A stretch of DNA of 24,000 nt. Origin: an uncultured archaeon. GTDB lineage: Archaea; Asgardarchaeota; Lokiarchaeia; Sigyniarchaeales; SOKP01. How positions within the stretch are numbered: the first letter of the stretch is position 1; each line of letters starts with the position of its first letter. Below are positions 1-24,000 of the stretch, piece after piece. Below the pieces are notes generated by a model, which was not told the origin of the DNA, did not search any database, and saw nothing but the letters and a program-made list of their open reading frames with translations. The DNA is taken from contig CAZOYD010000023.1 of assembly GCA_964583985.1 (NCBI GenBank), positions 18,887-42,886 on the forward strand, in the 5' to 3' direction. Both the position numbers and the translations under genes were made by a program.

Positions 1-954
1 CACATCTGTAGTATGAACAAAATAGAGAAGTTCATCCAACTCAAATGTTAAAGAAAATGGTCCGATAAAAGGTTCATCCATTTGAAAATGTGGTTTTAAC
101 ACGAAATCTAATTCAATATCGGAACCAATAGTTATATCTATTGGTAGTTTAGGCTTTTTATTTATGGAAAGATTATCAGATAATTTGAAATGGAATTGAG
201 TAATCCTTATGCTTTGCAATTCGTTTTCAAAAAATAGATCTTTAGATAATTGATAAAGAACACCAATTTTTACTGATATGGTCATGTTTATTATATCATT
301 AGTGGTATATGAGGTTTTATCTAAAACAATCGTGGAAGTTAAATCTAAAAGGGAATTCGATATAAGTAATATTTTTTTTAACAATTTTTTTTCGATGGGA
401 GTCAATTTAAAATTCTCAACATTTTCTCTAATTTCAGCAAGTAAGACTTTATTTTTATTGCGCAATACTATCGTCAAATCAGTAACAAGTTGAATTAAAG
501 GAGAGTTTTTAAAGTAATCACCATCTACTTTTTTCTGATATTTTTTAATGAAATCAAGGCCTTCCTCTTGTTTCGATTCAATGCATGAGCATAGATAAAC
601 CAAAACTGGGAATAAAATAAAATTTATTTGTTTATCTGAATTTTTTTTTTCCTTAGATATTATATCTAATGAATCTCTATAAATTTTTTTAGCTTCAGTA
701 TAATTTTTTGCATATAGACAACAATCTCCCGCTAATCTATTGAATGACACGGCATCTTCATAATTTTCCATTTCAATTTTTGTTTGAGCTCCATGAAGAT
801 AAGATAGTTTAGCATTATCATAATCCTCCAATTTCATAAAGTTATTTCCTGCTTGGTAGAATGCTTTGCCAGATTTTTTAAATAATCGTGCTTTAAAAAA
901 ATTTTCCGCTTTTGATAACTGGTTTTGAGCTTCAGTTCTTGGATCTTTTCCCAT
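1..954 (-). CDS. hypothetical protein with N-terminal TPR/SNAP-like helical repeats (5' part of gene; ORF continues beyond left window edge)
   Basis: Absent from the ORF track because it has no stop inside the window. I checked all 318 in-frame plus-strand triplets from base 1 to the ATG (954..952) and found no tta/cta/tca. Translation starts MGKDPRTEAQNQLSKAENFFKARLFKKSGKAFYQAGNNFMKLEDYDNAKLSYLHGAQTKIEMENYEDAVSFNRLAGDCCLYAKNYTEAKKIY, with paired amphipathic helices and A/Y/G spacing like TPR/SNAP repeats. The distal part looks beta-rich and has no motif I recognise. The track ORF 278..493(+) is its antisense shadow. Confidence 0.6.
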   Translation of the reverse strand, partial: MGKDPRTEAQNQLSKAENFFKARLFKKSGKAFYQAGNNFMKLEDYDNAKLSYLHGAQTKIEMENYEDAVSFNRLAGDCCLYAKNYTEAKKIYRDSLDIISKEKKNSDKQINFILFPVLVYLCSCIESKQEEGLDFIKKYQKKVDGDYFKNSPLIQLVTDLTIVLRNKNKVLLAEIRENVENFKLTPIEKKLLKKILLISNSLLDLTSTIVLDKTSYTTNDIINMTISVKIGVLYQLSKDLFFENELQSIRITQFHFKLSDNLSINKKPKLPIDITIGSDIELDFVLKPHFQMDEPFIGPFSLTFELDELLYFVHTTDV

Positions 955-1075
955 AATGCTTTTACTTACTTCGAAATAAATTGATTAATTGTTAAATTAA
1001 GTGAAAGATCAATTTTTATCTTTTTTCAAAGTATTAAGAAAAATAAAATAAAATAAAAAAAAATTCAGAATTGGC

Positions 1076-1690
1076 TTAAAAAGCCATTAAAATTAATAGG
1101 AATCCTACCATTATGATTGTACCACTAACAGTTGATACCCAAGTAAAGATCACAAAACCAATGATGAGCACAACCCACCATGTGTAAGGAACTTTGATAT
1201 CGATTTTATCGAATAATGTTAGAAGTAAAATGATTGCAAATATAATTCCCACTATTGCAATTGCAATATATCCCCCCATAATAAACATTATTGACTCATA
1301 GATTGCCCAACATGCTCCAATTAACGTGACTATTTTAGAAGCAACATAAGTCTTATTCTGGCTTAATATCTCAATGATAGCAGCGGTAATTATTAAAATT
1401 CCTGCTAAATAAGATGGTCCTACTAAATATTCAAAGAGAATTAGTAAGCATCCAATAATTAATAGAACCCACCAAATATAAGGAATCTTTAGTTTCTTAA
1501 AATCAATGATTTCTAATGAATCGAATATCACAAAGGCAATAATCAATCCTATAACACCTAACAAAATAGCTAACCAGTACGTTGTGTAGAAATAATTAAT
1601 GCTATCTTTAATTAGAACTAATGTACCTATGAGAGCAACAACTCTGGAGGCGGTAATTCCAACTTTAGAGCTTTCACCCATATTTATCAC
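1076..1690 (-). CDS. integral membrane protein with internal tandem duplication (2 x ~95 aa, ~3 TM each)
   Basis: The 204-aa ORF is almost wholly hydrophobic. Its two halves align: ASRVVALIGT...FKKLKIPYIWWVLLIIG versus ASKIVTLIGA...KIDIKVPYTWWVVLIIG. The start is either GTG 1690 or ATG 1681. No family recognised. Confidence 0.7.
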   Translation of the reverse strand: MINMGESSKVGITASRVVALIGTLVLIKDSINYFYTTYWLAILLGVIGLIIAFVIFDSLEIIDFKKLKIPYIWWVLLIIGCLLILFEYLVGPSYLAGILIITAAIIEILSQNKTYVASKIVTLIGACWAIYESIMFIMGGYIAIAIVGIIFAIILLLTLFDKIDIKVPYTWWVVLIIGFVIFTWVSTVSGTIIMVGFLLILMAF

Positions 1691-1796
1691 TTTTTATAAA
1701 TATTATATCCTAAATCTGATTAGACTTAGAATATGAGTATAGCTAGAATTTATCGTATTTAATACTACCTATTAAAAGTTTGATAGGCTCAAACTT

Positions 1797-1842
1797 TAAA
1801 AAATTAAAAAATAATGGTTAAAACATTAACACCGAAACCATT
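1797..1842 (-). terminator. hairpin plus oligo-U tracts downstream of mvhD (putative operon terminator)
   Basis: The minus-strand RNA reads AAUGGUU-(16 nt)-AACCAUU (7-bp stem, plus coordinates 1813..1819/1836..1842). It is followed directly by AUUAUUUUUUAAUUUUUU. Oligo-T runs are the usual archaeal termination signal. Confidence 0.4.
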
Positions 1843-1846
1843 GCTT

Positions 1847-1897
1847 AATGATTAGTCTTCTTGTGACTACGGTTTTTTCACAAAAGTCATACTTATC
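1847..1897 (-). promoter_or_regulatory. candidate SECIS element (kink-turn/eukaryote-like layout) in the mvhD 3'UTR
   Basis: It begins 4 nt after the TAA stop of mvhD. The RNA reads GAUAAGU-AUGA-CUUUUGUGA-AAAAACCGUAG-UCACAAGAA-GA-CUAAUCAU. The upper helix is UUUUGUGA/UCACAAGA (8 bp including one G-U, plus one C.A mismatch). The apical loop opens with AAAAA. AUGA (1890..1887) faces GA (1857..1856), allowing tandem sheared G.A/A.G pairs. The lower helix (1890..1897 with 1854..1847) is AU-rich and imperfect. Folded by eye only. Confidence 0.45.
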
Positions 1898-1900
1898 GGT

Positions 1901-2371
1901 TTATTTCTTTTTTTTCCCTTTGACATCGTCCTTCTCTTTAATAGAGTCAGAAAGTCTCGTGGGATTGTTACCTAAATTTTCAATTACTTCTGAAATACGG
2001 GTCACTTCTTGTTGAAATCTTTGACCTTCTGCAGCACTACAGTGAAACATTTGGATTCGTTCTGGATTCAATCCCGCTGTTTTTAGGATCTCTTTGGTAT
2101 ATTCCACATTTTTCGCAGCAACGAGATTGCCAGTTTCATAATCACATTCACCTTCATATCATCCTGCGACAATAACTCCATTAGCTCCCTTTCCTATAGC
2201 CCTCATCATCAAACTTGGCGTGACTCTACCCGTACAATTGATTCTAATCGGTCTGATGGTTGCAGGATATTGTGCTCGGATGGTTCCAGCCATATCTCCT
2301 GCTCCATATCCTCATTTCCAACACATAAACGCAATAATCTTTACTTGATCTTTTACAGTCATATTTTTCAT
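1901..2371 (-). CDS. mvhD: MvhD/VhuD-type hydrogenase delta subunit (HdrA-associated [2Fe-2S] protein), selenoprotein with 2 in-frame UGA (Sec) codons
   Basis: The track lists only the C-terminal 68 aa (1901..2107). Extending in the same frame to ATG 2371..2369 gives 156 codons: MKNMTVKDQVKIIAFMCWK[U]GYGAGDMAGTIRAQYPATIRPIRINCTGRVTPSLMMRAIGKGANGVIVAG[U]YEGECDYETGNLVAAKNVEYTKEILKTAGLNPERIQMFHCSAAEG. The TGA codons are at 2314..2312 and 2161..2159. They fall where the family has Cys (F-x-C-x-W-C-x-Y-x-G-A-D and G-C-H-x-G-D-C-H-Y). The 6-nt gap to the hdrA stop reads AGAGGU, which is SD-like. Confidence 0.85.
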
Positions 2372-2377
2372 ACCTCT

Positions 2378-4348
2378 CTAAATTTCTTCAAGAATTGCAT
2401 CTATTTGAGATTCATATTGGGGTTCACGATAGTATCTAAGAGTAATAGCCTCAGAAGGACAATTAGACAAGCAAGACCCACATCCTCGACAGAGAATCTC
2501 ATCTACATCTGCACCGTCTGGTTTTAATGAAATCGCATTATAAGGACAATTTAATTCGCACAAACCACATTTTGCACATTTTTCCTTATCTACAGTAGCC
2601 CGAATCAGCATTATCCTGTATTTATCTTTTCCCATTATACGGCTTACTGATGACGCGGCAGCTCTTCCTTGGGAAATTGATTCTGAGATCGATTTAGGAC
2701 CTTGTGCTACTCCGGCTAATACAATACCAGGAATTTTTGTGTCAATTGGATTTAAACGTGAATGAAATTCCTTGAAAAAACCATCTTGACTATTTTCAAG
2801 CTTTAATAACTTTCCAATTTTCTCAACACCTTTTGCAGGCATCATTGCACAAGATAAAACCACTAAATCAAACTCGATTTCCTTTAAACCAGAACTTGAA
2901 AGAGTATTTTGCATTATCACTTTAAGATTATGGGTTTCTGGATCTTCATTAATTTTCGAAATATTCGTCCGGACGTATCTTATTCCTTCCTTCCTTGAAG
3001 CTGTATAATATTCTTCATAATCCTTCCCAGCTGCTCTAATATCCATGTATGCTACACTGATATCTGCATCGGGATAGTGTTGTTTGATTAATTTTGTATT
3101 CTTAATTGAAATCATACAACACACCCCAGCACTACAGTATGTTTGCTTATTTAAATCTCGGGATCCTACACATTGTATGAATAGTATGCGCTTTGGAGTC
3201 TTTCCATCTGATGGTCTGGCAAGATGTCCTACTGTCGGACCGTTAGGAGCAAGTAATCTTTCAAGTTTCATTTGAGTTATTACATTAGGATATACGTTAT
3301 AACCTAAATAACCCGTTTCAGGCTCATATTCATCCCAACCTGTCGCTACTATGATGGTGCCTACTTTGATTTCTATAATCTCATCTTCTTGATTAAAATC
3401 AATAGCGTTCACTTCACAAGCTTTTTCGCATAATCCACATTTGATACATCTACTCATATCAATTTGAGCTTTTGAGGGAACAGCTTGAGCAAATGACACG
3501 TAAATTGCCTTTCTAGTATTCATGCCTTCATTGAATTCATCGTATCCATAGGATGGACAAACTTCAAAACAAGCTCCACATCCATTACAATCGCTCTTTA
3601 CATACTTAGCTTTTTTTCTAATTTTCACATTAAAATTTCCAATGAATCCAGAAACATCTTCAACATTGCTGTAAGTATATAGGTTTAAATTGGGAGTTCG
3701 AGCTGCTTGAAGCATAACCGGACCGAGAATTCAAATGCTACAATCATCAGTAGGAAAAGTTCGATCGAGCATAGCCATCTTACCACCTATTGTAGGGCTT
3801 TTTTCCACGAGATGCACTTCAAATCCCTCATCGGATAAATCAATTCCAGCACTCAATCCAGAAACTCCGCCTCCAATTATTAAAGCCTTTTTTGTTATAT
3901 CAACTTCTTTTACAAGTATTTCTTCTAACAAACTGGCCCGAGCAACTCCAGATTTTATTGCATCTTCTGCGGTTTTTTGAGCCCCCACCTTATCTTGGCG
4001 ATGTACAAAACTTGCATGTTCTCGAATGTTAACAAATTCTAAAAACGAAGGATCAATATTCATAGATTCAAGAACGCTTTTGAAAACGGGTTCATGAGTT
4101 TTAGGAGTACATGATGCTACAACAAGGCGATTAGCGTTACTTTCATTCATTTTCTCTTTTATAAATTCCGCTCCTGGTTCAGTGCATAAACTGATATAAT
4201 CTGATGCATCAACCACATTAGGTAAGGTCTTGGCAAATTCAGCGAGTGCTTTAGTGTCAATGATTTCAGCAATATTAATTCCTCAAGCACAAACACTAAC
4301 AAAAATCCGTATTTCTTCAGTATTTTTTGTAATCTCTGCTTCTACCAT
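2378..4348 (-). CDS. hdrA: heterodisulfide reductase subunit A (HdrA), FAD/[4Fe-4S] flavoprotein, selenoprotein with 2 in-frame UGA (Sec) codons
   Basis: Track fragments 2378..3715 and 3731..4216, plus an unlisted N-terminus, join in one frame. The frame runs from ATG 4348..4346 through TGA 4285..4283 and TGA 3733..3731 to the TAG stop at 2380..2378, giving 656 codons. N-terminus: MVEAEITKNTEEIRIFVSVCA[U]GINIAEIID. The junction reads TFPTDDCSI[U]ILGPVMLQAA. The FAD motif is IIGGGVSGLSAG. Four CxxCxxCxxxC(P) ferredoxin motifs are present (CNGCGACFEVCP, CIKCGLCEKACE, CAKCGLCELNCP, CRGCGSCLSNCP). Confidence 0.9.
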
Positions 4349-4535
4349 TGCATATTCTACCTTTTTATTTTTTAGATATCCTCCTACATTAATTACATAA
4401 TATTTCAAAATATTTTTTACTTTTAAAATATCTTATGAGAAAAAATAATTTTAAATCAAAAATCTATTATATATCTTTTATAAGTTATCAATTTAAAAAT
4501 GGTTTGATATTAAAAAAAAATAATTCGTTTTAATA

Positions 4536-4976
4536 ATGCTATTAAATTTATTTCAAGGAACTGGGAGCGCCTCAATGGGTGAAATAATTACTTACTCACT
4601 TGTTGCTGGGGTATCATTTCTCTTTATGATATTATTTTTAAAATTAGGATTAAAAGTGGTTAAATCAAGGACTAAAAAGGGATTTAAATGGTTAGCTATA
4701 AGTATTATTATGCAATTGTTTATGGTTGCCTTGTTAGCTTCTCCATTTATTCTTATAGGATTTGCAGGGGGATTTAATGATAAAGGTCCTTCGCCAGGTT
4801 TGATAATATTCGCCATCATAATAGCAATATTTATGGATCTAAATATTATTAATATCCTTCATAAAACGGGATTGAAAAAAGCTATTTTATGTTTTTTTCT
4901 GATGATCGTTCCACTCGTATTTGGAGGTATTATTGGGTTTTTCGTGGCGCAATTTAGGTTATTTATTCCAATCTGA
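4536..4976 (+). CDS. hypothetical membrane protein (~4 TM)
   Basis: 146-aa ORF with several hydrophobic helices. It is divergent from hdrA and ends in TGA (4974..4976). No family recognised. Confidence 0.6.
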   Translation: MLLNLFQGTGSASMGEIITYSLVAGVSFLFMILFLKLGLKVVKSRTKKGFKWLAISIIMQLFMVALLASPFILIGFAGGFNDKGPSPGLIIFAIIIAIFMDLNIINILHKTGLKKAILCFFLMIVPLVFGGIIGFFVAQFRLFIPI

Positions 4977-4978
4977 AA

Positions 4979-5905
4979 TTAATGTAATTTCACCATTTTA
5001 TTTACGTCTCTATTCATCTTTTCAACTTCAAATCTTGCTGCTTTTCCGTATTGTGAAGGAGAGAACTGTTTATAATTGTTATATGCATAATTCACGTTTC
5101 TTGAAGAATTTATAATTCCACCTAAACCTTGTTTATTAAAACATGATATTATATTATCCATTTTAGCTCCTTGGGCGCCATATCCTGGCATTAAAATAAA
5201 GGCATTTTTCACTACTTTTCTAATTGCGTTCAATTCTTCTGGAAAAGTAGCACCGACAACAATACCTAAGTTATTGAAATTAGAGAACGTGGATAAATTT
5301 TTTCCCCATAAATCCACGAGTCTTGCCATTTGCATATAATTTCGTTCGAGCGTTATATTTTTAACCACTGCTTGGGTTACGGTCTTAGCAACATCTTGAA
5401 GGTTTATACTAAATAAATCTTGGAAATCTTTACTACTCGGATTTGAAGTCTTCACTAATATAAATAATCCTTTTTCAGGATATGTGTCTAAATATGGTTG
5501 AATTGAGTCAATTCCTAAATATCCATTTAAAGTGCAAGCATCCGCTTTATATTCGTTAAAAGTTGAATCAGCATAGGCTTTCGATGTTGAACCGATATCA
5601 TTACGTTTAGAATCCAATATGACTAATAAATCATTTTTATGAGCATATTTAATTGTGTCTTTTAATGCACTTATGGCACCATATTTTTCATAGAAAGCGA
5701 TTTGCGGTTTGATTACAGGAATCAAATCATACGTATTGTCAATAAGTGTTTTATTAAATTCAAATATAATTTTACTTGGATTCTTATATTCATCAATTAA
5801 ATAAGTGGGAATGTGTACTTCATTCTCCAATGATGGATCAAGTCCCATACTTACTATGCTTTTCTTCTCATATATAGATTCAATTAAATTTTCAATAAAA
5901 GTCAT
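4979..5905 (-). CDS. pyrF: orotidine 5'-phosphate decarboxylase, type 2 (long form)
   Basis: 308 aa. Motifs: SMGLDPS near the N-terminus, KPQIAFYEKYG, ILDSKRNDIGSTS (the DxKRxDIG catalytic region) and VKTSNPSS. These are typical of the type-2 PyrF family. Confidence 0.85.
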   Translation of the reverse strand: MTFIENLIESIYEKKSIVSMGLDPSLENEVHIPTYLIDEYKNPSKIIFEFNKTLIDNTYDLIPVIKPQIAFYEKYGAISALKDTIKYAHKNDLLVILDSKRNDIGSTSKAYADSTFNEYKADACTLNGYLGIDSIQPYLDTYPEKGLFILVKTSNPSSKDFQDLFSINLQDVAKTVTQAVVKNITLERNYMQMARLVDLWGKNLSTFSNFNNLGIVVGATFPEELNAIRKVVKNAFILMPGYGAQGAKMDNIISCFNKQGLGGIINSSRNVNYAYNNYKQFSPSQYGKAARFEVEKMNRDVNKMVKLH

Positions 5906-5935
5906 CTTTGTTCAAATCTTATTGTAACTTTCAAT

Positions 5936-5989
5936 AATAAATGAGAATTTTGCAAAAATAAATGAGATATATTTTAAAAATAAATGAGA
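5936..5989. repeat. three phased direct repeats AATAAATGAGA (copies 2 and 3: AAAAATAAATGAGA) upstream of pyrF
   Basis: Exact 11-mers at 5936..5946, 5957..5967 and 5979..5989, spaced 21 and 22 bp apart (about two helical turns). They lie 31-84 bp upstream of the pyrF ATG (5905). On the pyrF strand each reads TCTCATTTATT(TTT), which is TATA-like. Confidence 0.55.
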
Positions 5990-6200
5990 AAACCAAATTA
6001 ACATTCCCTTGTTTATTTTCATACAATTTTTAGAACTTAAAACCATAAATATAACCACTATTCCTTGATTTCTCAAATATCTCTTTTAATTTTATCTCAA
6101 ATAAGCAACTCTCTCATTTGATTAAATCTTTTTATTCTTATTTACTTAAAGTACTTTTCATGTATATATCTTTTTCTAAGTAGAACAATTACTCAAAACA

Positions 6201-6416
6201 TTACTCAGATATATTTACCCTTATATTTTTATTAGTAAAATTAATCTTTCCAAATACATATTCTAATAAGTCATTCCAAGAGGTAATTCCAGCATATTTC
6301 CAGTAACCCTTATATACAGCATTTACAAGGTCACTTATCCCCTTATTTGTTAGCTCGCAAATTCTTTTTATTTTAAATTGAAAAAAATCCAAGGATATAA
6401 AATGCCAAGTCTTCAA
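6201..6416 (-). CDS. small hypothetical ORF (doubtful)
   Basis: 71-aa ORF standing alone in a 660-bp intergenic stretch. No motif and no obvious SD. It may be spurious. Confidence 0.25.
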   Translation of the reverse strand: MKTWHFISLDFFQFKIKRICELTNKGISDLVNAVYKGYWKYAGITSWNDLLEYVFGKINFTNKNIRVNISE

Positions 6417-6565
6417 TAGAAATGTAAAAATATTTGTTAACTCTTTTAATTACATAGACGAATTATTTAAATAGTGATTATCGAACAATAAGCACTAAAA
6501 TTGCTGAAGTGACTTAAAAACTAGAGTAAAGGATATTAAAGATATATAAAATTAAAATTAAGATT

Positions 6566-8659
6566 GTGATTTTTATAATGAATTCTAAAGGCTTATTTTT
6601 AGTTAGTCCAAACTTTGGGCATCCCAGAATATTGAATATTGACAGAGAATTAACCAAGCAAGACTTTAAAACAGATTTATTAATCATAACTCATATAAAG
6701 AATCCAGAAAAAGTAAAAGAATTATTAACTGACAATATAAAATTTATACCTATTTTTGAATATAAGTGGAAATTAGAGCATCTTCTCGAAAAAAGAGGAT
6801 TAAAAGAGAAAACTAAGAATGTTTGGAAAAAAATAAAAACAATTTTCTCATTTACCACAAAAGAAAAAGGATTTGAAATTTCAATTGAAGAATTTGATAA
6901 ATTTGGGAACAAACAAGTAAAAGTTATAAAAATGAAAAAGATAGATTTAAAGAAAATAAAGCCTCGTACTTTTAGGGGAACTCCAATAATCCCTAAAATC
7001 GCAAACCTAAAATTAACAACTCCAATAAAGATAAATAGCTCAATATATATCGATGATCAATATTGTAAACCACAGAATTATTTAAAAAAATTAGAGGTGT
7101 TTGGTAATTTAGAATATTTTTATACAATTACTTTAGAATTTAATTTAACTGATGAGATTTTAGACTTTTTATCAAATAGAAATTTCATTATGTTTGATAT
7201 TTTATTTGTAAATTCTAATTTGGATAAAAAAATAAATTATCATGCGATTGTCATTTCGAAAAATGATTGGAGAAATATCAATATCGTGCAAGCTACTGAT
7301 TTACATATAGCTAAAAGAAATGATGAAATGTTTAATAAAATTAATAATATGTATCGAAATCTTAGGAATAAAAATATCAAAAAAATGAATCAAATAAAAA
7401 CTAATCCCCCAAAATCAAATGATAAAGATGATATTAGAAAATCTCTTTTTAAAATTGATCTCTTATTTAAAAAAAGATTGATTAATCCAAACAATTTACT
7501 TAGAAAATTTGTTAAAATAATAAATAAAAAAGTTATCAATAATAAAATTGATTTTGTAATTATTACAGGAGATATTGTAGATTTTACCAATGTTGGATCA
7601 TCAAATCATAAAATTATTTTTGCTTATGAGAATAGTAATTGGAAAACTTTCAAAGATATTATCTTAAATATAGATCAAATTAAAAAAGAAGGTATAGAAA
7701 AATCAGAAGAAATCTTATGTCCTATCTTTACCATTCCCGGGAATCATGATTATCGACCTTGGCAATATGATTTAAATTGGGGAGGAATGTATAAAAGATT
7801 AGGTCTTAAAAAAGTTGAAGCTCAAGCATTAAAAGATCATTATTCAGCTTCTCCAATTAGAGCTATTTTAAAGAGTGAAAATGCATTGAAAGGATACTTA
7901 TCAGAAATAAATGCTTCATTAGATTACTATTTAAAATTAGGCAATTTTTTATTCATTTTTTTAAATACAGGGGCGGATTGCTATAAAAAAATGACTGATT
8001 TTATATCAGGAAGTCCCTCTTTAACAGGTCTTACTCAGAAGCAAATAACATTTTTAAATAATCTTATTAAGACTATGTTTAATGAAAAGTTACAAATTGT
8101 TCTTTGCTTACATGCACCTCCCATAAATACAAGAGAGAAACGAGGTATCTTGAGTCGTATAAAAAAAAAATTTAAAAAAATTATAAAAATAAGATTAGAT
8201 CAGTTCAGAGAATCAAAATTTAAAAGTCTAAAGAGAAAAAGAGAGAAAACACGTATTGATGATAAATTTAATATTAAATATGGAACGATTTCCTCTAATT
8301 GGGAGAAATTGATTAACTTTTGTTATGATTATTGTATTCTTACTATATCAGGTCATACACACATGTTAAATGAATATAGATTAAAAAAATCTTTACAAAA
8401 TAGCTCTAACGATAAAAAAAAGAAAGATTCATCAATTGCAGTATTTTATGATGATTATTCTGAGATTTGCATAAATAATGTAAGTATTCAAAAATATAGT
8501 CCCTTCATAGTTCAGACTCCTGCCTTGGGATTGAGATCCTTTAAAAGAATTGGGAAATTAGGAGCATATCGAGAGATAATTATCAAAGATGGAACATTAA
8601 CTTCATTTCAAGTTAATTATTTTTCAAATAATTATTTATTATCAAGGAAAAAGCTATAA
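6566..8659 (+). CDS. calcineurin-like metallophosphoesterase with ~240-aa unknown N-terminal domain and Lys/Asn-rich insertions
   Basis: All five MPE motifs occur in order: ATDLHIAKRND (DxH), ITGDIVDF (GDxxD), IPGNHDY (GNHD), LCLHAPP (H) and ISGHTHMLNEY (GHxH). A ~90-aa K/N-rich insert lies between motifs I and II, and a KR-rich insert lies between motifs IV and V. The start is GTG 6566 or ATG 6578. Confidence 0.8.
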   Translation: MIFIMNSKGLFLVSPNFGHPRILNIDRELTKQDFKTDLLIITHIKNPEKVKELLTDNIKFIPIFEYKWKLEHLLEKRGLKEKTKNVWKKIKTIFSFTTKEKGFEISIEEFDKFGNKQVKVIKMKKIDLKKIKPRTFRGTPIIPKIANLKLTTPIKINSSIYIDDQYCKPQNYLKKLEVFGNLEYFYTITLEFNLTDEILDFLSNRNFIMFDILFVNSNLDKKINYHAIVISKNDWRNINIVQATDLHIAKRNDEMFNKINNMYRNLRNKNIKKMNQIKTNPPKSNDKDDIRKSLFKIDLLFKKRLINPNNLLRKFVKIINKKVINNKIDFVIITGDIVDFTNVGSSNHKIIFAYENSNWKTFKDIILNIDQIKKEGIEKSEEILCPIFTIPGNHDYRPWQYDLNWGGMYKRLGLKKVEAQALKDHYSASPIRAILKSENALKGYLSEINASLDYYLKLGNFLFIFLNTGADCYKKMTDFISGSPSLTGLTQKQITFLNNLIKTMFNEKLQIVLCLHAPPINTREKRGILSRIKKKFKKIIKIRLDQFRESKFKSLKRKREKTRIDDKFNIKYGTISSNWEKLINFCYDYCILTISGHTHMLNEYRLKKSLQNSSNDKKKKDSSIAVFYDDYSEICINNVSIQKYSPFIVQTPALGLRSFKRIGKLGAYREIIIKDGTLTSFQVNYFSNNYLLSRKKL

Positions 8660-9118
8660 TCTAAAGTGATCATTAGTGACTTTCCAAGAAATATGAATTA
8701 GTATTAATATAATTAATGGTAGAAAAGATATGAATATAAATAATCCTATACTCGTTCAAGAGAATTAATTTATGGATTCGGAAACTTTAAGAAATTTATT
8801 TAATCGTGGTCAAAAACCAAATAATAAGAAAAATCATAAAAGCTAATTAGGAAACTATTATGGGAGAAAACAATTATTAGGGAGAATGGGCTCAAAATAA
8901 ATAATCAGATAGTAGCCTGTATATTTATATTGAAATAGATTTTAATCCTATTCCAATTTTATACTTTTCAGACATTCCTAATTCATTTACTCTTCTTAAT
9001 TGAATATATTTCTTTTATTTTATAAAATAAATTAACCTTTTATTTTGAATTATTATTCATAATATTTATAAGCTTTATTTTTCCTTAGTAATTATCAAAT
9101 AAGAGGATACTTCTTAAA

Positions 9119-9322
9119 ATGAATAAATTTCTTGATTTCGATAGGAAAAAGAATATCATATATTATAATATATTTTTAGATGAAAATGAAATCTTAATAA
9201 AAATTCCTCTAATTTCAAAATTGGACGAAAAAGGTCATTCAAAGGACGTATCTATTGAAAATTTTGATTTATTTAGCTATAATAATCATTTTTTATTTAA
9301 TTGTGACCATTATTACCAATAA
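9119..9322 (+). CDS. small hypothetical ORF
   Basis: 67-aa ORF in an AT-rich, low-coding region, with AAGAGGA 10-16 nt upstream of the ATG. No family recognised. The next ORF starts on the base after its TAA and is in the same frame. Confidence 0.3.
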   Translation: MNKFLDFDRKKNIIYYNIFLDENEILIKIPLISKLDEKGHSKDVSIENFDLFSYNNHFLFNCDHYYQ

Positions 9323-9499
9323 ATGAAAACTAATGAGGAATTAAAGATTAAAAGAAGATTAAGAAATAGCAATCAACCCAATACCCAAGAAATTCGATAT
9401 TGCTGTTTGGAAGGAGAGAATTTATTTTATGATAATATAGAATTAGAACATTTCACTAATGACATTAATTCGTCTCTTGTGAATATTGAGGAAAATTAG
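9323..9499 (+). CDS. small hypothetical ORF (58 aa), same frame as 9119..9322
   Basis: ATG 9323 abuts the TAA at 9320..9322. Translation: MKTNEELKIKRRLRNSNQPNTQEIRYCCLEGENLFYDNIELEHFTNDINSSLVNIEEN. It is below the ORF-track size cut-off. No family recognised. Confidence 0.25.
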   Translation: MKTNEELKIKRRLRNSNQPNTQEIRYCCLEGENLFYDNIELEHFTNDINSSLVNIEEN

Positions 9500-9776
9500 A
9501 ATTTTCTTTTTTAAAATTCAAATTCACGATAACTTCTGATTGAATTCTTGTCTAGAAAGTTAAGCCCGATGTTCCAATATCTTAAATAGCTCTAATAATC
9601 TTTCCGTATAATAGATAACTTATCATAAAGAGTAATTATTGATACTTGCCATTATGAATTACCTTGATTTAAATCCATTTAAAATTAAAATATTTAAATA
9701 GGATAATTCAATATATTATTATGAATGATTATTCAAATAATTATTCAATTATCCAAAATTTGAAAAGGAGATAAAT

Positions 9777-9968
9777 TTGAAAAGTTATCAAGAAATAATT
9801 AAAGGAGATACTTTTAATGAATCTGATGAGTATTTTGTAGAAACACACTTATCTAAAATGTGTTGGGGCTGTGAGACTAAACATAATTCAGGACACATGG
9901 TTTGGGATGCCTCTAAAATGCGTAGAATATTCTTTTGTGAAGATTGCTTTAAAAAAATGAAAAAATAA
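9777..9968 (+). CDS. small zinc-ribbon protein (CxxC...CxxC)
   Basis: 63 aa with CWGC (res 29-32) and CEDC (res 54-57), 21 residues between the two pairs. It has a TTG start, with a GGAG-containing SD (AAGGAGAT) ending 4 nt upstream. Confidence 0.5.
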   Translation: MKSYQEIIKGDTFNESDEYFVETHLSKMCWGCETKHNSGHMVWDASKMRRIFFCEDCFKKMKK

Positions 9969-10091
9969 TGCACTAACACTAAAATTAAACAAAAAATAAG
10001 AATTGGGGTTACTTTTACGTTAGTAAATGAAAGTCATGAAGATTATCTGAAAGCGATCTATCTAATTTCAAGACATAAAAAGGGAGGGTGG

Positions 10092-10388
10092 GTGTCAAAT
10101 TCGGAGATTTCCGATTATTTAGGAATTAAACCCGCTTCCGTGTCTGGGATGCTACATAAATTAAAGGATAATGGTTTCATTATGTGGAAACCAAGAAGTT
10201 CTATAAGGTTAACTCAAAATGGAAAGAATGCTGCTACTCAGGTAATCAAAAATTATATAAAATTAAAAAAATTTTTCATAAGTATCCTTAAATTAGATGA
10301 TAAAGATCTAATCGATGCATTATGCTGTGGTATTGAGCATCACATTACACCTGAAGTGAGAAATTCCCTAGATAATTTATTAAACTAG
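10092..10388 (+). CDS. DtxR/MntR-family metal-dependent transcriptional repressor (coordinates are the minimal GTG ORF; homology extends upstream to ~10026)
   Basis: The HTH region is VSNSEISDYLGIKPASVSGMLHKLKDNGFI, with ...LTQNGKNAA... and CCGIEHHITPE matching the metal-site/dimerisation region (EHH). The in-frame upstream sequence NESHEDYLKAIYLISRHKKGGW matches the family's N-terminal helix (xEDYLxxIY). There is no ATG/GTG/TTG in frame between the TAA at 9966 and 10092. Confidence 0.8.
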   Translation: MSNSEISDYLGIKPASVSGMLHKLKDNGFIMWKPRSSIRLTQNGKNAATQVIKNYIKLKKFFISILKLDDKDLIDALCCGIEHHITPEVRNSLDNLLN

Positions 10389-10498
10389 CTATTTATTTTG
10401 GAAATTTTATATATACTAGCTACTTAGAAAAACAAGCTTAAAAATGTTAAACATCTTTAACAATTAATTAAATTGTTTATTACAAATTAAAAAAGATA

Positions 10499-10795
10499 GT
10501 GAATGATATAAAAGAAGTGTCAGTTCTAATTTTAATTAAAGACGATCCCGAAAATGTTTGTGCAAAGTGTTGCAAAACGACACAAGTTATTGATAGAATG
10601 ATGGAAGAAATAGCAGAATTTAAGGACAAAGTAAAGATTATATATATAGATACCAAATCAAAAGAAGATATTGATAAATTTAAAAATCTCGAAAGACCTG
10701 CAGTTATCATAAATGATAAGGTGTTTTCTGAGGGACACATACCTATTATTAAAAAACTGAGCAGAGAATTATTCAAAATATTAAATTCAACTTAA
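10499..10795 (+). CDS. small thioredoxin-fold redox protein (Thioredoxin_3 / 'redox-active disulfide protein 2'-like)
   Basis: 98 aa. It has a CAKC(C) CxxC motif near the N-terminus and, later, ERPAVIINDKVFSEGHIP, which matches the family's conserved PA-[LV]-x-[IV]-[DN]-G/D-x-x-x-x-x-G pattern. GTG start. Confidence 0.7.
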   Translation: MNDIKEVSVLILIKDDPENVCAKCCKTTQVIDRMMEEIAEFKDKVKIIYIDTKSKEDIDKFKNLERPAVIINDKVFSEGHIPIIKKLSRELFKILNST

Positions 10796-10855
10796 CAGTT
10801 TTACAAGTGAAAAAAAGTGGGATATTTATTTAGTTTTTAATGTTTTTTAAATGAA

Positions 10856-11767
10856 TTATTTACTTTTTTCGTCAAAATCAGTTAAATGTTTGAATCGTCC
10901 ACCTAAAATATTTACCATATCTGAGGGAACAATAATCCATGCGCCTTTTTCTTTCATTGATTCATATAAAATATTCATTGCACGTAAATTTAATGCAACT
11001 TCATCACTTTCGTAAATTTTAGCCGCATTTATGAATTTATTGGCAATTTGTTCTTCAGAACCGGCTAAAATTATCCGGGCTTGGCGTTCTCTTTCCGCTT
11101 GTGCTTGTCTGCTCATTGCATCCTGTAATGCTGTAGGAATAATAACATCTCTAAGCTCAACAGCAATTGATTTTACACCCCATTCTTCCGTGCGTTCATC
11201 AATTATTCTTTCAAGTTCATGGGATATTTCTTCTCGCCCCACAAGCATTTGACTTAATTCTGTTTTTCCAATTATGTCCCGTAAAGAAGTTTGAGCTGCC
11301 CATGAAATCGCTGTCTGATAGTCTTGTACGTGGATAGATGCTTTAAACGCATCATTTACTTGCCAAAATAATACGGCATCTACATTAACGGGTACGTTAT
11401 CTTTCGTTAAGGTCTGTTCGGCTGAAAAAGTAGTCGTTATAATTCTAATATCTAACGTGAAAGGTATTTTATATACAAATGGGAATAGCCAAAACATCCC
11501 TGGACCACGCATTTTTTTATATTTTCCCAATAATAATGTTGGAACCCGTATCCATTCGGGTAGGATATAAATTCCTGCCATTAAAAAGCCTAAGACTATT
11601 AAAATAATGACTACTGTCAAAATTAAAATATTTATCGCAACTTGGAAAAATATATTTGCGATTACCATTCCAATTAAAACAATTAATCCAACAATAAAAA
11701 GAAAGTAGCCCACTCCACGTATTGAGTTTCCTCCTACTGAATATCGATTAAATTTATCTGACATCAT
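10856..11767 (-). CDS. SPFH/band-7 (stomatin/prohibitin-like) membrane protein
   Basis: 303 aa with N-terminal TM helices followed by a canonical SPFH core (TLTKDNVPVNVDAVLFWQV, LRDIIGKTELSQML, WGVKSIAVELRDVIIP). A coiled-coil tail follows (LQDAMSRQAQAERERQARIILA). Confidence 0.9.
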   Translation of the reverse strand: MMSDKFNRYSVGGNSIRGVGYFLFIVGLIVLIGMVIANIFFQVAINILILTVVIILIVLGFLMAGIYILPEWIRVPTLLLGKYKKMRGPGMFWLFPFVYKIPFTLDIRIITTTFSAEQTLTKDNVPVNVDAVLFWQVNDAFKASIHVQDYQTAISWAAQTSLRDIIGKTELSQMLVGREEISHELERIIDERTEEWGVKSIAVELRDVIIPTALQDAMSRQAQAERERQARIILAGSEEQIANKFINAAKIYESDEVALNLRAMNILYESMKEKGAWIIVPSDMVNILGGRFKHLTDFDEKSK

Positions 11768-11793
11768 AATTGTTTAAATGATTATCATCATTG

Positions 11794-11801
11794 TATAAAA
11801 A
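11794..11801 (-). promoter_or_regulatory. TATA-box-like element upstream of the SPFH gene
   Basis: The minus strand reads TTTTTATA 27-34 nt upstream of ATG 11767. That spacing fits a leaderless or short-leader archaeal transcript. It lies in the 39-nt gap after the hgcAB-like gene. Confidence 0.3.
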
Positions 11802-11806
11802 TGTTT

Positions 11807-12907
11807 TTATAATAATTTTAAACATTTTGCTAAACATCTATTAACACAGGCATTACAATTTATGCATTTTTCGAGATTTTTTAAATCAACCTTATTATCT
11901 TTATCATTAAATACATACAAATTCCTAGGGCATACTTCTATACACACCTTACATCCAATGCATTTTTCTCTCTCAATATTTATTTGTCCGTATGGTTGTA
12001 ATGTATATTCACCAAACAGGAATTTCATTTTCTTTCCACCTTTCTTCCATGTCTTTTCACCTAATTCACTTTTATAGATGGGTGTTAAGCCATTAAAATC
12101 TTCTGCCATAATCGTAGTAATTAACAGAGAAAATGAAATATTCCATAGCAGATAGAAAAGATCAAAAATAATAAACAAATTAAATATAGTAATTAGTCCA
12201 AGAATTATCCCTTCATAAATCCATACTTTTATTTTTCCTGTTCCTATGGGAATGCTTGGTAATAGTATCATTGACCCATAAATTATTATAACAAAAATCA
12301 AAAGTGTATCTAAATAGAGTAATAGATTCAAAATTGGTAAAAAAATTGCAGTAATCCAATAGATAACTGAAATAAAAAGAATTAAGATAAAGAAATATAA
12401 TGAAGCCATTTCTGCTCTGTGAGAGATAGGAAATCTTACTATTCTCTGTGCTTCTGACTTACTAAATTTTTGTTTTATAAAAGAAGGGATATCTTTAGCA
12501 TATACGGGACCGAACTTTATATCCCACTTTGTCTTTTTTTTAATAACGATTGGATCTATTCCGGGAGCGCTTAATTGGGGTATAATTAAAGTTCTATGAG
12601 AAACAAGATCATCGATTCCGCTGGTTTTTATAATTGATAGGACAGAATCCGTATTAAAATCATCTCCGCACGCTCCACACCATACATTGATTCCTTTAGA
12701 TGGAGCAACCAATAAATAACAGTCGAGATTCTTTATTGCTTTTAAAACTCGTTTTACTGTTAAATTAAAATTGCATGTTAGTAATACAGGACTTTCATTT
12801 GTAGGGTTTCCAATTTTAATGAGGGTTGGTTCAACAGGAAAACCCGTCCATCTTAGAAAAAATCCGAGGAATAATTTTATTGACTCTTTTATACTCATTT
12901 TTCTCAT
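11807..12907 (-). CDS. HgcA-HgcB-like fusion protein: corrinoid-binding (CFeSP/HgcA-type) domain + 4 TM helices + C-terminal 2x[4Fe-4S] ferredoxin
   Basis: The N-terminal domain follows the HgcA pattern: IGNPTNESPVLLTCNFNLT...YLLVAPSKGINVWCGACGDDFNTDSV...SHRTLIIPQLSAPGI...KFGPVYAKDIPSFI...RFPISHR. Four hydrophobic helices follow (res ~165-275). The C-terminus carries CIGCKVCIEVCP and CINCNACVNRC plus an extra C (LAKC). The cap-helix codons N74-G81 are at 12688..12665. Confidence 0.8.
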   Translation of the reverse strand: MRKMSIKESIKLFLGFFLRWTGFPVEPTLIKIGNPTNESPVLLTCNFNLTVKRVLKAIKNLDCYLLVAPSKGINVWCGACGDDFNTDSVLSIIKTSGIDDLVSHRTLIIPQLSAPGIDPIVIKKKTKWDIKFGPVYAKDIPSFIKQKFSKSEAQRIVRFPISHRAEMASLYFFILILFISVIYWITAIFLPILNLLLYLDTLLIFVIIIYGSMILLPSIPIGTGKIKVWIYEGIILGLITIFNLFIIFDLFYLLWNISFSLLITTIMAEDFNGLTPIYKSELGEKTWKKGGKKMKFLFGEYTLQPYGQINIEREKCIGCKVCIEVCPRNLYVFNDKDNKVDLKNLEKCINCNACVNRCLAKCLKLL

Positions 12908-12931
12908 ATTTAATAGTAATTATTATAACCT

Positions 12932-13594
12932 TTAGGATTGTTTTTTTTTCAACCTAAATAACTTTAAAGTATCTAATAAATAATATTTTTCTTCAATCAA
13001 AGAAAAATTATTACTTTCAAGTCGTATTTCTATATTTCTCAATGATTTAGTGGTCAATTGGGACTTAAAATATGTGATAATTATCAAGGGAGTTCTTATG
13101 AAGAAATAAACAATTTTTTTCCAAATTTTTTTAGGTTTCACCTCATCAACCAAAATAAATTCTCCATTATCTTTTAATATTCTATTGATTTGCTTTAAAC
13201 AAAAATCCTGCTCTTCCCCATAAAATTCACTAAAAGATAAAATGGCGATAATTTTATCAAATGACTTATCCGAAAATTTTTCATCTAATTCTATAACTGG
13301 CATTTTAATAACTTGAATACTCTTAGTTAATCCTTCTAATTCAATTTTTTTTTTAGCAACTTCAAGCATTTTTTCCGAATTATCAATACCGGTAACTATT
13401 ACTCCTTTTTTACCACATAGAATAGCGAAGGTTCCTGTACCCATACCGATATCTAAAATTGTTTCCTTTTTATTTATTAAGTTATCAACAATATACTTGT
13501 TGATTTTAAGTAAGCGTCCTAATGTCAAATTCTTCATTCCCTTGTCGTATCTTTCTGCCTTCTTTTCCAATGCTTTCATATAAACATAAGACAT
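12932..13594 (-). CDS. class I SAM-dependent methyltransferase (with hydrophobic C-terminal segment)
   Basis: 220 aa. Motif I is ILDIGMGTGTFAI, the acidic loop is VTGIDNSEKML, and the post-I/II motifs are IIAILSF and DNGEFILVD. The segment WKKIVYFFIRTPLIIITYF is hydrophobic. The gene ends 24 nt upstream of the hgcAB-like gene on the same strand. Confidence 0.8.
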   Translation of the reverse strand: MSYVYMKALEKKAERYDKGMKNLTLGRLLKINKYIVDNLINKKETILDIGMGTGTFAILCGKKGVIVTGIDNSEKMLEVAKKKIELEGLTKSIQVIKMPVIELDEKFSDKSFDKIIAILSFSEFYGEEQDFCLKQINRILKDNGEFILVDEVKPKKIWKKIVYFFIRTPLIIITYFKSQLTTKSLRNIEIRLESNNFSLIEEKYYLLDTLKLFRLKKKQS

Positions 13595-13703
13595 TTAAGA
13601 ATCAACTTTTTTATATAAATTACTTCTTTTTCTATATTATCTAAAATACTAATTTATTTATTTGCAGAATACTCTTAGGAAAATTAATAGTTCAATCTCA
13701 TCT

Positions 13704-14009
13704 TTAATTTTTTTTGATTTCATTCTCTTTTTCTTTTTTTAATTCCTTTAACTTCTGCTTCAACGCTTTTTTTTTATTCTTGGTTAAAATCGAAATCTCT
13801 TTATTAAATATTTTTAAAATATATTTTAATTCAGAGATTCTCCCGTTTAAATCTCTTTTTTCCTTCTTAATAGAACCCATATCTCGATAATCTTGTTCAT
13901 ATTTAGAATAGATTTCATTGAGAACTGTATCGAATTCGATTGAAATTTTTTTTTGAATTTCAGCTTCCTTTTCCTTATATTTTTCTTCGATTTCATTCAA
14001 ATTTGTCAT
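13704..14009 (-). CDS. small Lys/Glu-rich coiled-coil protein
   Basis: 101 aa, with heptad-like K/E/I/L composition throughout. No family recognised. Confidence 0.5.
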   Translation of the reverse strand: MTNLNEIEEKYKEKEAEIQKKISIEFDTVLNEIYSKYEQDYRDMGSIKKEKRDLNGRISELKYILKIFNKEISILTKNKKKALKQKLKELKKEKENEIKKN

Positions 14010-14143
14010 AATTATTATCTTTAGCCTAACTAATAAAAGTTTATTGAAATATTAGTAATATTAAATAACCATTCGATCTTGTTCTGTAACTGAAAAATAT
14101 AAGGATCATTCAATAAGAAAACAGAAAAGTCAAAAAAATCATA

Positions 14144-14167
14144 TTAACCGAATATCTATTCGGTTAA
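14144..14167 (-). terminator. perfect 11-bp inverted repeat followed by T-tracts, downstream of the 552-aa gene
   Basis: TTAACCGAATA-TC-TATTCGGTTAA lies 10 nt after the TAG stop (14179..14177). On the minus strand it is followed by GAUUUUUUUGACUUUUCUGUUUUC. Confidence 0.45.
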
Positions 14168-14176
14168 ATAAATAAT

Positions 14177-15835
14177 CTACAACCACTTTATTACGTAAAG
14201 TGGCCACTTTTTTAAAACACCTTTAGGGTATTTCCCACTTCTGACCTTATCTAGCATTTCTGACCGAATTTTCAAGAAATCCACTGGATCTTCTTCAATC
14301 AATTGAATTCCTATCCCACCATCTAAAATACACTTTCTAAAATTATCATTCTTGACACAATTCAACAAAATTTCTTTAAAATTCTTTCGATTGATACATT
14401 CTGCTCCATAATTTGAATTCAATATTATCTTCCAGCTTTCATCTATACCCTTTTTGGGAGATACTAATAAAAGCAGATCAATATTTGATTTACTTTCAAT
14501 CCCTAAGCATTTTATTAACATGCGAGGATCTAAAATTTCAAAGGTATTAAAATTAAAGTAGTCACCGGCATAAACCGTATATCCTTTTTTTAAATGTAAA
14601 TTTTCAGAGATTTTTATTGGATATTTTAATTGAAATTCTGAACGCAAAATTTTACCGTTAATTTGAGGGAGAGCTTGTTGATTTACTAATTGGATAACAT
14701 CCCCAATATCTAAATTGATAAATACTTTAGTATCATCAAATCGAGATATTAGAAGCTTTCCAAATTTACTGTTACTATCGGAAATTAATTGTTTTTTTCC
14801 TTTATATTCTAGTACTGGTAAAGTTAAAGGAAATACGGTAAGAATATCTTTTTGTGAAATACCCTTAAGATCCTTATTTATTGTTGCTGCAAATGGTCCT
14901 GTCTCAGATGATACATATAAATTAGTAAATTTTTCTTCTCCTTTTTCCCATTTCATAAATTGACGGATTAAATCCCAATCTCTTGAAGATAATGAACTTA
15001 TACTAAAAATGAGAACTGCTTTTGATAATTTATTAGAAAGCAACTCCTGTATTTCTTTTGCGGCAGTTGTAACACCCTTTTTTTTAACTTTTAAGAGAAG
15101 TTTTTCTAACATCGGGTCAGGTTCAGGATCAACATCATTGAGGGATTTTTGTAACCCTATTTGGAATTTTTCTATATCTGCCCAACCAAGGATTGTAATT
15201 GCTGGAGCGGAAATTACAGAGATATCATTTAATGATAATATTTTTGCGATGATGTTGAGATTTTTTGAAAATTTATATTCGAAAAGAGTATAATTCGAAG
15301 GTTTCATTATTGCTAACATTAATCTCTGGGAGAATTCGGAAGAATATAGTGAGATAAAATTGGTATTTTCTGTATTATTTAATCCATCGATATCAAGCCT
15401 TGAAGGGATAAAAATTATTGCCGAGGATTTAGAATCCAATCCGCTCGATTCAAAAATTGCTTGCATTCCTGGTGCCCAATATAGTTTTACATTCTTTTTT
15501 GACATATGTAGCCATTTTAGCGAATTTATATCATTATTTGTAGTGCCTGAACTATGACATACAATTAAGGGTTCGGAACCATGAAAATTTGCGAGATAAT
15601 CATTAAGATCGATAGAAATTTTTTTAGAATCAGTTTTTTCTCTTTCTATTCTTTCAAAAATATCGGTTACTATAGCTAATCCTGAATTTTTTAAAATATA
15701 ATCAATATAATCTTCTTTTGATGAGATATCTAACCATTTTTTCCAATTGGTAGGTTGAATTTCAGAAAATATTTTATTAAAAAGCAATTGAACCTTGGGA
15801 TCAAAATCGTTTGATATCAATCTATTATCTTTCAC
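14177..15835 (-). CDS. divergent adenylate-forming enzyme (ANL/PaaK/F390-synthetase/GH3-like superfamily)
   Basis: 552 aa. LIVCHSSGTTNND resembles the [ST]SG[ST]TG phosphate-binding motif. LYVSSETGPFA resembles YGxTE. NLDIGDVIQL resembles the TGD motif. Motif order and spacing fit a two-domain acyl-adenylate enzyme. The substrate is unknown. Confidence 0.55.
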   Translation of the reverse strand: MKDNRLISNDFDPKVQLLFNKIFSEIQPTNWKKWLDISSKEDYIDYILKNSGLAIVTDIFERIEREKTDSKKISIDLNDYLANFHGSEPLIVCHSSGTTNNDINSLKWLHMSKKNVKLYWAPGMQAIFESSGLDSKSSAIIFIPSRLDIDGLNNTENTNFISLYSSEFSQRLMLAIMKPSNYTLFEYKFSKNLNIIAKILSLNDISVISAPAITILGWADIEKFQIGLQKSLNDVDPEPDPMLEKLLLKVKKKGVTTAAKEIQELLSNKLSKAVLIFSISSLSSRDWDLIRQFMKWEKGEEKFTNLYVSSETGPFAATINKDLKGISQKDILTVFPLTLPVLEYKGKKQLISDSNSKFGKLLISRFDDTKVFINLDIGDVIQLVNQQALPQINGKILRSEFQLKYPIKISENLHLKKGYTVYAGDYFNFNTFEILDPRMLIKCLGIESKSNIDLLLLVSPKKGIDESWKIILNSNYGAECINRKNFKEILLNCVKNDNFRKCILDGGIGIQLIEEDPVDFLKIRSEMLDKVRSGKYPKGVLKKWPLYVIKWL

Positions 15836-15897
15836 TATAATTTTTCTTATTGATAATAAACTTAAGACAAATTATAATCTTTACGTGCAATATTCAT

Positions 15898-17247
15898 TTA
15901 ACTTGCGAATTCCTCAATGATATCATAAATTTCTTCGATTAAGGAATTCATTTTTATCGTTTTTTGCTTTTCATTTTTCATATTCTTTATCGTAACTTCC
16001 TCTTGCTCCATCTCTTTAGATCCAATGATCAATGAAATCAATACCCCTAATTCATTGGCTTTACTTAATTGGTTTCCTAGATTATTAAATCTATAATCTA
16101 TAATGCAAGGAAAATCCTCATCACGAATTAATCTTGCCAGTTTAAGAGCATATTTTGAAACTTTATTATTAATTGAAGCAATGTAGATAGTATCAGAATA
16201 GTCTTTATTTCGGATTTCTTCTGGTATTAGATTATACGTTTTTAAGAATAAAGAAAGCATTAATGTTCCCATCCCAAATCCTGTTCCAGTAATTTTTTCA
16301 TCTGAGAATAGGTTAAGTAAATCATCATATCTCCCACCCCCAAAAATACTTCTCCTATTTTCTGTACCCATGTCAAATACTTCATATACTATCCCAGTAT
16401 AATAATCTAATCCTCGTACTACTTTGGGAGAAAAACTACAATATTTAGAGATGTTAGCATCATCCAAGAGCTTTATAAATTCATCGAGTTCTTTGTAACC
16501 TGCAGTATTGAAAAATGAATCTGGAATGGTATCAAAATTTGATAGTAGCTCTTTTAAACTTTTAGCATCTTTAATCTTTTTGATCCCTTGTATAATAGAT
16601 TCATCTTGGAAGGATTCGATGATAAATTTTTCAAATTCATCTGCTTCGATCTTATCAGATTTGTCTAGGATTTTATATATCACGGGTAGTTTGTCTTTAG
16701 GTACCTTTAAAACGATTTCACAAAGAGCATCTATAAATCTTCGATTGTTATAACAAATTTGAAATTGGTTCGGTTTGGCTCCAAATTGCTTGAAAATGTC
16801 AATAATTATGTTAAAGATTTCTAAATCAGCAAATAAACTCTCTTCTCCCAATATGTCGAAATTTATTTGCTTAAATTGTCTTTTACGTCCACGTTGAGGT
16901 CTTTCATACCTAAAACACGTCGGAATGGAAAACCATCTTATTGGTTTTTTAAGTTCTTGACTTTTTTTTGCAATCATTCGTGCTAAACTAGGAGTTAATT
17001 CCGGAATTAAGATGAGTCTTTCGCCTTCTTTTTTCTCAACAAAAAATGACTGTTCATTAACCAGTTCTTCAGATGATTTCGCGGCAAAAATTTCAATAGG
17101 TTCTAATTGCGGACTTTCGAATTCTTCGAAAGAGTACCGTTCAGCCACATCACGAATATTTTCAATAATCCAGTTAAGTTCTCTTAAATCATCCGGATAA
17201 TATTCTTCCATTCCTCGTAAAGGTTCTGTAGAAAATTTTTTAGACAT
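15898..17247 (-). CDS. hisS: histidine--tRNA ligase (class II HisRS)
   Basis: 449 aa. Motifs: RGMEEYYP, motif 2 CFRYERPQRGRKRQFKQINFDILG, His-specific GGGRYDDL, and a C-terminal anticodon-binding domain. Confidence 0.95.
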   Translation of the reverse strand: MSKKFSTEPLRGMEEYYPDDLRELNWIIENIRDVAERYSFEEFESPQLEPIEIFAAKSSEELVNEQSFFVEKKEGERLILIPELTPSLARMIAKKSQELKKPIRWFSIPTCFRYERPQRGRKRQFKQINFDILGEESLFADLEIFNIIIDIFKQFGAKPNQFQICYNNRRFIDALCEIVLKVPKDKLPVIYKILDKSDKIEADEFEKFIIESFQDESIIQGIKKIKDAKSLKELLSNFDTIPDSFFNTAGYKELDEFIKLLDDANISKYCSFSPKVVRGLDYYTGIVYEVFDMGTENRRSIFGGGRYDDLLNLFSDEKITGTGFGMGTLMLSLFLKTYNLIPEEIRNKDYSDTIYIASINNKVSKYALKLARLIRDEDFPCIIDYRFNNLGNQLSKANELGVLISLIIGSKEMEQEEVTIKNMKNEKQKTIKMNSLIEEIYDIIEEFAS

Positions 17248-17381
17248 GGTTTACAACTTGAGATCGTGAATAAGAATGTAAATAAGTGGTTTCAAATAAT
17301 TTTTTCGATTCTCACTAATTTAAATTCGATTTTATATTTTTAGTTATAATCGAATTAGATTTTTACACAGAGTGAATAGAA

Positions 17382-18461
17382 ATGGATGAGGAGTGGAAAT
17401 CAGACATATCAACCCCCGCACTTGTTTTAAATTATGATTTGATGTTAAAAAATATTAAAACAATGGCAAATTTTGTAAAAGATTCTGGTGTGAACTTGAG
17501 ACCTCATCTTAAAACTGCCAAGATGCCCATAATTGCTCATATGATATTAAAGGAAGGAGGGGCACATGGAATTGCTGTTGCGAAAGTAGGAGAAGCTGAA
17601 ATTTTTGCTCAATCTGGTATAGATGATATTTTAATAGCAAATCAGGTCATTGATTCCGAGCAAATTAAACGATTAGTTATGTTAAACAAATATGTGTTAG
17701 TACGATGTGCTGTTGATTCTAAAAAGAATATTATAGATTTGGGAAAATATGCAACTCATGCAAATATTGAACTCGAAGTGTTGCTTGAAATAAACTTAGG
17801 ACTGGGCAGAGCGGGTGTAGAGCCCGGTGAATCAGCTTTAGAATTAGCTAAATTTATACGAGATACTCCAGGAGTCAAATTAGTTGGATTACAAGGTTAT
17901 GAGGGTCACTTAACTCCAATGATGAATGTCGTACAAAGAGAAGCCATGACAAGGGAATGCATGGATTTGTTAATTGAGACAAAGAAATTGCTTAATGAAA
18001 ACGGTTTTGATATTAATTATATTTCAACATCGGGGTCTGCTACTTATATGCATGCGGCTATGTGTAATGGGATTACGGAAATTCAACCAGGAACTTATGT
18101 ATTTTCCGATGAACATCTATTTCGCGCCAATCCCATATTTGATATCGCAGTAACAGTATTGAGTACTGTTCAAAACCAAACTGGAAGAAGAGAATTCACG
18201 ATTGATGCCGGAACAAAATCAATTGCAACAGGAGACGGGAAACCAATTATCAAAAACTTTCCCAAAATTAAAATTCGAGTAATGAATGAAGAACACACTC
18301 AATTAAAAAGTATCGGTGCTGACTTAGAGATAGGGCAGAAAATTGAATTAATTCCCGCACATATTTGTCCGACAATCAATTTACATGATTACATACATGT
18401 AATAAAAAATAATGAATATTGTGGAAAGTGGGCTATTCTCGCTCGAGGTAAAAATTACTAA
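17382..18461 (+). CDS. PLP-dependent D-serine dehydratase / D-threonine aldolase-like enzyme (alanine-racemase-N fold, DSD1 family)
   Basis: 359 aa. TPALVLNYDLMLKNI, LRPHLKTAKMP (PLP-Lys motif RPHxKTxK), GIAVAKVGEAE, and the C-terminal NEEHTQL...LIPAHICPTINLHD. Confidence 0.8.
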   Translation: MDEEWKSDISTPALVLNYDLMLKNIKTMANFVKDSGVNLRPHLKTAKMPIIAHMILKEGGAHGIAVAKVGEAEIFAQSGIDDILIANQVIDSEQIKRLVMLNKYVLVRCAVDSKKNIIDLGKYATHANIELEVLLEINLGLGRAGVEPGESALELAKFIRDTPGVKLVGLQGYEGHLTPMMNVVQREAMTRECMDLLIETKKLLNENGFDINYISTSGSATYMHAAMCNGITEIQPGTYVFSDEHLFRANPIFDIAVTVLSTVQNQTGRREFTIDAGTKSIATGDGKPIIKNFPKIKIRVMNEEHTQLKSIGADLEIGQKIELIPAHICPTINLHDYIHVIKNNEYCGKWAILARGKNY

Positions 18462-18475
18462 AAAATAAGATATAG

Positions 18476-18868
18476 GTGAATAATAATAAAATGGTCGATT
18501 TAGAACACATAAATCCCGGTACCCCTGTTGCTGGACCATATAGTCCAGGAGTAAAAGTTGGAAATCTTTTATTCATATCAGGACAAGGTCCTAAACAAGG
18601 TGCTACAGAGATTAAAGAACAAACTTATAGTGTTTTAGAAAATATTAAAGCTATTGTTGAAGCAGCAGGAGGAAAAGTGGCAAACCTCGTACATATAAAG
18701 GTTTATTTGAGAGATATGAACGATTTTGGTAAAATGAATAGAACTTATAAGAAATTTTTCGAAGATAATGGCATAACTGATAATTTTCCTTCAAGATCTA
18801 CACTTGAAGTATCTGGTTTACCCGTAGCTTCAATGTTATTAGAGTTAGATGCCATAGCTTCAATATAA
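18476..18868 (+). CDS. ridA: RidA/YjgF/UK114-family reactive enamine/imine deaminase
   Basis: 130 aa. AGPYSPGVKVGNLLFISGQ, then KVYLRDMNDF, then PSRSTLEVSGLP. The start is GTG 18476 or ATG 18491. It lies 14 nt downstream of the PLP enzyme gene. Confidence 0.9.
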   Translation: MNNNKMVDLEHINPGTPVAGPYSPGVKVGNLLFISGQGPKQGATEIKEQTYSVLENIKAIVEAAGGKVANLVHIKVYLRDMNDFGKMNRTYKKFFEDNGITDNFPSRSTLEVSGLPVASMLLELDAIASI

Positions 18869-18915
18869 TTCTTTTTTTATTTTAATATAGCATTGAAGAT
18901 AAAAATTAGTATGGA

Positions 18916-19698
18916 TTAAAGTTTCATTTGTAATAGGTTCTGTAACCTTCTCTCTAAAGAAGGATGACGAGAGAAAAACGTATATCTAAATTTATTTTGC
19001 CTTTTTGTCGAATTATTTAAAATCCAGAAACTTTTCGAAACATCAATTACTTTAAACTTCGATTCAGAATGCTCCATAAAACATTTAACCATCTTTACTA
19101 AAGCTGATGCTAAAGAGAGAGGATCTTTCGTATACTGAACACTTTTAAGATCGGCTTGAATTTCTCTCGTACGAGAAAAATAGGAATCTAACAATACACC
19201 AAAAGGAATCCATAGGTATCGGCTTATTATACATGAAGCTTTAATCCAAATATCTTTATTATAAATATGAAAAAGTTCATGAAAAAGAACAGCAATAACT
19301 TCTTTCTTTTCTAAATTCTCAAATAAGCCAACTGATAAAACGATAGTATATTTCTTTGGATGATTGAATAAAGTAAACGCATTAGGCAACCCATCATCAA
19401 GCACTCCAATTTCTACTCTTTTTTTTATCTTTAAAGCTTTATTCCATTCTAAAATATAATCATAAAGTTCGGGACATAAATCATAAGTAAGAATGGTAAT
19501 TCCATTTCTTCTAATTATTGATTTGCCACCAATTATATACCAGAGAATACCAAGAAGGAAGAGAGTTATATAAAAGACAATCATAAAAAAAGCAACTTCA
19601 ATTTCAGAAAAAATAATTGGAAATATAATTGTAATTAGAACATATGTAATAGTAATTAAGTATAATAATAAATGTCTACTCTTCATCAGTTTTACCAT
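18916..19698 (-). CDS. BlaR1-like M56/M48 zinc metalloprotease (membrane, no extracellular sensor domain)
   Basis: 260 aa with N-terminal TM helices and the HExxH motif in LFHELFHIYNKD. It overlaps the 3' end of the BlaI-like gene. An alternative start at ATG 19686 gives an 11-nt overlap. Confidence 0.8.
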   Translation of the reverse strand: MVKLMKSRHLLLYLITITYVLITIIFPIIFSEIEVAFFMIVFYITLFLLGILWYIIGGKSIIRRNGITILTYDLCPELYDYILEWNKALKIKKRVEIGVLDDGLPNAFTLFNHPKKYTIVLSVGLFENLEKKEVIAVLFHELFHIYNKDIWIKASCIISRYLWIPFGVLLDSYFSRTREIQADLKSVQYTKDPLSLASALVKMVKCFMEHSESKFKVIDVSKSFWILNNSTKRQNKFRYTFFSRHPSLERRLQNLLQMKL

Positions 19699-20095
19699 TC
19701 TTAGATTGCTTTATTTGTTTCAATTCTTCTAACAAATTATTTAATTCTTCCTTATTATAGTTTTTAGAGATTTCTTGAATTATTTTCATTGAAGCTTTAT
19801 TCCCATAAGATTTTACAATTTGACTCGCTAAGTTTTCTGAAACTTTCTTTTCAAAACGACTTTTTATCTCTTTTACCTTATAAATATAAAATAAACCACC
19901 CTTACCCTTATTAACTTCCCGAGATAAAAAACCCTTATTGAATAATCGATTCAATGTCGTGCTAATAGTAGTTAGAGCAATTTCTCTCTCTTTATTAAGA
20001 GTTTCATATATTTTTCTTACTGTTGATGACTTATTTGACCACATAATTTGCATAATTGCAAGTTCTAATGGTCCTAGTTCAGATTTTACTGCCAT
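19676..20095 (-). CDS. BlaI/MecI/CopY-family winged-helix transcriptional repressor
   Basis: 139 aa. LGPLELAIMQIMWSNKSSTVRKIYETLNKEREIALTTISTTLNRLFNKGFLSRE matches the Penicillinase_R pattern. The C-terminus is a coiled-coil. Confidence 0.85.
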   Translation of the reverse strand: MAVKSELGPLELAIMQIMWSNKSSTVRKIYETLNKEREIALTTISTTLNRLFNKGFLSREVNKGKGGLFYIYKVKEIKSRFEKKVSENLASQIVKSYGNKASMKIIQEISKNYNKEELNNLLEELKQIKQSKNGKTDEE

Positions 20096-20183
20096 ATATT
20101 AATCCTCATTTGATCAAAAAATGTGTCTTTTCTATTTCTTTTTGTTGTTCTATTGTAATAAATGTTTCTATTGCAGTAGTAAC

Positions 20184-20192
20184 TTTTATAAA
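20184..20192 (+). promoter_or_regulatory. TATA-box-like element (TTTTATAAA) in the divergent blaI / ABC-operon control region
   Basis: This palindromic TATA-like 9-mer lies ~70 bp upstream of the small ORF and ~90 bp upstream of blaI. TATTACA x2 follows at 20203..20217. Confidence 0.3.
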
Positions 20193-20262
20193 GAGATAAA
20201 GATATTACACTATTACAGTCGAAGTATCGATTTAATAAATAGTTAAATTAAAAGGTGAAAAA

Positions 20263-20496
20263 ATTATTTCTTTACCAATTGAAATAATAATACCTTTACT
20301 TCCATTATTAATTGCACAAATATTTTTTGTTATATTATGTATTATAAGTGTAGTAAATAATAAAGAAAAATCCAGGAATTATAAAATCGTTTGGCCCGAA
20401 ATTATTGCCTATATTTCATTTATTAACCCAATGCTTTACTACTTCTTAGGATGGGAAAAAATAGAGTTAAATAATATATTTATAAAAAGTGATTGA
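20263..20496 (+). CDS. unlisted small 2-TM membrane protein (PLD-nuclease-N/'PLDc_N'-like), apparent non-canonical ATT start
   Basis: The frame is open from 20239 to TGA 20494..20496. Translation: IISLPIEIIIPLLPLLIAQIFFVILCIISVVNNKEKSRNYKIVWPEIIAYISFINPMLYYFLGWEKIELNNIFIKSD (TM, basic loop with K-x-x-W, TM, YYxxG). A strong SD, AGGTGA (20253..20258), lies 4-7 nt before ATT 20263/20266. The only in-frame ATG is near the 3' end (20431), and there is no in-frame GTG or TTG. The stop overlaps the ABC start region (TGAAATG). Confidence 0.4.
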   Translation: MISLPIEIIIPLLPLLIAQIFFVILCIISVVNNKEKSRNYKIVWPEIIAYISFINPMLYYFLGWEKIELNNIFIKSD

Positions 20497-21457
20497 AATG
20501 AATTCAAACAAGACAAATGAATTAATCGAGTTTCAAAATGTATCTAAGAACTATAAGAATCTATTAGCACTTGATAAAATTTCATTCATAATAAACAAGG
20601 GAGATGTTTTTGGATATATAGGACCAAATGGAGCTGGTAAAACTACTACAATAAAGATTATTGTAGGATTAATTAGAGATTATAGTGGTATAGTTTACTT
20701 TAATGGGAAGGATATATCCAAAAATCATTATCTAATCCATAAATTTATAGGTTATCATCCGCAAGATGCGGGATTTCAAGATTGGAGGACTGTAAACCAT
20801 GTTATGTATACATTCGGGTTATTATCTGGTCTAAAGGGTAATGTTTTGGAGGATAAAATCCAAAAGACTTTAGATTTTGTTAATCTATTAGATGAGAGGA
20901 ACAAAAAAGTAAAATATTTGTCAGGAGGAACGCTTCAAAAATTAAGGTTAGCCCAAGCTCTTATCAATGAACCTGAGATTTTAATACTTGATGAGCCATT
21001 ATCCGGTTTAGATCCGTCTAGCAGGTATCAGATTAAGAATCTAATAAAATTATTAAGCAAGCAGGGAAAAACTATCTTATTTTCTTCTCATATCCTCTCA
21101 GATGTTCAAGATGTAGCCAATAAAGTTGGAATATTGAATCGAGGAAAAATATTACGTATAGGAACACCTGAAGAACTGCAAAATGAATTCAATATTGGAA
21201 ATGAAATTGAAATTGAATATGCTAATGATAATGAAATATTTCTGAACATAGATTCACTCGCATGCATTCAAACTATTGATAAATTAGCATCTTATAAACA
21301 AGTTTTACATTTAAAACCAGAGTTCAATTTAGATAGTGCAATTAATCAAATTTTAAGTTTTTTAATCCATAATAAATCCAAAATTCGAAATTTCAGGACT
21401 ATTAAACCAAGCTTAGAAGATGTATATTTAAAATATGTAAAAGGTGATAATCAATGA
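20489..21457 (+). CDS. ABC transporter ATP-binding protein (ABC-2/DrrA-type exporter ATPase)
   Basis: Walker A GPNGAGKTTT, Q-loop, signature LSGGTLQKL, Walker B ILILDEPLSGLD and H-loop SSHIL. The likely true start is ATG 20498. Confidence 0.9.
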   Translation: MIEMNSNKTNELIEFQNVSKNYKNLLALDKISFIINKGDVFGYIGPNGAGKTTTIKIIVGLIRDYSGIVYFNGKDISKNHYLIHKFIGYHPQDAGFQDWRTVNHVMYTFGLLSGLKGNVLEDKIQKTLDFVNLLDERNKKVKYLSGGTLQKLRLAQALINEPEILILDEPLSGLDPSSRYQIKNLIKLLSKQGKTILFSSHILSDVQDVANKVGILNRGKILRIGTPEELQNEFNIGNEIEIEYANDNEIFLNIDSLACIQTIDKLASYKQVLHLKPEFNLDSAINQILSFLIHNKSKIRNFRTIKPSLEDVYLKYVKGDNQ

Positions 21458-22116
21458 ATTTAAGAATCTTATTTGTTGATGAGTTAAAGGGTTTTTATAA
21501 GTCAAAAGTAATGTTGATATTATGGTTTGGAATGCCTTTCTTAACATTATTAATGCATTTCTTAAATCCAGATTTAGGAGAACTGCCTGTCTCAATTTTA
21601 GTAGCACTCCTAATTTCTAGTATAGGTGGAACCCTTTCAGCCGCCCTTCTTAGCACTTCAATAGCAAATGAAAAATCGCATCATGTTTATGATTTATTCT
21701 TAGTAAAACCAGTTTCAAGATATTCGATTCTGCTCGCAAAATATTTTGCAGTATACTTATGTTTGATTATTGCTACAGGAATATCACTTATAACAGGATT
21801 AATCATTGATACATGTACCTCTGGCAGTTTACCCGAGTATATAATACAAAATACTTTAGATTCTCTTTCCGTTAGTTTAGCGGCTATGTCAATTTCTTGT
21901 TCTATAGGAATATTTTTTGGAATCTTAGTATCGTCTGTTCCAGTAGCAGTTATTTTATCAGTATATATTGGCAATCAGGTATCTGCAGTTTCAATATTAA
22001 CAACTACTTTCATCGACTTTATTAATCCTTCTATGTTTTCAATAATTATAGGGGTCATTACTACAGTGCTATTTATTGGAATATCAATAATCGTTTTCAA
22101 TCGAAAACAATTTTAA
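21454..22116 (+). CDS. ABC-2-type transporter permease (6 TM)
   Basis: 220 aa and hydrophobic. Its ATG overlaps the ATPase stop (ATGA at 21454..21457), which suggests translational coupling. Confidence 0.75.
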   Translation: MNLRILFVDELKGFYKSKVMLILWFGMPFLTLLMHFLNPDLGELPVSILVALLISSIGGTLSAALLSTSIANEKSHHVYDLFLVKPVSRYSILLAKYFAVYLCLIIATGISLITGLIIDTCTSGSLPEYIIQNTLDSLSVSLAAMSISCSIGIFFGILVSSVPVAVILSVYIGNQVSAVSILTTTFIDFINPSMFSIIIGVITTVLFIGISIIVFNRKQF

Positions 22117-22319
22117 CTTTTGAAAAAATTAGTTTTTTTTATCAAAATAAAATTGATATAAATCCTCTTTATTTTAGGATAAACAAACACAAGATTTACT
22201 TTAGAATATCTATTTACAGAAAGCTTTAAACTATTTTAAAGTATATGAAGAAGTACTTAAATCAGTACCTAAATATTTATTTAATAATAAAAAAAATTTA
22301 AAAAAAGGGATTAAAAATC

Positions 22320-24000
22320 ATGTCAAATGGATATATGGGAAAAATTTTATGGATAGATCTTTCGACTGAGAAACTTGAGGAAGAAGAGTTATCTGAAGAA
22401 ATTTACCGTGATTATTTAGGGGGATATGGTCTAGCTGCTAAGTTAATTTATGAAAATATGCTCGCTAAAACAGAACCAATGAGTCCAGATGCCATATTTG
22501 GTTTTTTTCCAGGATTATTAACTGGTACAGTAGCACCTTTATCAGGTCGTTTTATGGTAGCGGGCAAATCTCCACTTACTAAAACATGGGGCGACTCAAA
22601 CTGCGGAGGATATTTTGGTCCAGAGATTAAGAAGTGTGGATTTGATGCAATACTAATTAAGGGAATGGCAAATAACCCAAAATACGTGACAATTATAGGA
22701 GAAGAGAAGCAAATAATAGATGCTTCAGATTTATGGGGTTTGGATGTTGTTCAAACAGAAAATTTGCTGAAAGATAAGTATGGAAACGTTCAAATTGCTA
22801 GCATTGGTCAAGCTGGCGAAAATTTGAGTTTAATTTCCGGAATTGTTAATGATAAAGCAAGAATTGCAGGAAGATCTGGTTTTGGAGCTGTGATGGGGTC
22901 CAAAAAGCTCAAAGCAATTGTTCTCAAAGGAGCAAAAAAGATTGAGGTTGCTAATAAGGATGCTCTCACCCAACATACAAAAGATTATAATGAAGGCATT
23001 AACAATGCTACCGCAGGTGGAATTGAGGGTTATAGAACATTAGGGACTACTATGGGAAATGAAATATTATTTCAAATAGGAGATACTCCCTGCAAGAATT
23101 GGGGGGGAACAAAAGAAGATTTTCCCCCAGAGAGGTTATCAAAAATATCAGGTGTTGAAATAGATAAATATAAACAAAAAGCATATGGATGTTTCGCATG
23201 TCCCGTTCGTTGCGGTGCAATTATGAAAGTCCCGGAAGTGAATTTAGAAGAAACTCATAGACCAGAGTATGAAACTTGTGCTAGTTTTGGACATCTATTA
23301 CTTAACGACGATCTTATGTCAATATTTAAAGCGAATGATTTGTGCAATCGCGCTGGAATTGATACAATTTCAGCTGGAGCAACAATTGCGTTTGCAATCG
23401 AATGTTACGAAAATAATTTAATTTCTAAGGATGATGTTGATGGATTGGAATTAACATGGGGAAATTCAGAGTCTATAATTGAATTATTAAATAAAATGAT
23501 AAATCGGGAAGGGTTTGGTGATTTACTAGCAGACGGTTCTAAAATTGCAGCAGAAAAATTAGGGAGAGGATCGGAATATGCCATGCACTCAATGGGTCAA
23601 GAATTAGGCATGCATTCGCCAAAATATTATAAAAATATGGGTACCACATTTGCATTTGATCCAACACCCGGTAGGCATACTACAGCAAGCTTGGATTTTT
23701 TTGTTATGGGCCCGATAATTAAACCAAATGGATTGTTTGAAGGAATTATATTACCAAAAAAATTTAAACGCCCAGGGGAGGATAGGAGTGATGCTGAAAA
23801 ACTATTTACTGAGATAATGCAATTTACTAATAGTCTTGGACTATGTGAATTTGCTTATGTTTTTCAGAAATACCCCCTATTAGAATTAGTTAAAGCAGTT
23901 GTAGGATGGGACTTAGATATCGCTGAAGCGATTAAAATTGGTCAAAGAATTCAAACTTTGAGGCAAGCATTCACACTACGAGAAGGTATAGAGATTATTA
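22320..24000 (+). CDS. aor: tungsten-type aldehyde:ferredoxin oxidoreductase (AOR family), 5' ~560 codons; continues past right window edge
   Basis: Absent from the track because it has no stop in the window. I read the frame from ATG 22320 to 24000 without a stop. MSNGYMGKILWIDLSTEKLEEEELSEEIYRDYLGGYGLAAKLIY, GRSGFGAVMGSKKLKAIVL, the [4Fe-4S] motif CFACPVRCG, RPEYETCASFG and DTISAGATIAFAIECYE. Confidence 0.9.
   Translation, partial: MSNGYMGKILWIDLSTEKLEEEELSEEIYRDYLGGYGLAAKLIYENMLAKTEPMSPDAIFGFFPGLLTGTVAPLSGRFMVAGKSPLTKTWGDSNCGGYFGPEIKKCGFDAILIKGMANNPKYVTIIGEEKQIIDASDLWGLDVVQTENLLKDKYGNVQIASIGQAGENLSLISGIVNDKARIAGRSGFGAVMGSKKLKAIVLKGAKKIEVANKDALTQHTKDYNEGINNATAGGIEGYRTLGTTMGNEILFQIGDTPCKNWGGTKEDFPPERLSKISGVEIDKYKQKAYGCFACPVRCGAIMKVPEVNLEETHRPEYETCASFGHLLLNDDLMSIFKANDLCNRAGIDTISAGATIAFAIECYENNLISKDDVDGLELTWGNSESIIELLNKMINREGFGDLLADGSKIAAEKLGRGSEYAMHSMGQELGMHSPKYYKNMGTTFAFDPTPGRHTTASLDFFVMGPIIKPNGLFEGIILPKKFKRPGEDRSDAEKLFTEIMQFTNSLGLCEFAYVFQKYPLLELVKAVVGWDLDIAEAIKIGQRIQTLRQAFTLREGIEII

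Follow-up and report, generated by a model that had tools for sequence, protein, structure and literature searches.

Organization of the hdrA-vhuD locus

The window, which is the whole stretch of 24,000 nucleotides analysed here, carries on its minus strand two adjacent genes, hdrA and vhuD, separated by a gap of 15 nt. The first (positions 2378-4348 (-), 656 codons, probably starting at the ATG at 4348) encodes subunit A of heterodisulfide reductase. The second (positions 1901-2362 (-), 153 codons), also called mvhD, encodes a protein of the FlpD family. Translation places the genuine stop codon of hdrA at a TAG (2380-2378) and that of vhuD at a TAA (1903-1901 (-)). The sole interruptions of the two frames are TGA codons, two per gene and four in all. 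Pfam searches were run on translations with Cys put in place of the TGA codons. The vhuD product matched FlpD/MvhD (PF02662, E=1e-42) and the hdrA product showed the HdrA-like pattern of ferredoxin (Fer4) and FAD-binding domains. The first UGA of hdrA (4283-4285 (-), in the context VCA-U-GINIA) precedes the AUGA core described below by 2395 nt. The second (3731-3733 (-)), located 1843 nt upstream of the core, occupies the canonical HdrA Sec position in the context DDCSI-U-ILGP. The in-frame TGA codons of vhuD are found at 2314-2312 and 2161-2159 (-), with the AUGA core 424 and 271 nt downstream, respectively. A tRNA scan found no tRNA-Sec in the 24-kb window, and the neighbouring genes are housekeeping ones, among which Pfam searches did not find Sec machinery.

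An AUGA-containing hairpin downstream of vhuD

Starting with the vhuD stop codon, the RNA of the minus strand reads UAA ACCGA UAAGU AUGA C UUUUGUGA AAAAACCGUAG UCACAAGA A GA CUA AUCAUU AAGC AAUGGU U UCGG UGUU. An earlier note on this DNA had interpreted the region as a eukaryote-like SECIS element, with AUGA, apical adenines and GA, and direct reading of the sequence agrees with each component that it had drawn in the upper part of the hairpin. AUGA is present at 1890-1887 (-) and starts 10 nt past the vhuD TAA. It is followed by the upper helix (helix II), in which C1886 is unpaired opposite A1858 and eight pairs, one of them U.G, are formed by UUUUGUGA (1885-1878) and UCACAAGA (1866-1859), so that the 5' arm spans 1878-1886 (-) and the 3' arm 1858-1866 (-). 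The apical loop AAAAACCGUAG (1867-1877 (-)) is 11 nt long and begins with five adenines, as claimed. It closes with AG, a lokiSECIS feature that the note had not mentioned. GA at 1857-1856 lies directly 3' of the stem and, together with the next nucleotide, forms the trinucleotide GAC (1855-1857 (-)), the C of which pairs with G1892. G1888.A1856 and A1887.G1857 are putative sheared pairs, a geometry that we infer from the sequence.

The lokiSECIS element was described in the text of Mariotti 2016 (PMC4989117) as comprising AUGA, a 9-bp stem and a loop of 11 nt that opens with five A's, with GA after the stem; the last G of the loop is ultraconserved and preceded by A. All of these features are present in the window, in agreement with the eukaryote-like reading of the hairpin. 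According to the same text, the lokiSECIS adjoins the stop codon, and hdrA and vhuD share one element, placed downstream of the latter gene. The further claim that the element is not of the Methanococcus type also holds: a scripted scan of the minus strand with the eaSECIS-like constraints given in the text of Huang 2024 (PMC11227280) yielded 0 candidates for a GAA_A-type element in 1691-1910.

Conservation in orthologous loci of Asgard archaea

A protein-anchored scan, with one genome per species, recovered 80 loci, nearly all of which are labelled as Asgard MAGs (Promethearchaeota, Hodarch-, Hermodarch-, Thorarch- and Odinarchaeota) or as unclassified MAGs of an 'uncultured archaeon'. VhuD proteins encoded in these loci are 69-94% identical to that of the window, which derives from JGI sediment-type metagenome contigs and has no identical counterpart among the species-representative genomes. 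Position 68 of vhuD is a TGA in all 80 loci and position 17 in all 79 loci in which it is covered, the match in L080 starting at residue 18. The element is located directly 3' of vhuD in 80 of the 80 loci, with one copy being cut by a contig end. The resulting MAFFT alignment contains 79 sequences, 76 of them distinct.

Conservation is highest in the core, in the loop and next to the stem. In the core (1887-1891 (-)), a three-nucleotide bulge, U1891-A1890-U1889, which follows the pattern N-A-U in the orthologues, precedes G1888 and A1887. The U, G and A of the AUGA never vary, and its first A hardly does: AUGA is found in 77 of 79 orthologues and GUGA in 2, with GUGA noted for L057, L058 and L076. 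The loop is 11 nt long in 72/79 orthologues and ends with AG in 72/79, whereas its positions 3-5 (AAA) and its last G are invariant. Both GA and the following C are found in 79/79 sequences. Helix II is paired in 89.9% of the alignment cells, and both partners have changed in eight of its nine pairs, as in the one represented by GC (32 sequences), UA (20), AU (17), GU (4) and CG (2).

Over the whole structure, including the lower part, 90.5% of cells are paired, versus 30-50% when the partners are slid by one to three columns. The covariation score is 0.367 compared to 0.155 in shuffles, and none of 500 shuffles reached the observed value, although such controls overstate significance because the orthologues are phylogenetically related. 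RNAalifold independently returned helix I, helix II and hairpin 3 (see below). Thus, a comparison of orthologous 3'UTRs, which the earlier note had suggested as a check, revealed an element that is kept in 80/80 loci and displays compensatory changes. A second, weak model match (24 bits) is present in L062 at 4409-4486. It was rejected as a second element, being a partial copy of the 3' half with no selenoprotein ORF upstream.

The stop codons of the two genes differ in their usage. Among 79 loci, hdrA ends in TAG in 45, in TAA in 34 and in TGA in none, consistent with the statement in the text of Mariotti 2016 (PMC4989117) that hdrA always ends in UAA or UAG. By contrast, vhuD ends in TGA in 17/79 loci, and every one of these stop codons overlaps or abuts the element.

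The lower part of the element

The earlier note had placed the element at 1847-1897. The upper part of this assignment is borne out, but the true span is larger: the complete conserved element, as delimited by the covariance-model match, comprises 76 nt (1828-1903 (-)), and the same element is found in all 80 orthologous loci. A canonical K-turn consists of a C-stem, a 3-nt bulge, tandem G.A/A.G pairs and an NC stem, of which the first position is often non-Watson-Crick. The window core fits this layout. The 5' side of the putative C-stem (1892-1893 (-)) forms the pairs G1892-C1855 and A1893-U1854. The former is G-C in 76 of the 76 distinct sequences and leaves exactly three unpaired nucleotides (U1891, A1890 and U1889) ahead of G1888 and A1887, whereas the latter is variable and partly covaries (AU 34, UA 11, UG 5, GC 1 and other combinations in 25 of the 76 distinct sequences). 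On the other side of the G.A pairs, the first position of helix II is non-standard in 31/76 sequences, consistent with the K-turn 3b.3n position. A kinked geometry and binding of L7Ae-family proteins would be expected from what is established for K-turns.

Two further helices are found below the core. Helix I is formed by CCGA (1896-1899 (-)) and UCGG (1832-1835 (-)), pairing 1899-1896 with 1835-1832. It is paired in 99.7% of cells, the variants being a double change to GCGA/UCGC in L064 and a G.U pair in L047. Due to this near-invariance, the evidence for helix I pairing among the vhuD orthologues rests on a single double change. In 54 loci, CCGA is part of the vhuD coding sequence, and in 25 it belongs to the UTR, with all three reading frames represented; since it is kept in the coding sequence and the UTR alike and in any frame, the constraint acts on the RNA. 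Hairpin 3 (1837-1852 (-)), identified from the alignment and by RNAalifold, consists of AUCAUU (1852-1847) and AAUGGU (1842-1837) with the loop AAGC (1846-1843). In this hairpin, 84.6% of cells are paired, with AU/UA/CG exchanges, and the loop G at 1844 is invariant.

Could the lokiSECIS instead be a two-helix hairpin in the eukaryotic style, closed by an AU-rich lower helix, with neither hairpin 3 nor the CCGA/UCGG helix? Such a helix (1897-1891 with 1855-1847) was part of the earlier note's fold. Its pairs can be drawn in the window sequence, the minimum free energy structure of a 61-nt fragment has a short lower helix of similar kind, and published Asgard models, as far as their text goes, include a simple lower stem and an internal loop. 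However, the helix fails in the orthologues, with 31% of cells paired across the 76 distinct sequences. Its 3' strand overlaps hairpin 3 and coincides with the 5' arm of that 85%-paired, covarying hairpin, and the helix is not predicted by RNAalifold. We thus consider a two-helix fold unlikely. Instead, the alignment points to a 76-nt three-way junction as the conserved structure, in which helix I, the K-turn with helix II and hairpin 3 are predicted to meet.

Motif counts, covariance model and folding energies

Because the region is AT-rich, a hairpin arising by chance has to be considered. A single copy of the bare motif ATGA-N9-AAA-N7-G-N9-GA is present in the 24-kb window versus 0.10 expected, and at least one match was found in 9 of 100 shuffles. 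Single-sequence folding is unremarkable, with a z-score of -1.6 whether the 61-nt or the 76-nt RNA is folded; by itself, single-sequence thermodynamics would not reveal the element. A stricter motif, which includes a base-pairing requirement, has 66 matches in ~0.97 Mb (the window and the orthologous loci, both strands), and all of them are located downstream of vhuD. Finally, we built a covariance model (model R1) from 78 orthologues, leaving out the window sequence. In the window, this model matched 1903-1828 (-) over its full length with 73.5 bits (E=3.9e-16), whereas the next best match scored 12.3 bits, indicating a single element of the lokiSECIS type. With an out-of-sample E of ~4e-16 and an element present with compensatory changes in 80/80 orthologous loci, the probability of a chance hairpin is negligible, and this reading is already refuted by conservation in the orthologues, covariation and the covariance-model match.

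ViennaRNA calculations give a minimum free energy of -14.4 kcal/mol for the 76-nt RNA, with a different inner fold, compared to -12.3 to -13.0 kcal/mol for the three-way fold. The latter is thus near-optimal, although the G.A pairs earn no credit in ViennaRNA.

The covariance-model search that the earlier note had recommended is therefore positive with the Loki-type model (73.5 bits), whereas the eukaryotic SECIS covariance models of Rfam, recommended for the same purpose, gave no match. In cmscan searches of the whole window at the Rfam gathering thresholds, no family matched, and a scan of 1600-2000 at E<=10 returned chance matches only (Srn266 and SNORD108). This silence of Rfam is expected, since the text of Mariotti 2016 (PMC4989117) reports the same null result for the Loki genes, in which SECIS covariance models for archaea, eukaryotes and bacteria yielded no match.

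Similar elements in other gene families

The same architecture is found outside the orthologous loci. Metagenomic sequences were scanned with the pattern ATGA-N8-A-N2-AAA-N3-TAGT-N8-GAC, and the matches were filtered for helix II pairing, which yielded 43 elements. These follow vhuD genes of the window type or divergent paralogues of vhuD, as well as ORFs of several further families with in-frame TGA. In 42 of the 43 elements, a G is located two nucleotides before AUGA, at a position outside the search pattern. A strict geometric parse, in which a hairpin 0-4 nt past GAC has to be followed by pairing of the flanks over 4 bp or more, succeeded in 32/43 elements (74%) versus 18% with shuffled flanks. 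This parse was used in place of a constrained-fold control for the three-way junction, which proved too permissive (72% of real versus 47% of shuffled sequences). The closing helix takes a different form from family to family: CCGA/UCGG, ACUCC/GGAGU, CCCC/GGGG, CUAG/CUAG, UCUGA/UCAGA or AAAGCA/UGCUUU. In an alignment of 44 elements fitted to the model, compensatory changes are present in all four helices, including 5/5 pairs of hairpin 3, and 91% of cells pair versus 61% in shuffled and 34-50% in slid controls. The multi-family alignment is to be taken as support rather than proof, because it leans towards the structure of the model and because the search pattern itself dictated some positions, namely, the A-U closing pair and the C of GAC. 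For helix I, it nonetheless gives stronger support than do the vhuD orthologues.

Candidate Asgard selenoprotein families missing from the published lists emerge from this SECIS-first search with a fuller model. In a fold search with one protein family, 'UU', weak beta-grasp similarities were the only ones obtained, with TM of at most 0.35.

Proposed function and alternative explanations

Taken together, these results make it very probable that 1903-1828 (-) is an Asgard 'lokiSECIS', a type I eukaryote-like SECIS element in the 3'UTR of a bicistronic hdrA-vhuD mRNA. Its function as a SECIS element is suggested by sequence comparison, and the link to selenocysteine comes from the gene families described above: UGA-containing ORFs of several unrelated families are followed by this core together with hairpin 3 and a closing helix that covaries. 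We propose that the RNA would fold as a K-turn, with the G1892-C1855 pair, the bulge U-A-U, tandem G.A/A.G pairs, a stem of nine positions and an A-rich loop of 11 nt, and that this K-turn would be set in a three-way junction together with the hairpin 1852-1837 and the closing helix CCGA/UCGG. The folded element would then recruit the archaeal Sec-specific elongation factor with Sec-tRNA(Sec), either directly or via a K-turn-binding adaptor. As a result, the four UGAs in the two cistrons, located 271, 424, 1843 and 2395 nt upstream, would be decoded as selenocysteine, whereas the UAG of hdrA and the UAA of vhuD would terminate translation normally. According to the literature, no gene for SBP2 is present in any Asgard genome, and this absence makes proteins of the L7Ae family the obvious candidates for the adaptor.

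We found no published experiment showing Sec insertion by any lokiSECIS. The lokiarchaeal vhuU.2 SECIS gave 21 mU/mg in a Methanococcus maripaludis reporter versus 22 mU/mg without a SECIS, i.e. background (PMC11881835). This outcome is compatible with a different trans-acting factor. It would also fit another function of the RNA, in which the K-turn, bound by a protein such as L7Ae, controls the translation or stability of hdrA-vhuD, while UGA decoding is directed otherwise, for example by bacteria-like local hairpins beside each of the UGAs. In its sequence, the core does show every hallmark of a canonical K-turn. Nevertheless, an in-frame UGA is the sole property common to at least five unrelated ORF families that carry the element, and UGA stop codons are avoided by hdrA. 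Furthermore, a published RNAz screen is without other conserved structures in these genes, and the lokiSECIS covariance model has no further match in the window. We therefore regard a purely regulatory K-turn as very unlikely.

The position of the element at the end of the operon raises yet another possibility, namely, that it belongs to the 3' end of the transcript, as a terminator or a stabilising stem-loop, and plays no part in UGA recoding. A U-rich tract, UUAUUUUUUAAUUUUUU (1798-1814 (-)), follows ~15 nt downstream of the element and, judging from its composition, is possibly an archaeal oligo-U termination signal. However, no U-run directly follows the stem and no terminator-like site was found; a scan for promoters and terminators of the bacterial type returned nothing relevant and no bacterial-type terminator. 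The most conserved positions are unpaired nucleotides (AUGA, AAA and G of the loop, and GAC), and the motif is seen only after UGA-containing ORFs, which belong to several unrelated gene families. An exclusive role at the transcript end thus appears highly improbable, and a SECIS element remains our preferred interpretation.

Known and added features

The window element is a further copy of a known kind of element in a known gene context, and it was correctly recognised in the earlier note. Since the element is of an already published kind, the main thing confirmed is that a lokiSECIS can be recognised by eye from the sequence. The extended three-way-junction model refines this picture modestly, and its novelty is uncertain. 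A second hairpin or a junction is not mentioned in the text of either Mariotti 2016 or Huang 2024, but may be included in the figures or supplements of these papers, and a full-text literature search for SECIS with 'three-way junction' returned nothing relevant. More generally, we tentatively suggest that the Asgard type I SECIS may be a K-turn three-way junction of ~75 nt rather than a simple two-helix hairpin, which would add the G-C/3-nt-bulge K-turn, a hairpin with a G(C) loop and the closing helix to the description of these elements. This generalization is possible, albeit somewhat short of an even chance.

The added parts, i.e. the K-turn pair, the hairpin and the closing helix, could be determinants for an Asgard SECIS-binding factor. 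The fuller consensus, derived from 80 protein-anchored loci and 44 pattern-anchored elements, defines a minimal RNA of about 76 nt for binding or reporter work. With a sharper RNA model and a prediction of L7Ae-type binding, the questions of how SECIS elements are recognised without SBP2 in archaea and how the eukaryotic system originated become somewhat more testable.

Comparison with known SECIS elements and K-turns

The closest relatives of the window element are the lokiSECIS elements, the Asgard type I eSECIS-like elements of hdrA-vhuD (frhD) pairs (PMC4989117, PMC11227280). Going by the text of these papers, the two are identical in the key region and share the place next to the stop codon, the use of one element by two genes, a multi-Sec HdrA and an hdrA stop that is UAG or UAA. 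In this class, AA may stand in for GA directly 3' of the main stem. The model given in the text of Huang 2024 (PMC11227280) allows a main stem of 7-15 bp with at most two mismatches and a loop of 8-20 nt. According to that text, it covers the core, the upper stem and the loop only, with no lower-stem nucleotide conserved across families, and family-specific lower-stem pairs are mentioned in the cases of frhA and selD, with none named for hdrA/frhD. Compared to the lokiSECIS models as worded in these papers, the hdrA-vhuD element adds the invariant G-C pair with the 3-nt bulge, a second hairpin with a loop G and the CCGA/UCGG helix.

Similarities to eukaryotic SECIS elements (form 1) are found in the AUGA...GA core, which at the sequence level is compatible with tandem sheared G.A pairs, and in the unpaired adenines of the apical loop. 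The location in the 3'UTR and the action on distant and multiple UGAs, predicted for the window element, are also common to both. By contrast, the upper stem in the window is shorter, with nine positions (the stem of the lokiSECIS is also called shorter in the text of Mariotti 2016, PMC4989117). The simple internal loop of eukaryotic elements is replaced here by a hairpin on the 3' side, giving rise to a three-way junction. The element thus resembles the eukaryotic SECIS family without belonging to it, as the Rfam models have no match to 1600-2000 even at E<=10.

VhuD SECIS elements of Methanococcales and Methanopyrus are associated with the same gene and likewise have an AUGA facing a GAC on the opposite side, together with an additional basal stem; the text of Mariotti 2016 (PMC4989117) notes a GAC/AAC trinucleotide in those of Methanococcales. 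Unlike these elements, the one in the window has neither the GAA_A bulge nor G-C clamps.

Among K-turns, the canonical ones (Kt-7 and box C/D, RUGAUGA/CUGA) show, at the sequence level, the same order of components as the window, in which C1886.A1858 would occupy the first NC position. In the k-junction of the TPP riboswitch, the third helix is located in the non-bulged strand, directly opposite the loop (Wang et al. 2014, PMC4005666). Hairpin 3, too, belongs to the non-bulged strand, but it starts 3 nt past the A of GA, after one to three C-stem pairs. By this analogy, the k-junction of the TPP riboswitch appears to be the nearest structural analogue of the junction predicted for the hdrA-vhuD element.

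Asgard ORF families associated with lokiSECIS

The metagenome scan for the core pattern of lokiSECIS, the eukaryote-like SECIS element of Asgard archaea, yielded 43 elements, located 3' of window-type vhuD, of divergent vhuD paralogues and of other ORF families that contain in-frame TGA. One of these other families comprises Asgard proteins of ~150–170 aa with two neighbouring in-frame TGA codons and a lokiSECIS 3' of each gene. The paired TGA codons (U) lie in the motifs ...HAD-U-U-AD... or ...DSGC-U-U-EKV..., and in-frame conservation continues past the TGA pair (R.D...K...G...F.HYF). The ORFs are located directly upstream of SECIS elements at positions 4940(+) of locus L107, 4083(+) of L108, 1906 and 2605(+) of L123, 285(+) of L126, 1217(-) of L165, 4936(-) of L174, 1993(-) of L178, 5126(+) of L181, 1854(+) of L187, 9798(-) of L191 and 1316(+) of L204. 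Database gene calls for this family are either truncated, with ...GC as their last residues, or give WW for the TGA pair where genetic code 4 is applied. All 84 matches are annotated as 'hypothetical protein' and come from Asgard MAGs, and no Cys-Cys homologue was found among them. A Pfam search gave no match, and the AlphaFold model (pLDDT 82) has only weak similarity to the beta-grasp fold. The family is absent from the archaeal selenoprotein families given in Mariotti 2016 (PMC4989117) and Huang 2024 (PMC11227280), and likewise from the list in a 2026 review, which puts the total of archaeal selenoprotein families at 11.

Zinc-ribbon-like ORFs of ~75 aa adjoin a member of the double-TGA family, and each has 3 or 4 in-frame TGA codons and a separate lokiSECIS (L146, 550(+); L174, 5240(-)). 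Their pattern is CPHCGH...CQGCN...HG-U-x-U-VFCTYGDVP-U-L, and Pfam returned nothing beyond sub-threshold zinc-ribbon matches. Small ORFs (~70–90 aa) with a single transmembrane segment constitute a further group. They contain one in-frame TGA within a Gly-rich C-terminal motif (GGSU, GGGGSU, EGGU or GGPGU), and a lokiSECIS with the three-way junction is found 3' of each (L085, 2434(+); L115, 1125(+); L131, 9036(+); L133, 873(+)). This family is not among the published lists of Asgard selenoproteins.

Variation in helix I and further loci

Divergent VhuD/FlpD paralogues (FACLK-U-GYSAADLAGVSR...) are present at loci L121, L122, L148, L164, L172 and L203, and also at L127 and L179; the Pfam FlpD match has E=5e-43. 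They share the SECIS core and hairpin 3 with the window-type vhuD. The sequence of their closing helix differs from that of the window-type vhuD element (ACUCC/GGAGU, CCCC/GGGG, UCCGGA/UUCGGA), and the paralogues thus provide natural compensatory variants of helix I.

At the orthologous Sec-vhuD locus L062, the real element is followed ~0.9 kb further downstream by a second, weak match to the covariance model (24 bits; 4409–4486(+)), in which hairpin 3 and the UCGG half are kept (AAUCAUUAAGUACUGGUUUCGGU) and the upper stem is degenerate. No selenoprotein ORF was found upstream of this match, which may be a decayed duplicate. L054 (JAWODV010000081.1), a 4.2-kb contig binned to a Kosmotogaceae bacterium MAG, encodes an Asgard-type Sec-vhuD (73% identical) followed by a full lokiSECIS, and has probably been mis-binned.

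Stop codons and other features of the window

The 1.4-kb stretch at 8660–10091 of the window, flanked by genes for a metallophosphoesterase and an iron-dependent repressor, contains only short ORFs (≤67 aa), and tRNA and Rfam scans of it gave no match.

Among the 79 orthologous loci that include the hdrA C-terminus, hdrA ends with TAG in 45 and TAA in 34 (the stop in the window is at 2378–2380); the absence of TGA is only moderately significant because TGA is uncommon as a stop in these loci overall (14/220 long frames). The vhuD stop is TGA in 17/79 loci, in every case within, or immediately 5' of, the AUGA of the SECIS. This usage agrees with the published proposal that a UGA must lie at some minimum distance from the SECIS to be recoded. 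Besides the canonical Sec position, HdrA of the window has an additional Sec codon close to its N-terminus (VCA-U-GINIA; 4283–4285(-)) and so is of the multi-Sec type that has been described for HdrA of Lokiarchaeota.

Follow-up and report, generated by a model that had tools for sequence, protein, structure and literature searches.

The locus considered here raises the question of whether its short open reading frames (ORFs) are separate or decayed coding units, or the pieces of two longer genes whose in-frame UGA codons are read as selenocysteine (Sec). The ordinary ORFs of the locus within the 24-kb window (the whole stretch of DNA analysed) are the fragments 1901..2107, 2378..3715 and 3731..4216, and public gene calls cut the same DNA alike, with standard gene callers returning pieces of 41, 161 and 445 aa and of 44 and 68 aa. 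A search for contigs encoding the 68-aa MvhD fragment gave no match. A previous sequence-only reading had assigned the pieces to two multi-Sec genes, hdrA and mvhD. On the evidence presented below, the locus is very probably a bicistronic selenoprotein operon of a Lokiarchaeia/Promethearchaeota-type Asgard archaeon, in which four UGA codons would be decoded as Sec by way of one lokiSECIS element.

Reading frames and protein families

The first gene, hdrA, encodes a homologue of heterodisulfide-reductase subunit A (HdrA) and occupies 2378..4348 of the minus strand, its 656 codons opening with an ATG at 4348..4346 and closing at a TAG at 2380..2378. The second gene, mvhD/vhuD, encodes a [2Fe-2S] delta subunit of the FlpD family and occupies 1901..2362 of the same strand (153 codons, TAA at 1903..1901); an in-frame ATG at 2371 provides an alternative start. 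Translation of 4348..2378 and of 2362..1901 revealed internal stops of the TGA type only, at codons 22 and 206 of hdrA and at codons 17 and 68 of mvhD. Terminators excepted, no TAA or TAG is in frame within the 809 codons, compared with 12-39 TGA and 9-26 TAA/TAG in the two off-frames of these genes. The claim that hdrA and mvhD are whole genes rather than fragments was borne out, as each frame is broken by its two TGA codons and by nothing else; the four TGA coordinates given for them agreed with the minus-strand translation and the quoted peptide motifs were exact. The five fragments of the annotation track should accordingly be merged into two selenoprotein genes. The spacer between the genes (2363..2377, minus strand) consists of 15 nt, AGAGGTATGAAAAAT, in which a Shine-Dalgarno-like GAGG can be read. 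This short GAGG-containing spacer implies co-transcription, and we infer that hdrA and mvhD form a bicistronic operon. Loki hdrA-vhuD pairs generally overlap or are separated by few nucleotides (PMC4989117).

The HdrA product shows full-length similarity to structurally characterised HdrA, matching PDB 5odc_A over residues 11-653 (E=3e-203) together with four further HdrA structures. Its domains were judged against an N-terminal domain, a thioredoxin-reductase-like FAD domain, an inserted ferredoxin and a C-terminal ferredoxin domain; Pfam returned Fer4 and NAD/FAD-binding domains, and the FAD fold is present. The Cys sets of the family (four N-terminal, the CxxC pair near FAD, two sets of four in the inserted ferredoxin, four of HA4 and two sets of four in the C-terminal ferredoxin) are complete at all 26 columns, two of which carry TGA instead of a Cys codon. 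Scores against the NCBIfam equivalog models for methanogen HdrA/HdrA2 were 777, 587 and 553 bits, below the respective cut-offs of 1100, 1400 and 1300; the protein is therefore a family member and not a certified CoB-CoM heterodisulfide reductase. MvhD matched Pfam PF02662 over all profile positions (1-123 of 123, E=1e-42), the NCBIfam VhuD model at 146 bits and PDB 9sfi_K at E=2e-33, and combines an FlpD domain and the conserved Cys pattern of MvhD/VhuD/FrhD with predicted Sec at both Methanococcus VhuD positions. When compared with Methanosarcina HdrA2, an HdrA-MvhD fusion (NF040770), HdrA covered model positions 1-643 and MvhD positions 646-773, so that the two genes are colinear with the fused protein. 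Unlike that protein, the genes of the window are separate and carry predicted Sec, and their 777 and 134 bits lie under the cut-off of 1100, so they are not its equivalog.

Alignment of the translations, with TGA as U, to the family alignments placed each U in a Cys/Sec column, including those of the solved structures 9sfi_A and 9sfi_K. The earlier claim that the TGAs sit at conserved Cys positions thus holds for all four. Codon 22 of hdrA (4283..4285, minus strand, VCA[U]GINI) is the second Cys of the N-terminal CxCG and corresponds to Cys13 of M. thermolithotrophicus HdrA. Codon 206 (3731..3733, minus strand, DCSI[U]ILGP) is the canonical HdrA Sec position, equivalent to Sec197 in M. maripaludis and Cys205 in M. 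marburgensis, and aligns with the X (Sec) of 9sfi_A, the M. maripaludis HdrA structure. Codons 17 (2312..2314, minus strand, MCWK[U]GYGAGD) and 68 (2159..2161, minus strand, VAG[U]YEGEC) of mvhD align with the X (Sec) residues of 9sfi_K, the M. maripaludis VhuD structure. They represent the first and second Sec of that protein and Cys16 and Cys67 of M. marburgensis MvhD; the role of Cys16 has been described (PMC13580544). Three of the four TGA columns are therefore occupied by Sec in solved M. maripaludis HdrA/VhuD, and the fourth, HdrA 22, is an invariant Cys. Conserved Cys columns make up 26 of the 656 positions of HdrA and 6 of the 153 of MvhD, and by simple arithmetic the random placement of four TGAs on such columns has p ~2e-6.

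Conservation in Asgard relatives and the lokiSECIS element

The hdrA-mvhD architecture is common to 80 Asgard species-representative genomes at 75-93% identity, with tblastn matches covering HdrA residues 1-656 and reading frames that are intact in the ~80 related species carrying the TGAs. Among relatives, HdrA column 22 is TGA (U) in 76/79 and Cys in the remaining 3, HdrA column 206 is TGA in 81/81, MvhD column 17 in 78/79 and MvhD column 68 in 78/78. The 2+2 Sec pattern of the window is the commonest among the 80 relatives. The assemblies of three different JGI samples, 3300031552, 3300031364 and 3300031692, contain the identical four TGAs, and across 2.5 kb the sequences differ by a single synonymous substitution. 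JGI contig Ga0315542_1000420 and a 48-kb NCBI contig carry this locus. Two Sec in one HdrA, one of them in the N-terminal CxCG, had been called unusual in the sequence-only reading; given the column 22 counts, the N-terminal TGA is instead the norm in Asgard. Both Mariotti et al. 2016 (PMC4989117) and Huang et al. 2024 (PMC11227280) had reported this Sec, and its frequency and these prior reports indicate that novelty had been overestimated. Five Sec columns were counted in this analysis, and multi-Sec HdrA with five possible Sec positions is known for Lokiarchaeota (PMC4989117). The terminator of hdrA is never TGA in the related loci, whereas that of mvhD is TGA in 19/79. Such usage is expected if none of the distant UGAs in a transcript escapes the SECIS, and it agrees with the published distance rule (PMC4989117).

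A lokiSECIS with conserved flanks was located at 1846..1900 of the minus strand (55 nt), its core at 1890..1856 consisting of AUGA, CUUUUGUGA, AAAAACCGUAG, UCACAAGAA and GA. The element had gone unnoticed in the earlier reading, and we consider it the mechanistic key of the locus. It begins 10 nt past the stop codon of mvhD, and the four UGAs are 271, 424, 1843 and 2395 nt upstream of it. The AUGA (1890..1887) is directly 5' of the stem and the GA (1857..1856) directly 3' of it, and both are invariant in 54 aligned elements. The window sequence folds into an 8-bp Watson-Crick/GU stem with a basal C.A mismatch, an 11-nt loop and a lower stem; the apical loop, AAAAACCGUAG, is A-rich and its last base is G. 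The folding z-score of -1.5 is weak by itself. Every lokiSECIS feature published in PMC4989117 is matched, as is its placement near the vhuD end with one element per hdrA-vhuD pair.

A loose SECIS pattern gave 4 matches against 1.8 expected and was not discriminating; a covariance model (R1) was used instead, built from 53 related loci with the window excluded. When applied to both strands of the 24-kb window, R1 returned a single match, at the lokiSECIS site (60.3 bits, E=7.7e-17; next best 11 bits). It returned one match per locus in 75 loci, 22 of them outside the seed, and neither these loci nor the window yielded a second SECIS. All nine stem pairs show double-sided changes across loci. 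Paired stem cells amounted to 92%, against 28-45% with the partners slid, a percentage inflated by the choice of seed loci through a pattern demanding at least 8 of 9 pairs; the diversity of pair types and the R1 matches outside the seed are unaffected by this bias. Rfam SECIS models gave no match at the gathering threshold over the whole window or at E up to 10 over 1000..5000, the only matches in these searches being chance CRISPR-DR and sR5 ones. Standard SECIS tools likewise miss lokiSECIS (PMC4989117), so the Rfam result is uninformative. In our interpretation, the lokiSECIS of hdrA-mvhD argues for UGA-to-Sec recoding. Two T6 runs at 1798..1811 (minus strand), ~45 nt past the SECIS and following an AAUGGUU...AACCAUU inverted repeat as read from the sequence, are the likely transcript end. 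A scan for bacterial-type promoters and terminators performed no better than on shuffles and did not flag these runs.

Alternative explanations of the four UGA codons

Were the TGAs true stops, hdrA and mvhD would be decaying pseudogenes or separately expressed fragments, in keeping with the five pieces into which standard callers split the locus and with the content of the window, where neither tRNA-Sec, EFSec/SelB, PSTK, SepSecS or SelD nor, by ARAGORN, a tRNA of any kind was found. The Sec trait is present in 85.9% of Lokiarchaeia/Helarchaeales MAGs (PMC11227280). This explanation is very improbable and close to refuted: the same four TGA columns recur in ~80 species whose proteins are 75-93% identical over their full length, including upstream of each TGA, the genes hold neither TAA/TAG stops nor frameshifts, the sole polymorphism between assemblies is synonymous, and a conserved, covarying SECIS follows the operon. 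A reassigned code, with UGA standing for a standard amino acid such as Trp or Gly (genetic codes 4 and 25), could appeal to P0007, P0012 and P0013 of JGI/IMG, HdrA relatives called at full length in which both Sec columns show W. These residues indicate calling with code 4 and are best taken as a code-switching artefact on short contigs, and the public gene calls with Trp at HdrA Sec columns are wrong. TGA had been claimed as a genuine stop at three sites of the window. Two of these stand, as TGA ends a 146-aa ORF at 4974..4976 and a 322-aa ORF at 21455..21457, where stop and start overlap in the typical ATGA; the TGA at 20494..20496 closes an ORF of merely 21 aa and is weak evidence. Reading TGA as sense gave no credible further selenoprotein gene elsewhere in the window, and its ~20 other genes are without in-frame TGA. 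None of the four TGAs lies outside a Cys/Sec column, and a Trp there would abolish a residue with a redox or ligand function; we give reassignment hardly any credence. Sequencing or assembly errors for TGT/TGC have in their favour the single base that separates TGA from these codons, and nothing more; with identical TGAs in the assemblies of three JGI samples and at the same columns of ~80 other genomes, their probability is negligible. Sec recoding, which had earlier been preferred to a reassigned code or pseudogenes, is supported by the Cys/Sec columns, by TGA conservation in ~80 species, by the SECIS and by the concordant assemblies. We infer that Sec is actually inserted at the four UGAs. 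To our knowledge, direct demonstration of Sec insertion has not been reported for any Asgard HdrA.

Recoding might also be real without all of it passing through the downstream SECIS. The hdrA UGAs could use another signal or SECIS-independent or near-cognate (Cys) read-through, or codon 22 could be bypassed by downstream initiation, for which a GTG at 4216 could serve as start of the 161-aa piece. A distance of 1.8-2.4 kb across a cistron boundary is an unprecedented range, and the methanogen SECIS works inside the UTR of one gene; no experiment is known to us in which one SECIS served two cistrons at a range of 2.4 kb. Opposed to this are the lack of a second R1 match in the window or the 75 loci and the stop usage of the two genes, UGA never ending hdrA and often ending mvhD. 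HdrA residues 1-21, ahead of codon 22, are moreover conserved as protein with C20 invariant, which argues against initiation downstream of that codon. We consider departures of this kind from a single shared SECIS very unlikely.

Known systems and proposed mechanism

The arrangement is already known, having been described for Lokiarchaeota in 2016 (PMC4989117) and catalogued across Asgard in 2024 (PMC11227280), and the hdrA-mvhD locus of the window is ordinary for its lineage. The statement that multi-Sec selenoproteins were reported for Lokiarchaeum by Mariotti et al. 2016 is correct (PMC4989117). In the tandem HdrA-VhuD(FrhD) genes of Lokiarchaeota and other Asgard (PMC4989117, PMC11227280), as here, hdrA precedes vhuD on the same strand at a distance of very few nucleotides, HdrA is multi-Sec with the canonical ~200 position invariably among its Sec sites, two Sec occur in VhuD, hdrA stops at UAA/UAG and a single SECIS stands after vhuD only. 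The parts of this SECIS are AUGA, a stem of 9 bp, an 11-nt loop that is A-rich in its first five bases and ends in G, as a rule after an A, and GA. We found no substantive difference from these loci; the window has 2+2 Sec, some Loki pairs reaching six, and a basal C.A in the stem.

Selenoproteins HdrA(u) and VhuD of Methanococcales and Methanopyrus were reportedly described by Wilting in 1997. That Sec-containing HdrA and VhuD are known from Methanococcales, as had been stated, is confirmed by structure 9SFI (PMC13518236), in which Sec197 of the CxxU and both VhuD Sec coincide with TGA columns of the window. The hdrA-vhuD synteny is shared as well. Methanogen HdrA has Cys rather than Sec in the N-terminal CxCG, where the window has UGA, and the methanogen SECIS is of the GAA_A archaeal type and not a lokiSECIS. 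The methanogen genes are found among those of methanogenesis, together with vhuAGU and hdrBC; neither hdrBC nor mvhAG was found in the window or ~7 kb downstream. Similarity to the eukaryotic type I SECIS is seen in the 3' UTR position, the AUGA...GA tandem G.A kink-turn core and the unpaired A at the start of the apical loop, and the eukaryotic element can serve several distant UGAs (SelP), as is proposed here. Unlike it, the window element has a shorter upper stem (9 positions) and an invariant G as last loop base, is proposed to serve two cistrons of a polycistronic mRNA and is missed by Rfam SECIS models. SBP2 was not found in Loki genomes (PMC4989117). The locus adds one more case of an Asgard system in which several UGAs spread over 2.4 kb and two cistrons apparently share one eukaryote-like SECIS; this system has been proposed to stand midway between the archaeal and the eukaryotic modes of Sec decoding.

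In the mechanism we propose, Sec-tRNA(Sec) and an archaeal/eukaryotic-type Sec elongation factor would decode the four UGAs, all under the direction of the eukaryote-like lokiSECIS in the 3' UTR past mvhD. With its K-turn core AUGA...GA, 9-position stem and 11-nt A-rich apical loop ending in G, this one element would reach UGAs 0.27 to 2.4 kb upstream and over the cistron boundary. HdrA, the flavin/Fe-S subunit, and MvhD, its [2Fe-2S] partner, are the predicted products. Their methanogen counterparts belong to a complex that performs flavin-based electron bifurcation, of which they make up the mobile electron-input arm. Sec would replace conserved Cys at or beside the redox centres of this arm. 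HdrA Sec206 would be the second member of a CxxC/U pair situated between the MvhD cluster and FAD, MvhD Sec17 would occupy the "additional" Cys16 position, MvhD Sec68 would adjoin or ligate the [2Fe-2S] cluster, and HdrA Sec22 would belong to the Cys set of HA3, the shuttle cluster at the N-terminus.

A further suggestion, which we hold to be unlikely, is that the Sec positions are not scattered but trace out a redox relay based on selenium along the mobile arm of the bifurcating enzyme. If both arm domains were alternately to present Sec to Sec206, electrons could shuttle to and from FAD by Se-Se or Se-S exchange. As an alternative, Sec could supply one to three of the ligands of HA3 as a [4Fe-4S] cluster, at columns 22, 55 and 80. 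Either arrangement, if true, would bear on the unsolved electron path from MvhD to FAD. When the profile of MvhD was compared with that of the HdrA N-terminal domain, the result was a weak match (probability 14%, E=0.002) that aligns HdrA Sec22 with MvhD Sec17 and can be taken as a lead only.

Reading frames and protein identity

Translation of the minus strand resolved two genes, each carried by one frame. The hdrA gene (4348..2378, minus strand) is a single 656-codon frame with a TAG terminator, whose only internal stops are the in-frame TGA codons 22 (4285..4283) and 206 (3733..3731). The mvhD gene (2362..1901, minus strand) is a 153-codon frame closed by TAA, with in-frame TGAs at codons 17 (2314..2312) and 68 (2161..2159), and the 15-nt spacer between the two genes contains a GAGG motif. 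No in-frame TAA or TAG occurs inside hdrA or mvhD; the two other hdrA frames hold 12-39 TGA codons and 9-26 each of TAA and TAG. The sequence-only reading had treated these as multi-selenocysteine (Sec) genes rather than fragments, and its coordinates for the frames and the four TGAs proved exact to the base. The track fragments are mechanical ORFs between TGAs, and public gene calls for this DNA give identical pieces. The practical value of the hdrA-mvhD finding is annotation.

The window HdrA matches 5odc_A, the HdrA of the solved HdrABC-MvhAGD complexes, over its whole length (E=3e-203), as well as four further HdrA structures. The window MvhD covers the full Pfam FlpD profile (E=1e-42) and matches 9sfi_K (E=2e-33); judged by sequence, the short frame encodes MvhD/VhuD. 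The top NCBIfam model is the Methanosarcina HdrA2 fusion (NF040770), which the window HdrA and MvhD cover colinearly at positions 1-643 and 646-773, respectively, with a score below the cut-off. Both proteins are thus classed as family members from their sequences, without certification as heterodisulfide reductases. Neither hdrBC nor mvhAG was found in the window or in about 7 kb further downstream, as seen in the related locus L085.

Predicted selenocysteine positions and alternative readings of the TGA codons

Three of the four TGAs align with known Sec residues of Methanococcus maripaludis (PDB 9SFI): HdrA codon 206 with the X (Sec197) of FPTDDCAMXILAP, and MvhD codons 17 and 68 with the first and second X of VhuD. 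HdrA codon 22 aligns with the second Cys of the N-terminal CxCG motif, which is Cys in all solved methanogen HdrAs. All four TGAs lie on conserved Cys columns, which number 26 among the 656 columns of HdrA and 6 among the 153 of MvhD; by our own arithmetic random placement would achieve this with p ~2e-6.

Scanning GTDB with one genome per species yielded 80 related loci. Every one comes from an Asgard MAG, with the label Promethearchaeota, Hodarchaeota, Hermodarchaeota, Thorarchaeota or Odinarchaeota; HdrA identities are 75-93%, and the matches cover residues 1-656 in most loci. When their genes were translated with TGA as U and aligned, HdrA column 206 was U in 81/81 and MvhD column 68 in 78/78, with nothing else at either; MvhD column 17 was U in 78/79 (V in one) and HdrA column 22 in 76/79 (C in three). 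In this lineage the N-terminal HdrA Sec, which had been called unusual, is therefore the standard state. Further U residues occur at HdrA columns 55 (32 U, 48 C; C in the window), 80 (3 U, 78 C) and 601 (1 U, 78 C), giving five HdrA Sec positions, equal to the count reported for Lokiarchaeota HdrA by Mariotti et al. (PMC4989117). The commonest pattern, U22 and U206 in HdrA with U17 and U68 in MvhD, is that of the window. None of the relatives has an hdrA ending in TGA, and in 19 of 79 mvhD frames a TGA is encountered close to the 3' end; according to the published rule, HdrA always stops at UAA or UAG and VhuD may end in UGA near the SECIS (PMC4989117). A distinct arrangement was seen in locus L072 (JALGVJ010000001.1, Meg22_1012_Bin_233), whose HdrA has Cys at column 22 and TGA at columns 80 and 601, the latter being a cysteine in the [4Fe-4S] motif of the C-terminal ferredoxin; L072 is alone among the 80 loci in having Sec beyond the N-terminal domain and CxxU pair.

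Against sequencing or assembly errors, three independent JGI assemblies carry identical TGAs, and their one difference from the window over 2.5 kb is a synonymous base at Val211 (GTT to GTC). Decay into pseudogenes is opposed by the intact frames and by protein conservation on either side of each TGA across some 80 species. Reassignment of UGA in the organism's code might seem suggested by three JGI/IMG relatives (P0007, P0012 and P0013), which are called as full-length HdrAs of 656-670 aa with Trp at both Sec columns (VCQWGINI, CSIWILGP). These are evidently code-4 miscalls on short contigs, a systematic selenoprotein annotation artefact. Against reassignment, TGA terminates 146-aa and 322-aa ORFs in the window, and about 20 other genes, two running off the window ends included, lack in-frame TGA. 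Of the three genuine TGA stops proposed earlier, these two stand; the one at 20494..20496 is weak, closing only a 21-aa ORF (20431..20496, plus strand) that overlaps the start of an ABC-transporter gene, and is poor evidence either way.

A single SECIS element downstream of mvhD

Ten bases 3' of the mvhD stop lies a lokiSECIS core (1890..1856, minus strand; AUGA-CUUUUGUGA-AAAAACCGUAG-UCACAAGAA-GA), which folds into an 8-bp stem and an 11-nt loop with a short lower stem beneath. It has every listed feature of the published lokiSECIS: AUGA 5' and GA 3' of a nine-position stem, and an 11-nt loop with adenines first and the ultraconserved final G after A. Equivalent elements were found by pattern in 53 loci and aligned without gaps. 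Double-sided changes occur at each of the nine stem pairs (one example pair is GC in 26, AU in 14 and UA in 10), and the observed covariation was reached by no shuffle. Paired cells amount to 92%, versus 28-45% with slid partners, a percentage biased upward by the pattern's demand for at least 8 of 9 pairs, which leaves pair-type diversity unaffected. Next to the core, the G-C pair of columns 9 and 46 is invariant; combined with the three unpaired bases N-A-U and the tandem G.A/A.G, it would form the classical kink-turn layout, in line with PMC4989117.

With the window left out, the 53 loci were used to build a covariance model, which was run unfiltered on both strands and gave one hit in the window (1846..1900, minus strand; 60.3 bits, E=7.7e-17), the next best scoring 11 bits. 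Applied to the 80 loci, the model hit 75 of them (22 outside the seed) exactly once each, always directly after mvhD. Four of the other five stop before or within mvhD, and the fifth, L084, has a divergent copy by eye. Each hdrA-mvhD pair thus has a single SECIS, and the model detected none between the genes or upstream in the window and related loci. The Rfam SECIS families missed the window element, as standard SECIS tools missed such elements in the 2016 study (PMC4989117).

Conservation extends past the published core into the SECIS flanks (1891..1900 and 1846..1855, minus strand; columns 1-10 and 46-55 of the SECIS alignment A1). CCG stands 6-8 nt 5' of AUGA in 53/54 elements, C directly 3' of GA in 54/54, partnered by the invariant G, and ACC 3-4 nt further 3' in 47/54. 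Watson-Crick pairing accounts only for the G-C pair and one further pair; the remaining flank conservation may reflect protein contact. L084 (5393-5612), the only full-length relative missed by the model, retains the conserved 5' flank and AUGA (ACCGAATAGAATGA), and downstream of these comes another AUGA, with a stem of 7 bp, a loop of 11 nt (AGAAAAAUGAG), two U.U mismatches and GA; from its sequence, this element looks partly duplicated or remodelled.

Predicted roles of the Sec residues and neighbouring genes

The short spacer and single 3' element suggest that hdrA and mvhD would share one transcript, probably ending at two T6 runs (1811..1798). The one SECIS, which follows the four UGAs at distances of 271, 424, 1843 and 2395 nt, would then also serve the hdrA UGAs for predicted Sec insertion. 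The locus shows all defining features of the Lokiarchaeota HdrA-VhuD selenoprotein pair with shared lokiSECIS (PMC4989117). In a 2024 catalogue of 1439 Asgard selenoproteins, Huang et al. found hdrA and frhD always to be neighbours, almost always with one common eSECIS-like element (PMC11227280). The window locus is a correctly read instance of this already known system. MAGs sharing an accession series with the window's closest relatives (bin12, bin22, bin41) appear in the context of the latter study.

Recent cryo-EM describes the HdrA N-terminal domain (HA3/A3) and MvhD ([2Fe-2S]) as a mobile arm whose parts alternately near the bifurcating FAD. HdrA Cys202/Cys205 and MvhD Cys16 are highlighted as conserved 'additional' cysteines lying between the cluster of MvhD and FAD, and an unidentified ligand is bound at this site (PMC13580544). 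By alignment, window HdrA U206 corresponds to Cys205/Sec197, MvhD U17 to Cys16 and MvhD U68 to Cys67, adjoining His68; HdrA U22 aligns with MvhD U17 in a weak profile-profile match. These alignments would place all four predicted Sec residues at the arm/FAD interface. Selenylsulfide-like density was reported for Cys-Sec197 in M. maripaludis (PMC13518236), and an earlier crystal-structure reading had Cys197 ligate the partner's N-terminal cluster (PMC9012536); the Sec residues may act either as cluster ligands or as a Se/S relay.

Elsewhere in the window, a 552-aa ORF adjoining hisS (14177..15835, minus strand) has no Pfam or NCBIfam match, and its position is kept in several independent assemblies (L001 and L004 among the related loci). 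A 366-aa HgcAB-like fusion protein (11807..12907, minus strand) combines an HgcA-type corrinoid domain, transmembrane helices and a C-terminal 2x[4Fe-4S] ferredoxin, and scores 371.5 bits against NCBIfam NF043039, exceeding the 285-bit cut-off. Its cap-helix motif reads NVWCGACG where NVWCAAGK is expected, and a SAM-dependent methyltransferase gene (12932..13594, minus strand) lies immediately upstream on the same strand.

Follow-up and report, generated by a model that had tools for sequence, protein, structure and literature searches.

The HgcAB superfamily has long posed a puzzle as to its native function, since the methylation of mercury seems to bring no benefit to the cell. Among related corrinoid systems, the CFeSP of the Wood-Ljungdahl pathway has its corrinoid protein loaded by the methyltransferase MeTr, and reductive activation there needs an Fe-S centre. 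When canonical HgcAB was purified, the methyl group was found to come from SAM via CH3-Co(III), with the cobalt of HgcA ligated by a cysteine thiolate and electrons supplied by HgcB; this methylation by SAM took place in vitro without a separate methyltransferase (PMC11588087). A further family, in which the HgcA- and HgcB-like parts form one polypeptide, was described by Podar et al. 2015 and Lin et al. 2023, and Asgard members of this fused clade have been reported earlier (PMC10083202). No culture with fused HgcAB that has been tested so far produces methylmercury (PMC10087281; Podar et al.; PMC10083202).

The locus examined here lies in a 24-kb stretch of DNA, the whole of which is referred to as the window. 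Three ORFs occur on one strand, with exactly the coordinates that the initial annotation gave: cpaM (12932..13594, minus strand; 220 aa), encoding a class-I (Rossmann) SAM-dependent methyltransferase of the CpaM family; an hgcAB-like fusion gene (11807..12907, minus strand; 366 aa), encoding an N-terminal corrinoid domain, four transmembrane (TM) helices and a C-terminal 2x[4Fe-4S] ferredoxin; and a gene for an SPFH/Band-7 (stomatin-like) protein (10856..11767, minus strand; 303 aa; Pfam/NCBIfam). The gaps of 24 nt between the first two genes (12908..12931, minus strand) and 39 nt between the second and third were also as described, and Pfam and NCBIfam agreed with the proposed domain content, i.e., a SAM methyltransferase, a CdhD-type corrinoid domain with 2x[4Fe-4S] ferredoxin, and SPFH. 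In alignments, most homologues of the fusion protein begin at the position of Met4 (MSIK...), and translation of the hgcAB-like gene therefore probably starts from the ATG at 12898; the spacer would then measure 33 nt.

Both window proteins exceeded the cutoffs of curated NCBIfam models. CpaM scored 242.1 bits (cutoff 180) against NF043040, a model of type 'hypoth_equivalog' named 'corrinoid protein-associated methyltransferase CpaM', aligning with model positions 1-215 of 216, while the fusion protein scored 371.5 bits (cutoff 285) against NF043039, 'HgcAB-like fusion protein', over positions 2-349 of 350; the latter model represents the fused-HgcAB family introduced above. GenBank relatives at about 80% identity bear CpaM and HgcAB-like names. 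The pairing was therefore already known, and the description of the module as uncharacterised holds in the biochemical sense only: no paper describing CpaM, and no functional data on it, were found in the literature.

CpaM also matched Pfam Methyltransf_11/25/31, and its AF2 model adopted a Rossmann fold (pLDDT 87.7, pTM 0.85). An alignment of CpaM domains located SAM-binding motif I at aa 45-55 (TILDIGMGTGT; 13430..13462, minus strand). Among 35 such domains, bacterial fusions included, L47, D48, G50, G52, T53 and G54 were invariant, as was the acidic D71 downstream; judged by these residues, the class-I SAM site (motif I GxGxG plus the acidic residue after strand 2) is intact. The solved folds nearest to CpaM were Coq5/UbiE, CmoA and PmtA, the best being yeast Coq5 (4obw, TM 0.78), and the weak family matches were likewise to small-molecule methyltransferases, including ArsM-like models. 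These fold neighbours are methyltransferases that act on C, N or O of small molecules, an observation that runs against a role for CpaM in loading a corrinoid.

The hydrophobic segment WKKIVYFFIRTPLIIITYF, previously suggested as a possible dock of the methyltransferase to its membrane partner, was located at aa 158-176. It belongs to a conserved helix, IWKKIVYFFIRTPLIIITYFKS (aa 157-178; 13061..13126, minus strand; AF2 model and alignment), which is a motif of the CpaM family and recurs in the methyltransferase-corrinoid fusions; P169 was invariant in the 35-domain alignment, while F164, L170 and T174 were nearly so. No segment of CpaM attained a TM hydropathy threshold, and by hydropathy the segment is not a membrane anchor. 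In the AF2 model it forms a long predicted helix where class-I methyltransferases usually have their lid, at lower confidence (pLDDT 56-79), and this is probably a lid or docking helix that faces the partner or the membrane; its conservation would be compatible with a docking role.

The fusion protein begins with a corrinoid (B12)-binding domain (aa 23-152; 12452..12841, minus strand), delimited by Pfam PF03599 (CdhD) at aa 25-142 and by PDB matches. This domain is homologous to the C-terminal domain of the CFeSP large subunit (PDB 2h9a, 4c1n and 4djd align with aa 23-148), and the PDB sequence matches of the protein were confined to the CFeSP B12 domain. An alignment of fusion proteins placed the cap-helix motif GINVWCGACG at aa 72-81 (12665..12694, minus strand), where Cys77 aligns with the cobalt-ligand cysteine of HgcA; residues G72 to C77 were invariant and C80 nearly so. 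The second cysteine, C80, creates a CxxC that is missing from canonical HgcA. A cysteine at this +3 position was present in 43 of 111 HgcAB-like proteins, including every Asgard locus with a readable motif; the WC-x-x-C form characterizes the Asgard and Bathyarchaeia clade to which the window protein belongs, and most bacterial members are without it. The membrane domain (12086..12427, minus strand) contains four predicted TM helices at about aa 161-186, 188-218, 224-247 and 251-274, obtained from hydropathy segments and from mapping onto helices 392-499 of an AF2 fusion model. It is followed by an HgcB-like ferredoxin domain (aa 309-365; 11813..11983, minus strand), recognized through Pfam Fer4 families and a match to NF040864, with two CX2CX2CX3C motifs (C316/319/322/326 and C348/351/354/358) plus C362. 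All eight Fe-S cysteines were invariant in the fusion alignment.

These features were used to evaluate the idea that the protein is a cryptic mercury methylase, that is, a divergent HgcAB for which Hg(II) would be the methyl acceptor under other conditions. The domain plan combines those of HgcA and HgcB, and the cap helix retains GINVWC and the ligand cysteine; moreover, Podar et al. pointed out that the lack of methylmercury in P. furiosus does not prove its protein incapable of the chemistry. Nevertheless, we regard this idea as very improbable. The window protein scored 167.5 bits on the HgcA model NF040863 (cutoff 275), for which true HgcA proteins scored 441-462 bits (L106 and L113), and was rejected as a canonical HgcA; its cap helix, NVWCGACG, lies outside the six accepted HgcA motifs listed in PMC10087281; the ferredoxin domain scored 43 bits against the HgcB model NF040864 (cutoff 99), and its end (...RCLAKCLKLL) is without the C-terminal Cys-Cys pair of HgcB; and the N-terminal region of the window fusion, which in HgcA bears the CU/CC motif of Haft and Gwadz, contains no cysteine. 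The tested cultures, all negative for methylmercury, argue in the same direction.

The relationship between the two genes was examined in a survey that took in Asgard archaea, Bathyarchaeia and many bacteria; of its 111 HgcAB-like loci, 101 had enough upstream sequence. A methyltransferase of the CpaM family was present upstream on the same strand in all 101 testable loci, and the neighbourhood analysis across genomes that the initial annotation had proposed was thus strongly positive. Among these linked loci the identity of the fusion protein falls to about 26%; the intergenic gap in relatives had a median of 20 nt, and a 4-nt overlap was frequent. Since the adjacency recurs in every testable locus, the packing is far tighter than chance. 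The upstream methyltransferases of nine distant loci and of the cultured Promethearchaeum syntrophicum MK-D1 (L028), itself a carrier of the HgcAB-like family, all passed NF043040 (10/10, 230-299 bits), and a reverse look-up that started from CpaM found the HgcAB-like gene immediately downstream. In 13 of the 101 loci the methyltransferase and HgcAB-like protein were encoded by a single ORF; a methyltransferase-corrinoid-TM-ferredoxin protein of ~590 aa predominated among the 120 clusters listed, which came from several bacterial phyla, and one natural fusion exceeded both NCBIfam cutoffs (NF043040 and NF043039; AF2 fold with pLDDT 82, pTM 0.81). CpaM was absent from 10 of 10 canonical hgcA loci, each of which had a separate hgcB, and the curated HMM cutoffs divided the HgcAB-like and canonical HgcA families cleanly.

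The pairwise distance matrices of CpaM and the HgcAB-like protein were highly correlated (r = 0.95 overall, 0.91 for non-Asgard pairs, Mantel p about 0.001), and on these sequence comparisons the two proteins are judged to co-evolve. The linkage in all testable loci and the natural single-polypeptide fusions bore out the earlier grouping of methyltransferase and HgcAB-like protein in one unit, and the two form a real functional pair that is conserved as such. The notion that a housekeeping methyltransferase happens to lie beside a corrinoid gene in one lineage, with no functional meaning, draws on the abundance of class-I methyltransferases and the gene density of the genome, and on nothing else; with adjacency throughout two domains of life, repeated fusion, co-varying distances and canonical hgcA loci that have no CpaM, its probability is practically nil, and it is effectively refuted by the comparative data.

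The SPFH gene did not share in this conservation. A homologue was found near the pair in only 2 of 34 Asgard loci, i.e., the window and L001, and in L001 a thioredoxin gene sits between the SPFH gene and the pair. The TATA-like element TTTTTATA noted in the initial annotation was confirmed at 11794..11801 on the minus strand, 34 nt upstream of the SPFH ATG; it lies, as does a T5 run, within the stretch AAACATTTTTATA (11794..11806, minus strand) immediately past the hgcAB-like stop codon. This stretch may mark the downstream boundary of the unit, the T5 run being a possible archaeal termination signal. A second TATA-like octamer, TTTATATA (13612..13619, minus strand), lies 25 nt upstream of the cpaM ATG and is a candidate promoter of a cpaM-hgcAB-like transcript, which would then have little or no leader. 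The spacer between cpaM and the hgcAB-like gene contained no such octamer, and a check of 19 genes showed one 20-38 nt upstream of the start for cpaM and SPFH alone. Octamers of this pattern, which was the analyst's choice, have a frequency of about 1.8 per kb on each strand, with a chance of ~2.6% in a given 16-nt zone. A three-gene unit that includes SPFH was rejected on the basis of the rare adjacency and the separate TATA-like element, in line with the doubt voiced in the initial annotation, and cpaM and the hgcAB-like gene are probably bicistronic, a unit of two genes. Beyond the SPFH gene, two ORFs are present on the opposite strand, as previously described: one with a thioredoxin fold and the motif C-A-K-C-C (10499..10795), and one DtxR/MntR-like (10092..10388). 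Neither was conserved with the pair; a thioredoxin gene was found nearby in 4 of 34 Asgard loci and a DtxR gene in just one locus besides the window. Accessory genes that might point to an acceptor were lineage-dependent across loci, and none of those seen at other Asgard loci occurred within the 24-kb window.

The likeliest interpretation of CpaM and the HgcAB-like protein is a relay from SAM through CH3-Co(III) to an acceptor, which is consistent with the 2024 finding that the cobalamin in canonical HgcAB receives its methyl group from SAM (PMC11588087). The C-terminal 2x[4Fe-4S] ferredoxin domain would give low-potential electrons to the N-terminal cobalamin, yielding Co(I); CpaM would dock on the corrinoid domain, bind SAM and methylate Co(I) to CH3-Co(III), which the thiolate of cap-helix Cys77 would stabilize; and on the membrane face the methyl group would then be taken up by an acceptor, probably one other than Hg(II). 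We consider it moderately probable that the two genes form such a module for a membrane-bound, SAM-driven corrinoid methyltransferase system, with the SPFH gene an unrelated neighbour under its own promoter. We know of no class-I methyltransferase that methylates a protein-bound corrinoid. CpaM may be the first class-I Rossmann subunit for methyl loading of the MT1 type, so that SAM binder, corrinoid carrier and ferredoxin would make up one complete machine that methylates, at the membrane, a native acceptor other than mercury; this fuller proposal is tentative, and on balance we lean slightly against it. Candidate acceptors would include soft metalloids, chalcogenides and thiols.

Alternatively, the two proteins could be sequential enzymes: CpaM would methylate a small molecule or lipid from SAM, and the HgcAB-like protein would act on the same compound before or after, for instance through a second methylation loaded directly from SAM, as happens in canonical HgcAB, or through a corrinoid-dependent reduction, with no transfer from SAM to cobalt by CpaM. 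Since canonical HgcAB accepts the methyl group of SAM in vitro without a helper, a loader may be chemically unnecessary, and the closest folds and weak matches of CpaM (Coq5/UbiE, PmtA, CmoA and ArsM-like) are small-molecule enzymes. Further methyltransferases of the PEMT/ICMT/MddA superfamily recur nearby, suggesting a pathway of several methylations, and consecutive enzymes of a pathway can also fuse and co-evolve. However, linkage in 101 of 101 testable loci and repeated fusion directly N-terminal to the corrinoid domain are more like the subunits of one enzyme, the family-specific helix of CpaM resembles a fixed protein-docking element, and the gene context yields no candidate small-molecule substrate. 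Sequential action is therefore thought unlikely, if still deserving of attention.

The relay was also weighed against a reading of the HgcAB-like protein as mainly a corrinoid/Fe-S reductase, e.g., a reductive dehalogenase of halomethanes or other compounds, and not a methyl donor, with CpaM an accessory that produces or consumes a methylated or halogenated intermediate. Cobalamin and Fe-S clusters are the cofactor set of reductive dehalogenases, and a 2026 preprint describes heterologous canonical HgcAB that dechlorinates CCl4 as well as methylating Hg (10.64898/2026.04.26.720869). This preprint is not peer-reviewed, concerns canonical HgcAB and is silent on the fused family; no dehalogenase-associated genes were seen in the loci, and an obligatory, often fused SAM domain with invariant SAM motifs would go unexplained. 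A primary reductase function is, for these reasons, distinctly improbable.

The fused sister family is common in anoxic sediments and among Asgard archaea. A SAM methyltransferase is always linked or fused to it, and the isolates tested do not methylate mercury; this linkage supports SAM as the methyl source superfamily-wide, independently of the 2024 biochemistry of canonical HgcAB. If CpaM is the loader, the identity of the acceptor could point to the task for which the HgcAB superfamily evolved, because CpaM/HgcAB-like is the sister clade of the mercury methylase, and the site of SAM binding in canonical HgcAB, where no SAM domain is recognizable, could be located as well. The natural single-chain methyltransferase/corrinoid/ferredoxin fusions offer a ready system for studies of SAM-to-cobalt transfer and for acceptor screens, and in environmental surveys the presence of CpaM is a simple means of telling non-methylating HgcAB-like genes apart from true hgcAB. 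The window itself contributes one further annotated family member, which is an ordinary result.

Compared with known systems, the pair shares with canonical HgcA/HgcB a homologous corrinoid domain, the GINVWC cap helix with its ligand cysteine, a membrane domain and a 2x[4Fe-4S] partner, and SAM is the demonstrated methyl source of the canonical enzyme, via CH3-Co(III) (PMC11588087). It differs in being one polypeptide rather than two, in its cap helix (NVWCGACG versus NVWCAAGK), in having neither the C-terminal Cys-Cys nor the N-terminal CU/CC, and in its obligatory CpaM partner, which canonical hgcAB loci do not have; those loci encoded a separate HgcB of 90-115 aa in 10 of 10 cases, with Cys-Cys at or adjoining the C-terminus in nine. 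CFeSP (AcsC/AcsD or CdhE/CdhD) resembles the pair in its homologous B12-binding domain, in the loading of a corrinoid protein by a methyltransferase and in the use of an Fe-S centre for reductive activation. However, the CFeSP loader is a TIM-barrel methyl-H4folate enzyme whereas CpaM is a Rossmann SAM methyltransferase, and CFeSP is soluble, has no Cys cap helix and delivers its methyl group to the Ni centre of ACS, whereas the HgcAB-like protein is membrane-bound. As a CFeSP large subunit (CdhE/AcsC) the fusion protein was rejected (NF003195, 86.9 bits against a cutoff of 306), the alignment covering only the C-terminal B12 domain (model positions 324-448) and not the N-terminal Fe-S and TIM-barrel parts.

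The chemistry of the proposed methylation of Co(I) matches that of the methionine synthase reactivation domain and of class B radical-SAM/TsrM-type methylases, where SAM methylates cob(I)alamin to methylcobalamin and the methyl group then passes to a substrate (discussed in PMC11588087). Those enzymes are soluble; their SAM folds are unrelated (the activation domain of MetH in one case, a radical-SAM barrel in the other), and their B12 domains are of the Rossmann type. Unlike them, CpaM is a class-I Rossmann methyltransferase with a CFeSP-type membrane partner. The quinone C-methyltransferases UbiE/MenG/Coq5 provided the best structural match to CpaM, and TIGR01934, which represents them, its best sequence match outside the family (66 bits, far under the cutoff of 158). 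CpaM differs from UbiE/Coq5 in having MK.LE...YD.G as its N-terminal motif and a helix with R.PL...TY, and it is encoded beside a corrinoid protein, not in a context of quinone biosynthesis. With the CpaM/HgcAB-like family (NF043040 plus NF043039), by comparison, the window pair agrees in everything essential and is one of its members: it corresponds to the family over 101 loci in architecture, cap-helix cysteine, the eight cysteines of the Fe-S clusters, the order of the genes and their tight spacing.

All three minus-strand open reading frames (ORFs) described in the initial annotation were recovered with exact coordinates, together with the gaps of 24 nt and 39 nt between them. So too were its hydrophobic methyltransferase segment, its TATA-like element and its DtxR-like and thioredoxin-fold ORFs on the opposite strand. 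The window has a G+C content of approximately 28%, and its closest relatives were Promethearchaeota (Lokiarchaeota-type Asgard) genomes. The first ORF, cpaM (12932..13594), encoded a class-I SAM methyltransferase of 220 aa (Pfam Methyltransf_11/25/31). The second, hgcAB-like (11807..12907), encoded a fusion protein of 366 aa with a CdhD-type corrinoid domain (aa 25-142) and a two-cluster ferredoxin (aa 309-365) identified by Pfam, while the third (10856..11767) encoded an SPFH/Band-7 protein of 303 aa, also by Pfam. The fusion gene probably starts at the ATG at 12898, since Met4 corresponds to the first residue in most homologues. Comparison with NCBIfam gave 242 bits for the methyltransferase on NF043040 ('corrinoid protein-associated methyltransferase CpaM', a model of the hypothetical equivalog type; cutoff 180) and 371.5 bits for the fusion protein on NF043039 ('HgcAB-like fusion protein'; cutoff 285). 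The fusion protein fell below the cutoffs for true HgcA (167.5 vs 275 bits) and for the CFeSP large subunit (86.9 vs 306 bits). GenBank relatives of approximately 80% identity were annotated with the same CpaM and HgcAB-like names; the pairing is already part of curated annotation, and the pair in the window is an ordinary member of its family.

The central proposal of the initial annotation, that methyltransferase and corrinoid protein belong to one module, was strongly upheld when gene neighbourhoods were compared across genomes. The cpaM gene was upstream and on the same strand in 33 of 33 Asgard genome loci; the same arrangement was seen in three distant archaeal relatives (approximately 45% identity, including one Bathyarchaeia genome), two of which showed a 4-nt start/stop overlap of the pair. 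A further 80 loci came from scanning metagenomes with a diverse alignment; corrinoid protein identity among them fell as low as 26%. The total sample over all data was 111 HgcAB-like loci. CpaM was encoded upstream by a separate ORF in 88 of these (median gap 20 nt) and within the same ORF in 13; the other 10 could not be scored, having less than 300 nt of upstream sequence. Look-ups starting from CpaM proteins likewise found the HgcAB-like gene directly downstream. Loose pairs occurred only in L027 and L042, where the pair was interrupted by a nitrilase-family gene in the same orientation. This inserted gene, assigned as nitrilase/CN-hydrolase-like by eye from sequence, was approximately 308 aa long (L027, a Promethearchaeum sp. 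genome, 1709..2632; L042, a metagenome, 211..1140).

Ten canonical hgcA loci were also caught by the scan, with NVWCAAGKG as cap helix and hgcB as a separate gene of 90-115 aa, in most cases with a Cys-Cys pair at or beside its C-terminus. CpaM was absent from all ten, eight of which had at least 700 nt of upstream sequence. The curated cutoffs separated the HgcAB-like and canonical groups cleanly: 10/10 upstream methyltransferases (nine from distant loci and one from Promethearchaeum syntrophicum MK-D1, L028) were above the CpaM cutoff, and 8/8 distant fusion proteins were above the HgcAB-like cutoff and below that for HgcA, the reverse being true of both canonical HgcA proteins compared.

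A homology search with one of the 13 single-ORF loci showed that bacteria commonly encode a methyltransferase-corrinoid-transmembrane-ferredoxin protein of approximately 590 aa. Of the 120 clusters listed, almost all were full-length or partial copies of this triple fusion, from Deltaproteobacteria/Desulfobacteraceae, Calditrichaeota, Marinimicrobia, Ignavibacteria-type and Bacteroidota genomes. One natural bacterial fusion, P0241, exceeded both the CpaM and the HgcAB-like cutoff, and its predicted fold (pLDDT 81.9, pTM 0.81) contained four transmembrane helices. When the triple-fusion model was searched against PDB folds, only generic methyltransferases and the published computed HgcAB model 9a0b were returned, with no solved structure spanning both methyltransferase and corrinoid domain. 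The pairwise distance matrices of CpaM and HgcAB-like proteins were closely correlated across 65 complete pairs (r = 0.95 overall, 0.91 for non-Asgard pairs and 0.86 within Asgard; Mantel p ~0.001). Taken together, linkage, natural fusion and co-evolution make a physical and functional partnership between the two proteins very likely.

In some bacterial fusions the partner of CpaM was limited to the HgcA-like corrinoid and membrane portions, and the ORF had no ferredoxin motifs (L110 5128..6843, L119 1435..3165, L114 1723..3305); the L110 protein was above the CpaM cutoff and just under that for HgcAB-like (259.5 vs 285 bits). This suggests a further architectural variant in which the ferredoxin is separate or absent.

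The initial annotation had doubted that the SPFH gene belonged to the unit, and justifiably so. This gene has its own TATA-like element. Among 34 Asgard loci, only two, the window and its closest relative, L001, had an SPFH homologue close to the pair, and even in L001 gene order differed, with a thioredoxin gene between the SPFH homologue and the pair. SPFH was accordingly rejected as a third component; the unit comprises the cpaM/hgcAB-like pair alone, with the SPFH gene an independent neighbour. The strict TATA-like octamer was rare in the window (approximately 1.8 per kb per strand), and among 19 genes checked it occurred 20-38 nt before the start only for cpaM (TTTATATA at -25) and the SPFH gene (TTTTTATA at -34; 11794..11801). 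The 24 nt that separate the fusion gene from cpaM contained no such octamer, and a T5 run followed the fusion gene's stop codon. A scan for sigma-70 promoters and intrinsic terminators identified 19 sites where 21.6 were expected, and was uninformative, the host being an archaeon.

The DtxR-like regulator and the thioredoxin-fold protein were both rejected as generally conserved partners, since the former recurred only in L001 and the latter accompanied the pair in four of the 34 Asgard loci. The DtxR/MntR-like ORF (10092..10388, plus strand) encodes 98 aa and its match begins at position 24 of a 60-position N-terminal DNA-binding domain model; either the protein is short or its start was called wrongly. 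In L001 the homologue's match covered the same length. The thioredoxin-fold gene (10499..10795, plus strand; L001 7133..7429, L013 7492..7764, L029 5466..5798) was found near hgcAB-like, in opposite orientation, in no Asgard loci but these four. All four copies conserve an unusual C-A-K-C-C (CxxCC) motif, and the protein weakly matched two thioredoxin-like families, MTH895/ArsE and SaoT.

A search around the pair for a third gene shared by all loci, which might have pointed to the acceptor, found none. Recurrent neighbours were limited to particular lineages: PEMT/ICMT/MddA-like membrane methyltransferases, F420H2_quin_red/DDN-like and PNPOx-like proteins, a small membrane protein, ABC ATPases and, in bacterial loci, TetR regulators; none of these occurred within the window. 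The PEMT/ICMT/MddA-superfamily genes were near 20 loci, two of them canonical hgcAB (examples are L039 6190..6798, L043 3..509, L048 2..505, L052 3427..3780, L108 7278..7913 and L118 7361..8020). Their best NCBIfam match was methanethiol S-methyltransferase MddA, far under its cutoff. In L043, L048, L052 and L091 they directly preceded cpaM; in the two canonical loci they followed hgcA at a distance of 300-450 nt. In eight Asgard loci (L002, L004, L005, L007, L008, L009, L012 and L025; e.g., L005 6718..7281), hgcAB-like was followed in the same orientation, after 41-233 nt, by a F420H2_quin_red/DDN-like (deazaflavin-dependent nitroreductase) gene of approximately 180 aa, whose product may be a lineage-specific third component. 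In these eight loci this gene occupies the place held by the SPFH gene in the window. The Bathyarchaeia locus L035 likewise had a PF04075 gene close to the pair.

Several other features of the window were observed, all on the minus strand. Just upstream of cpaM was a lysine/glutamate-rich ORF of 101 aa (13704..14009) with only a sub-threshold, V-SNARE-type Pfam match; L001, L005, L019, L020, L023 and L032 each had a homologue no more than a few kb from the pair, in varying position and strand. An ORF of 552 aa (14177..15835) had no Pfam or NCBIfam match; it was 73% identical in L001, flanked by the gene for histidyl-tRNA synthetase on one side and the cpaM region on the other. A BlaI/penicillinase-repressor-like gene (19676..20095) overlapped the start of an M48/BlaR1-type membrane peptidase gene (18916..19698), forming a bacterial-type sensor-repressor pair (18916..20095) in an Asgard archaeal genome. 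Finally, the region 2378..4216 contained two same-frame ORFs parted only by a TGA (3731..3733; context DDCSI-TGA-ILGPVML), the upstream part (3731..4216) being a FAD/NAD-binding N-terminus and the downstream part (2378..3715) polyferredoxin-like with four Fer4 stretches. The TGA context resembles the Cys/Sec site of HdrA-type flavoproteins, so ORF calling has probably split a single HdrA-like gene that contains selenocysteine.

The predicted structure of CpaM was a confident Rossmann methyltransferase (pLDDT 87.7, pTM 0.85), in which SAM motif I (LD.G.GTG), D71 and a family-specific N-terminal motif (MK.LE...YD.G) were invariant. The hydrophobic segment, which had been proposed to dock the enzyme to its membrane partner, corresponded to a long predicted helix (aa 157-178) with P169 invariant and F164, L170 and T174 nearly so. 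A role as transmembrane anchor was rejected on hydropathy, as no 19-residue window reached a Kyte-Doolittle mean of 1.6, and the segment is probably a lid or docking helix. The closest solved folds were generic small-molecule methyltransferases: Coq5 (TM 0.78), CmoA and PmtA.

The best-supported reading of CpaM and the HgcAB-like protein is a putative relay from SAM through CH3-Co(III) to an acceptor. The ferredoxin domain would reduce cobalt to Co(I), SAM-bound CpaM would methylate this to CH3-Co(III), stabilised by the Cys77 thiolate, and the methyl group would then be handed to an acceptor at the membrane. A direct precedent exists: purified canonical HgcAB takes a methyl group from SAM via CH3-Co(III) with Cys-thiolate ligation, HgcB being the electron conduit (PMC11588087). 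The role of CpaM as loader is weakened because canonical HgcAB needs no separate methyltransferase for this reaction in vitro, and because the fold relatives of CpaM are all small-molecule methylators; the main rival explanation is that both proteins act one after the other on a common substrate. A weaker rival, that the HgcAB-like protein is a reductase or dehalogenase, is suggested by a 2026 preprint on canonical HgcAB (10.64898/2026.04.26.720869).

The fused-HgcAB family was described by Podar et al. 2015 and has been reported from Loki- and Thorarchaeota by Lin et al. 2023 (PMC10083202). Capo et al. 2022 (PMC10087281) handle fused HgcAB cautiously in surveys because no tested carrier isolate methylates mercury. 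The literature search for functional work on fused HgcAB gave these three studies only; CpaM or a partner methyltransferase appeared in no paper found, nor was CpaM mentioned in the Haft and Gwadz preprint. Given the negative culture data and the failed HgcA membership tests, it is unlikely that the HgcAB-like protein is a mercury methylase. Its strict linkage to a SAM methyltransferase, and the existence of single-chain fusions, make the native chemistry of the mercury methylase's sister clade directly accessible to experiment.

Compared with canonical HgcAB, the fusion protein kept GINVWC with Cys77, the cobalt-ligating residue of HgcA, and all eight of its Fe-S cysteines were invariant. A second Cys three residues after that of the cap helix (WC-x-x-C) was present in the Asgard and Bathyarchaeia clades (43/111 family members). 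The fusion protein lacked both the C-terminal Cys-Cys pair of canonical HgcB and the N-terminal CU/CC motif of canonical HgcA, the features linked to mercury handling in the canonical system.

Follow-up and report, generated by a model that had tools for sequence, protein, structure and literature searches.

An HgcAB-like fusion protein and its CpaM methyltransferase partner in an Asgard archaeon: a putative corrinoid methyl relay

Introduction

Mercury methylation is reportedly the work of a pair of proteins, HgcA and HgcB, described by Parks in 2013, and metagenome surveys commonly take counts of hgcA-like genes as a proxy for the production of methylmercury. The window analyzed here, a stretch of 24,000 nucleotides from an uncultured Asgard archaeon, contains a gene whose single product resembles both members of this pair. 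Is this gene a fused mercury methylase and, if not, what could such a protein do? Fused HgcAB proteins were described by Podar et al. (2015), with carriers such as Pyrococcus furiosus (AAL80853/Q8U2U9), M. methylutens, Kosmotoga, and Atribacteria, and their Asgard members were noted later (Lin et al., 2023). Below, the fusion protein is placed within this family, a partner gene absent from the original prediction is added as the most informative clue to mechanism, and the possible functions of the two are weighed.

Architecture of the Fusion Protein

The open reading frame is real and lies on the minus strand, which had previously gone unstated (Table 1). The window belongs to an AT-rich Asgard genome of the Promethearchaeota type, an assignment based on named relatives with ~80% identity and on a GC content of ~29%; scans of the window for tRNAs and Rfam families gave no hits. 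Most homologues are 363 aa long and start with MS[IV]K, so that the true start may be Met4 (12898). At E<=1e-5 the protein has 559 homologues, far above the chance expectation, and exactly the same 366-aa sequence is already deposited in NCBI and JGI. All of the HgcA-like blocks on which the original prediction relied are present in the translation, namely SPVLLTCNFNLT (39-50), GINVWC (72-77), SHRTLIIPQLSAPG (103-116), FGPVYAKDIPSF (132-143), and RFPISHR (158-164), and its C77/C80 pair and two CX2CX2CX3C motifs agree with the Cys positions (45, 63, 77, 80, 316/319/322/326, 348/351/354/358, and 362).

Table 1. Features of the module and its downstream neighbor, with positions in the window
Feature	Position	Strand	Basis or remark
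hgcAB-like fusion gene	11807..12907	minus	ORF with ATG start, 366 aa; NCBIfam NF043039
Corrinoid-binding domain, HgcA/CFeSP fold, ~residues 20-160	12428..12850	minus	Pfam, PDB sequence matches, Foldseek
Cap-helix motif G72-INVWCGACGDD-F84	12656..12694	minus	Translation, motif tabulations
Transmembrane domain, four helices, residues 161-271	12095..12427	minus	AF2 secondary structure, hydropathy profile
Junction motif A-E-D-F-N-G-L-T-P-I-Y-K-S-E-L-G, residues 269-284	12056..12103	minus	Conserved
Fused 2x[4Fe-4S] ferredoxin domain, residues 293-366	11810..12031	minus	Pfam Fer4 families, Foldseek
cpaM, class I SAM-dependent methyltransferase	12932..13594	minus	24 nt upstream of the fusion gene, same reading frame
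SPFH/Band-7 gene	10856..11767	minus	39 nt downstream of the fusion gene; Pfam Band_7, E 2e-33

A cofactor-free AlphaFold2 (AF2) model of the fusion protein (pLDDT 84.6, pTM 0.80) finds its best PDB match by Foldseek in the integrative HgcAB model 9a0b_A (E 1e-8, 317 columns), followed by the corrinoid domains of CFeSP in 2ycl, 4c1n, 2h9a, and 4djd (rmsd 1.7-2.6 A over ~135 columns). The original prediction was staked on an N-terminal domain of the HgcA/CFeSP fold, and this is the fold that Foldseek gives; Pfam CdhD (PF03599) also matches residues 25-142 (E 2e-16), and the CFeSP gamma subunit 2h9a is a PDB match at the level of sequence as well (E 1.7e-10). The four transmembrane (TM) helices that had been claimed are borne out by the model and by the hydropathy profile, with long helices at 161-189, 195-218, 224-247, and 250-271, and a short helix at 276-288 precedes the ferredoxin domain. 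True HgcA has five TM helices (Cooper et al., 2020), and its sequences run on, by sequence comparison, into a fifth hydrophobic stretch, whereas the window protein passes from the fourth helix to an amphipathic helix and the ferredoxin. The junction motif here, in which D270, G273, P276, K279, and S280 never vary in the alignment of homologues, is recognizable from its residues as the homologue of NFTGATTYTSxSGV in HgcA.

The ferredoxin domain contains a Pfam Fer4 dicluster at residues 309-361, and Foldseek matches this C-terminal part of the protein to HgcB (9a0b_B). All eight cluster Cys, C316/319/322/326 and C348/351/354/358, are invariant and form two CX2CX2CX3C motifs as in HgcB. The tail beyond the last of them, C358, consists of only eight residues (LAKCLKLL), with C362 at +4 as its sole Cys, and contains neither an equivalent of HgcB Cys73 nor a C-terminal Cys pair. 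In HgcB, Cys73 is strictly conserved ~12 residues past the second motif, its replacement (C73A) abolishes Hg methylation, and the C94A/C95A replacement lowers methylation by 95% (Cooper et al., 2020). True HgcB tails end in CC and carry GVGC, whereas a tail CC occurs in only 2 of 186 proteins of the fused family.

Family Assignment

Its sequence assigns the window protein to an established family, the HgcAB-like fusion proteins, which papers on mercury call 'fused HgcAB'. It scores 371.5 bits with NCBIfam NF043039 ('HgcAB-like fusion protein'; cutoff 285), with residues 11-363 covering positions 2-349 of the 350 in the model, but stays below the cutoffs for HgcA (NF040863; 167.5 bits vs 275) and HgcB (NF040864; 43 vs 99), so that the view of a single-polypeptide HgcA-HgcB-like protein that is no bona fide HgcA holds. 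The model for the CFeSP-type gamma subunit (NF003195) gives 86.9 bits against a cutoff of 306 and aligns over the final ~125 of its 450 positions, and the N-terminal [4Fe-4S] and TIM-barrel domains of a full-length acetyl-CoA decarbonylase/synthase gamma subunit are lacking. In Promethearchaeota and in Thor-, Odin-, and Heimdallarchaeota, relatives with 60-82% identity bear the name HgcAB-like fusion protein. With these the window protein shares its architecture, a corrinoid domain, a TM domain, and a dicluster ferredoxin on one chain, and it shows no substantive difference from the family beyond the cap motif of its subclade. The novelty of the fused gene was thus overrated: the family is catalogued, its Asgard members and partner gene are already published or curated, and the gene adds no new object.

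HgcA and HgcB have the homologous parts, namely the corrinoid domain with the N-V-W-C Cys ligand, the membrane domain including NFTG..TS (DFxG..KS in the window protein), and the 2x[4Fe-4S] ferredoxin, although in their case the ferredoxin is a separate chain. HgcA differs in having the motif Lys and five TM helices, where the window protein has G81 and four, and HgcB differs in having Cys73 and the C-terminal Cys pair. These differences hold for the fused family as a whole. In a neighbor-joining (NJ) tree of the 126-aa corrinoid domain, all 28 sequences with Lys at position 81 (K81) form one clade without the window protein, with a bootstrap of 54% for the exact clade and 74% for a near-identical one under a crude method with weak rooting. 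The rooting of this tree places true HgcA inside HgcAB-like diversity, a nesting that is not claimed here because the root depends on a single distant outgroup and 126 columns.

CFeSP (the AcsC/CdhE large subunit) is the other system to compare. Its corrinoid domain superposes on that of the window protein (above), and the logic of CFeSP and its methyltransferase MeTr is similar: a corrinoid protein is combined with a methyltransferase dedicated to its loading and with an Fe-S center for reductive activation. CFeSP is, however, soluble with Thr under the cobalt, whereas the window protein is membrane-anchored and predicted to be Cys-ligated. CFeSP is loaded from methyl-tetrahydrofolate via the TIM-barrel MeTr and hands its methyl group to Ni of acetyl-CoA synthase in the Wood-Ljungdahl pathway, whereas the window protein is paired with a Rossmann SAM enzyme.

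The Cap-Helix Motif

The cap helix carries the predicted Co ligand C77, the clade-specific C80, and G81 at the site of the HgcA Lys, and is the part of the cofactor-free AF2 model with the lowest confidence (pLDDT ~61). The altered motif NVWCGACGDDF is present as had been noted, but the assignment of its columns needed correction: with W-C-A-A-G-K-G-T-F of HgcA aligned to W76-C77-G78-A79-C80-G81-D82-D83-F84, C80 replaces Gly and G81 replaces Lys. N74-V75-W76-C77 matches N-[VI]-W-C around HgcA Cys93 (ND132), and neither W76 nor C77 varies among the aligned homologues. The high-stringency definition of Hg-MATE requires the full cap-helix motif with GK (Capo et al., 2022), N[VI]WC[AS][AGS]GK, and the window protein has NVWCGACG in its place.

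Motif residues were tabulated across the family by HMM-column extraction. The WCGAC variant is conserved among close homologues, 115 of 120 of which have WCxxC, but it is not family-wide and marks only an Asgard-centered subclade, in which WC[GA][AS]C is followed by an acidic GDDF; most of the HgcAB-like family has WCAAxGG[H/D/E][F/L] instead. C80 is near-invariant within the window protein's own clade and occurs in 15 of 122 family representatives and at 12 of 72 reference-genome loci. As read from these alignment columns, the second Cys is a feature of a clade, and the change common to the family is that from the motif Lys81 to Gly. Since C80 is polyphyletic and absent from ~88% of the representatives, it cannot be essential to the chemistry of the family. 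C80 covaries only weakly with an acid at position 83 (Fisher p = 0.047, uncorrected for phylogeny), and nothing rests on this here. As a motif, WCGAC resembles the WCGPC of thioredoxin at a helix N-terminus.

A Two-Gene Module with CpaM

The gene upstream of the fusion gene encodes a protein that scores 242 bits with NCBIfam NF043040, 'corrinoid protein-associated methyltransferase CpaM' (cutoff 180; a model with the status of hypothetical equivalog). Its SAM motif I, LDIGMGTG, is intact and invariant, D71 is kept, and its AF2 model (pLDDT 90.4) has a Coq5/UbiE-like Rossmann fold with a conserved hydrophobic helix at 157-178. A CpaM homologue is found at 63 of 69 judgeable HgcAB-like loci in archaea and bacteria, adjacent in 55 and within the same ORF in 8, but is adjacent at none of the seven true hgcA+hgcB loci (Fisher p = 8e-7). 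Many single proteins of 580-640 aa that join the methyltransferase to HgcAB are indeed found among the 50% representatives. The name CpaM is a database annotation only, and a search of 7.7 million PMC papers and 0.34 million bioRxiv preprints returned no paper using it and no functional study; likewise, the literature from 2023 onward on hgcA-like genes, paralogs, and homologs gave no functional study. A ubiE methyltransferase was drawn beside marine Nitrospina HgcA-like genes by Villar et al., and these HgcA-like genes were discussed by Lin et al. in the context of the fused-HgcAB clade.

The other neighbors are local. The SPFH/Band-7 gene is probably co-transcribed with the fusion gene here but is no conserved part of the module, as it occurs only in two near-identical contigs (L001 and L002) and in none of the other 79 loci. 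Thioredoxin-like and DtxR-like genes near the module are also not conserved neighbors. A third conserved gene was sought by a Pfam census of the 133 nearest flanking genes, in which no family occurred in more than three loci, and by all-vs-all clustering of flanking ORFs, in which the only groups to emerge were shadow ORFs antisense to the two core genes; these flanking genes gave no clue to the acceptor, either. cpaM and the fusion gene together form a self-contained two-gene module.

A Putative Methyl Relay

The module is rather likely to be a membrane-anchored, SAM-dependent, and corrinoid-mediated methyl relay; that Hg(II), delivered as in HgcAB, serves as its acceptor is very unlikely. 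First, the fused 2x[4Fe-4S] domain would reduce the bound corrinoid to Co(I). Second, SAM-bound CpaM would dock on the corrinoid domain and pass its methyl group to Co(I), as the counterpart of MeTr for CFeSP but with SAM in place of methyl-folate. Third, Cys77 of the cap helix would coordinate methyl-Co(III) as its lower axial thiolate, like Cys93 of HgcA, and the methyl group would then move to an acceptor that the four-helix membrane domain presents on its cytoplasmic side. The hardware for such a relay, W76, C77, and the eight cluster Cys, is kept in all aligned homologues. True HgcAB has SAM as the methyl donor to Co(I) and Cys-thiolate ligation (Zheng et al., 2024; PMC11588087), and the chemistry from SAM through Co(I) to methyl-Co(III)-thiolate is probably common to HgcAB and the window protein.

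CpaM may, however, not be the cobalt loader, because true HgcAB uses SAM without any CpaM. Among solved class I methyltransferases, none is known to methylate a corrinoid. The HgcAB-like protein could instead be methylated directly from SAM, with CpaM as a second, independent catalyst of the same pathway, an arrangement that is on balance unlikely but deserves a hearing. CpaM would then add a methyl group to the same substrate at a different position or in a different step, or would alter the product. Its nearest characterized relatives are UbiE/Coq5, which act on quinones, and PmtA/PE N-methyltransferase, which act on phospholipids; such small lipophilic or membrane substrates, together with the hydrophobic helix of CpaM, argue for this arrangement. 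Against it, fusions recurrently place CpaM directly N-terminal to the corrinoid domain, the adjacency of the two is near-obligate, and nothing else is conserved beside them; the fusions and the adjacency therefore favor a physical complex over a loose pathway link. Fusion alone is compatible with both cobalt loading and the role of a separate catalyst.

The relay described above leaves the acceptor to be named, and a case can be made for soft metals. In P. furiosus, which is open to genetic manipulation, PF0728, a SAM-dependent methyltransferase, and PF0729, annotated as 'ferredoxin', directly follow the copper chaperone PF0727 (PMC7830388), and copper shock induces them 32-fold and 11-fold, respectively (PMC7830388, supplement). 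PF0729 is, by accession arithmetic, the fused HgcAB-like protein of this organism, so that the pair corresponds to the arrangement of the window. The module might accordingly be one for soft-metal or metalloid stress, in which the methyl group goes to some thiophilic metal(loid) that is not Hg or to a thiol damaged by metal, and in which C77/C80 of the Asgard proteins binds the substrate or redox-switches the Co ligand. The retained Cys-on ligand, which is thought to favor methyl transfer to electrophilic metals (Cooper et al., 2020), the near-invariance of C80 in the window clade, and published links of hgcAB to ars genes are all consistent with this. It is nonetheless unlikely: metal genes are not recurrent beside the module in 72 other genomes, ArsR-type HTH proteins account for only 2 of the 133 flanking genes with no enrichment of HMA or CopA among them, the thioredoxin-like and DtxR-like genes of the window are not conserved neighbors, and C80 has the scattered distribution described above.

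It is highly improbable that the protein, as a fused orthologue of HgcA and HgcB, methylates mercury, and it almost certainly does not make methylmercury (MeHg). It does have the same corrinoid fold, Co-ligand Cys, membrane domain, and dicluster ferredoxin as HgcAB, but its scores lie below both curated cutoffs, the cap-helix GK and the Cys73 and C-terminal Cys needed for methylation are missing, it falls outside the K81 clade, and it has a partner gene that true hgcAB loci lack. Two cultured carriers of fused genes were negative, P. furiosus (Podar et al., 2015), as the original prediction had correctly stated together with the fusion itself, and M. methylutens (Gilmour et al., 2018). Podar et al. 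cautioned that negative cultures could reflect uptake or expression, and the result in P. furiosus does not prove incapacity of the enzyme. Least probable of all is a corrinoid protein that takes its methyl group from a methylated substrate, like MtaC-type demethylase or methylotrophy systems, since, although corrinoid proteins with dedicated methyltransferases commonly serve methylotrophic demethylation and the ferredoxin domain could act as a reductive activator, CpaM is no TIM-barrel corrinoid methyltransferase of the MT1/MT2 type but a SAM-binding Rossmann enzyme whose SAM motif is intact, the corrinoid domain belongs to the CFeSP/HgcA and not to the MtaC/MetH B12-binding type, and methylotrophy genes were not found among the flanking genes.

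Implications for hgcA Surveys and for the Family

Some surveys of hgcA ask no more of a sequence than 'NVWCAA' or the Cys itself, and such filters cannot separate the two families, because true HgcA continues with GK and the CpaM-linked family only with xG. Three features discriminate between them: the Lys at +4 from the motif Cys, Cys73 and the C-terminal Cys tail of HgcB, and a CpaM gene adjacent or fused. In combination these split HgcAB-like and true hgcAB cleanly at 76 reference loci, and they also give a structural reason for the lack of Hg methylation by carriers of the fused gene. They may also bear on the marine Nitrospina 'HgcA-like' genes, given the UbiE-type methyltransferase drawn as their neighbor.

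A bolder reading, which is improbable as it stands, is that the CpaM/HgcAB-like pair represents a widespread, unrecognized system in which a Rossmann methyltransferase loads a Cys-ligated membrane corrinoid, which in response to stress passes the methyl group on to a thiophilic metal(loid) or another soft electrophile; C77-x-x-C80 of the Asgard proteins would be a dithiol like that of thioredoxin, for substrate binding or for redox gating of Co ligation. Stress methylation of this kind would fit P. furiosus, because PF0728 and PF0729 are induced by copper. If true, CpaM would be the first class I methyltransferase shown with a protein-bound corrinoid as its acceptor, and such a system would explain what the 'fused HgcAB' genes are for.

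The HgcAB-like protein and its fold

The original prediction of an HgcA-HgcB-like single chain is borne out: the ORF is real and lies on the minus strand (Table), every peptide block quoted for it was found in its translation, and the protein falls outside the cutoffs for true HgcA and HgcB. It passes the curated NCBIfam equivalog model NF043039, "HgcAB-like fusion protein" (371.5 bits, cutoff 285), and fails the NCBIfam models for true HgcA (167.5 bits, cutoff 275) and HgcB (43 bits, cutoff 99). Pfam places a CFeSP-type corrinoid domain (PF03599, E 2e-16) at residues 25-142 and a dicluster ferredoxin at residues 309-361; cysteines occupy positions 45, 63, 77, 80, 316/319/322/326, 348/351/354/358, and 362. 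The AlphaFold2 model, built from an input alignment of 24 sequences, is confident (pLDDT 84.6, pTM 0.80) and runs from a Rossmann-like N-terminal domain through four long transmembrane (TM) helices (161-189, 195-218, 224-247, and 250-271) and a short helix (276-288) to the ferredoxin. In the PDB, its top Foldseek match is the integrative HgcAB model 9a0b_A (E 1e-8, 317 columns), followed by CFeSP corrinoid domains (rmsd 1.7-2.6 Å), and the C-terminus matches 9a0b_B (HgcB). The N-terminal domain therefore stays within the HgcA/CFeSP fold, as predicted. Because homologues are mostly 363 aa long and begin with MS[IV]K, the real start may be Met4 (ATG at 12898), three codons 3′ of the annotated ATG at 12907.

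The protein belongs to a catalogued family: public resources already list its sequence, the name of the family, the occurrence in Asgard archaea, and the partner gene. An identical protein is present in NCBI and JGI, and relatives at 60-82% identity from MAGs of Promethearchaeota and of Thor-, Odin-, and Heimdallarchaeota are named "HgcAB-like fusion protein"; the GC content of the window (~29%) is in keeping with such genomes. The fused family was discovered together with the finding that Pyrococcus furiosus makes no MeHg (Podar et al., 2015), in agreement with the original prediction, and M. methylutens likewise makes none (Gilmour et al., 2018). Fused HgcAB sequences, for which caution has been advised (Capo et al., 2022), form a separate clade including Thor- and Lokiarchaeota (Lin et al., 2023).

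The cap-helix motif

When aligned column by column, W-C-A-A-G-K-G-T-F of true HgcA corresponds to W76-C77-G-A-C80-G81-D-D-F84, and thus C80 stands for Gly and G81 for Lys. The second Cys is kept in 115 of the 120 closest homologues (42-100% identity) and is nearly invariant in the homologue alignment, so the predicted WCxxC pair is conserved among orthologues. Family-wide, C80 is a minority residue, found in 12/72 reference-genome loci and 15/122 representatives at the 50% identity level, and is polyphyletic, 7 of 21 C80 sequences lying outside the main clade of a distance tree. Essentially only the Asgard clade has the "GDDF" ending. The family-wide motif is W-C-[ASG]-[AS]-x-G-G-[H/E/D]-[FLM], and the distinguishing feature from true HgcA is that Lys is absent in every HgcAB-like member; in a crude neighbor-joining tree with modest support, all 28 sequences with Lys group in a single clade that does not include the window protein. 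Two representatives, P0139 and P0219, have Ser or Tyr in place of the Co ligand Cys77 and keep C80, which could reflect a sequencing error or a shifted ligand.

The membrane domain and ferredoxin tail

The window protein has four TM helices where true HgcA has five (Cooper, 2020). In the model, the even number in the window protein would bring the chain back to the corrinoid-domain side, and the fused ferredoxin could therefore reach that domain. The conserved stretch after TM4, DFxGxTPxYKSxLG, is homologous to NFTGATTYTSxSGV of HgcA, which leads into a fifth hydrophobic helix in true HgcA but into the ferredoxin in the HgcAB-like family. In true HgcB, a strictly conserved Cys73 follows the second cluster motif by ~12 residues, and there are C-terminal cysteines as well; Hg methylation is abolished by C73A and cut by 95% by C94A/C95A (Cooper, 2020). 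GVGC and a terminal CC are present in the true HgcB ORFs of the compared loci. The window protein has only 8 residues past the last cluster Cys (LAKCLKLL); tails in the fused family have a median of 8 residues, with CC in 2 of 186 proteins.

One of the two proteins with CC in the tail, the representative P0242 (445 aa), has the canonical NVWCAAGKGTF, a fused dicluster ferredoxin, GVGC, and a CC-rich tail. By its sequence, it seems to be a real fusion of HgcA and HgcB; being fused is thus not enough to place a protein in the HgcAB-like family. In two loci (L072:1386-3346 and L079:3182-5302), CpaM is fused to the HgcA-like part and the ferredoxin is a separate downstream ORF; that of L079 (Thorarchaeota) ends in STSCCG, like an HgcB tail.

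The partner methyltransferase CpaM

The gene 24 nt upstream encodes a class I SAM methyltransferase that passes NF043040, "corrinoid protein-associated methyltransferase CpaM" (242 bits, cutoff 180), a name that NCBI also applies to Asgard relatives; the association is thus already curated in NCBIfam. A search of PMC and bioRxiv found no paper using the name CpaM or studying the protein; a "UbiE" gene is drawn beside Nitrospina hgcA-like genes (Villar et al.). With the family alignment, 79 GTDB reference-genome loci were found, 69 of them judgeable HgcAB-like loci and 7 true hgcA+hgcB loci. A CpaM homologue accompanies 63 of the 69 (55 directly upstream, 8 in the same ORF) and lies ≤1.8 kb upstream in three further HgcAB-like loci, but occurs in none of the 7 true loci (Fisher p = 8e-7). 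The HgcAB-like loci come from Asgard archaea, Bathyarchaeia, Hadarchaeota, Thermoplasmata, Chloroflexota, Aminicenantes, Desulfobacterota, Myxococcota, Acidimicrobiia, and others.

Among the 50% representatives, one often finds single chains of 580-640 aa that begin with the methyltransferase and continue into the HgcAB-like part. Both genes form one ORF of ~600 aa in L011 (a Promethearchaeota MAG), L033, L034, L035, L039, L043, and L051, a natural CpaM-HgcA-ferredoxin triple fusion. A Thermoanaerobaculales MAG (L060:43-5017) has two cpaM-hgcAB-like pairs ~3 kb apart on a single contig, and their cap-helix motifs differ (WCAAGAGYF and WCAAGGRIF). CpaM has an invariant SAM motif I (LDIGMGTG), keeps the acidic D71, and carries a family-specific block, GEFxxxDEVKP, with a hydrophobic helix after it. 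The modelled CpaM fold (pLDDT 90.4) is that of a generic Rossmann methyltransferase and most resembles Coq5/UbiE (TM 0.77).

Neighbouring genes

Features of the window
Feature	Position	Strand	Description
Two ORFs in one frame	2378-4216	-	161 aa, FAD/NAD-binding; 445 aa, four Fer4 motifs
TGA codon	3731-3733	-	sole separation of these ORFs; FPTDDCSI-TGA-ILGPVM
DtxR/thioredoxin	10092-10795	+	DtxR-family metal-dependent repressor fragment; small thioredoxin-like protein (Thioredoxin_3)
hgcAB-like gene	11807-12907	-	366 aa, ATG start
Gap	12908-12934		same frame; one stop codon and 8 codons
cpaM	12932-13594	-	220 aa
Lys/Glu-rich protein	13704-14009	-	101 aa, probably coiled-coil; no family assignment
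Orphan ORF	14177-15835	-	552 aa, upstream of the pair

Among the compared loci, no other gene is conserved around the cpaM-hgcAB-like pair; the SPFH, thioredoxin-like, and DtxR-like neighbours are not conserved beside it in other loci. The DtxR fragment and Thioredoxin_3 gene converge on the end of the cpaM-hgcAB-like-SPFH string, an arrangement conserved only in the near-identical loci L001 and L002. The 101-aa protein recurs within ~1.6 kb of the pair in Asgard loci including L005, L006, and L018, on varying side and strand. The 552-aa ORF matched no family in Pfam or NCBIfam and no PDB sequence, even when thresholds were permissive. Elsewhere, the 161-aa and 445-aa ORFs together make an HdrA-like protein of ~612 aa; the TGA appears to stand at the conserved Cys/Sec site of HdrA and is therefore probably a selenocysteine codon, for which an Rfam gathering scan identified no SECIS element.

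Proposed function

In true HgcAB, methyl passes from SAM via Co(I) to Cys-thiolate-ligated methyl-Co(III), with electrons supplied by the HgcB clusters (Zheng et al., 2024). The HgcAB-like protein likewise retains the Cys, the corrinoid fold, and both clusters but, unlike true HgcAB, has a dedicated SAM-binding enzyme, often covalently fused. The most economical model is a methyl relay from SAM to Co to an acceptor, in which CpaM would take the role of MeTr for CFeSP. The main rival, in which CpaM serves as a second catalyst and works on the substrate instead of cobalt, is considered improbable.

Somewhat more doubtful is a role in metal(loid) stress with C77/C80 as a thioredoxin-like dithiol, an attractive, weakly supported refinement. 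In the P. furiosus transcriptome, 20 µM copper shock raised the copper chaperone PF0727 (CopZ; log2FC 6.7), the "SAM-dependent methyltransferase" PF0728 32-fold (log2FC 5.0, padj 5e-76), and PF0729 11-fold (log2FC 3.4, padj 3e-35), the last listed only as "Ferredoxin" among antioxidant enzymes (PMC7830388, supplementary file 3). PF0728 and PF0729 are adjacent, directly after PF0727 (region PF0726-PF0729). Judging by accession arithmetic and by the agreement of the paired annotations, PF0729 would be AAL80853, which McDaniel et al. cite as a fused HgcAB; thus, MeHg-negative P. furiosus would carry the same two-gene module, responsive to soft-metal stress. However, metal-related genes beside the module are not general across the compared loci. 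Finally, Hg methylation is very unlikely, since the Hg(II)-handling parts of true HgcAB, namely the motif Lys, HgcB Cys73, and the Cys tail, are all missing. Three features cleanly tell this family from true HgcAB: no Lys in the motif, no Cys73 or C-terminal Cys pair in the ferredoxin, and a cpaM gene that is adjacent or fused.
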